Shown piece after piece: positions 1 to 64,000 of a stretch of DNA of 64,000 nucleotides; position 1 is the stretch's first letter; every line of letters begins with the position of its first letter. Source of the DNA: Sphyrna mokarran. Lineage: Eukaryota. The notes beneath the pieces were generated by a model. That model saw only the letters and a list, made by a program, of their open reading frames with translations, did no database searches and was not told the DNA's origin. The stretch covers positions 100,626,001-100,690,000 of the forward strand of contig JAGIQG010000003.1 in NCBI GenBank assembly GCA_024679065.1, read 5' to 3'. A program made the translations under genes and the position numbers.

Positions 1-1150
1 ATAATGGGAACGACTCAGGAAAAGGCCAAAGTAGATCACCAAATCAACAATTCTGGCTGAAGATAGTTGCAAATGCATCAGACTTCTTTTGCATTTATGT
101 GCTAGATTACCTTATAGTTGAGGACAGGGATGTTTACTGAGCTTTCTCCTCCTATTTGTTGTCTTATTAACCAGCACTATTCATGACCGGATGTGGTAAG
201 AATACACAACTTTGATCTGATCCGTTGGTTGGGGGTCAATTAGTTCTGCCTAAGAGCATGCTGCTTCTGTATGTAGTTTTGCATTCTAGCTTCACCGATT
301 GGCAATACATCTGGGAATATATCTGGTACTGCTGCTGACATGAACTCCTTATTGAACCAGAATTGATATCCCGGCTTGATGATAATGATAGCATGAGGGA
401 TTTATCAGGCTGATCTTACAGATGGTACTAGCATTCAATTTTACTTCTGTTGATGGTTCACAGTGCCCCTGGATGCCCAGTTTTAGGATAATAGCTCTGT
501 TCTGAATCTATCCTATTTAGCAAAATGGTAGTGCTACACAATGTAACAGAGAATCTCCTTAGTTTGAGGAGCTGACTTCATCTCCACAAGGAATGTACAT
601 AGGTCGGTCCTATCGGTACTTTCATGGATAGATGTGTTATCATTGGATAGAAATCAAGTAGATTTTTCTGTCATGTTGTTTCTCTCAGAAGCTATCACAG
701 ATGGGTATGGGAGCTACATCCTTCAGGACTCTTCCAGCTCCGTTACTAGTGATGCTACTGAACCATGCTTGGTCATTGAGATTCAAGTCATCCACTCAGA
801 GTTAATCCTGAGCTTGTGTGAGGCTCAGAGCTTCTTTCAAATTGTGTTCTGTGTGGAGCATGACTAATTTATTAATTGAGGGAGGATGGTGTTTCTTTGC
901 TCATGATTGGCCTTTTGCCATGAGACACTGTAGCGTCCACCAGTGTAATTATGGTGGATTCCCAGAATCACTCCATCTGCCACCACCTCTGGTGAGCCTA
1001 TCATGCCGCTGGGACAGGATGTACTCAGAAGTGATGATGGAGGAATCTGAAATATTGATTGTACGAATTAAATGATTCTGGGAGCATAACTATGTCAGAA
1101 TGTGAGACAATTCTCCATGCTTTGGCACAAGTCCCTAGATGTTAGTTACA
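1..1150 (-). mobile_element. Decayed LINE ORF2 5' part (APE endonuclease domain), CR1-group
   Basis: Minus-strand translation gives degenerate endonuclease motifs: TNI*GLVPKHG (cf. NIRGL), EYILSQRHDRLTRGG (cf. GYVLSHRQDRPTRGG) and DDLNLNDQAWFSS (cf. GDFNVHHQEWLGS). Many stops. Confidence 0.7.
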
Positions 1151-1751
1151 ACCTGAAAGTAATCCATTACTTTGAAAAGTCACACCTGTAACATCAAGTT
1201 ACCTTTCTTCAATAATGAGGATAGATCCGCTGTGCAGTTACAACATTTTCTGCGCTTAATTTATATGTAACTGAGCTGTCATTAATTATAAGAAAAAAAT
1301 CAATTGTTATTATTATATTCCAATTTACTAGAATTTGCCAGAATTCTTTGAGAAGTGTTAGTGCCTTAGTCCTATAGCAGGGAACTTAAAAGCTCCATAG
1401 AACTATGGGCACTTGCAACTGTTGCAAAACATGGCATAACATAAAATACTGGATTTGTACATTAATACACTCATTTGCAGTTTCCTATTGTTAAATGAAA
1501 AGCCAGAAGTCAATTTGTAATGCTGTCATTGTAACTCAACTTAAATGTTCTTTGCCTAATCACATTGATTGACATTCTGGAAAGTTTGCTGAAAACGATG
1601 TTATCGTTTCCTGATATTTTGCAATTACACTAAATATTTTCACCTTACCCAATTCTAAGACCAAAAATAAAGTCTCATTCTTCAGAAATTTTCTAATTTC
1701 TGAACTAACCAAACTTCTGAAAAAGGATTTGAAAACCAAGGGATTAAAAAT

Positions 1752-1824
1752 GATAAATTGGAAACAATTATTCAAATGTGATGTGATGATAAATTTGAAA
1801 ATAATTATTCAAATATGATGTGAT
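1752..1824. repeat. Two-copy tandem duplication, 36-37 bp unit
   Basis: gataaattggaaacaattattcaaatgtgatgtgat is followed by gataaatttgaaaataattattcaaatatgatgtgat. Confidence 0.9.
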
Positions 1825-1984
1825 TAATCATCTTGTTTAACTTTAAATGAACAGTGTAAGAGGAAGAAAAATCTATTCAGTTAACTATGAGATTGGCATC
1901 AGGAACCTCTTGGAACATTTGCTTCTTCTACAGCTTTGCTCCATATAACATTGAGATTTCCATATTAATCTACAGTAACAACAA

Positions 1985-2385
1985 AAATGCATTTATATAG
2001 CAATTTTTTTTCACAATAAAGCATCCAAAAGCATTTCACAGGAGCATTATAAAACAAAATATGGCACTAAGCAACGTAAAGTGATATTAGGTCAGGTGAC
2101 CAAAAACTTATTCAAAGAGTTTTGCTTTAAGAAGTGTCTTAAAGAAGGAAGGTGAGGTAGAGAGGCAATGAGGTGTAGAGAAGGAATTCTAGAGTCGAGG
2201 GCTTAAATATTGAAGGCATGGCCATCAATGGGGGAACAATTATAATAGAGAATACATAAAACTAGAATTAAACGATGCAGATATCTTGGAAGGTTGTGCA
2301 GTTGGAAGAGATAATAGACATAGGGAGGGCCCAGGCTAAGGAGGATTTTGAAAAGAAGGTTTAAAATGAAGGCATAGTTGATTTT
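1985..2385 (-). mobile_element. L2-clade LINE 3' fragment
   Basis: Inverse of the L2 end at 46080-46500. Shows the tgcatttatatagc tail motif, ggaattctagag...tgaaggcatggcc, and a minus-strand FKILL...GPPY resembling the L2 ORF2 C-terminus. Confidence 0.65.
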
Positions 2386-2644
2386 TATCATAGATAAGGC
2401 AGCTATGTATATAGAGAGGCATTGCCTTTACAATTTGTCAAACCTCTTTCTTTCACATGGGGAGAGAAATTTGGTGTGTATTCCTTTCACCAAAGTAAAA
2501 TGTTCCTTTTCTTCAGCATAGCATATTTCATCATTTGTGGTTGGCAAAGCTTTAAATTGAAAAGTTGAATTCACAGGTAAGAGAACTTGCTGAAAGAATG
2601 ACCTTTCTCAGTGGCAGCAGTTATCCATACATCTTAGAAAGAAA

Positions 2645-3885
2645 TTAGGGAAAGTCATGTTTGATGAATTTACTGGATTTTTATAAAGATGTAATGGGTG
2701 CAGTTGACAGAGGGGAACCGGTAGATGTAGTGGATTTCAATTTCCAGAAGGCGTTCAATAAGGTGCCTCACAAAAGGTTGCTGCAAAAGATTAAGGTACA
2801 CAGAGTTGGGGATAAAGTGTTAGCGTGGATTGAGGATTGGCTTTCTAATAGGGAGTTGGAATAAATGGATGTTTTTCTTGTTGGCAGTTGGTGACTAATT
2901 GTGTGCTGCAGGGATTGGTGCTGGGGCCTCAACTGTCTACCATATGCATAGATGATCTGGAGGATGGGACCGAGTGTAGGGTAACAAAGTTTACTGATGA
3001 CACAAAGATGAGTGGGGAAGCAAATTGCATGGAGGATGCAAAAATTCTGCAGAGATTTGGATAGGCGAAGCAAGTGGGTGAAGATCTGGCAGATGGAGTA
3101 TAATGTTGGCAAATGTGAGGTTATCCACTTTGGAAAGAATAATAGTAAAATGGACTATTATTTAAATGGTGAAAAATTACAATATGCTACTGTGCAGAGG
3201 GACCTGGGTTCTTGTCCATGAATCGCAAAAACTCAATTTGCAGGTGCAGCAGGTGATCAAGAAGGCAAATGAAATATTGGCCTTTATCGCGAAGGAGATG
3301 GAGTATTAAAGTAGGGAGATCTTGCTGCAATTGTACAAAGTACTGGTGAGGCCGCAACTAGAGTACTGTGTGCAATTTTGGAAGGAGTACAAGGAAGGTT
3401 CACCAGGTTGATACCAGAGATGAGGAGGTTGGCTTATGAGGAGAGATTGAGTAGATTGGGTCTGTACTCGTTGGAGTTTAGAAGGCTGAGGGGAGATCTT
3501 ATAGAGACATATAAGATAATGAAGGGGCTAGACAGGATAGAAGCAAAGAGATTATTTCCACTTAGAAAGGAAACAATAACTAGAAGACACAGCCTCAAAT
3601 AAGGGGGAGTCAATTTAGGACAGAGTTGAGGAGAAGCATCTTCTCTCAGAGGGTAGTGAATCTTTGGAATATTCTGCCCATTGAAGCAGTGGAGTTAAGT
3701 ATGTTTAAGTCACAGGGTAGATAGATTTCTGATCAATAAGGAAGTTAAGATTTATGGGGAGCAGGTGGGTAAGTGGAACTGAAAAACTATCAGATCAGCC
3801 ATGATCTTACTGAATAGTGGGGCAGGCTCGAGGGGCTAGATGGCCTACTCCTGCTCCTATTTCTTATGTTCTTTTGTTCTTATAT
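2645..3885 (+). mobile_element. CR1/HER1-like LINE 3' portion (RT domain, frameshifted)
   Basis: ORFs contain DVVDFNFQKAFNKVPHKRLL, WQMEYNVGKCEVIHFG and LYSLEFRRLRGDLIETYKIM. The 3' UTR ends in an (ttcttatg)n tail. Confidence 0.95.
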
Positions 3886-4104
3886 CATAGGGCAAAATTC
3901 AAAAGTTAAACAAACAGCAGGTGCCATGAATGTTCTCTTTATTCATCTGATTAATTCTCAATGAAAGTAATTGGAGTGTCTGGAATCCTCAAGGATGGTG
4001 TAGGTGAAGCATTGAAAAACACTTTACCTTCCTTCAGGTAATGCAAGTGCAAATAATGTTCAGTTAATGTCATAACAGTGTATGTTGCTAGCTTTCTTAT
4101 TTAG

Positions 4105-4455
4105 AATTAAAGTCAAGATGAATGAAAGCTGTCTTCAAGTTTTGAAATTCAGCAACGGCTTAGCAAGATTTTCCGGTGTGAAACTGCCCAGTACACAAAA
4201 AGGAAATCCTTTGATGTTGAATCCGCTTGCACATTCTTTGTTACGGAACTGATTTTTGAAGGCAATGAGTTTTTACCCAGGATCTATGGAGGGGAAGATC
4301 AGCGAATGTTGACTATTAATAGTCTTTACTGGAAATTGAATGCATATGTAGACATCAGATGACGACACATTTGGATTCAGCTGGCTTGCACCCTATGATG
4401 AATAATCTACCGAGGCAGTTGGAACTCAACATGAATAACAGACACTTGTACACAG
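4105..4455 (+). other. Candidate exon of an unidentified transcript
   Basis: Acceptor ctttcttatttag at 4104 and donor cag|gtattg at 4455. Unique sequence with several retained CpGs and three successive open frames. No homology recognised. Confidence 0.3.
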
Positions 4456-5179
4456 GTATTGGAAAATGACCTTGGAACTGAGGGAATGAGTAATGAGGGG
4501 AGAAAATTGGTGACGATTTTTTAAAAAATATTACAATGTTACTTCAAATTTATGTAAACACAACTGGAAATATTTCAAAATGAGCTGTGCTTGGCTGCAA
4601 TATGCCCAGAAAACCCCTATGGAGGTGGCAACGCTCCTTTAATTTCTTAAGGTTGAAAATTACTTTGCAAGATGCTTTCATTTCATGTTTGTCATGTAGT
4701 TTAATGATTTTTTTATGGCTTAACTTTTTATTTTTTTAATATATACAACAAAATGTGAAAGTAGTTGATAGAAATGAAAATTTTACACACTTCAGCAAAT
4801 ATGTGTTTGTCTATGCATTACTGTTAAGATCTATTCCACGTAACTGGTATCATGCATCATTCACTGTTCGATCTGTATGTCTACTTAAATAATTTGAATG
4901 CAACAACTTGTGAACACAAAAGGAAATTATTTATTTAAAATGAGTTTAATTTCATGTATAGGCTGAACTGTGTAATGGAGGTAGATGCAAATGTTTAATA
5001 TTTCATGTATCTTTTTGGAAGATTATATGCATTGATCAAAGTGGCAAGAATGCTGTCATGTTCATTTTTAACCTTACAGTTCTCATTAAAGGTGGTCAAG
5101 GTATCTAAAGCAGACACCTACCTTTGAAAGCATTAAAGAAAATGAGCATTTTATTACCGAGATGGATATATTTATATAT

Positions 5180-5460
5180 AAGTTTAAAGTTTATGTATTA
5201 GTGTCACAAGTAAGCTTACTTTAACACTGCAATGAAGTTACTATGAATATCTCCTAGTCACCACATTCTGGCATCTGTTTGGACATGCTGAAGGAGAATT
5301 TAACATGGCTAATACACCTAACCAGCCTGCCTTTCAGAAAATGGGAGGAAATGCACGCAGACAAGGAGATTGTGCAGACTCCACACAGTGATGCAAGCCG
5401 GGAATTGTGAGACAGCAGTGTTAACCACTGTGCTACGATGTTACTCATGCTACTGTGCCA
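5180..5460 (-). mobile_element. HE1-like V-SINE, variant with non-CR1 tail
   Basis: Reverse complement gives the tRNA-like head gtagcacagtggttaacactgctg, the V-domain gtgtggagtctgcac and the tail gtaagcttacttgtgacactaat. Confidence 0.85.
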
Positions 5461-8362
5461 TCATGCCTTGCATAGTTTGAAAAGTTACTGCCAGGTTTGA
5501 CAAGTACTGTAAATAATTCAATAAATTAAATCGCTAATCAAATATATAAAACAATATTTCCTAATAATATAAATGTATAGTAAGACTATAAAAATTAGTT
5601 GGAGGCCAAAACATTCAATCCACTATTAAAACTGCTAGTCATCTATCTGATTGTTGTGCCAATATATACACAGCTCCAGCAAGACTGCATTCACAATTCA
5701 CCCCAAAGGAAATGGTGCATAAAAATCTAGTGAGCTCTGTGGCATTAATTTCCCTTTTCCCGGGATTGCTTTCAATCTGGTACAAAGTACAAGGGATCTC
5801 CAGGCATCCAGAAGTAGTGATCACAAAAGCAATGTAAGCAACCAATCATATTTACATATTCCCACAAACAGCAAAACAAAATACATTGATTATCCTTTAC
5901 TTCTAATTAAATGTCACAGAGAGAAAAACACGTGACTGGGGAATACACGTGGAATTAAAGTAATAACACAATATTGTACAGAAACTGGTTAAAATAATAT
6001 TTTGAACATATGTGACCTTTATTTATCTCATTAGAAAAAGTTGAGAGGTCACAAACATAACATTGGATTTCTAGGGCCAGGAAAACTTTTCAGTAGTAAT
6101 TATGAACTTAGTACACCATTAAAAACACAATTATACCTCATTTGATGATGGTATAATTTTCTTTAAAAGTTATAACAGCATGACTAACAGAAACTTATTG
6201 TCAGTTGAATAATTTCCATTTGATTACAGTTTGTGGGTACTTCAACAGTGGGGAGGCATAGAATCATTGACAGGAATTTCTGTCTTTAACTGTGCATATG
6301 TGGCTCCACAAGTTGCTGTCAGTTTCAAAGGAGTAATGACAATGAATGCTAGTAGTTTTGCTGTCATTATCTGTGAAATTTGAGCCAATGTAATGTCTTT
6401 ACTTGATGGTATCCCTTAGCAATAAAGTTGTAAAAGTGCAAAGGAATTGTCATTGGCATTTAAGGATGCTAAGATAGAATTGAAGAAAACTAGGAGAAGT
6501 GACAATGTCTTGGGGTGAAAGCTAAGTCAAGAGATTGAAGGGACTAGGAAACTGGCCAATTTATAATAATATTTGAAGCATGTCCTTTTGCCTAATGTGA
6601 AACTGAGACATATAGATCAAACATGATTTGATCCAAGGTGCTAGATTAAATGGTTACAACTGAGGTATTGATGGAGGCTGTTGCAATTTCTCTCAGTATT
6701 CCTGGACAGGTGAAGAAAGATCAGACAGGAAAATTGCTTTTAGTTGCTGCTCAGTGACTCCTATTGTAAAATGTATGTTTGGAAATGGCAGCATCCAACC
6801 AAAGTAAATTGGATGATACCCATGTGTGGCAAATGATCACTTGGATGTAGTGTCGTTGGAAGTCATACTCCAGTATAGATTAATGTTTTTAGGAGAGGGA
6901 GATAGAAGTTTGGAGGAAAATGGTAGCAGATGGGCTTCAACTCTGTCATTATTGGCTTTGCTGATATTTACTTCATATGAACAGATTTTCAATAGCAGCA
7001 CTGAATAGAGACCAGCCTAATTCTGTATTATGAGTGGCTATCATACACCACACTTTCTTTGAGTTTAAGTTCAATCACTTACTCCCTTGAATGAGGCTGA
7101 ACTCACCTGGCACCCACCACCAACCTCAATAATTTTAGGGTTTCCCTGCTGCGTTCCTCCATGTGTGCTTCCCTCCCAGGTGAGATTGTCAGCCCACTTT
7201 GTGCCCCATATGTGGCAATGACAATGTGGCATTGGCAACCAGCCTCCATTTTCTGAGTTACAATAAGCCCAAATTGCATTTATGTTCTGTTTGATTATTT
7301 CATGGATCCTCATAAAAGTCTTGTGAGGGTCCATAGGTTTCCATGTACTTCAGTTTGAGAAACTGCGCAAGATATGATTGCATCTGGAATCTTTCCAAGG
7401 TCATGAAATGTGAGGTGTGGGAGTTGGAAATGATTGTACTCAACACCGGTACTCACCCCGTAGCTTGAATGCATTTCAAGGGGCTCTAATGGTAAGGGAA
7501 ACTGCAACATGGAAATGTGCTTACAACATCAATTGTCTCATCACATTTTCTTGTTTTACACAATTGAGGCAAAGCTTGGCAAGCTGCAGATGTGACAATA
7601 TCTTTGAATCGAGACACCTGTTGTAGTTGCTAATTTAATTAGTTTTGTACACCACAGTCTCTACATCAGATTTTGAACATCGTGATCAAAATTTAGTCTA
7701 TTTTTATGGTACTAAAATAAAACACATGCTCACATTCTACTAAGCAATTGTATAGGTGAGAGATTAGATTACTGTTCCATCCAACTGCCAAGTGATGTTA
7801 GGTGTTTCTAATGTACCTGTGTTGTCTCTTTTTGTTACATGTTGCTTAAAACTAAGACTTTCTCTTTGGATGATTATTTTTTATGTTTCATAAAAGATTA
7901 TTGCTGAGAAAATATCAAAATATGGTTATAAAGATTACATTGATATTGACTGGTGTCTCAAAACATCAGGATTAGCTGGAGAGATTGTTAGTAGTGACTT
8001 ATATTGAAAGAAAGCACTCTACATGTTCAGAAATTAATTATTGTTTTGTTTCCCATTGGACTACAGCAATCCACTCTTTTGCTCACGTGGCTCATTTTAA
8101 TTAAATCAAACTGAAATATTAAAAACAAATATATTGCTTTCTCAATGGAATTAAATATAACAGTTTCAGCTTCAGATTAATGTTGAGTATCTATTCCTGT
8201 GATTTGCTATCCTGCTTATTCAGGGCAATTTTACAGGACAAAGCCTTTCAACATAATATTGCCACATTGCAGCTTCATTTGTCATTTGCATTTTGTCTCC
8301 TGAATGAAACTACCCAATACTTTTATCATTTTTAATGTACTTATTTTCCCTCCTGTGGATTA

Positions 8363-8536
8363 GGTTTTGCTGAGGCGTCTGAGCAAGACCAAGATTTGGG
8401 AACAAGATTATTATCAATTGCAATTGTGTATTGATGAAGACACTTCCATTATGATCAATAGTCAAGTTTCCATTATCTGTTTGTCAAATGACACTGATAA
8501 TAGTCATATTTGGGGATTTGACAATGAGGAACTATG
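8363..8536 (+). other. Candidate terminal exon of an unidentified transcript
   Basis: Polypyrimidine tract and ag (ttattttccctcctgtggattag). Phase-0 frame is open for 57 codons (VLLRRLSKTKIWEQ...WGFDNEEL*); phase-1 frame reads GFAEASEQDQDLGTRLLSIAIVY*. Followed by over 1 kb of unique AT-rich sequence with AATAAA near 8940, 9317 and 9457. Confidence 0.3.
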
Positions 8537-11390
8537 AAACAATTGTATTTGTCTGAGGGACCAGTCATGTTCAAACTTACGGAACGAAAGTCATTTACAA
8601 ACAGCACACAAATGAATGCTACCTTGAAGCAAATTGAGTACGCTTGATGAGAAGCTATTCACTACAGTTTTCATTTCACAGGAGAAGGAGAATTAATAAC
8701 TTATTGTTCCTGCAGGCACAAGAGTTGAGAAGATTCTACAGATAAATTTTGCAAACAGTAAATTGGTAGTGAATAACTTGTTATACTGCAGCTTGAAATA
8801 ATATGTAGGAAAATTTGGAATAAGCATTTCTCTAGTCATTAAATACTTACATTTTAAATGTATTGGCAGAAAACATCCATGTAAACTTGACCAGAGAATG
8901 CCTTACCCGTTGTTGATATGACAACTGTATTGTTTATTGAATAAAGCTTCTTGTAAAATTTCTGTTATTCCTCTCCCAGTAAATATCAACTTCCACTTTA
9001 AGAAAGTCATTAGCAGGGATTAAATACTTGAAAATGTAAACAGATAGCTGTCTAAACATCTAATATATATTTTGCTGACTGCACATCAACCTTCAGATTA
9101 CTATAGGAAAATTTATTGTCATATGGCGGTACCATGAACTGTCTGTAACTGAAGTTTCCCAAATTCTATTTTGTAAACACTTATTATTATGAGTTATAGA
9201 GTTGGATAGATAACAGAATGCACGTTTAGAAAATTACAATTTATTCAAATTTTATATAGTGAACTCGTGCAACAAATTGCATGCAGCTTAGCAAAGTATC
9301 CCCATTTCAATAGTTAAATAAATTATAAATTTGGAGACGATTGAGTATGAAAATATAGTTCAATATTTTACTTCCACAATGGTATAAATATTTTTATCAT
9401 GGAAACCATTAGACTTCACAAATTCTGGTATCCAGAACCCTCATTACTCTGGGGACAATAAAATCTGCAGAAGTGCATTTTAAATCAATATTTGCTCAGT
9501 GGAATTCTATTAAATTTACTTCAATTCCTTACTTGTATGACATAACAAAGAACATTTCCTATCGTTTTTCTTTTTTTATTATTATAACAGAATAGTGTAT
9601 CTTAGAACATTGACAATTGTCACACATTTAACAAGATTACTAGAAATTGTGAGTGTTTGATGAACAATACGGAAATTCTCAATGATTTATCATAAATGTT
9701 ACATCCAATGAGTTTATATGTGGAATCACAGGCTAAATTTGTGAGATTTTAACTTCAAGCGCCAGAAAAGTAAATTTGCAATCACTTACGTCCACATACA
9801 TTCAACCATTTTATAAAGTGGTTTCATGGTACCTTCTGTCAGAAGACTGTTTTCTGATTGATGCACAGATTTATTAACCTTGAAGTATTGTTTAACTTGC
9901 GAAAGATATGCAATCCTGGTTTTGCAGTCCCAGTGGTCTTTGTTGTATCAGATGTTAAAGAGTGTTTCCTTAAATAGAGACCAGAGAAAGAAATAGTGAT
10001 GGTGTTCATTCAATTGTGGAACCTTTTGACATATTTGTAAGCATGTAAGGACAAAAGATGATAGATGGCTACCAGATTGAATTGCCTATCTTTTATTGGT
10101 AGACTTAATTTTCATTATTTATGGATACATCAATACATCCAGGTCCAATATTGTTACCAGCCTGGTGATACAATTAAACCAACAAGTGACTGTAAAAACA
10201 GTGCTAAACAAATAGAGAGACAGAAACCCTTAGTTTTAATGTCACTACTCTTGTTTTTTTAAATCTCTGTTGTGAAGCTGAATTTTTATTATGCGTGTGC
10301 ACTGATATACAAACTCTTCCCTCTCCATGTCTCTTCCCTCCATTTTCCATTTATCAGCTAGACAGTGAGTGATCTCAAACTAATTGGAGAGTAACCAGCA
10401 CAACCGTAATTGTACACATTACCTGAGTCATGGGGAGCTTAATTCTAACCTAATTCATGCCATGAAATTCCTCAGAATTCCACTATGACTACGTAAAGGC
10501 TCATCAGAAGACTACAGGTCCCTGTATTTCAGTCACTCTTATAAGGTGTTATATCCTCGGATTATCCTTTACCAAGCTAATATTGTTAGGGAGACAGTTC
10601 TGGAAACACATGCTCCTAAACTCTGGGCTCCTGCTTCCTTGACTTTAGTCACGTTGTGTTGTTATTGTCTAACATGCTAAGTGAGATGATGCATGGTGGG
10701 GCCCTGCTGAAGACAAAGTTACCTTAGATCTTGGGAAAAAGAAACAGATTGTCTCTTTGTGCAAGCAATACTAAGGAGATATGATATTTATTCACAGATC
10801 TCAAGTCGGTAGAGCACCTGAATAGGATAGTTGAGAAGGTGTTTGGGACACTGACTTTTATCAATTGTGGCGTTCAGTATAAGAACAAGGAGGTAATGGT
10901 GGAGTAATACAGAGTGTTGGTTAAGCCATGGCTGGAGTATTGTGTGCAGTTCTGGTCACCTCACTGTAGGAAGAATGTGATAACATTAGAGAGGGTACAG
11001 AGGAAATCAACCAGGATATTGTCTGGGATGGGACATTTGAGTTTCAAAGAGAGACTAGATAGACTTGTATTCTCTTTAGAGCAGAGAATTCTGAGGGGGG
11101 ACATGATTGAGGTGTATAATATTATGAGGGCTATGGTCGGGCTGAGTGAGGAGCAGCTGTTCCCCTTGATTAAGGGGTCAATGACAAGGGGACATAGTTT
11201 TAGGATAAGGGGCAGCAAATTCCGAGGTGATTTGAGAAAAAAATTCACTCAGAGGGCGATGGGAATCTGGAATGTCTTGCCTGGGAAAGTAATGGAGATG
11301 AGGTAGAGATGCCAGCGTTGGACTGGGGTAAACACAGTAAGAAGTCTGACAGCAGCAGATTTAAGTCCAACGGCTTTATTTGATAGTAAA

Positions 11391-11428
11391 CTCACAAGCT
11401 TTCGAGGTTATTCTCTTCGTCAGGTGAA
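11391..11428 (-). ncRNA. Minimal type I hammerhead ribozyme motif (PLE type)
   Basis: Minus strand reads UUCAC-CUGACGA-A-GAG(AAUAAC)CUC-GAAA-GC-UU-GUGAG. Core intact, stem I UUCAC/GUGAG, palindromic AAGCUU stem III. Confidence 0.8.
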
Positions 11429-11555
11429 TGAGGTGTCCTGGTCTCAAACGGCACATAAAACAACACAGACAGTTTACAGATTACTATAAACTGTAAACAG
11501 TAATCTGTAAACTGCCTGTGCTGTTATATGTGCTGTTTGAAACCAGAACACCTCA

Positions 11556-11593
11556 TTCACCCGATGAAGAGGATAACCTCGAAAGCTTGTGAG
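11556..11593 (+). ncRNA. Hammerhead motif, one core substitution (CCGAUGA)
   Basis: ttcac-ccgatga-a-gagg(ataa)cctc-gaaa-gctt-gtgag. Confidence 0.7.
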
Positions 11594-12759
11594 TTTACTA
11601 TCAAATAAATTGGTTGGAATTAAACCTGGTGTTGTCAGACTTCTTAAAGTTGTGGAGGGCAGAAACTTCTACAACTTTTAAAAAATATTTGGATGAACAC
11701 TTGAAACATCATAATATTCGAAGGTGTGCAGGAAAATGAGCTGAGAATGCCTTTAGCAGTAGCTAATGAATGGAGGATGCATTACTGAGCTGTATGACTA
11801 TGATCCTATATGATAAGCCTTGGGAAAATATGGGATTTCTCCCCCAGTGGTAGCACACAGTATGTTTTAGAACAAAGAATAAAGAACATGATTGCATCAG
11901 GCAGATTGATGCCTAAGATACACTGGAAGTGGTGTTAACTGCTATGCCAAAGCTTGACTTCCTGTTTGCTTCACAAGCTTTCAATCTGGTTGCATTGGAG
12001 TGCACAGATTGCAGCAGTCTCCTTGCATCACAGCTCACAGGTTTTTCTGGTTTTAATGTTTAACCATGGATCTCGCAGGCTAGAGATCCTGTAGATGACA
12101 AGTAGAAGCAAAAAAATGCACCTTTCCACCTTTTTATTCATGTGAGATGAGAAGTTCTCGGTTGAGCTGTTTGCTTGGTCCTGGTGCCTCATCATGGAGA
12201 AAGCGTGGTGTTCTGTCTGCTTATTCAATTTATGTGTATTTCATGCTCTTCAATGCACAGCCCTATAACTGCATTAGTAACTGTTGAGTGTGCAGCAGAA
12301 CATATTGCTACTTAAAGAAAGATAGAAATGTGACTAGTAGTGATGTGAAAAGTTACACAGAGGATAGTAATATAAGGGAAATGATGAAGAATCTGAACAA
12401 TAGATTGGAGGAGAGCATTTTGTCCATGTTAAAATGCCACACATGGATAACGTCAACAAACCTGGACAAAGAAAATATAATTTTTTTCATGATAATGCTT
12501 TCTCAATTATTATATTTAATTGCTTTCTGTTCTAATGATCAAATACATGGCTAATGGCAAAATATAAAAATGTAAGGAATGATAAGAAGTTGTGTAATCA
12601 GATATGTCAGTTAATAACAACTGAGAGGAACTGATTCTGTGGGAGCGGATAATGTTATTTTGTGCAAATGACCACCATGAGTTTATGATGCCCACCAGAT
12701 CAACATAGAAAAGAAAATGTACTCTACGAAGAGATAAAAAAGACACATGGAATTAGGAA

Positions 12760-13140
12760 TGTTATTTTTATCGATTTCAATCAAACTATATATACTGGGA
12801 AAACCTGTCAGAGTTGATAGATATAATGCATGACTGCGTTATGACTAAGTACTAAAGGGAAGCCACATGAGGCAGTGTTCATCTTGACTGGATGTTCATA
12901 AACGAGTCAGACAATGTACAGAAAATAGAACTGCTAGTACTCCTTAGGGACAGTGACCACAGAATGATCAAGCTTAACATGATCCAAAACCAAACCATAC
13001 AAAGCCAGATTTATACCTTCCAAAGCGATGAGAAAAGAATTGAAACAAATGGATGGAGGAGAATATTTGCCAACATTTCAGTTCAAGGCAAATGGAAAAA
13101 AAAACCGCAACATCCAAGAAATGGATGTTAAGATAAATAA
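12760..13140 (+). mobile_element. Old CR1 ORF2 fragment (endonuclease C-terminus/linker)
   Basis: atcttgactggatgttcataaacgag (cf. LDLV..NE) and LRDSDHRMI (cf. LG.SDH.MI). Confidence 0.6.
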
Positions 13141-13344
13141 AGGATGACAACAATCTTTGCAAATCTTGCAGAAAGTAAAAAGGATCATTGGGATCACGTA
13201 AATTATTGGAAGACTGGGAGCACACCAGAAAAAACATATCTGCAGAATAAGAAAGTTTTCCTTGTGAAGGAGTTCTATCAGAGAAAAATGCAAAGTGGCT
13301 TAAAACCAATGATGAGCATTAAAAATTCTTCCAAAAGTACTGAA

Positions 13345-14385
13345 TTGGCAGGAAAACTGATCTAAATCCCAGTTGTTTTGGCAGTTCAGCTTCTCACCTG
13401 AATCTCCGCACTCTGTGCATTGCAGAGGTTCCAGTTGTGAATCTCACTAAAAATCCAAGGGGCGGGACCTATTTGCCCCAGAGTCTGACAGCCCTGGAAA
13501 TCTGTGCATGTGCAGCGATTCCAATCTTTCAGAATACCCATTTGTTGGCCAGCCTGCTCGCTGGCCAGCTTGGCACCAGTTCACCAGTGCTGTCCCTCCA
13601 GACCCCCCGATGGGGTGATCGCAATCCAACAACAATTCCCAGGCCAGCTCTGACTATCCACCCAGCCCTGGACTGGCCCGATGTCCAGCCCCCATCTCCT
13701 CACCCCAACAGACTCCTCTCCCCCCAGCTGACCCCCTCCAAGAGGCAGACCTCCTGGCAGACTAACTACCCAGCCCGCCCCAATCACTGCCCTCCCTCTA
13801 TCCCACCATGATCCTGTTTGCAGAGTGGCAGCAGGACCCCTGCATCCCCACAGATTGCCCCTCAGTCCTACCCACAATAGCCCTCACACTTTGGCACTGC
13901 CCAATGCCTACTTGGGCAGTGCCAAAGTGCCCCTAGGCATGGACATTTTGCCCTTGGATAGTGCTGAGGATACAGAACTGACATTGTCAGGGTGTCCATG
14001 CCCAGGGGGCACCCTCCACCATCCAATAACCTGGGGGGCCCCGATTGCCCCCCTTCATTCCGACGGGATCTCCCACTACTTCCCCAAATGTGGGGAGCTA
14101 ATCTGAATCCACTCCTGGAAGGGTGGGGAATTAGGTTCGGGAGCTGAAAGTTCCCAATAATAACTTGCTAAATATATTTGAAATACATTTAAAAAAGATT
14201 CAAATGACTTACCTGCCTTCCCGCCAGTTCCCAGCATGGTCTGAATGGCGATTGTTTATTGGCTCTGGGATATGCGCATGCATTCCTGGTGCACACGCAA
14301 TTCCCAGAACAAGGCCAGCAACATGCGTCTCCCATCTCGATCTATCAGAAAAGTTGTGAATCACGTTGGGAGCATCGCGGCCTAA
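13345..14385. mobile_element. GC-rich non-autonomous DNA transposon, probably PIF/Harbinger-derived
   Basis: Abrupt GC/CpG-rich block with C-rich cccccgatc-type motifs and ggcactgcc/ggcagtgcc palindromes. Ends gggagcatcgcggcc-taa. Related blocks occur at 30.4-31.2 kb and 54.5-55.4 kb. Confidence 0.55.
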
Positions 14386-14592
14386 GTGTGAAATACTACT
14401 TCCTTAAAATATTCACAGACAAAGTCATGCACAACACACTACATGATGAAAATATGTAACATGGATATTGTTTCAGGGTTCAATATAAATGAGAATTAAA
14501 TTTAAGGTAAGTTGATCCCTAGACAAATATCTGGTTAAATGGGATTTATCCCACATTGTTGAGAGAGATTAGTGAGGAAGCATTAATAACCA

Positions 14593-14800
14593 GGTTGTGC
14601 AGGTTAGGTGGATTGGTCTTACTAAATTGCTCCTTACTGTTTCAAGATATGTAAGTTCGATGGATTAGTCATGGGAAATATGTGGGCTTACGGGGATAGG
14701 GCGGGGGAGAGAGCTTGGATAAAATACTCTATCAGACAGTCAGTGTAGATTTGATGGGCCAAATGGCCTCTTTTGCACAGAAGGGATTCTTTGATTATAT
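14593..14800 (+). mobile_element. HE1 V-SINE 3' half
   Basis: tgtgcaggttaggtggattgg...gatgggccaaatggcctc...gggattctttgatt tail. Confidence 0.85.
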
Positions 14801-15639
14801 GGGAATCAATGGACGCTGAGAAAAAACCAGTAAATAGGAAGAAGTGACAAACAGGCACAGGTAATGACAAAGATCATCACTTCTGTTCATGGTACAATTA
14901 ATGGTATAATAGACAAACTAACAGTGGTCAACATAGTTTTTAATAAAGAAGATCCTGGCTGATTAACTACCTTGATGTCAAGGCCCACCGCTGCTGCTAA
15001 TTTAAATCACAGACTTGGGGCTAATTTTATTATTTGGTGGTGATGTAGGCTGGGTGGTAGCTGATTGGTTACCCATTATGCAAAACACCTGATATTCCTT
15101 TCCATTAATTCAAGGAATTCTCAAAGTCAATTCAAATTTGTTAAATTTCAGAGGCTACAAAACTGGACTACATCAGAAATTATAACGTGAGCTAATCAAA
15201 ATGTGTGAATGGACCAAATAATTAATATGAAACTTAATGCAAACAAGCTGGATAAAGAAAAGATAATATACATATTTTATAAAAAGTACTTACGAAGTTA
15301 AAGGAGTAGACCTAATGCTCAACATTGTTGAGCTAATGCGAAACAGCAATCAACAATGATAATTAAATGTTGAACAATACAGTCTAAACAGTACAATGCT
15401 TTGGTCAGAACTTACTTTTGTACTGTGTCTGAATGTGATAACTGAGGAGCAATTGAAGTATTCAAGCACTGGAGGCAGTGCAGAGGAGACCAATAACATT
15501 GATCCACAGGCCCAAATTTTAACCATTCCGCCCAAAACAGGAACTGGAGAGGGCGAGGAGCGGATGATGGAGTGATCTGTCGACCCTGGATGGGATTTTA
15601 TAATTCTGGGACGACTGAAGCCGTAAATCAGGTTTTGAG

Positions 15640-15995
15640 TAAAGATTGGAGAGACTTGGGCTTTTCATCACAGAAAGGAGGCTTCTGAGGGGTAATCTTA
15701 TAAAGGGAGTTGAGATAGTGAAGTGTGTGAAAATGACTGATTTAGACCATTATTTTAAATTAAACAGTGGGAGTAAGGCAACAAGCACAAGTTTAAACAA
15801 ACAAGGGATACATTTAGGATTAGGGATTAAGCAGTTCCTCGCAGGGAGAATGATCTACGCTTTTGGAATGGATTTATAGACAGAGTACTGGAGATGATAA
15901 GCCTTAGAATAGCTTAAATCAGGGCAATGTGGGTTGTTCTGACTGGATGAAATGAGTTAGCCGAATGACCTTCCTTATTTGTTAAATATTTTGTT
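15640..15995 (+). mobile_element. Old CR1 3' fragment
   Basis: ORF reads ERLGLFITERRLLRGNLI; a degenerate 3' UTR follows. Confidence 0.7.
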
Positions 15996-18189
15996 CTCTT
16001 AAAAAAAACTATAACATAATTGAGAAGAAATCCAAATACTTTAGTATGTGATTCATGAAAATAAGAAAATATGCCTTCTTGCAGAGGTAGTGAAGAAATT
16101 AATTGTGTGATAAATCAGACTGTAGGTGTTTCATTAGCACTGATGTATATGGTGGCGATTTATTTATGAATAAATCTTAACATTTAGGTGGTAAAATTTA
16201 ATACAAAGATACTGTAACCGTTTAATGTAGTGTCGATCGGAAACCACAGTAATTTAAATTAGTTATTTTAGGCTGCAAATTAACCAACAAACTCTTGGTT
16301 TATGACAAGTATATCAACCAGAGTAACCCCACCTTGTCTTTATGTCACACCAGTGGTATACTATTTAAAATTAACACAATGAGGTTAATGGTAACTGAGA
16401 TAGGAATATGTTTCACTTTTTAGATCAGCCCATTCTGCTGAATATTCTTAAATAAAAAAGCTGATAAATTCCAATAATTATTATCAACCTCCCAATCAAA
16501 TACAAAAAATAATATCCGGGAAGATTTAGAAAGAAAATATAATGATATTTCTTAGTTTTACCTCCAGCAGTTTTGGACATTGACATTAACAGATATGGTT
16601 AACTTTTCATAATCTCTAATTTTCTCCTTCTAAAGACACCAATACTGTTGGAATATCGTGCCTTGGGCATCATGCACCCTTTAATGCCTTGTCCAAGCGA
16701 GTATTACCCATGCTTGAGCTGTGTTTTACATCCTTCTGCTGCAAGACTTTTCTAAATGTCAGGGAGAGTAGGGGTTGACCTTTGTAGAATGGTCAGTAGT
16801 TTCTGGAATAATTTTTTTCTAGATAAAGCAGAAAAGTAATTGAGACAGATGTCATGGTAATTGACACTATACCACTTACGACCTTTGTCTTTAATTGCAC
16901 ATTTTCAAGAAACACATCTTGGTCTTCATTAAGACATTGAGCAAGAAACTTATTGGGATTGAATAATAGTTGAGTCTTAATATTGAACACTTTCGTGTCA
17001 AGTTATTTGTAACTTACATCATTATTGATCTTGTCATGTAACATCTTAGGTTTATATGAGTTGTATTTTTATACCGATGTCTCTGTTACATAAAAGGTCA
17101 CAACTCAAACTCACTTTTACATGTTTTTGTATTGCAAGTGTTACGTTGTGCTATGCCATAAGAAACAGCAGTGTGAGAATTTACCCAGAACCATAGCGCA
17201 AGCCCAATTAATCAGTGGACTGATGCTGAAGATGGCTGCATGAACTTTCGATAAGGTATTAGAATTATTCATTGGAGTGTGACAAAGTCTCAACAATTCC
17301 AGTATTGGTGCTCTCCTACAAGAGACAAAAACTGTTACACTCAGACATATGCAGGCAGGCAGGCATTTCATCACGAGAAAAGGTTATTGAATTAATTGGA
17401 CAAGGGAATTGATAAATTGTTCCATTGCCCTTGTTAAAATGAATGAAAATAAAAAAAAGTATTGAACTGTTCATGCTGCATACAAAGCTTATTGGAGAAA
17501 GTTGGTCACCTATGAAGCTTGAAGAAAATAAGAACTGGGAAACTACAAAATATAAAGTACTACCCATGCAAGTCTTCTCAGCATTTCCATTTTTATTGTA
17601 ATATTTCTATCATTTTGTACTAATTGGATGTTATAACACAGAAACAAAATGAACATTGATGCAAAAATAAAAACTTTTTTGAAATACTAAAAGCCTTTTA
17701 TATTTATTCTAATAGTTATGATGCTCAGAATTTACAATAAAATATGATTATCTATGTACGCTCATGTTATTAGTGTAAAATGTTGAATATAGTTGATTTA
17801 CACTTGCAATTCCAATGTCATTTTTTGTCTCCTTGTTATGACCAATTCCTGCCATAAATTCTATATCTTTTTCTTTCAGAATATCGTATTGTGGTGACCA
17901 TATAGTCATAAAGTCACCTAATTTTTTTGTCATTTAAGTCACTGAAGATAAATATCAGGTGATGTACATAATGACTGGATAATTGGATGCTGCCAGTATT
18001 CCACCAAATACAAAATTAGAAAGCCTACACTGAGCCTGATGTAATGTTTTCACATTTTTCAAAGGGGATATAATGATCTTGTGAATGTTACATAAATTAT
18101 ACCAGTAATGATACAATTTGGTTAGCGATCAGTAATTTTACTTTTGAAGTGGCTGAAGTTTAAAATTCCAACTACGTACTAAGAGAGTT

Positions 18190-18350
18190 AAGAACAAAGA
18201 ACAAAGAACAAAACAGCGCAGGAAACAGGCTCTTCGACCCAATGAGCCTGCATCGCCATTTTAAGATTCCCATTTCCACCCATGACCCTTGTCTATGTTT
18301 ACGGAAATCTGCATTGGAGCCAATTTGGAGAGACAATTTAGGGACAATTT
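18190..18350 (-). mobile_element. 3' tail of CR1-mobilised element, (ttctttg)n tail
   Basis: aagaacaaagaacaaagaacaaaacagcgcaggaaacaggctcttcg, homologous to 24068-24225. Confidence 0.8.
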
Positions 18351-19734
18351 ATTAAGCTATAAGATTAAATGGGTTTAAACAAACATAGCCATTTTTACTA
18401 TACAAGAATCAACAAAGCAAACACTCAATAAAATCTACCTTATTATTCACTCTTATTATTCAGAATTAAAGGGAAATGTTATGTGGCAGACAACAACCAA
18501 GATAATTCCATTAAATTCTCTCAGAAACCCACCCGAACTTCAGGGGTTTGTGTAATTCACAAAAATCTGATAACCTTTGTTTTCCTCACGAAGAATTTCA
18601 GCTCTTCTCTTTTGAGGTTATAGCCTCTGATTTCCCTCAACAGCAGCTCAAACTCAGCCTGGAGGTCCTTTTGCTTCTTCTGTCTACAATGTGTTATCAG
18701 GCAACCAGACTCCAGCTCAGACTGCAAATACGACTGCTCATCTGCCAACTATTCAATCACTTCATCTGAAGTGATTGTGTCCCATTTGTTTGACCAGGCT
18801 GCACAAAAACTTCTAACCACCTGTACAAGCCCAACTATCTAGTTGCACTGAATAGACTACCATGAGCTTCTCTTTGTCTCAACTGCCACTTTCATGGAGA
18901 AGACAACTTCACCTCAGTTTCATTAGCCTATCAACTGATCCTGGACTTCTTGAACCCAAAACTCCTCAGCAACAATGGGATACCAATACTCCTTGACTTC
19001 TCGCACCCCAGCTACAAAGAACTACTCACAGCTTTTCAGTTGCCATCTCTTCAGCTCTGGACTAATTTTGTGTCATGGTTTGCACCCCAAGCTCTTGGTT
19101 CCATGGTTGCCACCCTCTCTCAGTAGGCTATCAAAGGGAATCTAACAACCAACCATATGTGATCCCTGCCACCCTCTGCACTTGCAGTGGAACCATAGGC
19201 ATGTGAGGAGTCATAGTCCTTCAACCAGGATGAGGTCTCTATGCCAAAAATGGACTAAAACAACCTATGAATATAAATCCATCATTAAATGCAATTATGA
19301 CATTAATATTGAACACTGGTTTCAAATGATTGTAATAGAAAAGAACATGATAGATTTTGCCATTTTCATTTGATAAGTTTATATATCATGTCATTTCAAA
19401 GGTTACAATTAAACCTTCCACTGAGACAGTGAGCATTGGCTGTATAGGTAGCCATCATAACAGAGTCTAATTCTGTTCTAGGTGAATCCTATATGATTGA
19501 AGCAATTGAATCAGAAGCAGACAAACTGTGTGATGCTTTTTAATATACTGTGGTTTCAAGGCACTGAAGATACTTGTAGTATTTATAATGCTGATCTGTC
19601 CAAGATCAGCTAATTCAACATGGAAAACATATAGACACTCAGACTTTCCTGTTCTGCATCACTTGGTTCCTCACTGCCTCAGTTGGTATAAGCATTGATC
19701 ATCAGGCAAGCAGAATCACCTAGGTGAATAACTC

Positions 19735-20025
19735 CTGAGAATCCTTGCAGTGTAGAAAGAGGCCATCCAGCCCACTGAGTCTGCATTGACTTTCTGACAG
19801 AGCATCTTACCCAAGCTCACCATGTGCACTCTTACCTGTGCATTTACCATGACCAGTCCACCAAACCTGCATACCTTTGAACTGTGGGAGGAAACTGGAG
19901 TACCCGGAGGAACCCACACAGACATGGGGAGAACATGCAAGGACATGTCGCCCAAGGCCATAACCAATTCAGTATCCCTGGTGCTATGAGGCAGCTGTGC
20001 TAATCATTGTGCAACTATGCCACTC
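19735..20025 (-). mobile_element. HE1 V-SINE
   Basis: Inverse head, V-domain (tgtgggaggaaactggagtacccggaggaacccacacagac) and CR1-type tail. Confidence 0.9.
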
Positions 20026-21379
20026 ATAAAGTTGCAAGTAAACATATTTAAGCTTTGTGATGATGCTTCCATTTAGTGAATTTAATTTTCAGTTGATTTT
20101 AAGTTGAAGATGACTGTTGGATACCATCTTGAGGCCCAATATTTTGTGATATAATTAGAAAATTAAGCCTCTGTAAAGTGGAAGTCTGAAGTAAAAACAA
20201 GTTTGTTGAAAACTCCTACCAGATCCCAGACTTTTCAGCAACAAGCACAATCACTCCATGGGCTGTAGTGCTTCAAGAAGTGAGTTTCCACCACTTGTTG
20301 AGCAATAAATGCTGGTCTTACCAAAAAGGGATAAGACAACTTAATGTTCAATATGCAACTTTTGTTGGCAGAGTTATTTTGAATGGCAATGATAAATATA
20401 TTTAATTCTGAGCACATATATTTCAAAATTGAGTTTTGAAGATGCTATTGTAGGTATAATATAGAATATTTGATTAAATAACTGATGCATCAACCTTATA
20501 TTTATGGTTATCAAACACAAATGTTTCTGTTTTAAAAATATTATCAATGAATGTTCGTTGTAACACTAATATTGATGAGATGGTTAAGAAAGAAATGGTT
20601 GCATTTGTAGAACGTATTTTTTGTAAGTTAATATAAATAGATTTTATTTTAATTAAAGATTTTTTTCACTTTGAAATTGAAACATCCAGTGGTCAATGTG
20701 TTAATAATGGCTCCATAAATTTTAATTAAGGGAGTTTACTTCAGTTGTTTTTCATTGAAATCCCGTTAATTGGAAGTCTACATGAAAATTGGTGAGTATG
20801 TCTCAAAGGAAAGCTAAGCCCTAATTATAACTGTGTGAGCTGAAAGGCTTTTCACCTCTGAAGTCAGTTTTTGGTATTGTCCAACAGAGAGAACTGCTGT
20901 TCCTACAAACTACATACAGGATCTTAGACCGGGAAACACAGAACTTCACTGCTGTGTCACACAATTGGTTATCGACAGGTGATAATGTAAACAAATTGAT
21001 AAACTTCACAGGGCAGACATTTTGTCTTGAAGCAAATTTCCTTCTTTTTACTATTAATATTAATTTATCTGGAATAATACGTATTAAATTCAAGGATTAC
21101 AAGATTTGGTTGCATGGAGCCTGTTTTCTGGCACTGCTGGTGCCGTTTTGTGAACCACTACAATGGAATTTTGGTGAGGACATTAACGCTTTTCAAGAGT
21201 ATCCATTGGAAGTGTGTGGAGCAGGCAGATTATGACAATCAGGACTAAATGCTGAATTGACACCAACTTTCCAGAAAATGCCTTTTCTGACAAATGCACA
21301 GCTGAACACACATTCAGCAGCATGAGAGGCTCCACCACCAGCATTGTTTAAACTGATCAGCAATTACCTTTGGATTAGT

Positions 21380-21960
21380 TATAGATAGCAGGGCAGGTTG
21401 ATAAAGTGGGTAAGAAGAGATATGGAACACTTTCCCTTCTTTGCTGAGGAGATCAAAGTGGTTATGCTGGAGCTATCTCAAACCCCAGCTCAGGCACAAC
21501 ATGAGCACAGCATGAAATTCTGGTTATCCCCTTACAGAAAAGAAGTTAATTGCATTACAGAAGGTACAGACGAGATTCATGAGTATGTTGCCAGGACGAG
21601 AAAATTACAGCCATTAGAAAAGGCTGGGCTTGTTTTCCTTGGCTGGGGGAAGGTGGACAGGGTTATGACGAGGCTGCTTTGAATGGATGTGAAGAACCTA
21701 CTTCACTTAACAGACAGTTAAGGACCAGGGGTTTTGTAGGAGGAATAGAGAGGAGATGAGGAAAAATATTTTGATCCAGAGGGTTGCAGATGTGTAAAAC
21801 TCACTAGGTGAAACCCTCAACACTTTTAAAAGCGTCTGAATTTGTTCATGGAGTAAACTTCCAGAGCTATGGACCAAGTACTGAAAAATGGGATTAGGCT
21901 GAGTGGATAGTTTTTGGCTGGTGCAGGCATGATGGGCAGAGTGACCTCCTTCTATGCCTT
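21380..21960 (+). mobile_element. Old CR1 3' fragment
   Basis: EHSMKFWLSPYRKEV-like motif and gatgggcagagtgacctcct 3' UTR. A second short CR1 tail lies at about 22000-22115. Confidence 0.7.
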
Positions 21961-22503
21961 AAATTATTTTACATTTCCTTAATATCTGGGAAGAAAAAAT
22001 ATGCAGGGATATGGGAAATGATGTGGAATTAGCAGTAAGTGAATTGCTCCTTAGGAGGACTGGAACAGACATGATGGGCTGCAGGGCCTTCTTCTGTGCT
22101 GTAACAATTCTATGTTTGATTTTGACTAGCTTTTCCGATGATTGTTTGGTTGTTTCTAGAGTACTTGAGAGTTGCTTAAGTCTACAGGGAGTAGTAAGGC
22201 AGGTACTAAAGAATCTTTTCTTGAACTGAAGTCTTCTGCACAAAACAATTGGCTCTAGACATGGATGGAATAGTATGCATTTTCCTTTGACTCATGCATG
22301 AGTGAGAATGAACAGAAGTGACACAGAGCAAGTTGCATTGCTGGAAGAAGAAGGGTGGGAATGCAAGTCTCTCAGAGCAGGAGGTCATATCCATCCAGGT
22401 TGTTTAGGGAACAACTCTCTAATCTGAGCCTGAGTGAGAAACAATCACAGAAATCTTCTTGTCCCACCCACAGCAGGAATCACTGCAGATGAGCTGGAGA
22501 ATT

Positions 22504-22845
22504 CATAGAATCCCTACTCTACAGGGAAAGGCCATTCAGCCCATTGAATCTGTATTGACTCTCTGACAGACATTCTATCCAGATCCTTTCCCTGTAACCC
22601 CATGTATTTACCTCACTAAGCCCCCTTAACCTATACATTTTGGGGCACGAAGGGACAATTTAGCATGGCCAATTTACCTAACCTCCACATCTTTACGCTG
22701 TGGGAGGAAACTGGAGCAACTAGAGGAAATCCATTCTGACACAGGGAGAATGTGCAAACTCCACACAGACTGGGACCCAAGCCAGGAATTGAACCTAGGT
22801 CTCTGGCAGTGAGACGGCAGTGCTAACCACTGTGCCACTGTGCTA
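22504..22845 (-). mobile_element. HE1 V-SINE, near full length
   Basis: catagaatccc tail, then gcatggccaatttacctaacc, then gtgctaaccactgtgccac head, all in inverse orientation. Confidence 0.92.
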
Positions 22846-22989
22846 TCATGCAACTATTAGAATGCTTGAACATTTCCTGTGGTATAAAAATTGGGCAAGA
22901 ATGTCTGACAATTTGCATTTGTACTTTCTCAGGCAAACAAAACATCCGTTGAGCTTGGTTGGAAATTTCCAGTCCTGGGATGGATGTGA

Positions 22990-23135
22990 TTGGAACATCT
23001 TGCCCGATTCGTTAGATGTCATCACTTCATTAAGGAAATCTTTGCCGAAATCTGCTGCCTACTGCAACTTCAGAGTAGGGCAATGATGGCATTTCTTGCA
23101 GTTATGCAGGTGACTGTGGCCATAAACCTTTTTGG
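22990..23135 (+). mobile_element. PIF/Harbinger (HARBI1-like) transposase N-terminal relic
   Basis: FIKEIFAEICCLLQLQSRAMMAFLAVMQVTVAINLF resembles Harbinger transposase FSKE.V.EIC.LL...ALPVAVKVTVALNF. Confidence 0.55.
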
Positions 23136-24067
23136 GCTGGAGCAGGCAATATTTGTAACAGTGACGGAGACTGTCAGTACTCCTTCAGGACAATCTTGGG
23201 CAACTTTGTACCCAGAAGGTATCCACTGCAGCATCTATCACAGGCAGCAGCAGTATACGTAGGTTGTTTGACAGGCCACTGCAAGAGCATAGGGACAGAG
23301 AGACATAGCAGGACGCTAGTCTATGTTTCATATACCATGAATCTCAACAATCCTGCCAACGTTTTGGAGGACAGATTGTAGGAGTGATCTGACATTCTGA
23401 ACAGTTTTGAACACTGGTATCTCCAGCCATAAGATGGCAACACTCTGAGCCTTCACCGCAGCAAGCTAAACTTGCATGACTTCATTCTGAGTTCCCACTG
23501 TGATAGCCAAGCCTGAAATGAGAACGGCATGAACTTAGGGTCGTGCTGACATGGGGGTGGAACAAACAAACATTTATTTCATGCTCATATCATCCGCAGC
23601 TTGTAAACCAGAAGAAATTGTGAGATGAGGGGCAAGTGGGATATGAAAAGGAAGATATGAGCACGCTATTATCTTTGTGACACATCACTGCTATGCCCTC
23701 AGTGATGGTTATTCCAATGATGTCTCCTGCATTAGAGTAAGGAGCTGCAGTCATGCTTGGCCCCTGCTGGTTGGGTGTGGCTGTCTTCAGTTATGCACTG
23801 CCTTGATCTGTGACAGATAGGGAAGTGTGTCAGGGACTGTGGTATTTGGGTGATATGGCCATGATTGAATAACCAGCAAAAGATGCAAACTATGACATGT
23901 AGGTGTGAAATTTACAGCTGAGCTCATGCATGAGAGTGGGGCGAAGTTAATGAATGTGAGTACGAGTTGTGATTGCTAGAAACTATAGATGGGTGAGCGA
24001 TGGAATGAATTGAGCAGAATGTGGGATGAGTGGTTCAGTAGGTGGGATGCTTGTGGATGTATTCAAA

Positions 24068-24870
24068 GAATAAAGAACAAAGAACAAAACAGCATGGGAA
24101 ACAGGCTCTTTGGTCCAACGAGCCCGCGCTGTCACCCCGATGTTGCCACCTCTACCTGTGATCCCTGTATATGTTTATAAATCTATGGATTAAAAACCAA
24201 ATTTGAGACAATTTAGGGAGAATTTGTTTTGCCAATTAGCCTAAGAGCACATCTTTGGGATGTGGGAGGAAACCGGAGCTCCCGGAGAAAACCCACGCAA
24301 GCACGGGGAGAATGCGCAAACTCCCACAGACACAGGCCCAAATCCATGTATCTGCACAGCACAGCGATAGTCACTGAGCTGTCGTGTTGCCCATCAAATG
24401 GTCCAGGTCAAGCGTACACTAACGACGTGAAGTACTAGGATACTCTCGAAAAAATCCAAGAGCAGCCCTCTCATGACTCATCACGTGTATGCCCCTTGTT
24501 AGACAACAAGGTGGACCAAAGCACCTGTGGGATAAAAACAAGTACATCAATATCATCATCTATTTACACCAGGGACTCCCAACGCTCATGATGCCTATTT
24601 TAAATCAGTTTTCTATACCCCTCCATTTCCATTCTGTTCATGTGCCCATCTAAGTATTTCTTAAATAATTCCAGAGTGCCTACCTCCACCACTTTACTTG
24701 GCAGCGCATTCCATACCCCATCACCCTCTGTGTGAAAAAACTCCCTCTAGCACCAAATTATGTCTTACCCCCCTCACCCTAAGCCCGTGACCCCTCATGG
24801 TTTTTGAGTCCATCCTAGGAAAAAGCTTAACCCTGTTTACTCTATCTATACCCCTCATAATCTTATACAC
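24068..24870 (-). mobile_element. CR1 3' end + unique spacer + V-SINE body + (ttctttg)n tail
   Basis: 24600-24870 is the inverse CR1 ORF2 end, 24225-24395 the inverse V-domain and degenerate head, and 24068-24225 the tail shared with 18190-18350. Confidence 0.8.
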
Positions 24871-24889
24871 TGAACCTAATCTCATGTTT

Positions 24890-25060
24890 TTTTTTATTCA
24901 TTTGTAGAACATGGGCATCATTGGCTGGCCAGCATTTATTGCCCATCTCTAGTTGCTAAGGGCATTTAAGAGTCACTCAGGTTGCTGTGGCTCGAGTGTC
25001 ACATGTAGGCCAGACTAGGTGAAGATGGCAGATTTTCTTTCTTAAAGGAGATTAGTGAAT
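24890..25060 (-). mobile_element. SINE 3' part (tentatively MetaSINE-like) sharing its tail with a CR1-group LINE
   Basis: Inverse of cctttaagaaagaaaatctgccatcttcacctagtctggcctacatgtgac...gggcaataaatgctggccagcc. The same tail ends the LINE fragments at 35.6, 38.5 and 44.2 kb. Confidence 0.75.
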
Positions 25061-26197
25061 GGATGAGATGATTGAACATTTTGTGATGCTGGATCCAGAT
25101 CCTCACAACTTGATTTCTATCCTTGACCATCATCTAACCATATTCGCATTCCCAAAGTTTGACTGGTGGCTCCCTCAGGACAGATGATCTCCCTCCCCTC
25201 TTCACTTTCTGCATCCAAGGGTCTTCTGGAACATTTGGAGCCCTCTCTTTACCATGTTGTGTTATTCTGGTGTCTTTTCCAGGTCAAGCTCACTTTTGCA
25301 ATGACTTCCAACACTTGCTCCAGCCCAAACATGCAGCTGCTCAACATTGCACTGAGTGCAATCTACATGCTCCAATCTTTCGATTGAGCAGGTAGCACAA
25401 GGTTATTGATTCTTATCCAATTTCACTGCGAAATAGTTTCTTTCACAATTAATTTATATAGGTTGACTGTATCCAATACAGGAAGTGCCCGTGACTTTAA
25501 AAATCTTGCATCTTGTTACACATTTACTGCAGAAAGTGGAAAAAGGGTAAGATGCAATATAAAAATTATGTGCAAACAGGATGAGCTGCCTGACAGTTAG
25601 AATTTGGATTATTGCTTGTTTCACTGAGGACTGTAATTAAATTTGCATTGGTGACATGTATCCAATTCTTCAACTCTGGATATAATTTAGCAATTATTGT
25701 TTTACACAGATGCAAAATGAGCTGATGTATAATTTTCCTTGAAGGATTATGTTAATGAGATAAGGTATGTTTCCCAAGACCTAAGTAACCGATCCAGAGA
25801 CTAGTCAATTAAAGTTGACATGCTATGATTAAGGTCCCTTTGGCCAGTTGGCAGTGAATTTTGAATAATGACTTGTGCCAAATGTACATATTTCTCAACT
25901 GTTGGCACAAAGAATATTCAATTTACACTTATTTACATTTATAATAAATTGGAAATATTAAAGAATATTCTTAATAACAAATTTGAACACTTAATAACAA
26001 ATTTAGATCTTGCGATATGAACTTTTTTCATTGCTTGTGGTTTCGTAGTTAAGACAAATATGGTTCCTTGGTCCTTTGGTTTAGTATCTTGAGATGCACC
26101 ATAGAATTAACCTGGCCTATTTCTCATGTTCATACCAATTCTTGCTATCTGTTTTTTAAAAAGAGTTTTCGTGGTTGTTGTTGAGACGCAACATATT

Positions 26198-26428
26198 AAG
26201 GGCTTGGTTTAACACAGTTGGCTGGACAGCTAATTAGTGATGTAGAATAATGCCAACAGCACAAGTTCAGTTCTATACCAGCTGAGGTTATTCATGAAAG
26301 CCTGCCTTCTCAACCTTGCCCCTTGCCTGAGGTATGGTGATCCACAGGTTAAATCACCATCAGTCAGCTCTCCTGCTCAAAGAGGAGAGCAGCCCATGGT
26401 CATCTGGGTCTATGGTGACTTTACCTTC
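26198..26428 (+). mobile_element. tRNA-derived SINE (second family)
   Basis: Head gggcttggtttaacacagttggct...caagttcagttc with A/B-box-like spacing; ends ctatggtgactttacctt. Confidence 0.65.
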
Positions 26429-26454
26429 TCATTAAAATATTTTAGTGCCCAATT

Positions 26455-26768
26455 GGTGACACTGTGGCACAGTGACTAGCGCCGCCTCACAGTAATAGGG
26501 ATCCAAATTCAATTCTTCTTTTGCCTGACTGTGTGGAGTTTGCACATTCTTCCCATTTCTGCATGGATTTCCTTCGGGTGCTATGGTTTCTTCCTGCAGT
26601 CCATACATGTGCAGGTTAGGTTGATTGGATATGCTAAATTCCCCTTAGTGTCAGGGGGATTAGCAGGGTAAATATGAGAGGTTGTGGAAGTAGGGTCTGG
26701 GTGTGATTGCTGTTGTTGCAAGCTTGATGAGCCTAATGACCTATTTTTGCACTGTAGGGATTCTATTT
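26455..26768 (+). mobile_element. HE1 V-SINE
   Basis: gtggcacagtgactagcgccgcctcacag...tgtgtggagtttgcacattct...gcactgtagggattctat. Confidence 0.92.
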
Positions 26769-26880
26769 TGGAGACCAGAACACCTCATTCACCTGACGAA
26801 GGCACAAACACCAAAAGCTAGCAAGTTTAATATCAAATAAATCGGTTGGATTTAAAATTGGTGTTGCCAGACTCTTACTG
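26768..26880 (+). mobile_element. PLE pLTR fragment (tail-less) with degenerate hammerhead
   Basis: cacctcattcacctgacgaaggc...aaagctagc...tatcaaataaatcggttgga, homologous to 11540-11646. Confidence 0.85.
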
Positions 26881-26894
26881 ACTCTATGAATGTA

Positions 26895-27070
26895 AGAACT
26901 CAGTAAGAATTTAGCAACACCAATTTTAAATCCAACCGATTTATTTGATAGTAAAATTGCGAGCTTTCAACACTCTGGTCTTCGTCAGGCAAATGCAGTG
27001 TGAGATTTAAAATTGGTGTTGCTAAATTCTTACTGAGTTCTTACTACTCCAGTCCAACGCCGGCATCTTT
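26895..27070 (+). mobile_element. Short PLE fold-back element with 14-bp TSD
   Basis: Direct repeat actctatgaatgta at 26881-26894 and 27071-27084. Perfect 40-bp inverted repeat 26893-26932 / 27004-27043. 3' tail ccagtccaacgccggcatc. Confidence 0.88.
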
Positions 27071-28205
27071 ACTCTATGAATGTAGGCATGGAATGCTTCC
27101 ATGTCACTTTTTGTAGAGGTAGTAACAAAGCTATGATTCTTCTTTTATTAACTTGGAACTAATTGCCACCATAATTCCATTAATTGTCCTGCTCCTACTA
27201 ATAGATGAATTGCTAATCATGCATGCATAAATACATATGTGTTGCTCCAATTTTTATGTCCTACTTATACAAGTATAGTGAGCTGAGGGCTGTGTTAGTG
27301 ATTTGGAAATGCTTTTAGAATGGAAAAAAAAATCTTTATCGTGACAGAAGGGTTTTTTTCTGAAGAGAGATGGAACAGCCTATCCCTTAAAGGTGCTGTG
27401 AAAACCATGGATAATTTGGATTGCCAGAAGAAGGAGAGAGTGAAGATCATGGGTAACTTGGTTTGCCAGAGGAAGAAGAAAAGGTTATTAAGGCTAGATC
27501 TACACTGAACTCAGTGAAAATTCAATCTGATATGAGTAGGCCTCTTGATGTGGTCTCATGTCTCAGAGCTTTAATGTGTCCAGTGTTCCCATTGCCACAC
27601 TGATGTGCACCCAAAATTACTTCTCAGTGATGCAAAAGTGGCAACGTATACTGAATCGATTTCTTTTTATCTGACTGACTGAAAATCTCTCTCTGCTTTT
27701 AAAATTTGAGATTTCACTGTTCTTTGAAGTAACAAGGCTCAGAATGCATCACCCACAGCAACACAGTTAAATTGACCAAACTGAAGGAACTTGTATAGAG
27801 ATAATAATTCAGAACAAAATCAATTGACACTTGGAAAAGCACGGGCTAATAAAATTAGGGTCAGTTTGACAAAATTCATTAGGAATTTCACTTGGAAGTG
27901 TGTGAAATCATATGAGAAAACATCAGACTCGAATTTCGATGTCACTGCGCACTGACACAATATTTCTGTCGGTGTGTGGGTGAGAATGGAAAGTGCGCAC
28001 ACCGACAATCAAACAGGCCATTTAGCCCATAAAGGGGTCAATTGGATGCAATTTTACATTGCTCATTTGCTTTTTTAGCTATTGGGCAATCTGATTGCCC
28101 AGACAGCCTTTGTGTTTTCACTGAAACCCCAACCCACTGCCAATATCTGGGCTGAAATAAAATTTTGAAAGATGTCTAAGGACTGAGAATTGTGTTTGAA
28201 AAAGC

Positions 28206-28603
28206 ATGATGTAGAGATGCTGGTGTTGGACTGGGTAAACACAGTAAAGTAGTCTTACAACACCAGGTTGAAGTCCAACAAGTTTATTTGGTAGCAAGTG
28301 CCACTAGCTTTCAGAGCGCTGCTCCTTCGTCAGGTGAGTGGGGATTTCTGATCACAAATGGGACATATAAAGGCACAAACTCAGTTTACAGAATGTTGAT
28401 TAGAATGAAAGTTTTTACAGCTAATCAGTTAGCTTTATAGTTGCATTCTAATCAGTATTCTGTAAACTGAGTGTGTGCTTTTATATGTCCCATTTGTGAT
28501 CAGAAATCCCCACTCACCTGACGAAGGAACAGTTCTCCAAAAGCTAATGGTGTTTGTTATCAAATAAACTTTTTGGACTTTATCCTGGTGTTATGAGACT
28601 TAC
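28206..28603 (-). mobile_element. PLE pLTR fold-back element with 13-bp TSD
   Basis: TSD tttgaaaaagcat at 28195-28207 and 28604-28616. Arms about 28249-28407 and 28444-28603 are inverted. The extra tail is on the left arm only. Confidence 0.92.
28301..28340 (-). ncRNA. Minimal type I hammerhead ribozyme motif
   Basis: Minus strand reads CAC-CUGACGA-A-GGAGC(AGC)GCUCU-GAAA-GC-UA-GUG; core intact. Confidence 0.8.
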
Positions 28604-29139
28604 TTTGAAAAAGCATCCAGCATTTCTGCATTGTAATTTATTTTTGACTAGTCTGCAGCTCTGTAAGGCAGCACTGCAATGACTGTCTCTTTGAGGAGGC
28701 AACATTAAAAGCACTAGCCCGCATCCTCCCTTTCTCAGTGCCTATCCTCTTCCCTCCCTCCCCAGCAGCATTGTGCCTTTCCCAGCGCATGTTTTATACC
28801 AGCTGTTCATAAATTTTCTACCTGGATTGCTCGTGGTCAGAAGCAGGGTTGGACCTGCTTCTGGTCTCATTGAGTGTGTGCACCCAATGGATGAAAAATT
28901 CACATCATAGAGGTGATTTTTGAATGTAGTTTAGTTGAATTTGTATATATTGTGTGCTGGACAGGAGGGTGGTTAAGTTAAACTGCTCTGATTTCCTCAC
29001 TCACTCTCTGTAAACAGAAATGTGTTTTTTATTCAATTTTTGCTTTGTAAATAGTAGTGTATTTTCCCCAACCATTAAATTTGAAGTTTCTAATCTTCCA
29101 TGAATAACTCTCACAATAAACTACAAGTAAGATAAAATC

Positions 29140-29205
29140 ATACATACACATACACACATAGACCTATATATACACACGCACACGCACACGCACACACACA
29201 CACAT
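29140..29205. repeat. Compound (CA)n/(CACACG)n microsatellite
   Basis: Directly visible. Confidence 0.9.
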
Positions 29206-29265
29206 AAGAGGGGTTTTGTAACATACTTTTCTCTTTCTCACACAATAAATGGAAAATAAAGAAAA

Positions 29266-29395
29266 ATGATGTGGAGATGCTGATTTTGGACTGGGATGAG
29301 CATAGTAAGAAGTCTCACAATACCAGGTTAAAGTCCAACAGGTTTATTTAGAATCACAAACTTTTGGAGTGCTGCCCCTTCATCAGGTGAGTGTC
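29266..29395 (-). mobile_element. PLE pLTR 3' fragment with tail and degenerate hammerhead
   Basis: atgatgtggagatgc...caggttaaagtccaacaggtttatt...ccttcatcaggtgag. Confidence 0.88.
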
Positions 29396-29705
29396 AAATA
29401 AGGTAAAAGGAAAAGGGTTCAAGGCATAATTACAGTAAAATGCAATTTAGATTTTACATGTATCTAGAGTGCAGAACCAGATGCCTAATAGAAGGGAAGG
29501 TTGATTGATTGTAGGGTGTTCTGTCTTTCTAGAGTGAGACTGCCATGATGGGATTAGAGAGTGAGTTAATCTTGGAAAAATGACTTCCACAGGTCCAGCA
29601 GTTGGCACTTTTGATGAGAGCAATCTTTTTTTTGCTGCCACCAGCTTGATGGTAGATAGCACAAGCTGTTTTCACTAGAGTTCAAACAGTAACTAAATAT
29701 AAGAT

Positions 29706-29880
29706 TGTGTGTGTGTGTGTGCATATATATGTGTGTGTATATATATTATATATGCCCTGCTTATGAACTGAAATCCTACTCGCCGCCTGACAAAGGAGCA
29801 GTGAGCGCTCAGAAAGCTAGTAGATTTGTTACCCAATAAACCTGTTGGACTTTAACTTGGTGTTGTGAGATTTCTTATTG
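29706..29880 (+). mobile_element. PLE pLTR fragment with (TG)n/(TA)n expansion at its 5' side
   Basis: cctgacaaaggagcagtgagcgctcagaaagctag...aataaacctgttggactttaac. The microsatellite sits where the 57075-57095 copy has gtgtgtgtctatatatgccctg. Confidence 0.85.
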
Positions 29881-30379
29881 TAAATATAAGGACCCAGGGC
29901 TGTACAATTAAAGGAGGTCAGCTGGCCTCAGTCTTGGTCATGTAATACTGATTTTAGTTTATTGAATGAGCTCCTCTTGTTGAAATCATCATGTTGTAAC
30001 AATTAATGTGTAGGCCATTAACATTATTATCTGAGATTTGGATTCGCAAAGGATTATCTTTGTTTGAAATTGGCTGGAATAGACTGGCCATCTGCTGGGC
30101 CATTGTGATAGCTTGGCTGAAATGTCTGTTCCATGCAAAGAGTGTTTCATTCCATGGCTGGGATTCTTCTGGCTTGAGCTGCGCAGCAGGCTGAGAGACA
30201 ACTGCAGGAGACCTTTCGTGAGGTTTGTGCCTCCCAAGCACTTTTTCTTAGCGCAATCAGCTCTGTTCTGACAACTGGTGCATAGCTGATTACTGTATGG
30301 AAATGTCATGGAAATTGACATTTCAATATGAATGGCAGACTGGAGCTGTATTCTCTGAACCTGGTCATGCTTCTCCTCA

Positions 30380-31165
30380 CCTGGGATTGGTGCCCACCAG
30401 CGGGTTTTATAACTGCTCCCCATTAATAGAGAACAGGAGTCCTCACACTGCTGGTGGGGACCAAGGCCATTAGAGGCTCTCCAGGAGGTCAATGGAGGAG
30501 TGTGCCCCTTGGCAGTGCCTGCTTAGCACCCTGGCACTGCTCAAGGAGCACCTTAGCATTGCCTACCAGGCTCTGGGAAGTACCAAGGAGGTGGAGCCAA
30601 ATGGGACAGGGCATGCTAGAGCTTGGGGCCTATTGAAGGTGTGATTGGTGAGGGAGGAACCTGCTGCCACTCTGCAGTGGGAGAAGGAGAGAAGGAAGGC
30701 AATTGGAGCTGATCATCAGAGGGTGGGGTTAGGCCTGATCATTGGTGTGGGGGGTAATCAGGGCTGCCAGTGGGGAGAGGGTAGATTGGGAATGGCAGCG
30801 AGATGAGATTAGATTGGAGCTGGCTGTGGTGGGAACAGGATGCCAATAGGCCAGCGATCAAGGTGGGTTCCAGAAAAGGCCAGTGATTGGAGGCCAGTGA
30901 TCGGCAGGCTGGTAACTGGGGGACTGGGGGAGGGGGGCAGTGTGCATGCACCAATCTCCGCACTAATAGATCGATGCACACGCAGTGGCCCATTTAATGC
31001 TATGCTGTTGGTCACCCACATTTTGGAGTGAATCACACTATGACACACTATATCGCTTGGAATGTCAGAGATTCTTTCAGCTAAGCACATCTTAAAAGCA
31101 ATGGGAGATATTCCCGTTTCTCTGTCCATTGGGCACTTAGTTTTGCTTTGGGAGAATCCCAGCTC
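30380..31165. mobile_element. GC-rich non-autonomous DNA transposon (Harbinger-like)
   Basis: G-rich gatc motifs, ggcagtgcc/ggcactgc, end gggagaatcccagc. Inverse composition relative to the 13.3-14.4 kb block. Confidence 0.5.
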
Positions 31166-31339
31166 ATATGTTTGAGGTATTAGTCTTTGAAAACTTTGAA
31201 ACTTCTCAGAAATTTCTGGAAGCCAGCTATGATCAATTGGAACCACGTTGTCAGCTCAACAATTGTCCATTTTGAAAAGCATGTTTAAAAAGACAAAGTA
31301 GTCCAACTATTTATATATTTTCTTTCATTTCTTAACTGT

Positions 31340-32735
31340 GACAGTAGGCTTTCCAAAGATGCTTGATAAAGTATCACCTGATAGACTTATCAACAAGATG
31401 CAAGCCAATGAGATCAAAAAGACATTGGCAGCATGATTGCAAAATTGGCCGATGGACAAAAAACAAAGAGCCATGCTGAATGTTTGTTTCCTGGGCTGAA
31501 GAGAAATTTCAGTGTTGTTCTCCAGAGCCTGGTGTTAGATATATTGCAATTATTATTTGCATTAATGACTTGGACTTGGTATACAAGACAAAATTCCAAA
31601 ACCTGCAAATAGCATGAGACTTGTAAATGTAGTAATGAAGAAGGTAGTAACAGACTTCAGGAAAGCAGAGAGACTGATGCAATGGGGAGAGACATGGCAG
31701 ATGAAATTTTACATAGAGGATTATGAAGTGATGCAATTTGGTAGGAAGACGAGAAGGAACAATATATTCTGAATGGTACAATTTGAAAACAGGTGCAAAA
31801 ACAAAGAAACCTTGTGGTGTGTACACAGAAAATTTAAAGTTGACAATATAAGGAGCAGAATTCTTCAGCTGCACTAAAAGCCAGAAATTCCTGCCTGACT
31901 GTCAATGGGTTTTCACATTGTTCCCAAGCCACCTGCTAAAACACTAGTGGCAGTGGGATTGGAAAATTCCGGCCATGGAGCCTGTTTAAAAATTGGTTCA
32001 TTGGCTTTATTAATAGATGCAGTACAACACCAAGGATGTTATGCAAAACCTTAACTGGCCAATTCAGGGCCACCCAATTTAGAAAGTCTATCAAGATGTT
32101 GGAGGGGAGCAGCAAAATCTATTAGAATGTTACCAGGGATCAGGTACTTTGGTTACATGGAGAGATGGCAGGTGCTGATATTGGTTTTAAGTTAAGAGAA
32201 GACTTGATAGAGATATTTAAAGTTATTGAAGAGTTTTTATTCAATAAATAAGGAGAAATTATTTTGAGCGGCAGAGGGATCTGTAACCAGAGGACATAGA
32301 TTTAAAGTGATTATCAAGAGAACCAGAGGCAATAGAAGGAAGGCGATGAGTATTTGTAATTGAAGTGAAAGAATGATAGAACATTGAACGTATAACATAG
32401 AATACTACAGCACAAACAGGCCCTTTGGTCCACAACTGCACTAATCATCTCTCTACCTACCAGACCCATCTATAATCCTCAATCCCATTAAATCACATGT
32501 ATTCATCCAGAAGTCTCTTAAAAGACCCCAGCGAGTTCACCTCTATCACCACCGATGGAAGCCGATTCCATTGCAATTTTCAACAGTGAATTGGATTAAA
32601 CTTGAAGCCAAAAATATCACATGTCCATGTGGAAAACTGCAGGGGAATGTGACTAACTTGATAACTCTACCAAAGAGTCACCATAGATATGATGGGTCAA
32701 ATGGTCTCCTTCTCTGCAGTATGATGCTGCGATTC
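31340..32735 (+). mobile_element. Highly decayed CR1 RT region with internal insertions
   Basis: ttccaaagatgcttgataaagtatcac (cf. [10 protein letters not shown]), WQMKF, and 3' UTR gatgggtcaaatggtctccttct. Contains a short palindromic MITE at about 31880-31975 and an inverse CR1 tail at 32390-32570. Confidence 0.75.
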
Positions 32736-34091
32736 TAATTACACGATTTATGAATCTTCTGTAAACAAAGTAGGTATCCTTACCATCAAACGCATCAAGA
32801 TATTGTTGGTTTGAATTTATCTTTGCTTCATTCCAAAACAAAATGAAATCATTGTGTATCTGAATCAGTCTGCACTGTAATATTTACAGCATTCTCCATA
32901 AAAATATCATAAAGGGGAATGCAAGTAGAGAAGTAGCTTTCCTGCATGTTGGCTTGGAGCGAAGTGACTTTGGCTGTTTTATTTACTAAAATTGATCAGA
33001 GTCTTTGCAATATTTATGACATTCTTTGGTATACTAGCTTGCAAAGTTTAGAATGCAGTCATTGTATTGATGAAAAAGAGATCTGCTGTGAAAGTTTTTT
33101 TGTCTTGCATTGTTCAGGTGGATGCAAGACTGCCAAATTTCAAAATAAGAGACAATTTATACTGTATGAGAATGGGGTACTAATTGTTTGACAAGTCGAC
33201 TCTGCTCGTTCAAGGTATTGCAGGGAGCTGTTATCCCATCACACTTTTGTTTAGTTCAAAACAGATGCAATGCCTGGACATATTCCTTTTGTCTGCAGAG
33301 AACAGGTTACAGTGTATGAATAGATGTAGCCCCCAGCAAGTGTACTTGAGTGACACTGATAGCCTGGCTGATAATCTTAAATTGGTTGTTGCATATTTCT
33401 TGGCATAAAAACTCTGGCATTCTTGCATCTGTCCTGAGGAATGCAAGATGAACAACATGTTTCTTTTTTAAAGTTCGGTATTACCAAGTGGCTAAATGCA
33501 TTTTTTGCATTATTTCCATGGTATTACCTTCAAGAGCACCCCCGCATCATTGTTTAGAAAGCATTCAGGTGCAGAGTAAGCAGCTGATTGCTGATATATT
33601 ATGCATTCTGTTTCAATGCCTCTCATGTGTGAGAGTCCATTGATCTACTGAGTTAATCTTTCATATAGCTTTCAAAAGGATGGTGATTATTTATTTGAAC
33701 AAACATTCATTTTAAATATCCATTAGCATTCTACTGATTAACTAAACAGGGCAGAGTTGCAACCAATGGGAGAGTTTAAATCTTTTAAAGATTTAAAAGA
33801 ATTTAAATCTTTAAATTTAAAGAGACTTTAAATCTCCTATGACCAGTCGAAGGATTGTAGTGAAAAGATAAGCAAAAAGAAGGAAAGACTTTATAAAAAT
33901 CTGTATTTATAGTCATGATAAAGACCAGCACCTGAGAGCAAGATGTAGAAGTGTTTTTAAGCAATTTCAACCAAAAGTACCAAGAAGTACCTTTAAGATG
34001 TAATTGTTGTATGTAGCCTGTTACTTTCAATGCGGATCCTCTGAGTTTTTTCTACGAATCCATTTATGCATTGCTTGTAACAAAACAAGTG

Positions 34092-34380
34092 GCTGGCACA
34101 CTGACACTGTGGTTAGCACTGCTGCGTCCCAGCAACAGGGACCCAGGTTCAATTCTAGCCTTGGGTGACTGTGGAATTTGTGTGTTCTTCTCTTGTCTGC
34201 GTGAGTTTCTTCTTGGTGCTCTGGCTTCCTCCAACACTCTGAAGATATGCCCGTTAGGTGGATTGGCTGTGATAAAATCACCACTTTGTATCAGGGTGAA
34301 TATGGGGATAGGGCCTGGGTGGGATTGTTGTCAGTGCAGTTTGGATGGGCCAAATGGCTTCCTTCTGTTTCTATGATTTG
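34092..34380 (+). mobile_element. HE1 V-SINE (paralogous copies at 37000-37280 and 39860-40152)
   Basis: gtggttagcactgctgcgtcccagc...gatgggccaaatggcttccttctgtttctatga. Confidence 0.9.
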
Positions 34381-34609
34381 AGCAAAATCTTTCAGTCGTT
34401 CACTCAAGTAGCTAAGTGAGAACATTGGTGCCAAGTGGATAATCCTACTCAGCCTTCTCCTGAGGTTGCATTATTATAATACCAATGTCCAGCAGGATAG
34501 TTCCTTTCATGTAACAAGAACCAGTTGCAGTGCAACAATAAAACTGACATCTACCCAATAATATGCAAGATAGACTGGATACATTGACCACAAAATAAAT
34601 AATTAACGT

Positions 34610-34780
34610 GAGCCAGCCAATATCCTTTAGGGAAGGAAATGTGTCATCTTTACCTGGTCTAGCCGACACTTGACTCCTGTTCCATAACAATGTGGTTGAT
34701 TCTTAAATGCCTCAGCACTGGGCAATAAATGCTAACCCAGCCAGTGACACCCACATCCCATGAACAAACTTAAAAAAAAA
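34610..34780 (+). mobile_element. SINE 3' part, tentatively MetaSINE-like (paralogs 37522-37690, 40425-40590)
   Basis: cctttagggaaggaaatgtgtcatc...aatgtggttgattcttaaatgcc...gggcaataaatgct. Confidence 0.75.
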
Positions 34781-34854
34781 TGACTGCCTGCCAATAATTT
34801 CCCATTCAAATCAAAATGATAATAAGGAGTCATCAATGACATTACCATTAAAGA

Positions 34855-35620
34855 GTCAGTTTAGATTCTGTAAGAACTGGCCAGTTCCAGATATCACCAC
34901 TATTTTTATCCCACAAGATGTGATTGCTAATGTATTGCTTGCTTGAGGAGAGGTGAGAGTAGTTGCCTCAATATCAAAGTAGCATGTAATGCAGTATGAC
35001 AGAAAGGACCCCTTGTAAAACTGATTATCAATGGGGGTCAAAATGGGAAAGCCTCCTGTCTCTTAAGACGTAACTGGCAAAAAGGAAGATAGTTGTGATT
35101 ATTGGAGGAGAATACCAGCAGCCTCCAGTCACAGACCTGAGAGTCATGATTCAGTTAAGGATGCACTGCTTCTGAATTGCAAAGTTCTGAGTTTACTTCT
35201 CCTTCTCGACACTATCCAGGACAAAACAGCCCATTTGATTAACATCTCATCCACAAACATTCACTCCCTCCACAACCTCTGCACATGGCAGCCGTGTGTA
35301 CCATCTTCAAGATGCACTGCAGGAACTCACCAAGACTCCTGAGGTAGCACTTGCAAAACCCATGACCAGCACAAACATGAGAATACCACCACCTGGAAAT
35401 TCCACTTCAAGCTTCCCACTGTCCTGACTTGGAAACATATTGCCATTCCTTCACCCTCGCTGGGTTAATATCCTGGAACTTCGTCTCAATGAGCACTGCG
35501 AGTATATCTGCACCACCTGCAGCATAGCAGTTCAAGAAGACAGCTCACCAACACCTCCTCAAGGGCAGTTAGGGATGATCAATAAATGCTAGCCTAACCA
35601 TCCAATGAATGAATAAACAA
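34855..35620 (+). mobile_element. CR1-group LINE RT fragment and 3' end (paralogs 37765-38550; 40665-40805 + 43615-44215)
   Basis: Degenerate QFGF, GEVRVVALDIK.AF and IQDKTAHLI...TNIHSLH motifs; tail gggcaataaatgctggcc...atgaatgaata. Confidence 0.75.
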
Positions 35621-35624
35621 AAAT

Positions 35625-35792
35625 CAGATTTTCTGATTATTAGATTTGTGCTTGTGGGAGTTTGCTGAGTGCAGTTGGCTACCATGTTTCTCCCATTACA
35701 CTAGTAACTATACTTCAAAGTGTATTTTGTTGGTGATAAAGACGTGTTCAATGATTGTGAAAAGTGATATATAAATGAAAGCATTTCTTTTT
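35625..35792 (+). mobile_element. DeuSINE (SacSINE1/AmnSINE-like) 3' region (paralogs 38555-38725, 44218-44385)
   Basis: ttgtgggagtttgctgagtgcagttggctaccatgtttctcccattac...tacttcaaag...gtgaaaagtgatatataaatgaaag matches my recall of the Deu-domain end and L2-type tail. Confidence 0.7.
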
Positions 35793-36139
35793 TCACTCCG
35801 CTGTTTTGAAAGTTTTTACTGCAAGAATTGTTTTATTTTTCTTCTATGTCTATCATTTTATTTTCAGAAATTGAACAGGTTTTTGCATTCGGTGTTGAAT
35901 GAGTTGGGGCAGCCGTTTATTACATTTGCATTTGCCAACAGGAGAGCAGAATTTTCTGGCTGTGTTAATGTAAAGACTGGAAAATCCTGCCCAAGGCCAA
36001 CAGACCTTTCTAAGGTCTCTTCCCCCAACCCTCACCTCCCCATCTACTCCCCACAACCCTACCCACCCCCCACCCCCCAAACTCCTTCTGCCATTCTTTT
36101 GGCAGTTGGGATAGGAACATTCTGTCCATAGTCTCTAGT

Positions 36140-39030
36140 TAACTCTGAATAGTCAATTTATTGCTCTGGTGAATTCAGCAGGGACCTATTATCCCTTCAC
36201 ACTTTTGTTTAATTCAAAGCAGATGCAATACCTGGTCATATTCTTTTTGCTTGCAAAGACAGGTTACAGTGTATCAATAGATGTAGCTCCCAGCAAGTGT
36301 AAGTGAGTCACATTGATAGCCTGGCTGACAATCTTAAATTGGTTGTTAGCATAATTCTTGGCACAAAAACTCTGGATTTCCACCTCTGTCTCGAGGAATG
36401 CAAGATGAACAGCATGTTTCTTTTTTAAAGTTCTGTACTATCAAGTGGCTAAATGCATTTTCTGCCCTGTTTCCATGGCATTACCTTCAAGAGCACCTTA
36501 GCATCATTGTTCAGAAAACATTCAGGTGCAGAGTACACAGCCTACGGCTGGTTTTTATGAATTCTGTTTCAATACCCCTCATATGTGAGAGTCCACTGAT
36601 CTATCTAGTTAATCTTTCATATAACGTTCAAAAGGATGGTGATTATTTGTTCGAACAAATATTCATTTTAAATACCCATCAGCGATCCACTGATTGACTA
36701 AACAGAGCAGTGCTGCAACCAATGGGACAGTTTAAAACTCTGTAGCTGTCCCATGACAAATCAAAGGTTGTGATGAAAAGCTAAGCAAATAGTAGGGAAG
36801 GTCTTATTAAAATCCACATCCACAAATTATGGACTAGCACCTGAGAGCAAGAAACAAAATTGTTCTTAAGCAACTTTAACTAGAAGTACCAAGAAGCATT
36901 CCCTTTAAGATGCAATTGTTGTATTCAGCCTGACAACTTCAATGTGGATCTTTCAGGTTTATTTATGGTCCTATTTATGCATTGCTTCTAATGGAAAAAG
37001 TGGCGGCACAATGGCACAGTGGTTAGCACTGCTGCCTCCCAGCACCAGGGCTCGGATTCATTTCCAGTCTTGGGGGTGACTATCTGCGTGGAGCTTGCAT
37101 GTTCTCCCTTTGTCTATGTGAGTTTCCTCCTGATGCTCCAGTTTCCTCCAACTCTTCAAAGATGTGCAGGTTAGGTGAATTGGCCATGGTAAAATTACAC
37201 TTACTGTCAGGATGAATACGAGGACAGGACCTGGGTGGAATTGTTGTCAGTGCTGTTTGGATGGGCCAAATGGTTTCTATAGTTCAAACAAAAACTTTCA
37301 GTCCATTATGGGACCCACGCTCATGCAGCTAAGTGAGAACAGTGGTGCCAAGCTGATAATCCTATTTGGCCTCCTTCTCAGGTTGCATCATTATGATACC
37401 AGTGTTCAACAAGGTAGTTCATTTCATGTTACAAGAAGCAGTTGCAGTACAACAATAATATCCCCCAACAGTATGCAAGATGGACTGGGTATATTGATCA
37501 CAAAATAAATAATTAACATGAATCAGCCAGTGTCCTTTAGGGAAGGAAATGTGTCATCCTTACCTGGTCTAATCGACATGTGACTTCAGATCCACAACAA
37601 TGTGGTCGATTCTTAAATGCCCTCGGCGGTGGCAACAAATGCTGGCACAGCCAGCGACACCCACGTCGCATGAACAAATTTAAAAAGAATTATTGTGCTG
37701 CTGATGATTTCCCATTTAAATGTAGAATGATAATTGGGGGTCATCAATAGCAAACCCTTTAAAGACTTAGTTTGGATTCTGTAAGAACTGATCACTTCCA
37801 GATCTCATCACTACTCTTACCCAGCAAGATGCGATTGCTAATGTATTGTTTGCTTGAGGAGAGGTGAGAGTTGCTTCCTCAATATCAAAGTAGCATTCAA
37901 TGCAGTATGAGAAAAAGAAGCCCTGGTAAACTGATTATCAATGAGGGTCAAAGGGGAAACCCTCCTTTAGCTTAAGTTGGAACTGCCAAAAAGGAAGAAA
38001 GTTGTGATTATAGGAGGTTGAATACCAGCATCCTCCATCACACACCCGTTAGTCACGGTTCAGTTAATGATGCGCTTGCTTCTGAATTGCAAAATTCTGG
38101 GTTTAATTCCCCTACTAGACACCATCCAGGACAAAACAGCCCATTTGATTACACCCCATCCACAAACATTCACTCCCTCTACAACCACCGCATGTGGCAG
38201 CCATGTGTACCATCTACAAGATTCACTTCAGGAACTCACCAAGACTCCTGAGATAGCACTTTCAAAACCCATAGCCAATACATCTAAAAGGACAAGGACA
38301 GCAGTATATGAGAGCACCACCATCTGGAAATTCCTTTTCAAGCCACCCACTATCCTAACATGAAAACAAATCACTGTTCCTTCACTGTTGCTAGGTCAAT
38401 ATTCTGGACCTCTCTCTCAAAGAGCGCTGTGGGTGTATCTGCACCACCTGCACTGTAGCAATTCAAGAAGACAGCTCACAAGCACCTCCTCAAGGGCAAT
38501 TAGGGATGGGCAATAAAGACTGGCCTAGCTATCCAATGAATGAATAAACAAAAATCAGATTTTCTGGTCATTGTTAGATTTGTATTTGTGAGAGTTTGCT
38601 GAATGCAGATTAGTTGCCATGTTTCTCCCATTATAGCAGTGACTATGCTTCAAAGCGTATTTTGTTGATGATAAAGACATGTTAAATGTTTGTGGAAAGT
38701 AATATATAAATGAAAGTATTTATTTTTTCACCCTGCTATTTGATTGGAAACTTTTTTACTGCAATAATTCCTTTATTTTTCTTCTATGGCTATTATTTTA
38801 TTTTCAGAAATTGGACAGGTTTTTGAGTTCAGTGTTGAATGAATTGGGGTGGCCATTCATTACACATGCATTTGCCAACTAGAGGGCAGAAACTTCTGGC
38901 CGTGCTCACAAACTCTGTATGGTCCATTTCTTGCCTCCCCCTCAACACCGCTGCTGTCTTCTCTTCTCCCCCACACCCTCTACCATTCTTGTGGCGGTTG
39001 GGACTGGATTATTCTGCCCATAGTGTCTAG
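36140..39030 (+). repeat. Tandem segmental repeat unit 2 (~2.89 kb)
   Basis: Same order as unit 1: unique segment, HE1, spacer, SINE, LINE RT piece, LINE 3' end, DeuSINE tail, short MITE. Confidence 0.95.
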
Positions 39031-40249
39031 TCAATTCTGCTAGGTCAAGGTATTGCCATGGTGAATTCAGCAAGGACCTATTATCCCTTCACACTTTTAA
39101 AAATTCAATACAAATGTAATGCCTGGATATGTTCCTTTTGCTTGCAGATGACAGGTTAACGTATGAATAGATATAGCTCCCATCAAGTGTAAGTGAGCCA
39201 TACGGATAGCTTGGTTGATAATCTTAAATTGGTTGTTACTATAATTCTTGGCAGAAAATTGTATTTTTGTATCTGTCCTGAGGAATGCAAGATGAACTGC
39301 TTGTCATTTTTTTTTAAAGTTCCGTATTATCAAGTGGCTAAATGCATTTTCTCTGTTGTTTCCACTGCATTACCTTCAAGAGCACCCTAGCATCATTGTG
39401 CAGGTGTAGAGTAAGCAGCTTACGGCTGGTATATTATGAATTCTGTTTCAATACCCCTCATATGTGAGAGTCCATTGATCTACCTAGTTAATCTTTCATA
39501 TAGCTTTCAAAAGGATGGTGATTATTTGTTTGAACAAGCATTCATTTTAAATATCCATCAGCATTCCACTGATTGATTAAACTGAGCAGAGCTGCAACCA
39601 ATGGGACAGTTTAAAGTTCTGTAACTCTCCCACGACCAGTCGAAGATTGTGATGAAAAGCTAAGCAAATAGTAGGGAACGCTTTATAAAAATCCACATCC
39701 ACAAAGACCAGCATCTGAGACCAAGAAACGGAAATGTTTTTAAGCAACTTCAACCGAAACTACCAAGAAGCATTCCCTTTATGATGTAGTTGTTGCATGC
39801 AGCCTGTTATCATAAGTGTGGATCCTTCAGGCTTTTTCCTGTGAATCCTTATATTCATGGCTGGCACCATGACAAAGTATTTGGCACTGCTGCCTTCTAG
39901 CACCAGGATCTTGGGTTCATTTCCAGCCTTGGGGGACTGTCTGTGTGGGGCTTGCATATTTCCCCTTTGTCTGTGTGATTTCTGTCCTGATGGTCCGCTT
40001 TCCTCTCACACTCCAAAGATATGCAGGTTAGGTTGATTGCCTATGATAAAATTGCTGCTTAGTGTCAGGATGAATACATGGATAGGACCTGAGTGGAATT
40101 GTTGTCAGTGTAGGTTCAATGGGCCAAATGGCCTCCTTCTGTTTCTATGATTTGAACAAAACCTTTCAGTTTGTTATGGGACTGCTCACCTATGCAGCTA
40201 AGTGAGAACGTTTGTGCCAAGTGGATAATCCTCTTCGGCCTTCTCCTGA

Positions 40250-40380
40250 CGTTCTCATTGGAACCAGGAATGTTGAGGGGTGACTTGATAGAAGTCTACA
40301 AGATTATGAGTGTGGATAGTCACAAGCTTTTTCTCAGGGTGGAGGAGTCAAAGGTGTGAGGTGCGAGGGGCAAGGTTTAA
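40250..40380 (+). mobile_element. Internal CR1 fragment unique to unit 3
   Basis: FSLEPGMLRGDLIEVYKIM. It replaces the spacer present in units 1 and 2. Confidence 0.8.
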
Positions 40381-41613
40381 CATGGATTGGGTACATTGAC
40401 CACAAAATAAATAATTAACATGGACATCCAATGTCCTTAAAGGAAGGAAACCTATCATCCTTGCCTGGTCTAGCCGACATGTGACTCCAGATCCATAACA
40501 ATGTGGTTAATTCTTGAATGCCCCCAGTAGTGGGCAATAAATGCTGGCCGGCCAGCGATGCCTACAATGCATGAACATATAAATAAAAAATTACTGCCTT
40601 GCTGATGATTTTCCATTCAAATGTAGAATGATAATTAGGAGTCATCAATGGCATCACCATTAAAGACTTAGTTTAGATTCTGTAAGAACCAGCCAGTTCT
40701 AGACCTCATCGCTACTTTTATCCCATAAGATTGCCAATATATTGCTTACTAGAAAAGAGTTGAAAGTAGCTGCCTCAATATCAAAATAGCATTCAATACA
40801 CTATGACCATAAGACCATGAGACATAGTAGCAGAATTAGACCACTCGGCCCATTGAATTTGCTCTACCATTCAATCATGGCTGATATTTTTATCATCCCC
40901 ATTCTCCTGCCTTTTCCATAAAATGACTAATCCCCTTATTAATCAAGAACCTATCTATTTCTGTCTTAAAGACACCCAATGACCTGGCCTCCACAACTTT
41001 CTATGGCAAAGAGTTCCATATATTCACTACTCTCAGGCTGAAGAAATTTCTCCTCATCTGTGTTTTAAAGGATAGTCCCTTTAGCCTGTGGTTATGCTCT
41101 CTGGTTCTAGTTTTTCCTATTAGTGGAAACATCCTGTCCATGTCCACTCTATCCAGGCTTCACAAAATCCTGTAAGTTTCAATAAGATAACCCTCATCTA
41201 AAACTCCAGTGAGTACAGACTCAGAGTTCTCAATTGTTCCTCATACGACAAGTCCTTCATTCCAAGGATCAAGCCTCAATGTTCTAAAACTCCAGTGAGT
41301 ACAAACCCAGAGTCCTCAACTGTTCCTCATACGACAAGTCCTTCATTCCAGGGATCATTCTTGTGAACCTCCTTTGGACCCTTTTCAATATCTGCACATC
41401 CTTCCTTGGGGCTCAAAACTGCTCACAATACTCCCAATGGGGTCTGACCACAGCCTTATTCAGCCTCAGAAGTATATCCCTGCTCTTGTATGCTAGTCCT
41501 CTTGACATGAATGCTAACATTGCATTTGCCTTCTTAACTGTCGATTGAACCTGCACATTAACCTTAAGAGAATCTTGAACACTGACTCCCAAGTTCCCTT
41601 GTGTTTCTGATTT

Positions 41614-41870
41614 CATAGAATCATAGAATGCTACAGTGCAGAAGGAAGCCATTTGGCCTATCGAGTCTGCACCGATCATGATTCCACCCAGGTCTTATAC
41701 CTATAACCCCATGCATTTACTCTAGCCAGTCCCCCTGACACTAAGTGCACTAAGTGGTAATTTAGCATGGCCAATCCACCTAACCTGCACATGTTTGGAC
41801 TGTGGGAGGAAACCAGAGCACCTGGAGGAAATCCATGCAGATACAGGGAGAATGTGCAAACTCCATACAG
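41614..41870 (-). mobile_element. HE1 V-SINE inserted in CR1
   Basis: catagaatcatagaatgctacagtgcagaagg...gcatggccaatccacctaacctgcac. Confidence 0.92.
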
Positions 41871-42054
41871 ATGCTTATTTCTTAAGCATTTTCACATTCA
41901 GAAAATAGTCTATCCCTTCACTTTTCCTCACAAAGTGCATAACTTTACACTTTCCTACATTGTATTCCATCTGCCATTTCTTTGCCCATTCTCCTAACAT
42001 GTCCAAGTCCCTCTGGAGACCCCCTACTTCCTCAATACTATCTGTCCCTCTACA

Positions 42055-42164
42055 CTCAATTTAGGTTTAGGTTAGAGGGTCATTGCTTTTTCTCCATTGG
42101 TCGGTGCAACATCGAGGGCCGAAGGGCCTGTACTGCGCTGTAGTGTTCTATGTTCTATGTTCTA
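42055..42164 (+). mobile_element. Severely 5'-truncated young CR1 tail with 25-bp flanking duplication
   Basis: gagggccgaagggcctgtactgcgctg...(gttctat)3, flanked by ttcctcaata(c/t)tatctgtccc(t/c)cta at 42028-42052 and 42165-42189. Confidence 0.88.
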
Positions 42165-42189
42165 TTCCTCAATATTATCTGTCCCCCTA

Positions 42190-43290
42190 TTATCTAATAG
42201 AAAGCAGAGGGTAGGTATTAATGGGTGATTTTCTGATTGACAGATGGTGACTAGTGGAGTGCCTCAGGCATCAGTGCTGTGGCCTCAACTATTTACCATT
42301 TACATAGATGATCTGGAGGAAGGGGCTGAGTGCAGGGTGACGAAATTTGCTGATGACACGAAGCTGAGTGGAAAATTAAATTGCGTGGAGGGTGTGGAAA
42401 GTCTGCAGAGGGATCTGGATAGGTTGAGTGAGTGGGCGAGGACCTGGTAGATGGAGTATAATGTTAGCAAGTGTGAAGTCATCCATTTTGGTAGGAACAA
42501 TGGTAGGAAGAATTACTATTTAAATGGTGAAAAGCTGCAGCATGTGACGGTGCAGAGGGACCTGGGGTTCCTTGTGCACGAATCGCAAGAACACAGTATG
42601 CAGGTGCAGTATATGATTAAGAAGGCGAATGCAATGTTGGCCTTTATAGCTAGGGGGATAGAATATAAAAGTAGGGAGGTACTTTTGTAGCTGTATAGGG
42701 TACTGGTGAGGCTGCAGCTGGAGTACTGTGTGCAGTTTTGGTCGCTGCATTCGAGGAAGGATATATTGGCCTTGGAGGGGGTGCAGAGAAGGTTCAAAGG
42801 GTTGATACCAGAGATGAGGGCTATGAGGAGAGACTAAATAGGCTAGGTTTGTACTCTTTTGAGTTTAGAAGATTGAGAAGGAATCTTATAGACATGTGTA
42901 AGACAATGAAGGGGATGGATAGGGTAGAGGTTGAGAGACTCTTCCCGCTTAGCAAAGATAACAGGACTAGAGGGCACAGCCTCAAGATTGGGGTGGGGGG
43001 GGGGGGGGGGAGAAGTGGTTCAAATCAGAGTTGAATTTCTTCATGCAAAGGGTGGTGAATCTTTGGAATTCTCTGCCTGATGAGGTGGTGGAGGCTTCCT
43101 TGCTGAATACGTTCAAGTCAAGAGTGGATATGTTTTTGATTGACAAAGGAATTAAGGGTTACGGGGAGAAAGCGGGAAAGTGGTATTGAACCACTACAGA
43201 TCAGCCATGATCTTATTGAATGGCAGGGCATACTCGAAGGGTTGGATGGCCTACTTCTGTTTCTATTTCTTAAGTTCTTATGTTCTTATA
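42190..43290 (+). mobile_element. CR1/HER1-like LINE 3' portion
   Basis: [43 protein letters not shown]; tail ttcttatgttctta. Confidence 0.95.
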
Positions 43291-45429
43291 TCTCTGTATC
43301 AACTGCAAGCTTAGCAAGAGTGCCTTCAGTTCCTTCCTCCAAATTGTTAATGTATATTGTGAAAAGTTGTGGTCCCAGCATACCACTAGTCACCAACTAC
43401 CATCCTGGAAAAGATCCCTTTATCCCCATTCTCTGCTTTTTGCCAATCAGCCAATCCTTTATCCATGCCAGGATGTTCCCCATAACACCATGGGCTCTTA
43501 ACCTGTTTAACAGTCTGCTATGTGGCATCTTGTCAAAGGCCTTCTGGAAATCTAAATAAATCATGTCCACGGGTTCTTCTTTATCTAACTTCCTTGTTAC
43601 CTCTTCAAAAATTGCTTAATGATGGGCTTCAAAGGGGAAATGCTCCTTTAGCTGAAGTCACAGCTGCCAAAAAGAAAGATAGTTATGGTTACCAGAGGTC
43701 AAATATCAGCATTCTCCACTGACAGACCTGTTAGTCATGGTTCAGTTAATGATGCACTTACTAATGAATTGCAAAATTCTGGTTTCAAGTCACGTTCTAG
43801 ACAGAATAGCCCATTTGATTAATGCCCCATCCACAAACATTCACTCCCTCCACAAGCACCACACACTGTCAGCCATATATATCATCTACAAGATGCATTG
43901 CAAGAACTCACCAAGGCTACTTCAAAACCTATGACCATTACATCTAAAAGGACAAGGGCAGCAGTGGATGAGAATACCACCATCTGGAAATTCCTCTTCA
44001 AGCTACCCACCATCCTGACTTGGAAATATGTCACCATTCCTTCACTGTTGCTGGGTCAAAATCCTGGAACTCTCTCTCAAAGAGCACCATGGGTATATCT
44101 ATACCACTGCACCTCACTAGTTCAAGAAGACAGTTCATCAACACCTTCTCAAAAGCAATTAGGGATGGGCAATAAATGTTGGCTTAACCATCATTCCAAG
44201 GATGAATAAGTAAAAATCAGATTTTCTGGTTGTTGTGTTTGTAGGAGTTTGCTGAGTGCAGGTTAGTTGCCATGTTTCTCTCATTACATCAGTGACTCTA
44301 CTTCAAAGTGTATTTTGTTGGTTATAAAGAATTTGAGATGCCCAATGTTTGTGAAAACTGATATATAAATGGAAATATTTATTTTTCACTCTGCTTTGAT
44401 TGAACGGTTTTACTGTAAGAATCACTCTATTTTTCTTCTATGTCTGTTATTTCATTTTCAGAAATTGGACAGGGTTTTGCATTGTGTTGAATGGATTGGA
44501 GCAGCCATTCATTATACTTGCATTTGCCAACAGAGGGAAGAATTTTCCCACCGCATTCTCTCTAAAATTGGAAAATCGCATCCAACGTCAGTGGACCTTT
44601 GTATGGTCTGGCCTCCCCACCCACTACCATTCTTGTGGCGGGTGGGACGGGAACATTCTCTATGGATTTTCTATTAGGAATTTCTGTCAGCCAAACCTTG
44701 GCAAAGTGTAGCACCCTCTATATGTGTATTGGAGCTGTGTAAATAGGACAAGCTACAGTGTGTCTCTCAAATCAATCAAATTTAAAAAAAAAAATTCTTA
44801 ATAAGCAATATAGGGACTGGATCAAGAAGTACCAGTTAGAATATTTCATTCAATACCAAATCAAGTATAAGAAGTGAAATAAAGTGATGCAAAAGGAGAT
44901 TGAGCTCAGAAATAAAGAAACAGATAAAATAAAAATCAATCTTTTTAAAATCGGCAGTAATATTGAACGTCTGGAAGAATGAGGCTCCACGCTTGTAAAA
45001 ATAATTTTCCGTGGTAGAAACAGTGCTTTCCAGTAATTAAGACTTCATTAAAATGGTTGCAAAGAAGTCATTGCAACAAAATCTGTTTCCAAGCCACCGA
45101 CTTCATCTCTTTCCTTAGATATTGCCTTCTGCTGAATCAGGTTTTTCATAGCCTTGATGTCATATTTGATGCAGAAGTAAGCTTCTGATCATATATTCAT
45201 GCCAGCATTGAGACTATTTTGTAATATCGCTGGATTTAGTAACATCACTAGACACAGAATTCTGAAACAACATTTGAATCTCCCCTGCCTTAGTTCATTT
45301 ACTGTTGGAACCCTCACTTTGATAACTCTGGGGTTGAATTTTTCAGCTCTTCCTACCGATGTGATTTTCTCGGTCACTGATAGTGAATCCCAGTGGTAGA
45401 TTTCCCAAGATTGGAAGGTGAGGGCCACA

Positions 45430-45890
45430 CAAAATTCATAGCTTGGTTTAGCTCCTGTTCTGACCAAAACTGCAAGAAATTACAAAGAGTTGTGAACCCA
45501 GCCCAGTCCATCACACAAACTGGCCTCCTGTCCATTGATTCCATCTATACTTCCTACAGCCTCGGAAAAGCAGAAAGCATGATCAAGCACCCCACACAAC
45601 CCAGACATACTCTTTTCCACCTTTTTTGATCAGGAAAAAGATGCAAAAGTCTGAGATCACATACCAACTGACTCAAGAACAGTTTCTCTTCAGCTGCTAT
45701 CAGATTTTTGAATGGTCCTATTACATACTAAGCTAATCTTTTGTTTTGCCCTATTGGTAACTATAACACTATATTCTGCACTCTGTCCTTTTTTTCTCCT
45801 CTTTGAATAGTATGATTTGCCTGCACCGCTCGTAAGAAACAATACTTTTCACTATATCCCAATATATGCAACAATAGCAAATCAGTTCAA
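45430..45890 (+). mobile_element. Rex1/Babar LINE 3' end
   Basis: AWFSSCSDQNCKKLQRVVNPAQSITQTGLLSIDSIY...IKHPTQPRHTLF resembles the Rex1 ORF C-terminus. The 3' UTR recurs at 55395-55535. Confidence 0.85.
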
Positions 45891-46079
45891 AATGGTCAAT
45901 GGCAGGTCGTGTCCATTGCCGGAAAACACATCACACAAAGAGCCTGAAAATCCCCCCCACTCTGGTGTTGACTATTCCAGTGCACTCTTCCACTAGTCTT
46001 TCACATTCTATCCTCTTTAACATTGAGATCATGCAAATCTCCATTGCTGGTATTCTGGGCTTTGTCCAGAAACTGGATT

Positions 46080-46500
46080 GAGAGCCATTCCCCGGGTGCT
46101 TGCTCATCCACATTGGCTACCAGTCCAGCAACATCTTGATTTTAAGCTTCTCACCGTTCTTTTCAAATCTATCCATTGCCTCACTCTTCCATATCTCTAT
46201 AACTCGTTCAGTTCTACAAACCTCCAAGATACCTCAGTTCCTCCAATTGTGGCCTCTTGAGCATTCCCAAATTTGAATGCCTCATGTGATGACAGCTTTC
46301 CAGGCCTGAAGCCATGAAAGTCCCTCCCTAAACATCTTCATTTTTTTTAACCTCTTTTATTCTCTGAAATACTACTTAAAACCTATTTTTTGACCAACCT
46401 TTTGGTTGCAACTGTCTTAATATTACCTTCTAAAGCTTGGTGTCAAATTTTGTTTGACAGCATTGCTTTGGAACATTTTGCACAATGATAAGCTATAGTT
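46080..46500 (+). mobile_element. L2 LINE 3' end
   Basis: IPRVLAHPHWLPVQQHLDFKLLTVLFKSIHCL resembles the L2 motif ITPVLASLHWLPV..RIDFK. Confidence 0.85.
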
Positions 46501-46699
46501 TTTTGATGACAATGTCAAAGAGAACTCACACTGGAATGGACAAGACACACCTTTTACTGTTAGTTTCATAAGTATCTATCATGTAACCAAAGCGACTTCA
46601 TGCTGTTGAATGAATTTCAGTGTCCACTTTCTCAGAGAGATTCCAGTACAATGCAACTTCTGAAGGAGCAGGGTAACTCTAATGATAGCATTCTATAAA

Positions 46700-47060
46700 A
46701 TTAAAATGCTGCAAATTCTGGGAATCTGGAATAAAAATAGAAGTGCTGGAAAAACTCAGCAGTTTTGGCAACATATGTGAAGGGAAAAACAGAGTTAATG
46801 TTTTGTGCCCAATATGACTCTTCTTTGGAACTGAGGAGGCCACCACATGCTGGATTTCATATTGTTGAGAAAAGGAGAGAGGGTCCGCTGTAGCAAAAGA
46901 GATCAGAGACAGGTCAAAGGGTGGGGATGATTAAATGACAAAGATGCTAAGAACAAAATGTAAAGGGAGGTAAATGGTCATAGTCAAAAAACAAATTGTT
47001 GATCTGGAGTAGGTGTTAACAGCAGAGTAAAGGTCAGCTCTGAACTTCAGACCATGACTC
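46700..47060 (-). mobile_element. PLE pLTR of a second family, left arm of an old fold-back element
   Basis: gtgctggaaaaactcagcag...cagagttaatgtttt...atatgactcttc. Its reverse complement aligns with 48955-49275. Confidence 0.75.
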
Positions 47061-47433
47061 AAATCTGTCCTGCTTTAATTCATTCTGTGTTGAAACTATC
47101 ATTCATACATGAAAAAAGGAGATGAAAAACTATCATTTATACATCATTTAAAAGGCGAAAAGCTGCAGCATATTATGGTGCAGAGAACCTGGGGGTCCTT
47201 GTGTAGGAATTGCAAAAACCCAGTCTGCAGGTGCAGCAGGTGATCAAGAAGGCGAATGGGATGTTGGCCTTTATAGCTAGGGGATAGAATATAAAAGTAG
47301 GGAGGTCTTGTTGCAACTGAAAAGAATGCTGATGAGGCCGCAGCTGGAGTACTGTGTGCAGTTTTGATCGCTGCATTTGTGAAAGGATATATTGGCCTTG
47401 GAGGAAGTGCAGAGAAGGTTCACTAGGCTGATA

Positions 47434-48431
47434 GAACATAGAACATAGAACATTACAGCACAGAACAGGCCCTTCGGCCTTCGATGTTGTGCCGACCAAA
47501 ATAAAAAGCAATGCCCCTCCAAACTAAACCATTCCCTTCTCTTCCATATACTTATCAATTAACCTCTTAAACGCCACCAAACTTGGCGCATCTACAACAG
47601 CTGCAGGCAGGGCATTCCACTCCCTAATCACTCTTTGAGTAAAGAACCTACCTCTGATATCCGTCCTATAACTCATACCCCTTAATTTAAAGCTGTGTCC
47701 CCTCGTGCTAGCTTTCTCCATCCTAGGAAAAAGGCTATCACTGTCCACCCTATCTAAACCTCTAATCATCTTATATGTTTCAATAAGATCCCCTCTTAGC
47801 CGCCTCCTTTCTAACGAAAACAACCTCAAATCCTTCAACCTCTCTTCATAGGACCTGCCCTCCATACCAGGCAACATCCTGGTAAACCTCCTCTGTACCC
47901 TCTCCAATGCCTCCACATCTTTCTTATAATGTGGGGACCAGAACTGCACACAATACTCCAAGTGCGGCCGCACTAGAGTTTTGTACAGTTGCAACATGAT
48001 GCTGCGGCTCCTAAATTCAATCCCCCTACCAATAAAAGCTAAGACTCCATATGCCTTCTTAACAACTTTATCCACTTGACTGCCTACTTTCAGGGATCTA
48101 TTGACACATACACCAAGATCCTTCTGTTCCTCAACACTATTAAGAGCCCTACCATTAGCCCTATACTCTACACATTTATTGTTCCTGCCAAAGTGCATTA
48201 CCTCACACTTTTCCACATTAAACTCCATTTGCCACCTCTCGGCCCAGCTCTGCAACTTGTCCAAGTCACTCTGTAAACTATAACACCCCTCTTCACTATC
48301 TACCACTCCACCGACTTTAGTGTCATCTGCAAATTTACTGATCCATCCCTCAATACCCTCATCCAGATCATTTATAAAAATTACAAACAGCAGGGGCCCC
48401 AAAACAGACCCCTGAGGCACACCACTTGTCA
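47434..48431 (-). mobile_element. Young 5'-truncated CR1 LINE with 6-bp TSD
   Basis: (gaacata)3 tail; ctgata duplicated at 47428-47433 and 48432-48437. Confidence 0.95.
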
Positions 48432-48432
48432 C
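47524..48432 (-). pseudogene. Uninterrupted 302-codon C-terminal part of CR1 ORF2 (reverse transcriptase), 5'-truncated
   Basis: [58 protein letters not shown]. No upstream ORF or promoter. Confidence 0.95.
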
Positions 48433-48954
48433 TGATACCGGAGATGAGAGGATTAGCCTATGAGGATTGACTGAGTAGACTAGGTTTGTACTCGTTGGAG
48501 TTTAGAAGGCTGAGGGGGGATCTTATAGAGACATATAAGATAATGAAAGGGATGGATAGGGTAGAGATAGAGAGATTCTTCCTGCTTATAAAGAATAGCA
48601 GGACTAGAGGGCACAGCTTCAAAATAAGGGGGGGGGTGGTGGTGGTTTAGATCAGAGTTGAGGAGGAACTTCTTCACTCAAAGGGTGTGAATCTTTGGAA
48701 TTCTCTGCTTGTTGAAGTAGTGGAGGCTACCTCGCTAAATATATTTAAGTCATGGGTAGAAAGATTTCTGATAGACAAGGGAATTAAGGGTTATGGGGAG
48801 AAAGTGGGAAAGTGGAACTGATCCACTTCAGATCAGCCATGATCTTATTGAATGGCAGGGCAGGCTTGAGGGGCTAGATGGCCTACTCCTGCTCCTATTT
48901 CTTATGTTTTTATGTTCTTACATTCTCACAATTGTCACTTTGTATCTTGTTTTT

Positions 48955-49280
48955 ATGTTTATGTTTTCAGAGCAGACCATTAATCTGCTATTAACATCTA
49001 CTCTATATCAATGCTTTGTTTCTTCACTGGTATCATTTTTTTCTCCCTTTGTTTCTTCTTCCATAACGTCTTTGTTACTTTATCTCCCTGCTCTAGTCTA
49101 CCTCCAACTTTCTCTTTTGCTCTACCTGAAGCTCACCTTACCTTTTTGCAAAAGCACGAAACCCATCACATTTCTACCTTTTCAGCTCCAAAGAAGAGTC
49201 ATGTTGGACTCAAAACATCTGTTCCTCTGTCCACAGATGTTGCCAGACATGCTGAGTTTTTCCAATGTTCTGAATTCTTT
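48955..49280 (+). mobile_element. PLE pLTR of second family, right arm
   Basis: tcagctccaaagaagagtcatgttggactcaaaacatc (degenerate hammerhead, stem II GAGUC/GACUC) followed by gctgagtttttccaatgttct. Confidence 0.75.
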
Positions 49281-49996
49281 GCTTAACTGCAATGTGCAAT
49301 TGTTGGAAATTACTTTCCAAGATGCTCCTTAGAGTTGGGAGCTTAATGTTCTTTCTACAGAAAAGTTGGGTCCATTAATTATATTCTTCTGCATGTCCTT
49401 AATATTTACAGTAAAAGTGAGTTCTACTGCTCCAGAACTAACTTGGATGATATTTTGCGTGTTTCTTTTCTCCACAATAAGAATCACTGAAAACAATGTG
49501 CAATTATTGTTGGATCTTAAAATTATAAATTTATCGTAGGATACTTCCCATTTTAAGATTAATATGTTGATTTTAAAGCTAAGATTTCCAATGCCCTGTT
49601 AAAGAAGTCATAACATATCATTCCATTTGGCCAATAAAATTGACATTCAGCAAAATAAGACTTTCATTGCAAAAGAAACCTGCTTGTCTAGAAGCCCATT
49701 TAAAAATATAAGCCTCCCTTGATAAATGAAGAAAATTGGAAAGAGCAGAATTAGATTACCTCTGAAAGGTAAATTCCAGGAACACCCATTAGAAAGCATA
49801 ATACTCCAGTGTATTTACAATTACTTTTCACCTCAATTCTAAAATAAAATGTCACCAATAATATAAATGGAAAAGTCTACATTGCGAAACCATGTCTTAA
49901 TCAAGGTTTAGGATTTGATTTCAATACTAATGATGTTGTTGATCAGTGTGAAATGGAGGTCTGCCCTCACACCTGCATTTGTTAATTTGTAGTAGA

Positions 49997-50297
49997 CATG
50001 GTGGCATAGTGATTAGAACTGCTGCCTCACAGTGCCAGGGACCTGGATTTGATTCCTGGCTGGATCACTGTCTGAGTGAAGTCTGCACATTGTCCTTGTG
50101 TCTGCATGAATTTCCTCCAATTGCTTCGGTTTTCTCCCACAGTCTGGAAGACATGCTGATCAGGTGCATTGGCCATGCTAAATTCTCCTTCAGTTAATCT
50201 GAACAAGGGCTGGCCTGTGGTGAGTGGGGGATTTTTACAGTAACTTCATTGCATGGCTAATGTAAGCTTACTTGTGACACTAATAAATAAACTTTAT
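49997..50297 (+). mobile_element. HE1-like V-SINE, variant tail
   Basis: Full head and V-domain; tail cagtaacttcattgca...gtaagcttacttgtgacactaataaataaacttt. Confidence 0.9.
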
Positions 50298-53229
50298 AAG
50301 TCTGTAATTTTGCTTTTATTCCTCTTGTTTTCTCTCACCTTCCTTCCCACATGCACAAAGTTCAGATCAGGTTCATTAACATCATTACTATCAAGTGTTG
50401 GAAAATATGGAAAAAAGGACACTGGTTATAAAATTCACTATTTTATTATTTCAATTTGCTTTTTTTGCATACAGTGTTCTGGTTTGGATGGTAAGAATGG
50501 GGGTGGGCACATTGATGTCTCTGGAATCTCTTAATTAAAATGCTATTAAGTCGTTTACCATTACATAGGAAAAGCATAATTAATAAAACAGTAAGCCTAG
50601 CCTTTAGATATAAAATTCATAAAGAGCTTCAAATCAATTATATTTGGATAATGCAGGAGGCTTGCATTTTCAAAGAGAATCTAACTTTTAGGCATTGATT
50701 ATGGCTCATTAAATTGGGCGAAGGCAGATAGCATGATACTATCCTGTAAAAGTGTCAGCTGTAAAATAATTCCTGATTTTAAAATCATCATTAAGAGTTT
50801 AATTTCTCCCTTCGCCAAATTGCCAAGTTTCTTGTCTCTCTGCACTGCCACATCTCACAGATAAATTTATTCTTATGAATGATGCAAAAACACAATATAA
50901 AATCTATGGCATACTTCTTGTCACTTTCTGTCTTCAAATCAAGCACAGACCCTATTAACAACTCCCTGGGAGGAACATGAGAGAAAGGCAGAACTGTCAT
51001 GACTGGAAACAAAGATTGGAGGAAATGTTACTCTGTGTCCATAATACTTCAACTTGTATTGAGCAGATGGAAATCCAATTCGAGTTACTTTACAGGTTTT
51101 ATTATACATCTGTTATCTGGAGTAAAATATCCCTTGCTGTCCCAGATGTGTCACACAGTGTGACATGTTCTTCCATGTGTTTTGGACCTGTCCAGTAATG
51201 ATTCCCCTGTGGAGAGCAATCAACTGTACAACAGGTTATGCAAGTCAAACCCAATTAGACTTAAACTCAGTCTCTTAGGAGTCTAATGGTGTACTATCCT
51301 GGATATACCTTTATATTGCCAGATAAATTGCTTATATCAGCTATGTTAAGAAATATGCTGACGGGTTCAGACTGATTTTATGTAGAACAATGCTATTTCA
51401 GTGGATTTGCACTGTGACATAGTTCATTGTGACAGAGTACCATCTTCAATATGACTGAAGTCTGGGTTTTAACGCAGGCCATGTGTGCAGTGTGGATAGT
51501 GGGGAAGGACAAATCACAAGCTCACATTGCTGCCTTGATGTTAGACATTATTTCAATATCCTAAAATTGATTCCTGCTGGAGCTCAGCAATAATAACACA
51601 GAGATTGATGAGTGAGAATGGAAAAACATGCTGCAGAAGGCTGTGTACAGAGACAAAAGAAACAAAATCCAATAGGTCAGATAATTATATTGAGAGTGTA
51701 TGGGGAGATGGGAGATCATGTTGGGGTGGGTCAATTAGTGATCATTGTGAAGGGAGAAGCATACATCTGGTCAGTGGAACATCCTATTCTTTCTTGCCTT
51801 CAAGGAAATTATAAAAATTGAACTTAACTCCTTGGTCCTCTTCTGAGTCTGTTCCTGCGCATTGTCAGATTGCCCAGGCGAGGCTGGTGCCAAAAATGTG
51901 ATAAAATCCATTGATCCTGAACTGCAACATTGCACTTTACCTTTTACATTTCAATGAGGCCAGATCCTCTGTATGAGATGATATCTTGGTACGTTGGTCA
52001 AAATGTTCCTGTGTTTGTTAAGTTGATGTGAATTCAATGACTTGGTCTTATCAAACTTAGGAGAAGCAGAAGATATATTTATAATGCTGTGTGTTATGCT
52101 AGCATTGTTAGGTTATGCTATCATTGTTAGGTCTGTGATACTGAACATGGTATGTGTACAGTATGTTCTCAAGAGCCATAACTGAGTTGAAACATTGACT
52201 CCTACTGTCTCCAGACATGCTGTGCATTTCCAGCACCCCTCTGTTGTTATTTCAGCTCAGTTTTATGATCCTGCCACATTGTGTTACCCACCGGTGAATG
52301 CAATGGCCATTTAACTATCCCGCCATGCAGGAGGGGTGAGTAAAATCCTGGTCTTTTGTAGCACCTGTATTATTTTGCCTTTATTGGAGTATGTGTACCA
52401 TTTATGTCATAAAAATGCATCACAAGTGCACGTTGTGGCATCTTATATGGTCATTTTAGTCACTTAACTAAAACTACATAGTGGCGTTGATCTTATCTGG
52501 AAAGTACAGTGGGATCAGGGTTGGGGGGTGGGGGACGGTTTTAGAAATGGTATGGTACTGGATGGGACTACTGAGTGGGATGTCCAGGATCACAGGGAAA
52601 CCTGAATTTATACTCAGTGGCTGGTATCTTACCACCGTTCGTGCTGACTGAATTTTCCCATCCTGCTGCAGTGAACAGAGATTTGGCTGGCCACCAAATT
52701 GCTGCAGTGGGAGTGTGGCATGAATGGCTGGTAAGATCATGGCCAATAGTGGGATTTTACGGCCTCGCTCAGGCAAGATTGTAAAATTCTACCTGAGGCC
52801 AACAGCGATTTCTGTTCTGGGAACACCACCTGCTCAGTGATAAGGTTTCAGCCAGTGTGACTGTTAGTGGCTGGAATTTTCCAGTCCCCTAGTGGTTTTC
52901 CCACGGCAGAGTCGATCTGCCATTGGCTGCCGCTGAGATCTTCCAGTTCTGCCAAAGTCAGTGGCAATTCGCATGGTTTGCCTGTCCCACCACCAATGCC
53001 AGTGAACCCACAGCAGGAGTCAATTTTGGCAGTTCTCGTTGATCCTTTCGGTGGGAAATGCCAGAAATTTCCACCAACTGGCTTTTTAACACAGCCATCT
53101 CATTATCATTTTACTTCTGGGCTTGCTCTCAGATGAGCATCAGGAATTAATGATGTGATTTCAGGTCCAATATGCAATTTGGTGATCTTGGAGTTCAATA
53201 GGCAGGAGAAGAAACTTGGGGAATGCAAG

Positions 53230-53455
53230 TGAGATTTGCAAAAGCTGCAGTCCATTTCATTGATGACTCTCTGAATTTGCTGCTGGGGCTATGAGGTACT
53301 GGATTGGGGTATTATTCTCAGCAATGGGAAGCAGAAACAGGCAGCAGAGACCAAGAAGTTGTGGTTGAAGAGTGTTGAGAATTTCAACAGCAGGAGTGCA
53401 ATACCATATTGATGGAAGTGTTTTAATGACCTAACCAGGTCAGCAAAGGTGAATA
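53230..53455 (+). mobile_element. PIF/Harbinger Myb/SANT-like ORF exon relic
   Basis: Across frameshifts: FIDDSLNLLLG...SNGKQKQAAETKKLWLKSVENFNSRSA...KCFNDLTRSAK, ending in the donor aag|gtgaat. Confidence 0.65.
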
Positions 53456-54494
53456 CAGTGGTACATTATATCTTGTTGTGTGTGTTACCCCACTCCCTCA
53501 ATCTGCCTTCTCAAACTATTCAATCTCATTACTCATCAAACTCACCATAGCTCTCTTTCCATGCATTTTCTCACATTCTCATCGATTACTGACACTCATC
53601 CTCATCCTTATCTGAAATATTATCCACTCATTGAGATGTGCACATGCCATTACACTCCCTTGTTTATTTATTTTTAGCTTCCTCACGTTGGAAGAGTGCA
53701 CAGAACAGCAAGTTAAGGTGAAGTGTTGGAGATGACCCTCTAGACATTTCACAAGTTTATTGGTGTGCCTTCAGAGATGAGTATTTCCAAAATACCTGCT
53801 GATATAATTAAATTTCAGACAACCACATGCCATGCGGCACATATTTGGTAACAATATATAATATCATGTTCATAATGAGAAGTCGTGACATTCTTGCCTT
53901 GTCACCCATTCTTGCCTTTTATCTGCCACACTAGCAGTTATTTGGGTAGAGTGAATTGATAGAGGCCATGGGCAATGATTCCTCCGAGATACTCAATCAT
54001 TGACTATCACATGTGTTTACTAAATGCCACCTCAGATACTCATACTTTGTTGGAACCTGTATGAGATATAACTGAACTTGTTTTGATCACAGTCAAAACA
54101 AATAAATTTTATAAACAGATTTGAATTCCCAGTGACCAACATGACAAGATTTTAAGACTTTTAGTTTGCAAACTAAAATGAACATTGACTAAATATTACC
54201 GAGTAGGCAACTAATGCCCTAAACTGCAGAAAAGATAACTCTACTAATGTCTTAACGTGACTGATAGTCCCATACTGCATACAGAATACTTTTTGCAGAA
54301 CCTCAGTCAATGCTCACATCCAGCATCTAATTGATTCACTTTCTCCCTGTTTTGTTGTGTTATAATGTCCAGTATCCATCAAAGGTCTTGTCCCTTAATC
54401 TTTTGGGAATTTCAGAACTGCCTTCTAGCAAATGGTACATCCTCCTAGACTTAGGTGATCTTAAATCTCTGGAGGTTCCTTCTCTTTAGTCAAA

Positions 54495-55385
54495 AGGCAA
54501 GATTTCATTATCATTCTGCCAGGTAGCGAGCAGAAAGCAGCTTTTCCTTGCTGTTCACAATGATTGTTGCTCTCCCCGCCACCCCAGCAACACCATTCCA
54601 CCCCCCGCCATCCCTGAGGTTTTTTTTAAATCAGATTGCCTGGGCATCTGAAGGACTACATGAAGCAAGGAAATTTGCCTCAGAATTTGTAAGCCTATCA
54701 ATGCTGAGATTGGCACACGTGCAGCAGCCCAGCACTGCTGGCCTCACGATCACTGGCCAGCCCTTCAACCCTACATCACGGCTCCTCCTACCCTTCCAAC
54801 CCTGATCATTGACCAGCCCTGCAATCCCGCAACACTGTCCATCCGACCCCCCAACCCCCCGATCACTGACCACAACCCCACTTTGCTGCCATTCTGACAT
54901 CCCCACTCCCTGATTGCTGGGCTCCCAGACTTTGCCAGGACAGCAGCAGCCCTCCACTACCCCCCCACCCCCCCACCCCGACAGATCCGTTTCAATCCCA
55001 TCTGCCCCATCAGTCCTAATCTCCCAAATCCCTCCCTTCCCACCGCCAGCCCTGACCACCCTCCCCCTCCCCGCAACCCCAACCTCTCTGCCACAGTCCC
55101 AACACCCCCTGCAGTCCTGACCACCTCACCTGTAATCCCAATCCTACTCAGCAGCCCTGAGCCCCCCAGCATTGCCAAGGGACCAGATTGGACTTCCAGG
55201 CTGGCAATCCCCAGGAGGCATCCTTCCTACCCCCAGGGGGCCTCCATGGTCTTCCTTCATTCCAGCGAGGTCAGGCTGTTAGAGGGGTTGTAAACTGGAG
55301 GGAACCACTCCTAGCAGGAGGAGAGATGTTAATGTGTCTAAAGACTTCAGTCCCTTACCTGCTAATCACATTCAAATACTGATTA
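54495..55385. mobile_element. GC-rich non-autonomous DNA transposon (Harbinger-like)
   Basis: C-rich cccccgatc motifs; shares an atttaaat-type motif (cacattcaaatac) with the 13.3-14.4 kb block. Confidence 0.5.
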
Positions 55386-56897
55386 GCACATTTTTTGATC
55401 TTTCTCTACACCTAGCTATGACTATAATAGTACGTTCTGCACTCTTTTCCTTCCCTATGTATAGTATACTTTTGTATAGCACACAAGAAACAATTCTTTT
55501 CACTGTATACTAATGTATGTGACAAAAATAAAACAAAATTTGACCCAGACGCCCACGTCCCATGAATGAATTAAGAAAAAGTAGAAAACTGGGGACAGTA
55601 TATTGAAAGCTGCGTTACTCCTTTGTAGCAAATGAAATAACAGCTGGACAAAAGTGAAACATTATACTGCTCACAGTCTGTGGTCCGCAGACTTACAGCT
55701 TAATGAGAGGTTTAACATCGCCTGTCATTCCAGGCACACTTTTGACCACGTAGCTGAACTGGTAAAATATCATTTTAATCCCCAACCCTTCATTATGGTC
55801 TGATACAATTTTTTAATCAGTAGTCCGGGAGCCAGGGGAGATAGTCTCAAGCTTCATGGCTACATTGAGAGGGTTATCGGAGAACTGCGAGTTCTGTTAA
55901 CAGACCATTTGATCTGTGGTATAAACAGCCCCATCATGCACAAGAAGCTATTGGCTGGGTGGGACAAAAATCCTTTTAGAAAGAGCTCAGGCAGCTGAAT
56001 GTATTGAGCATGATGTAACTAAGTTACGAGGTGTACCATTTGTGGCAGGAAATCGTTGTTGTAAAGAACAGCCTGAGTTCAGGCGCAGCGCAGCCTGAAA
56101 AAGGGATTGCAACATTGAGGGAGGAAACCTGTTTCTGATGTGGGGGAGATCACTTCCAAGAGACCTGCTGATGCACAAATTATGTGCGTTAATAGGAAAG
56201 GCCATTTACAAGTGTAGTGCAGAGTGAAGCAGTCAGGAGAAAATGTGCAAAAAAACCCCACAATGGTTACCAAAAGAGAAAATGCTGGAAAATCTCAGCA
56301 GCTTTTATCTTCATAAAGGCTTCCAACCATTGAGAATGAGCAAGTGAGAAGCTATATAATGTATATATACCCAGAGACATCACAGACGCTAGGGCAGCAA
56401 CAGTCACTGTATCTTACAAGAAGCAAACTGCGCAGCTATCTGTCTTGATAATTAAAGCATCACGGACCTTGCATGATAACCCACACAAAGTCCATGGGGA
56501 ATCACTGATTGACCTCCCTGTGGAGCTTGTTGAATATGTGTTCCCCTGGTAACAGGCCAGCTGAAATTTATTATCTGAGCCTTTTTTATGAAATATATCT
56601 ACTACCTTAGCCCCACTCCACCAGCTGTTAAAGAAACATCAGAGTTGGAAGTGGGGAAAAGAAAAAGAAACATTTACAAGGATTAACAGGCTTTGCAGTC
56701 ATCAGTATTGTTGGTGCACTACAATCCAACTTAGCCATTCCCTGCGATGCATCACCATATGGGGAGTTGGAGCAGTTTTCTCCCACAGGATGCCTGATGG
56801 AATAGAAAGCCAATTACATTTACATTGAGAACATGATCAGATACAAAAAAAACTACTCCCAGGTAAATAAAAAAAAGCTTGGCAGTGATTTATATTA

Positions 56898-57231
56898 CCA
56901 TATGTGTGGGTACCTGTGATCATTTAGTCTGTGCTTGCAAAATCTTACTAACCCCCTGGCTTGAGACAATTCATAACATTTTAACCTGTGCTTAACTCTC
57001 TCTCCACTCACATTATCTGCACCTATAATAACTTGATTACTGTCAAGACTCGAATCCAATCATTATCTGTAAATTGAGTGTGTGTCTATATATGCCCTGT
57101 TTGTGAACTCTCTACTCACCTGACAAAGGAGCAGTGTACCCAAAAGCTCTATAAACCCGTTGGACTTTAACCTGGTGTTGTGAAAGTTTTTAACTATGCC
57201 TATCCCAGTCCAATACCAGCATCTCCACATC
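56898..57231 (+). mobile_element. PLE pLTR with tail and 13-bp TSD
   Basis: gtgatttatatta at 56885-56897 and 57232-57244; cacctgacaaaggagcag...ccagtccaataccagcatctccacatc. Confidence 0.9.
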
Positions 57232-57924
57232 GTGATTTATATTAGTGGACGCACATTCTAAGTGGTTAATGCCCAATTGATATGGTCTACAATGGCCACT
57301 GTCACTATTGACAAAAGGAGAAAATCTTTCTATAGCATCCCAGAGGCCTTGGTGTCAGATATGGCATATCCTTCACAGCAGAGAAGTTTCATGTTAGATT
57401 AGCACCTTACTACCCAGCCTCCAATGGCTTAGCAAATTTACTTTACAAATGTTCAAATCATCATAGGAAAAACAAGTCAATCAGCCTCTATGTATCTCTC
57501 TATATAGACAGTTTCTTCCATGCCAAATATGACCACATGGGTCATATCAGCTGAACTAATGGGATGCTGCTTATGGACATGGTTGGATGTGATTTTCCAG
57601 GACTTGGTGCGAAAAGTGGAGGCGAGACAAGCTGCTCAGAAAAAAAACATCAGATCTCAAGGAAAGAAGATGGAGTTTTCCAATTTGATGATATACAGGG
57701 GAACAACAAGCAATCCGTGCAGTGGATTTGGGTTCACTAGCATTGGTTACTGGGAGGCCAGTTGTAAGTGTGGACCTGGAGCAACCAGCAGTTTCTGTAA
57801 CTGATGAGATGCAGCGATAGAGGAGGATCTCAACCCTGGATTGATGCGTTTGCTTTTTGTGACATCCAACCAAAGAAGTCTATGTTAGATTGATCAGCCA
57901 TGCTAAAATTGCCCTTTAGTGTTC

Positions 57925-58812
57925 TGAGATTTTGAGAGGGATCTGGATAGGTTGAGTGAGTGGGTGAGGACCTGGCAGATGGAGTATAATGTTAACAAGT
58001 GTAAGGTTGTCCACTTTGGTAGGAATAATGGTAGGAAGGATTACTATTTAAATGGTTAAAAGCTGCAGCATGCGACGATGCAGAGGGACCTGGGAGTCCT
58101 TGTGCACGATTCGCAAAAACACAGTATGCAGATGCACCAGGTGATTAAGAAGGCAAATGCACTGTTGGCCTTTATAGCTAGGGGAATAGAATGTAAAAGT
58201 AGGGAGGTTCTGTTGCAGCTATGTAGGGTGCGAATGAGGCCGCAGCTGGAATACTCTGTGTAGTTTTGGTCGCCGCATTCGAAGAAGGATATATTGGCAT
58301 TGGAGGTGGTGCAGAGAAGGTTTACTAGGCTGATACCAGAGATGAGGGCGTTGCAATATGAGGAGAGACTGAATAGGCAAGGTTTGTACTCTTTGGAGCT
58401 TAGAAGGCTGAGAGGGATTCTTATAGAGACGTATAAGATAATGAAGGGGATGGATAGGGTAGAAGTTGAGAGACTCTTCCTGCTTAGCAAAGATAGCAGG
58501 ACTAGAGGGCACAGCCTCAATATTGGGAGGGGAGGTTTAGATCAGAGTTCCGGAGGAGTTTCTTCACGCAAAGGGTGGTGAATCTTTGGAATTCTCTGCC
58601 TGATGAAGTGGTGGAGGTTTCCTCACTAAATATGTTCAAGTCAAGAGTGGATAGGTTTTTAACTGACAAGGGAATTAAGGGTTACGGGGAGAAAGTGGGA
58701 AAGTGGTATTGAACCACTATAGATCAGCCATGATCGTATTGAATGGCGGGGCAGGCTTGAGGGGCTGGATGGCCTACTCCTGCTCCTATTTCTTATGTTC
58801 TTATGTTCTTAT
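57925..58812 (+). mobile_element. CR1 3' portion inserted into an HE1 SINE (57875-57925 + 58815-58940)
   Basis: KKANALLAFIARGIE and LYSLELRRLRG; (ttcttatg)n tail; HE1 halves on both sides. Confidence 0.93.
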
Positions 58813-59072
58813 TCATAGGTTAGAGAGATTAGCATGTGAAATATGTAGGGATATGGGGGTAAGACCTGGGTGGGATTGTCGTCGGTGCAGACTCGATGGG
58901 CCAAATGGCTTCTTTCTGCACTATAGGGTTTCTATGTTTCTAAAGGAGCCTTGAAATGTTCTATAAGTTTCTGGAAGAACCCAGATCGAATAATTTAAAA
59001 TGAATTTTCCTGGGACACTCCTGATATCTACTGTAATTCGCTGCCTATGCTAATAATGTTCATTTTGTTCCA

Positions 59073-59184
59073 CAGTAAGAGGTCTCACAACACCAGGTTA
59101 AAGTCCAACAGGTTTATTTGGTGGCAAACGCCACTAGTTTTTGAGGCAGTGCTCCTTCATCAGGGAAGTGGGAACTCTGATTTT
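59073..59184 (-). mobile_element. Short PLE pLTR fragment with 16-bp TSD (1 mismatch)
   Basis: tgttcattttgttcca at 59057-59072 and tgtttattttgttcca at 59185-59200. Confidence 0.85.
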
Positions 59185-59235
59185 TGTTTATTTTGTTCCA
59201 TCCTTAGGTGAATTCAGCAGTTATGGGGGAAGGGA

Positions 59236-59505
59236 TATAGTAGCATGGGTCTATTAAGAGGGCGATCCCTGAAGACTATATGAACAGGCCGGATCCTACT
59301 GAGTGTCAAGGGGGAAAGCTGGGCCAATCAGGTGCAAGGATGTGTATCCCGGGTCAGAGTAAACCCTCAGTTGGAGGCAGGGAGGACTGGAGTACAGTTG
59401 TATAATTAATTCTGTTTGACACTTGTTTGTAAATATTTATTTATCATTGGCAATGTAATCCCATTGTTACTTTGAGCCACATCGAGCTGCCGTCGATTTG
59501 TGACA
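59236..59505 (+). mobile_element. Putative Gypsy 3' LTR
   Basis: Starts right after the polypurine tract (ta, possibly a mutated tg), contains CCAAT, and ends ...gtgaca. No 5' LTR partner seen. Confidence 0.55.
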
Positions 59506-59740
59506 AATGTAAAAAGAAATGTTTTCACACAGCGAAAGGTTTGGTTCTGGAAAGCAGTGTCTCAAAATGTAATGATGGCAGTCTCCATTGAGACTTTAAA
59601 TGATTTTTTGTATAGAAACAATGTAAAGGGTGGCAGAGGAAAAGCAGGAGAATGATGCTGAGTCATGATGTTAATTCGAAGAGCCAATACAGACATGAAG
59701 GGCTGACTGCCTCCTCCTGCACTTAACAATACTGTTATAT
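59506..59740 (+). mobile_element. Old CR1 3' UTR fragment
   Basis: ttttcacacagcga...gacatgaagggctgactgcctcctcctgcac. Confidence 0.65.
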
Positions 59741-59811
59741 TATGAAAAGAAAGTTCTACATTAAATAACTAACACAACTAGGGCATGTTTTACAAAACCC
59801 TTTGGCTGTGC

Positions 59812-59975
59812 CATGATGTGGAGTTGCCGGCATTGGACTGAGGTGGGCACAGTAAGAAATCTCACAACACCAGGTTAAAGTTCAACAGGTTTATTTGGTA
59901 TCACGAACTTTCAGAGTGCTGCTCCTTCATCAGATGAGTGGGCATATATAGACATAGGCTCAATTGCAAAATTGT
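59812..59975 (-). mobile_element. PLE pLTR fragment with tail; hammerhead core intact
   Basis: Minus strand 59901-59938 reads CAU-CUGAUGA-A-GGAGCAGCACUCU-GAAA-GU-UC-GUG. Confidence 0.88.
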
Positions 59976-60054
59976 AATTATTTTTGCTATGCACCATCCT
60001 TTTGGCAGATACGTATTATTGCAGCAACAGTTTCATGAGCTAGGATTCTCCCAG

Positions 60055-60186
60055 CCTGGAGGAAACCTACATAGACAGGAGGAGAATGTGCAAACTCCAC
60101 ATAGACAGTGACCCAAGCCGGAATTGAACCCAGATCCCTGGAACTGTGAAGCAGCAGCGCTAACCACTGTGCTACTGTGCCGCCCT
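60055..60186 (-). mobile_element. HE1 V-SINE 5' part
   Basis: Inverse of gggcggcacagtagcacagtggttagcgctgctgcttcacag. Confidence 0.9.
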
Positions 60187-60219
60187 AATTGACTTGGCCA
60201 CATTTTCAAGGGCTGCTGC

Positions 60220-61340
60220 CATAACTTGCTGTGTCTCAGCACCATCACACTGGATCTCTTGCAAGCTCTCTGGGCTCTCGGCCATGGGCCTCAGAACCTC
60301 GAGAATCCTGTTCAGTCCCTCAGCTGTGGCCTACTTGGACTAAGCTGTGATCTTCTGTGAATCAGCCATTTCTTGGAGCCTGCCATTCGTGGTGAGGATC
60401 CTCCGCCCCAGACTTTCCACTGCAAATGCCACCCTTGCAGTGTTGGCCTAGGGAGCATGCAAGGCAGGCAATAGCTGGTTCACCTGAAAGCTCTGGGACT
60501 CCTCCCAGCAGCCTTGCAGTTGGTCCAGTGTGACCGTTAGCCCGTCCTGCATTCCCTGGCTCCGTTGCTGCATCTCCAGCAGCTGAGGGAGAAGTGATCT
60601 CAGAGGTTCAGCATTTAACTTGGAGCCAGCTGAGTCCTCGCCTCAGAACAGAAGGGGGTCAGCATCCTGGCACTGATCAAGGCAGTGACTTCCTCCCAGG
60701 CTCATTTCCATCAGAACCCATTGGTCTGTGACATTCTGAGGGGGAAGAGGGTGTCCTGCCTTGCTTCTACTGGGTCCAATAGCCTCCCCAAATCGCCCTC
60801 ACTAAATTGGGGAGGGGAGGGGGGGTCGGCTGGTCACGCACACATTTTGTGCAGGAATGCCTGCCTGCCTGTCCATTCTTGAGTTTTTAATGGAGCTGCC
60901 CCTTGTTAAGGCGGATCAGCTGTAGACAGTTTGGCAGAGCATTCCAGCAAGTTCCATGCAGTTTGCTTGTTAACAATGAGGGAAAGGCAAATGAGCACTT
61001 GCAGATGGGAAGGGAAGTGCGATTGGTGGGGGGGGAGATGGCAGTGGGTGTATCAGTGCCTCAATGATTGGGGACAGGAGAGATGACACACAGCCATTGG
61101 AGTCTGGAAGAGAAGGTTGTATTGTGGGCAGTCTGAGGTGGGGTGAGAGGGATCACCCTACCTGATACCTGTGGGATAGAAGAGGGAGGGTGGATCTCTC
61201 TGCCTGAGATCAGTGTTGGGGAAGGGGGAGGGTTCCATGATCAGTCTGGATAGCAGGACAATAGGAGGGTCATTAATGATGTGGGGGTGGGGCAATGTCT
61301 GTGGGGACCAGGGAGAGGCATTATCTGGCCCAGGAGGAAC
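60220..61340 (-). mobile_element. Probable Harbinger Myb-like gene relic (downstream exon and G-rich intron)
   Basis: Minus strand gives DSAGSKLNAEPL..LLPQLLEMQQRSQGMQDG and QANTARVAFAVE coiled-coil-like pieces. The family assignment is from recall only. Confidence 0.45.
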
Positions 61341-61342
61341 GT

Positions 61343-61480
61343 CATAATATGGAGATGCCAGCATTGGATTGGGATAAACATAGCAAGAAGTCTCACAACA
61401 TCAGGTTAAAGTCCAACAGGTTTATTTAGTAGCAAAAGCCACTAGCTTTCGGAGTGTGCTCCTTTGTCAGGTGAGTTGTC
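61343..61480 (-). mobile_element. PLE pLTR fragment with tail; hammerhead with one core change
   Basis: Minus strand reads cac-ctgacaa-aggagcacactcc-gaaa-gcta-gtg. Confidence 0.88.
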
Positions 61481-61564
61481 AGGAGAGATGTAAGGGGAGC
61501 AGCATTCTATAAATCTTTTTCTACACATGTGCAGTTGGAGGCACCAATTGGAGCTGCAAAGTTT

Positions 61565-64000
61565 TAGAACATAGAACATAGAACATAGAATATTACAGTG
61601 CAGAACAGGCCCTTCGGCCTTCGACGTTGCGCCTACCAATTAAGAAAAAGCAATGACCCTCTAACCTAAACCATCCCCTTTTCGTCCATTATCTTATCTA
61701 CTAACCTCTTAAACGCCACCAAACTTGGCGCATTTACAACTGCAGCAGGCAGGGCATTCCATACTCTTACCACTCTCTGGGTAAAGAACCTACCTCTGAC
61801 ATCCGTCCTATAACCACCACCCCTTAATTTAAAGCTATGTCCCCTTGTGCTAGCTTTCTCCATCCTAGGAAAAAGGCTATCACTGTCCAACCTATCTAAA
61901 CCTCTAATCATCTTATATGTTTCGATTAGGTCCCCTCTTAGCCGCCTCCTTTCTAACGAAAATAACCTCAAATCCCTCAGCCTCTCTTCATAAGACCTGC
62001 CCTCCATACCAGGCAACATCCTGGTAAACCTCCTCTGTACCCTCTCCATGCCTCCACATCTTTCTTATAATGTGGGGACCAGAACTGCACACAATACTCC
62101 AAGTGCGACCACACTAGAGTTTTGTACAGTTGCAACATGACGTTGCGGCTCCGAAATTCAATCCCCCTACCAATAAAAGCTAAGACTCCGTATGCCTTCT
62201 TAACAACCTTATCGACTTGATTGCCAACTTTGAGGGATCTATGCACATGTACACCAAGATCCCTCTGTTCATCAACACTATTAAGAGTCCTACCATTAGC
62301 CCTATACTCTACACATTTGTTATTCCTGCCAAAGTGAATTACCTCACACTTTTCCCCATTAAACTCCATTTGCCACCTCTCGGCCCAGCTCTGCAACTTG
62401 TCCAAGTCTCTCTGCAAACTATAACACCTCTCTTCACTATCTACCACTCCTCCGACTTTAGTGTCATCCGCAAATTTACTAATCTATCCTTCAATACCCT
62501 CATCCAGATCATTTATAAAAATTACAAACAGCAGGGGCCCCAAAACAGATCCCTGAGGTACACCACTTGTAACCGAACTCCACGATGAATAATTTCCATC
62601 AACCACCATCCTCTGTCTTCTTTCAGCTAGCCAATTCCTAATCCAATTAGCTAAATCATCCTCAATCCCATACATCTGCATTTTCTGCAGAAGCCTTCCA
62701 TGGGGCACCTTATCGAACGCCTTACTAAAGTCCATATATACCACATCAACTGCCTTACCCCCATCCACCTCTTTGGTCACTTTTTCAAAAAAACTCAATA
62801 AGGTTAGTAAGGCACGACCTACCCTTCACAAAAACCATGCTGACTATCCCCAATCAATTCATTTCTCTCTAAATAACTATAAATCCTATCCCTAATAATT
62901 CTCTCCAATACTTTGCCCACAACAGTAGTAAGACTCACCGGCCTATAATTCCCCGGAAAGTCTCTCTTCCCCTTCTTGAACAATGGGACCACATTCGCTA
63001 TCCTCCAGTCTTCCGGCACTATACCCGTAACCAACGACGACCTGAAGATCAGAGCCAGAGGCCCTGCAATCTCCTCTCTCGCCTCCCAGAGAATCCTAGG
63101 GTAAATCCCGTCCGGCCCAGGGGACTTATCTAACTTCAAACCCTCAAGAATATCTAGCACATTCTCCCTATCTACTTCAATACTTTCCAGTTTGCAACCC
63201 TGTATCCCAGTGTTCTCCACAACGACATTTACATCTCCCTGTGTGAATACCGAAGAGAAATATTTGTTCAGTGCCTCTCCAATCTCTTCAGGCTCCACGC
63301 ACAACTTCCCACTGCTGTCTATGACTGGCCTAATCTTGCCCTAACCAATCTTCTATTCTTAACATAGCTAAAGAAAGCTTTAGGATTCTCCTTGATCCTA
63401 TCAGCCAAAGTCTTCTCGTGTCCCCTTTTAGCTCTCCTCAACTCACTCTTTAGCTCCCTCCTGGCTAATCTATAGCTATCCATTGCACTAACTGAGCCTT
63501 TAAGCCTCATCCTGACATAAGCCTCCTTTTTCCTTTTAACCAGCGAATTAACTTTTTTCGTACACCAAGGTTCCCTTACTCGCCCATTTCCTCCTTGCCT
63601 GACAGGGACATACTTATCAAGGACTCGCAGCAGCTGCTCCTTGAATAAGCTCCACATTCCAGATGTTCCCAGTCCTTGTAGTTTCCTAGTCCAATCTATG
63701 CACCCTAATTCTCTCCTGATGGCCTCATAATTACCCTTCCCCCAGCTATAACTACTGCCCCCAGCTTCATGCCTATCCCTATCCATAACTAAGGTGAACG
63801 TAACCGAATTGTGGTCACTATCACCAAAATGTTCACTAACTTCCAAGCCTAACACCTGGTCTGGCTCATTGCCCAGCACCAAATCCAATGTAGCCTCACC
63901 TCTAGTTGGCCTATCTACATACTGAGTCAAAAAACCTTCCTGCACACTTTGTATAAAAACTGACCCCTCTAATGAGCTAAAGCTATAGCTATTCTATTTT
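61565..64000 (-). mobile_element. Young CR1/HER1-like LINE, over 2.4 kb, running off the window end; ORF2 broken by 3 frameshifts and 1 stop
   Basis: Consecutive ORFs: LDLVLGNEP..FGDSDH (endonuclease end), [46 protein letters not shown]. (gaacata)n tail. Closely similar to 47434-48431. Confidence 0.97.

Follow-up and report, generated by a model that had tools for sequence, protein, structure and literature searches.

A hairpin with two hammerhead motifs in a hammerhead-shark genome: probably a decayed Penelope-like insertion of two head-to-head element ends

The hairpin at 11298-11646 of the window (the whole 64,000-nt stretch of Sphyrna mokarran DNA that was analysed) is best read as a short, decayed insertion made of two head-to-head 3' ends of a Penelope-like element (PLE), likely produced by priming at both strands of the target. 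We put the probability of this reading at roughly 80%. It rests on the anatomy of the hairpin and its insertion site, on the element family to which its arms belong, and on a survey of other fold-back copies in the genome.

The hairpin and its insertion site

The following features are referred to throughout, with positions counted in the window:

10787-11730 (limits approximate), plus strand: older LINE-like repeat split by the insertion, from blast matches of the left flank
11286-11297, plus strand: left target-site duplication, 12 bp, 10 of 12 bases identical to 11646-11657
11298-11337, minus strand: 3' tail of the element, on one arm only, ending at the position of the ORF start codon of long copies
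11298-11485, sense on the minus strand: tail-bearing arm, by sequence identity the last 188 nt of a PLE
11390-11430, minus strand: minimal type I hammerhead motif, core intact, three of four stem II pairs
11486-11498, no strand: head-to-head junction (loop), with about 8 extra bases
11499-11646, sense on the plus strand: tail-less arm, same element end, which breaks off about 37 nt before the end of the tail would be reached
11554-11594, plus strand: second hammerhead motif, U-to-C at core position 4
11646-11657, plus strand: right target-site duplication, one base common with the element end
26768-27072, 28206-28601, 29266-29393 and 29812-29881: older family pieces, 72-81% identity, of which 28206-28601 is a second fold-back
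57151-57231, 59071-59164, 59813-59900 and 61352-61474: further older family pieces, 72-81% identity

An earlier note on this DNA, made from the sequence alone, described two inverted arms of about 148 bp around a 13-nt loop and an extra tail of about 40 nt on one arm, and both descriptions hold. The arms (11338-11485 and 11499-11646) are 148 nt each, lie 13 nt apart and are complementary at 132 of 148 positions (89%), and the 40-nt tail is restricted to the left arm. Counted on the element end, the arms reach positions 183 and 188. The roughly 8 extra bases at the junction repeat a 7-mer found at 11508 and are likely a locally templated insert. RNA folding gives -226.9 and -230.9 kcal/mol for the two polarities (z-scores of -23 and -29 relative to 100 shuffled sequences). 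The arms are head-to-head; a head-to-tail tandem repeat was looked for at the hairpin and none was found. Elsewhere in the window, positions 13887-13929 form a perfect 18-bp inverted repeat with a 7-nt loop, which has no relation to the PLE.

The left flank of the host repeat gave 80 blast matches among the fetched loci, three of which are contiguous over the insertion site (~71%), i.e., three homologous repeats run uninterrupted across it with a single copy of the target. Given this single copy and the duplication around the hairpin, the hairpin therefore arrived by insertion into an older repeat. Translation of the latter gives a LINE-like C-terminus with a protein motif that suggests CR1-type; a Pfam search of its 130-aa piece returned no match. 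The earlier placement of the hairpin inside a CR1, between flanks resembling target-site duplications, thus stands for the 12-bp duplication and the older repeat, with CR1 as a tentative name.

The parent element and its hammerhead

The tail-bearing arm is 87-91% identical to the 3' ends of three ORF-bearing copies with broken frames (L034, L053 and L123), and longer copies of the family run on into an ORF. The parent-type copy L130 has a single ORF with an 813-aa open frame; it belongs to a sister subfamily, 75-77% identical to the hairpin arms, and the closer copies have broken frames. Its protein matches RVT_1 in Pfam (E 5e-9) and has no direct GIY-YIG match there; the C-terminal part can be aligned with the region that Pfam assigns to GIY-YIG in P0023, a 34% identical relative. 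Ahead of the endonuclease lies a C-X4-C-X2-C linker, which fits the CX2-5CxxC motif that PMC8557442 defines between RT and endonuclease for the Neptune clade and describes as common to Nematis. The linker points to a Neptune-type element rather than Poseidon. Among named proteins, the closest ones come from sharks (83-85% identity), and a search of solved structures with the parent protein gave no match. At L130 (2345-4786 on the minus strand, G000:C224), the open frame is accompanied by a 1.6-kb inverted arm at 97%, and this copy is young and possibly recently active.

Copies are numerous: in the 2.77-Gb genome, a 37-nt tail pattern has 2,410 exact matches and a 33-nt pLTR pattern has 4,415, with 0 in the reversed control for each. 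About ten older pieces of the same family lie in the window itself. The ORF start codon marks the end of the element's tail, and a partial unit of 107-1,106 nt precedes the ORF in 21 of 29 ORF-start copies (29 of 30 loci matched). The family thus combines an ORF with RT and GIY-YIG, pLTRs in partial tandem or inverted, a tail of 30-40 bp and a hammerhead motif in the pLTR, and sequence comparison places the hairpin as the 3' end of a high-copy EN+ PLE. A Penelope-like origin with inverted pLTRs, tail and minimal hammerhead had been suggested before, and the family copies and the parent ORF bear it out.

There is a hammerhead motif on each strand of the hairpin, as the earlier note had it. The minus strand has an intact CUGACGA core at 11423-11417 with GAAAGCUU, and the plus strand has the variant CCGAUGA at 11561 with GAAAGCUU; the one qualification is that the minus-strand stem II forms three of its four pairs. 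Hammerhead rules predict cuts between 11396 and 11395 on the minus strand and between 11588 and 11589 on the plus strand. Among 96 motifs in the family's pLTRs, core position 4 is T in 90 and C in 3, and 43 have both an intact core and a 3-bp stem II. For the 72 motifs of the commonest length, the three stem II pairs are kept in 66, 66 and 38, versus 55, 38 and 17 after shuffling; the copies are related by descent, so these counts are not a probability. Stem II covaries across the family, and the hammerhead fold was therefore kept in active ancestors.

In the hairpin, both folds are predicted to be shut. RNA folding gives formed stem II pairs a probability of 0.73-0.81 in single arms, and stems I and II have a probability of 0.0 in the full rod of either polarity. 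The hammerhead would be paired away because, whichever polarity is read through, the antisense arm is transcribed first. According to PMC4209133, minimal PLE hammerheads have low activity as dimers and none as monomers. Among loci L251-L310, the base before the predicted cut varies by subfamily (U, A or C, with G in scattered copies only), and one subfamily apparently has two extra bases before the cut.

Fold-back copies and the origin of the hairpin

Family copies were sampled without regard to fold-back: of the tail matches listed, the first 100 supplied 92 copies, all from a single contig. An adjacent inverted arm is present in 58, an inverted arm more than 60 nt away in 12, and none in 22. 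The 58 fold-backs are 78-1,647 bp long (median 219) and have 55 distinct junctions. Adding 71 from later loci, some of which were picked by cut-site patterns, gives an enlarged set of 129 with 124 distinct junctions. Such variable junctions support a recurring by-product of PLE insertion, one of two origins that the earlier note had offered. Target duplications of 8-17 bp, mostly 11-14, accompany 43 of the 58 fold-backs, versus 2 of 150 mismatched flank pairs.

The two arms follow a one-tail rule. A tail is found on 0 of the 129 second arms, and when matches were anchored on the pLTR core instead (n = 30), the 23 with a partner represented 20 distinct insertions, every one of which had a single tail. 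The tail continues 4-15 nt into the next ORF start in 14 of 66 arms that could be scored, and copying therefore starts inside a longer RNA. Between the two arms of an insertion, stem II differs by 1.9 letters, versus 5.9 when shuffled (23 insertions; 0 of 10,000 shuffles fell under 3.6), so both arms of an insertion come from one subfamily. Arm lengths are unequal in both directions: among the 58, the tail-less arm is longer by more than 20 nt in 16 and the tail arm is longer in 7, with 1,323 versus 161 nt as the most unequal pair. They are also correlated (Spearman 0.62 in the 58 fold-backs) and lie within 10 nt of each other in 20 of 58, versus 7.0 when shuffled, and in 42 of 129, versus 13.1.

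These data speak to the other origin in the earlier note, a non-autonomous, rod-like family of 350 bp that is transcribed, cleaves itself and moves as a unit, in the manner of a retrozyme or viroid. In its favour, the full 349 bp has about 40 genomic matches at 75-88% (40 scored of 4,373 candidates), and the covariation of stem II would suit such a family. However, a whole-length search favours copies of like size, and the 20 best matches have common outer ends and different loops. The check that the note proposed, a loop junction common to genomic copies, came out against it: with 124 of 129 junctions distinct, none is identical to that of the hairpin, 2 lie within 10 nt of it, and just 13 of 129 fold-backs are 300-400 bp long. 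The hammerhead core is reached by both arms in 16 of 58 fold-backs, by one arm in 13 and by neither in 29; the hairpin has a motif on each strand because both its arms happen to exceed about 128 nt. With no head-to-tail repeat at the locus and both folds predicted shut in the rod as well, we regard a unit-length family as very improbable. Least probable is that the hairpin is kept as a source of small RNAs or for another host function. Its read-through transcript would be strongly double-stranded, and an Rfam search of the locus returned microRNA hairpin models and no hammerhead family, but all of these matches are under the gathering score and arise because of the double-stranded hairpin shape. 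The arms are 11% apart with no bias towards changes that keep the structure (G-U bias is absent among the mismatches in either polarity, 5 vs 6), and the genome holds thousands of similar stubs.

A closer competitor is snap-back, in which one strand primes on itself to make the inverted arm of the same element, and endonuclease resolution leaves the tail. It would account for correlated arm ends that are frequently within 10 nt (183 and 188 in the hairpin) and for the single subfamily of both arms, and it has precedent: self-priming on an antisense template has been proposed for rotifer Penelope copies (PMC3846280), and the tail has been ascribed to endonuclease resolution (PMC8557442). Against it, either arm may hold hundreds of bases that are absent from the other (43 vs 22 of 129; e.g., L034). 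Bases exclusive to either arm mean that one arm cannot always be the copy of the other, and the same follows from either arm being the longer. Snap-back may account for a subset, and as the general origin we consider it unlikely. We infer instead twin priming on one RNA at two start sites.

Under twin priming, the element endonuclease would cut the target on both strands, with about 12 bases between the cuts, and a separate copy of the element RNA would be primed from each of the two ends. From one end, copying would begin where the tail finishes, beside the ORF start of the following unit; from the other, it would begin about 35 nt deeper in the element. The two copies would stop early (after about 185 nt at the hairpin) and be joined by short homology or a templated insert (about 8 nt at the hairpin), after which host repair would fill the second strands. 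The hairpin would then be a dead-end by-product whose arms have drifted apart by 11% since insertion. Several points count against this scheme: two fully independent copies should not yield correlated arm lengths, start sites in the in vitro work of PMC11167929 did not differ between strands, and an inverted partner is lacking for 22 of 92 tail arms. To accommodate the correlation, the scheme needs coupled enzymes, a template end common to both copies, or snap-back for some of the insertions.

We lean slightly towards an obligate form of twin priming, in which one complex serves both nicked strands from one RNA with two fixed start sites, one per strand. Each paired insertion would then receive exactly one tail and two arms from the same subfamily, with lengths that are coupled without being equal. 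If true, this form would take the place of antisense self-priming as the explanation of inverted pLTRs, and the hammerhead-shark genome would hold its fossil record in thousands of stubs. A literature search, with subscription journals, Repbase and supplements outside its scope, found nothing on the shark family or on PLE twin priming.

A template that ends at the hammerhead cut site was also considered and is not supported: 21 of the 29 ORF-start copies run through the site, 4 end near it and 4 are shorter. Mismatch patterns for arms starting at positions 93-96 have 1,440, 1,861, 618 and 545 genome matches, and 30 sampled per pattern and read by eye were mostly subfamily variants or point changes, with 2-7 true ends per sample. 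Where loci had been picked independently of the cut site, the range 88-100 holds the ends of 28 of 157 arms, and these do not peak at 94-95; the arm-end peak at 91-93 in the enlarged set comes from a sample enriched by cut-site patterns and was set aside. Two apparent junction preferences were also discarded as artefacts, a hotspot at position 104 (alignment of the variable stem II) and a junction common to long copies (an inversion inside the query L034 itself). Arm ends in L081-L190 are somewhat dense at reference positions 120-131. These positions mark the 5' edge of the core, and a short self-complementary word located there could link one copy to another; junction 121/127 occurs in three copies.

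Comparison with known systems

The inverted pLTR, the tail, the target duplication and pairs of hammerheads on opposite strands have all been published already, and we regard the hairpin as real but ordinary, decayed debris of a known kind, predicted to be inert. It resembles Pen2/Pen2a of Adineta vaga (PMC3846280; general scheme in PMC8557442), which share the head-to-head inverted, 5'-truncated copy, a one-sided tail of 30-40 bp, the target duplication and partial tandems before full ORFs. The hairpin differs in that its arms are so short that the end repeat alone remains, and the shark family in its target duplications (8-17 bp, against 8-10 bp in the rotifer).

Metazoan PLE minimal hammerheads (Cervera and De la Pena 2014, PMC4209133) resemble those of the shark family: the core lacks a real helix III, GAAA is followed by palindromic positions, a single extra base precedes stem II, the closing pair is G-C, and stem II covaries. 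Stem II is 3-4 bp in the shark family, in contrast to 7-8 bp in Schistosoma. Dual hammerheads on opposite strands, 100-700 bp apart, are reported in the same paper and connected there with truncated PLEs; the main text consulted does not mention sharks.

For mechanism, the relevant system is PAc, a Poseidon element of Anolis (Frangieh et al. 2024, PMC11167929), whose purified protein cuts and extends both strands and uses two internal RNA start sites that bracket the tail. Its RNA template is uncut; comparably, 21 of the 29 shark ORF-start copies continue through the upstream hammerhead. A difference is that the ORF of PAc overlaps both the hammerhead and the tail, whereas the tail of the shark element ends at the start codon. 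In that paper, start sites did not differ between strands in vitro, and the one-tail rule is therefore not yet explained by it. The one-tail rule and the unequal arms constitute a direct prediction for an existing in vitro system, and the thousands of stub ends record Penelope-like insertion, a step that PMC11167929 describes as not yet validated.

Non-LTR retrozymes (PMC7229834; bioRxiv 10.64898/2026.07.22.740005) are likewise non-coding, PLE-derived and equipped with a type I hammerhead. They form head-to-tail tandem units of fixed length (bioRxiv 10.64898/2026.07.22.740005), whereas the hairpin is head-to-head with a variable junction and no tandem array, and its family has no fixed unit length or junction. 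Searches for viroid-like RNAs that combine a rod with a hammerhead will catch such stubs in shark-like genomes. Six public shark gene models (P0011, P0032, P0054, P0072, P0098 and P0101) contain pieces 63-84% identical to the element ORF, which would be mis-annotation or exon capture.
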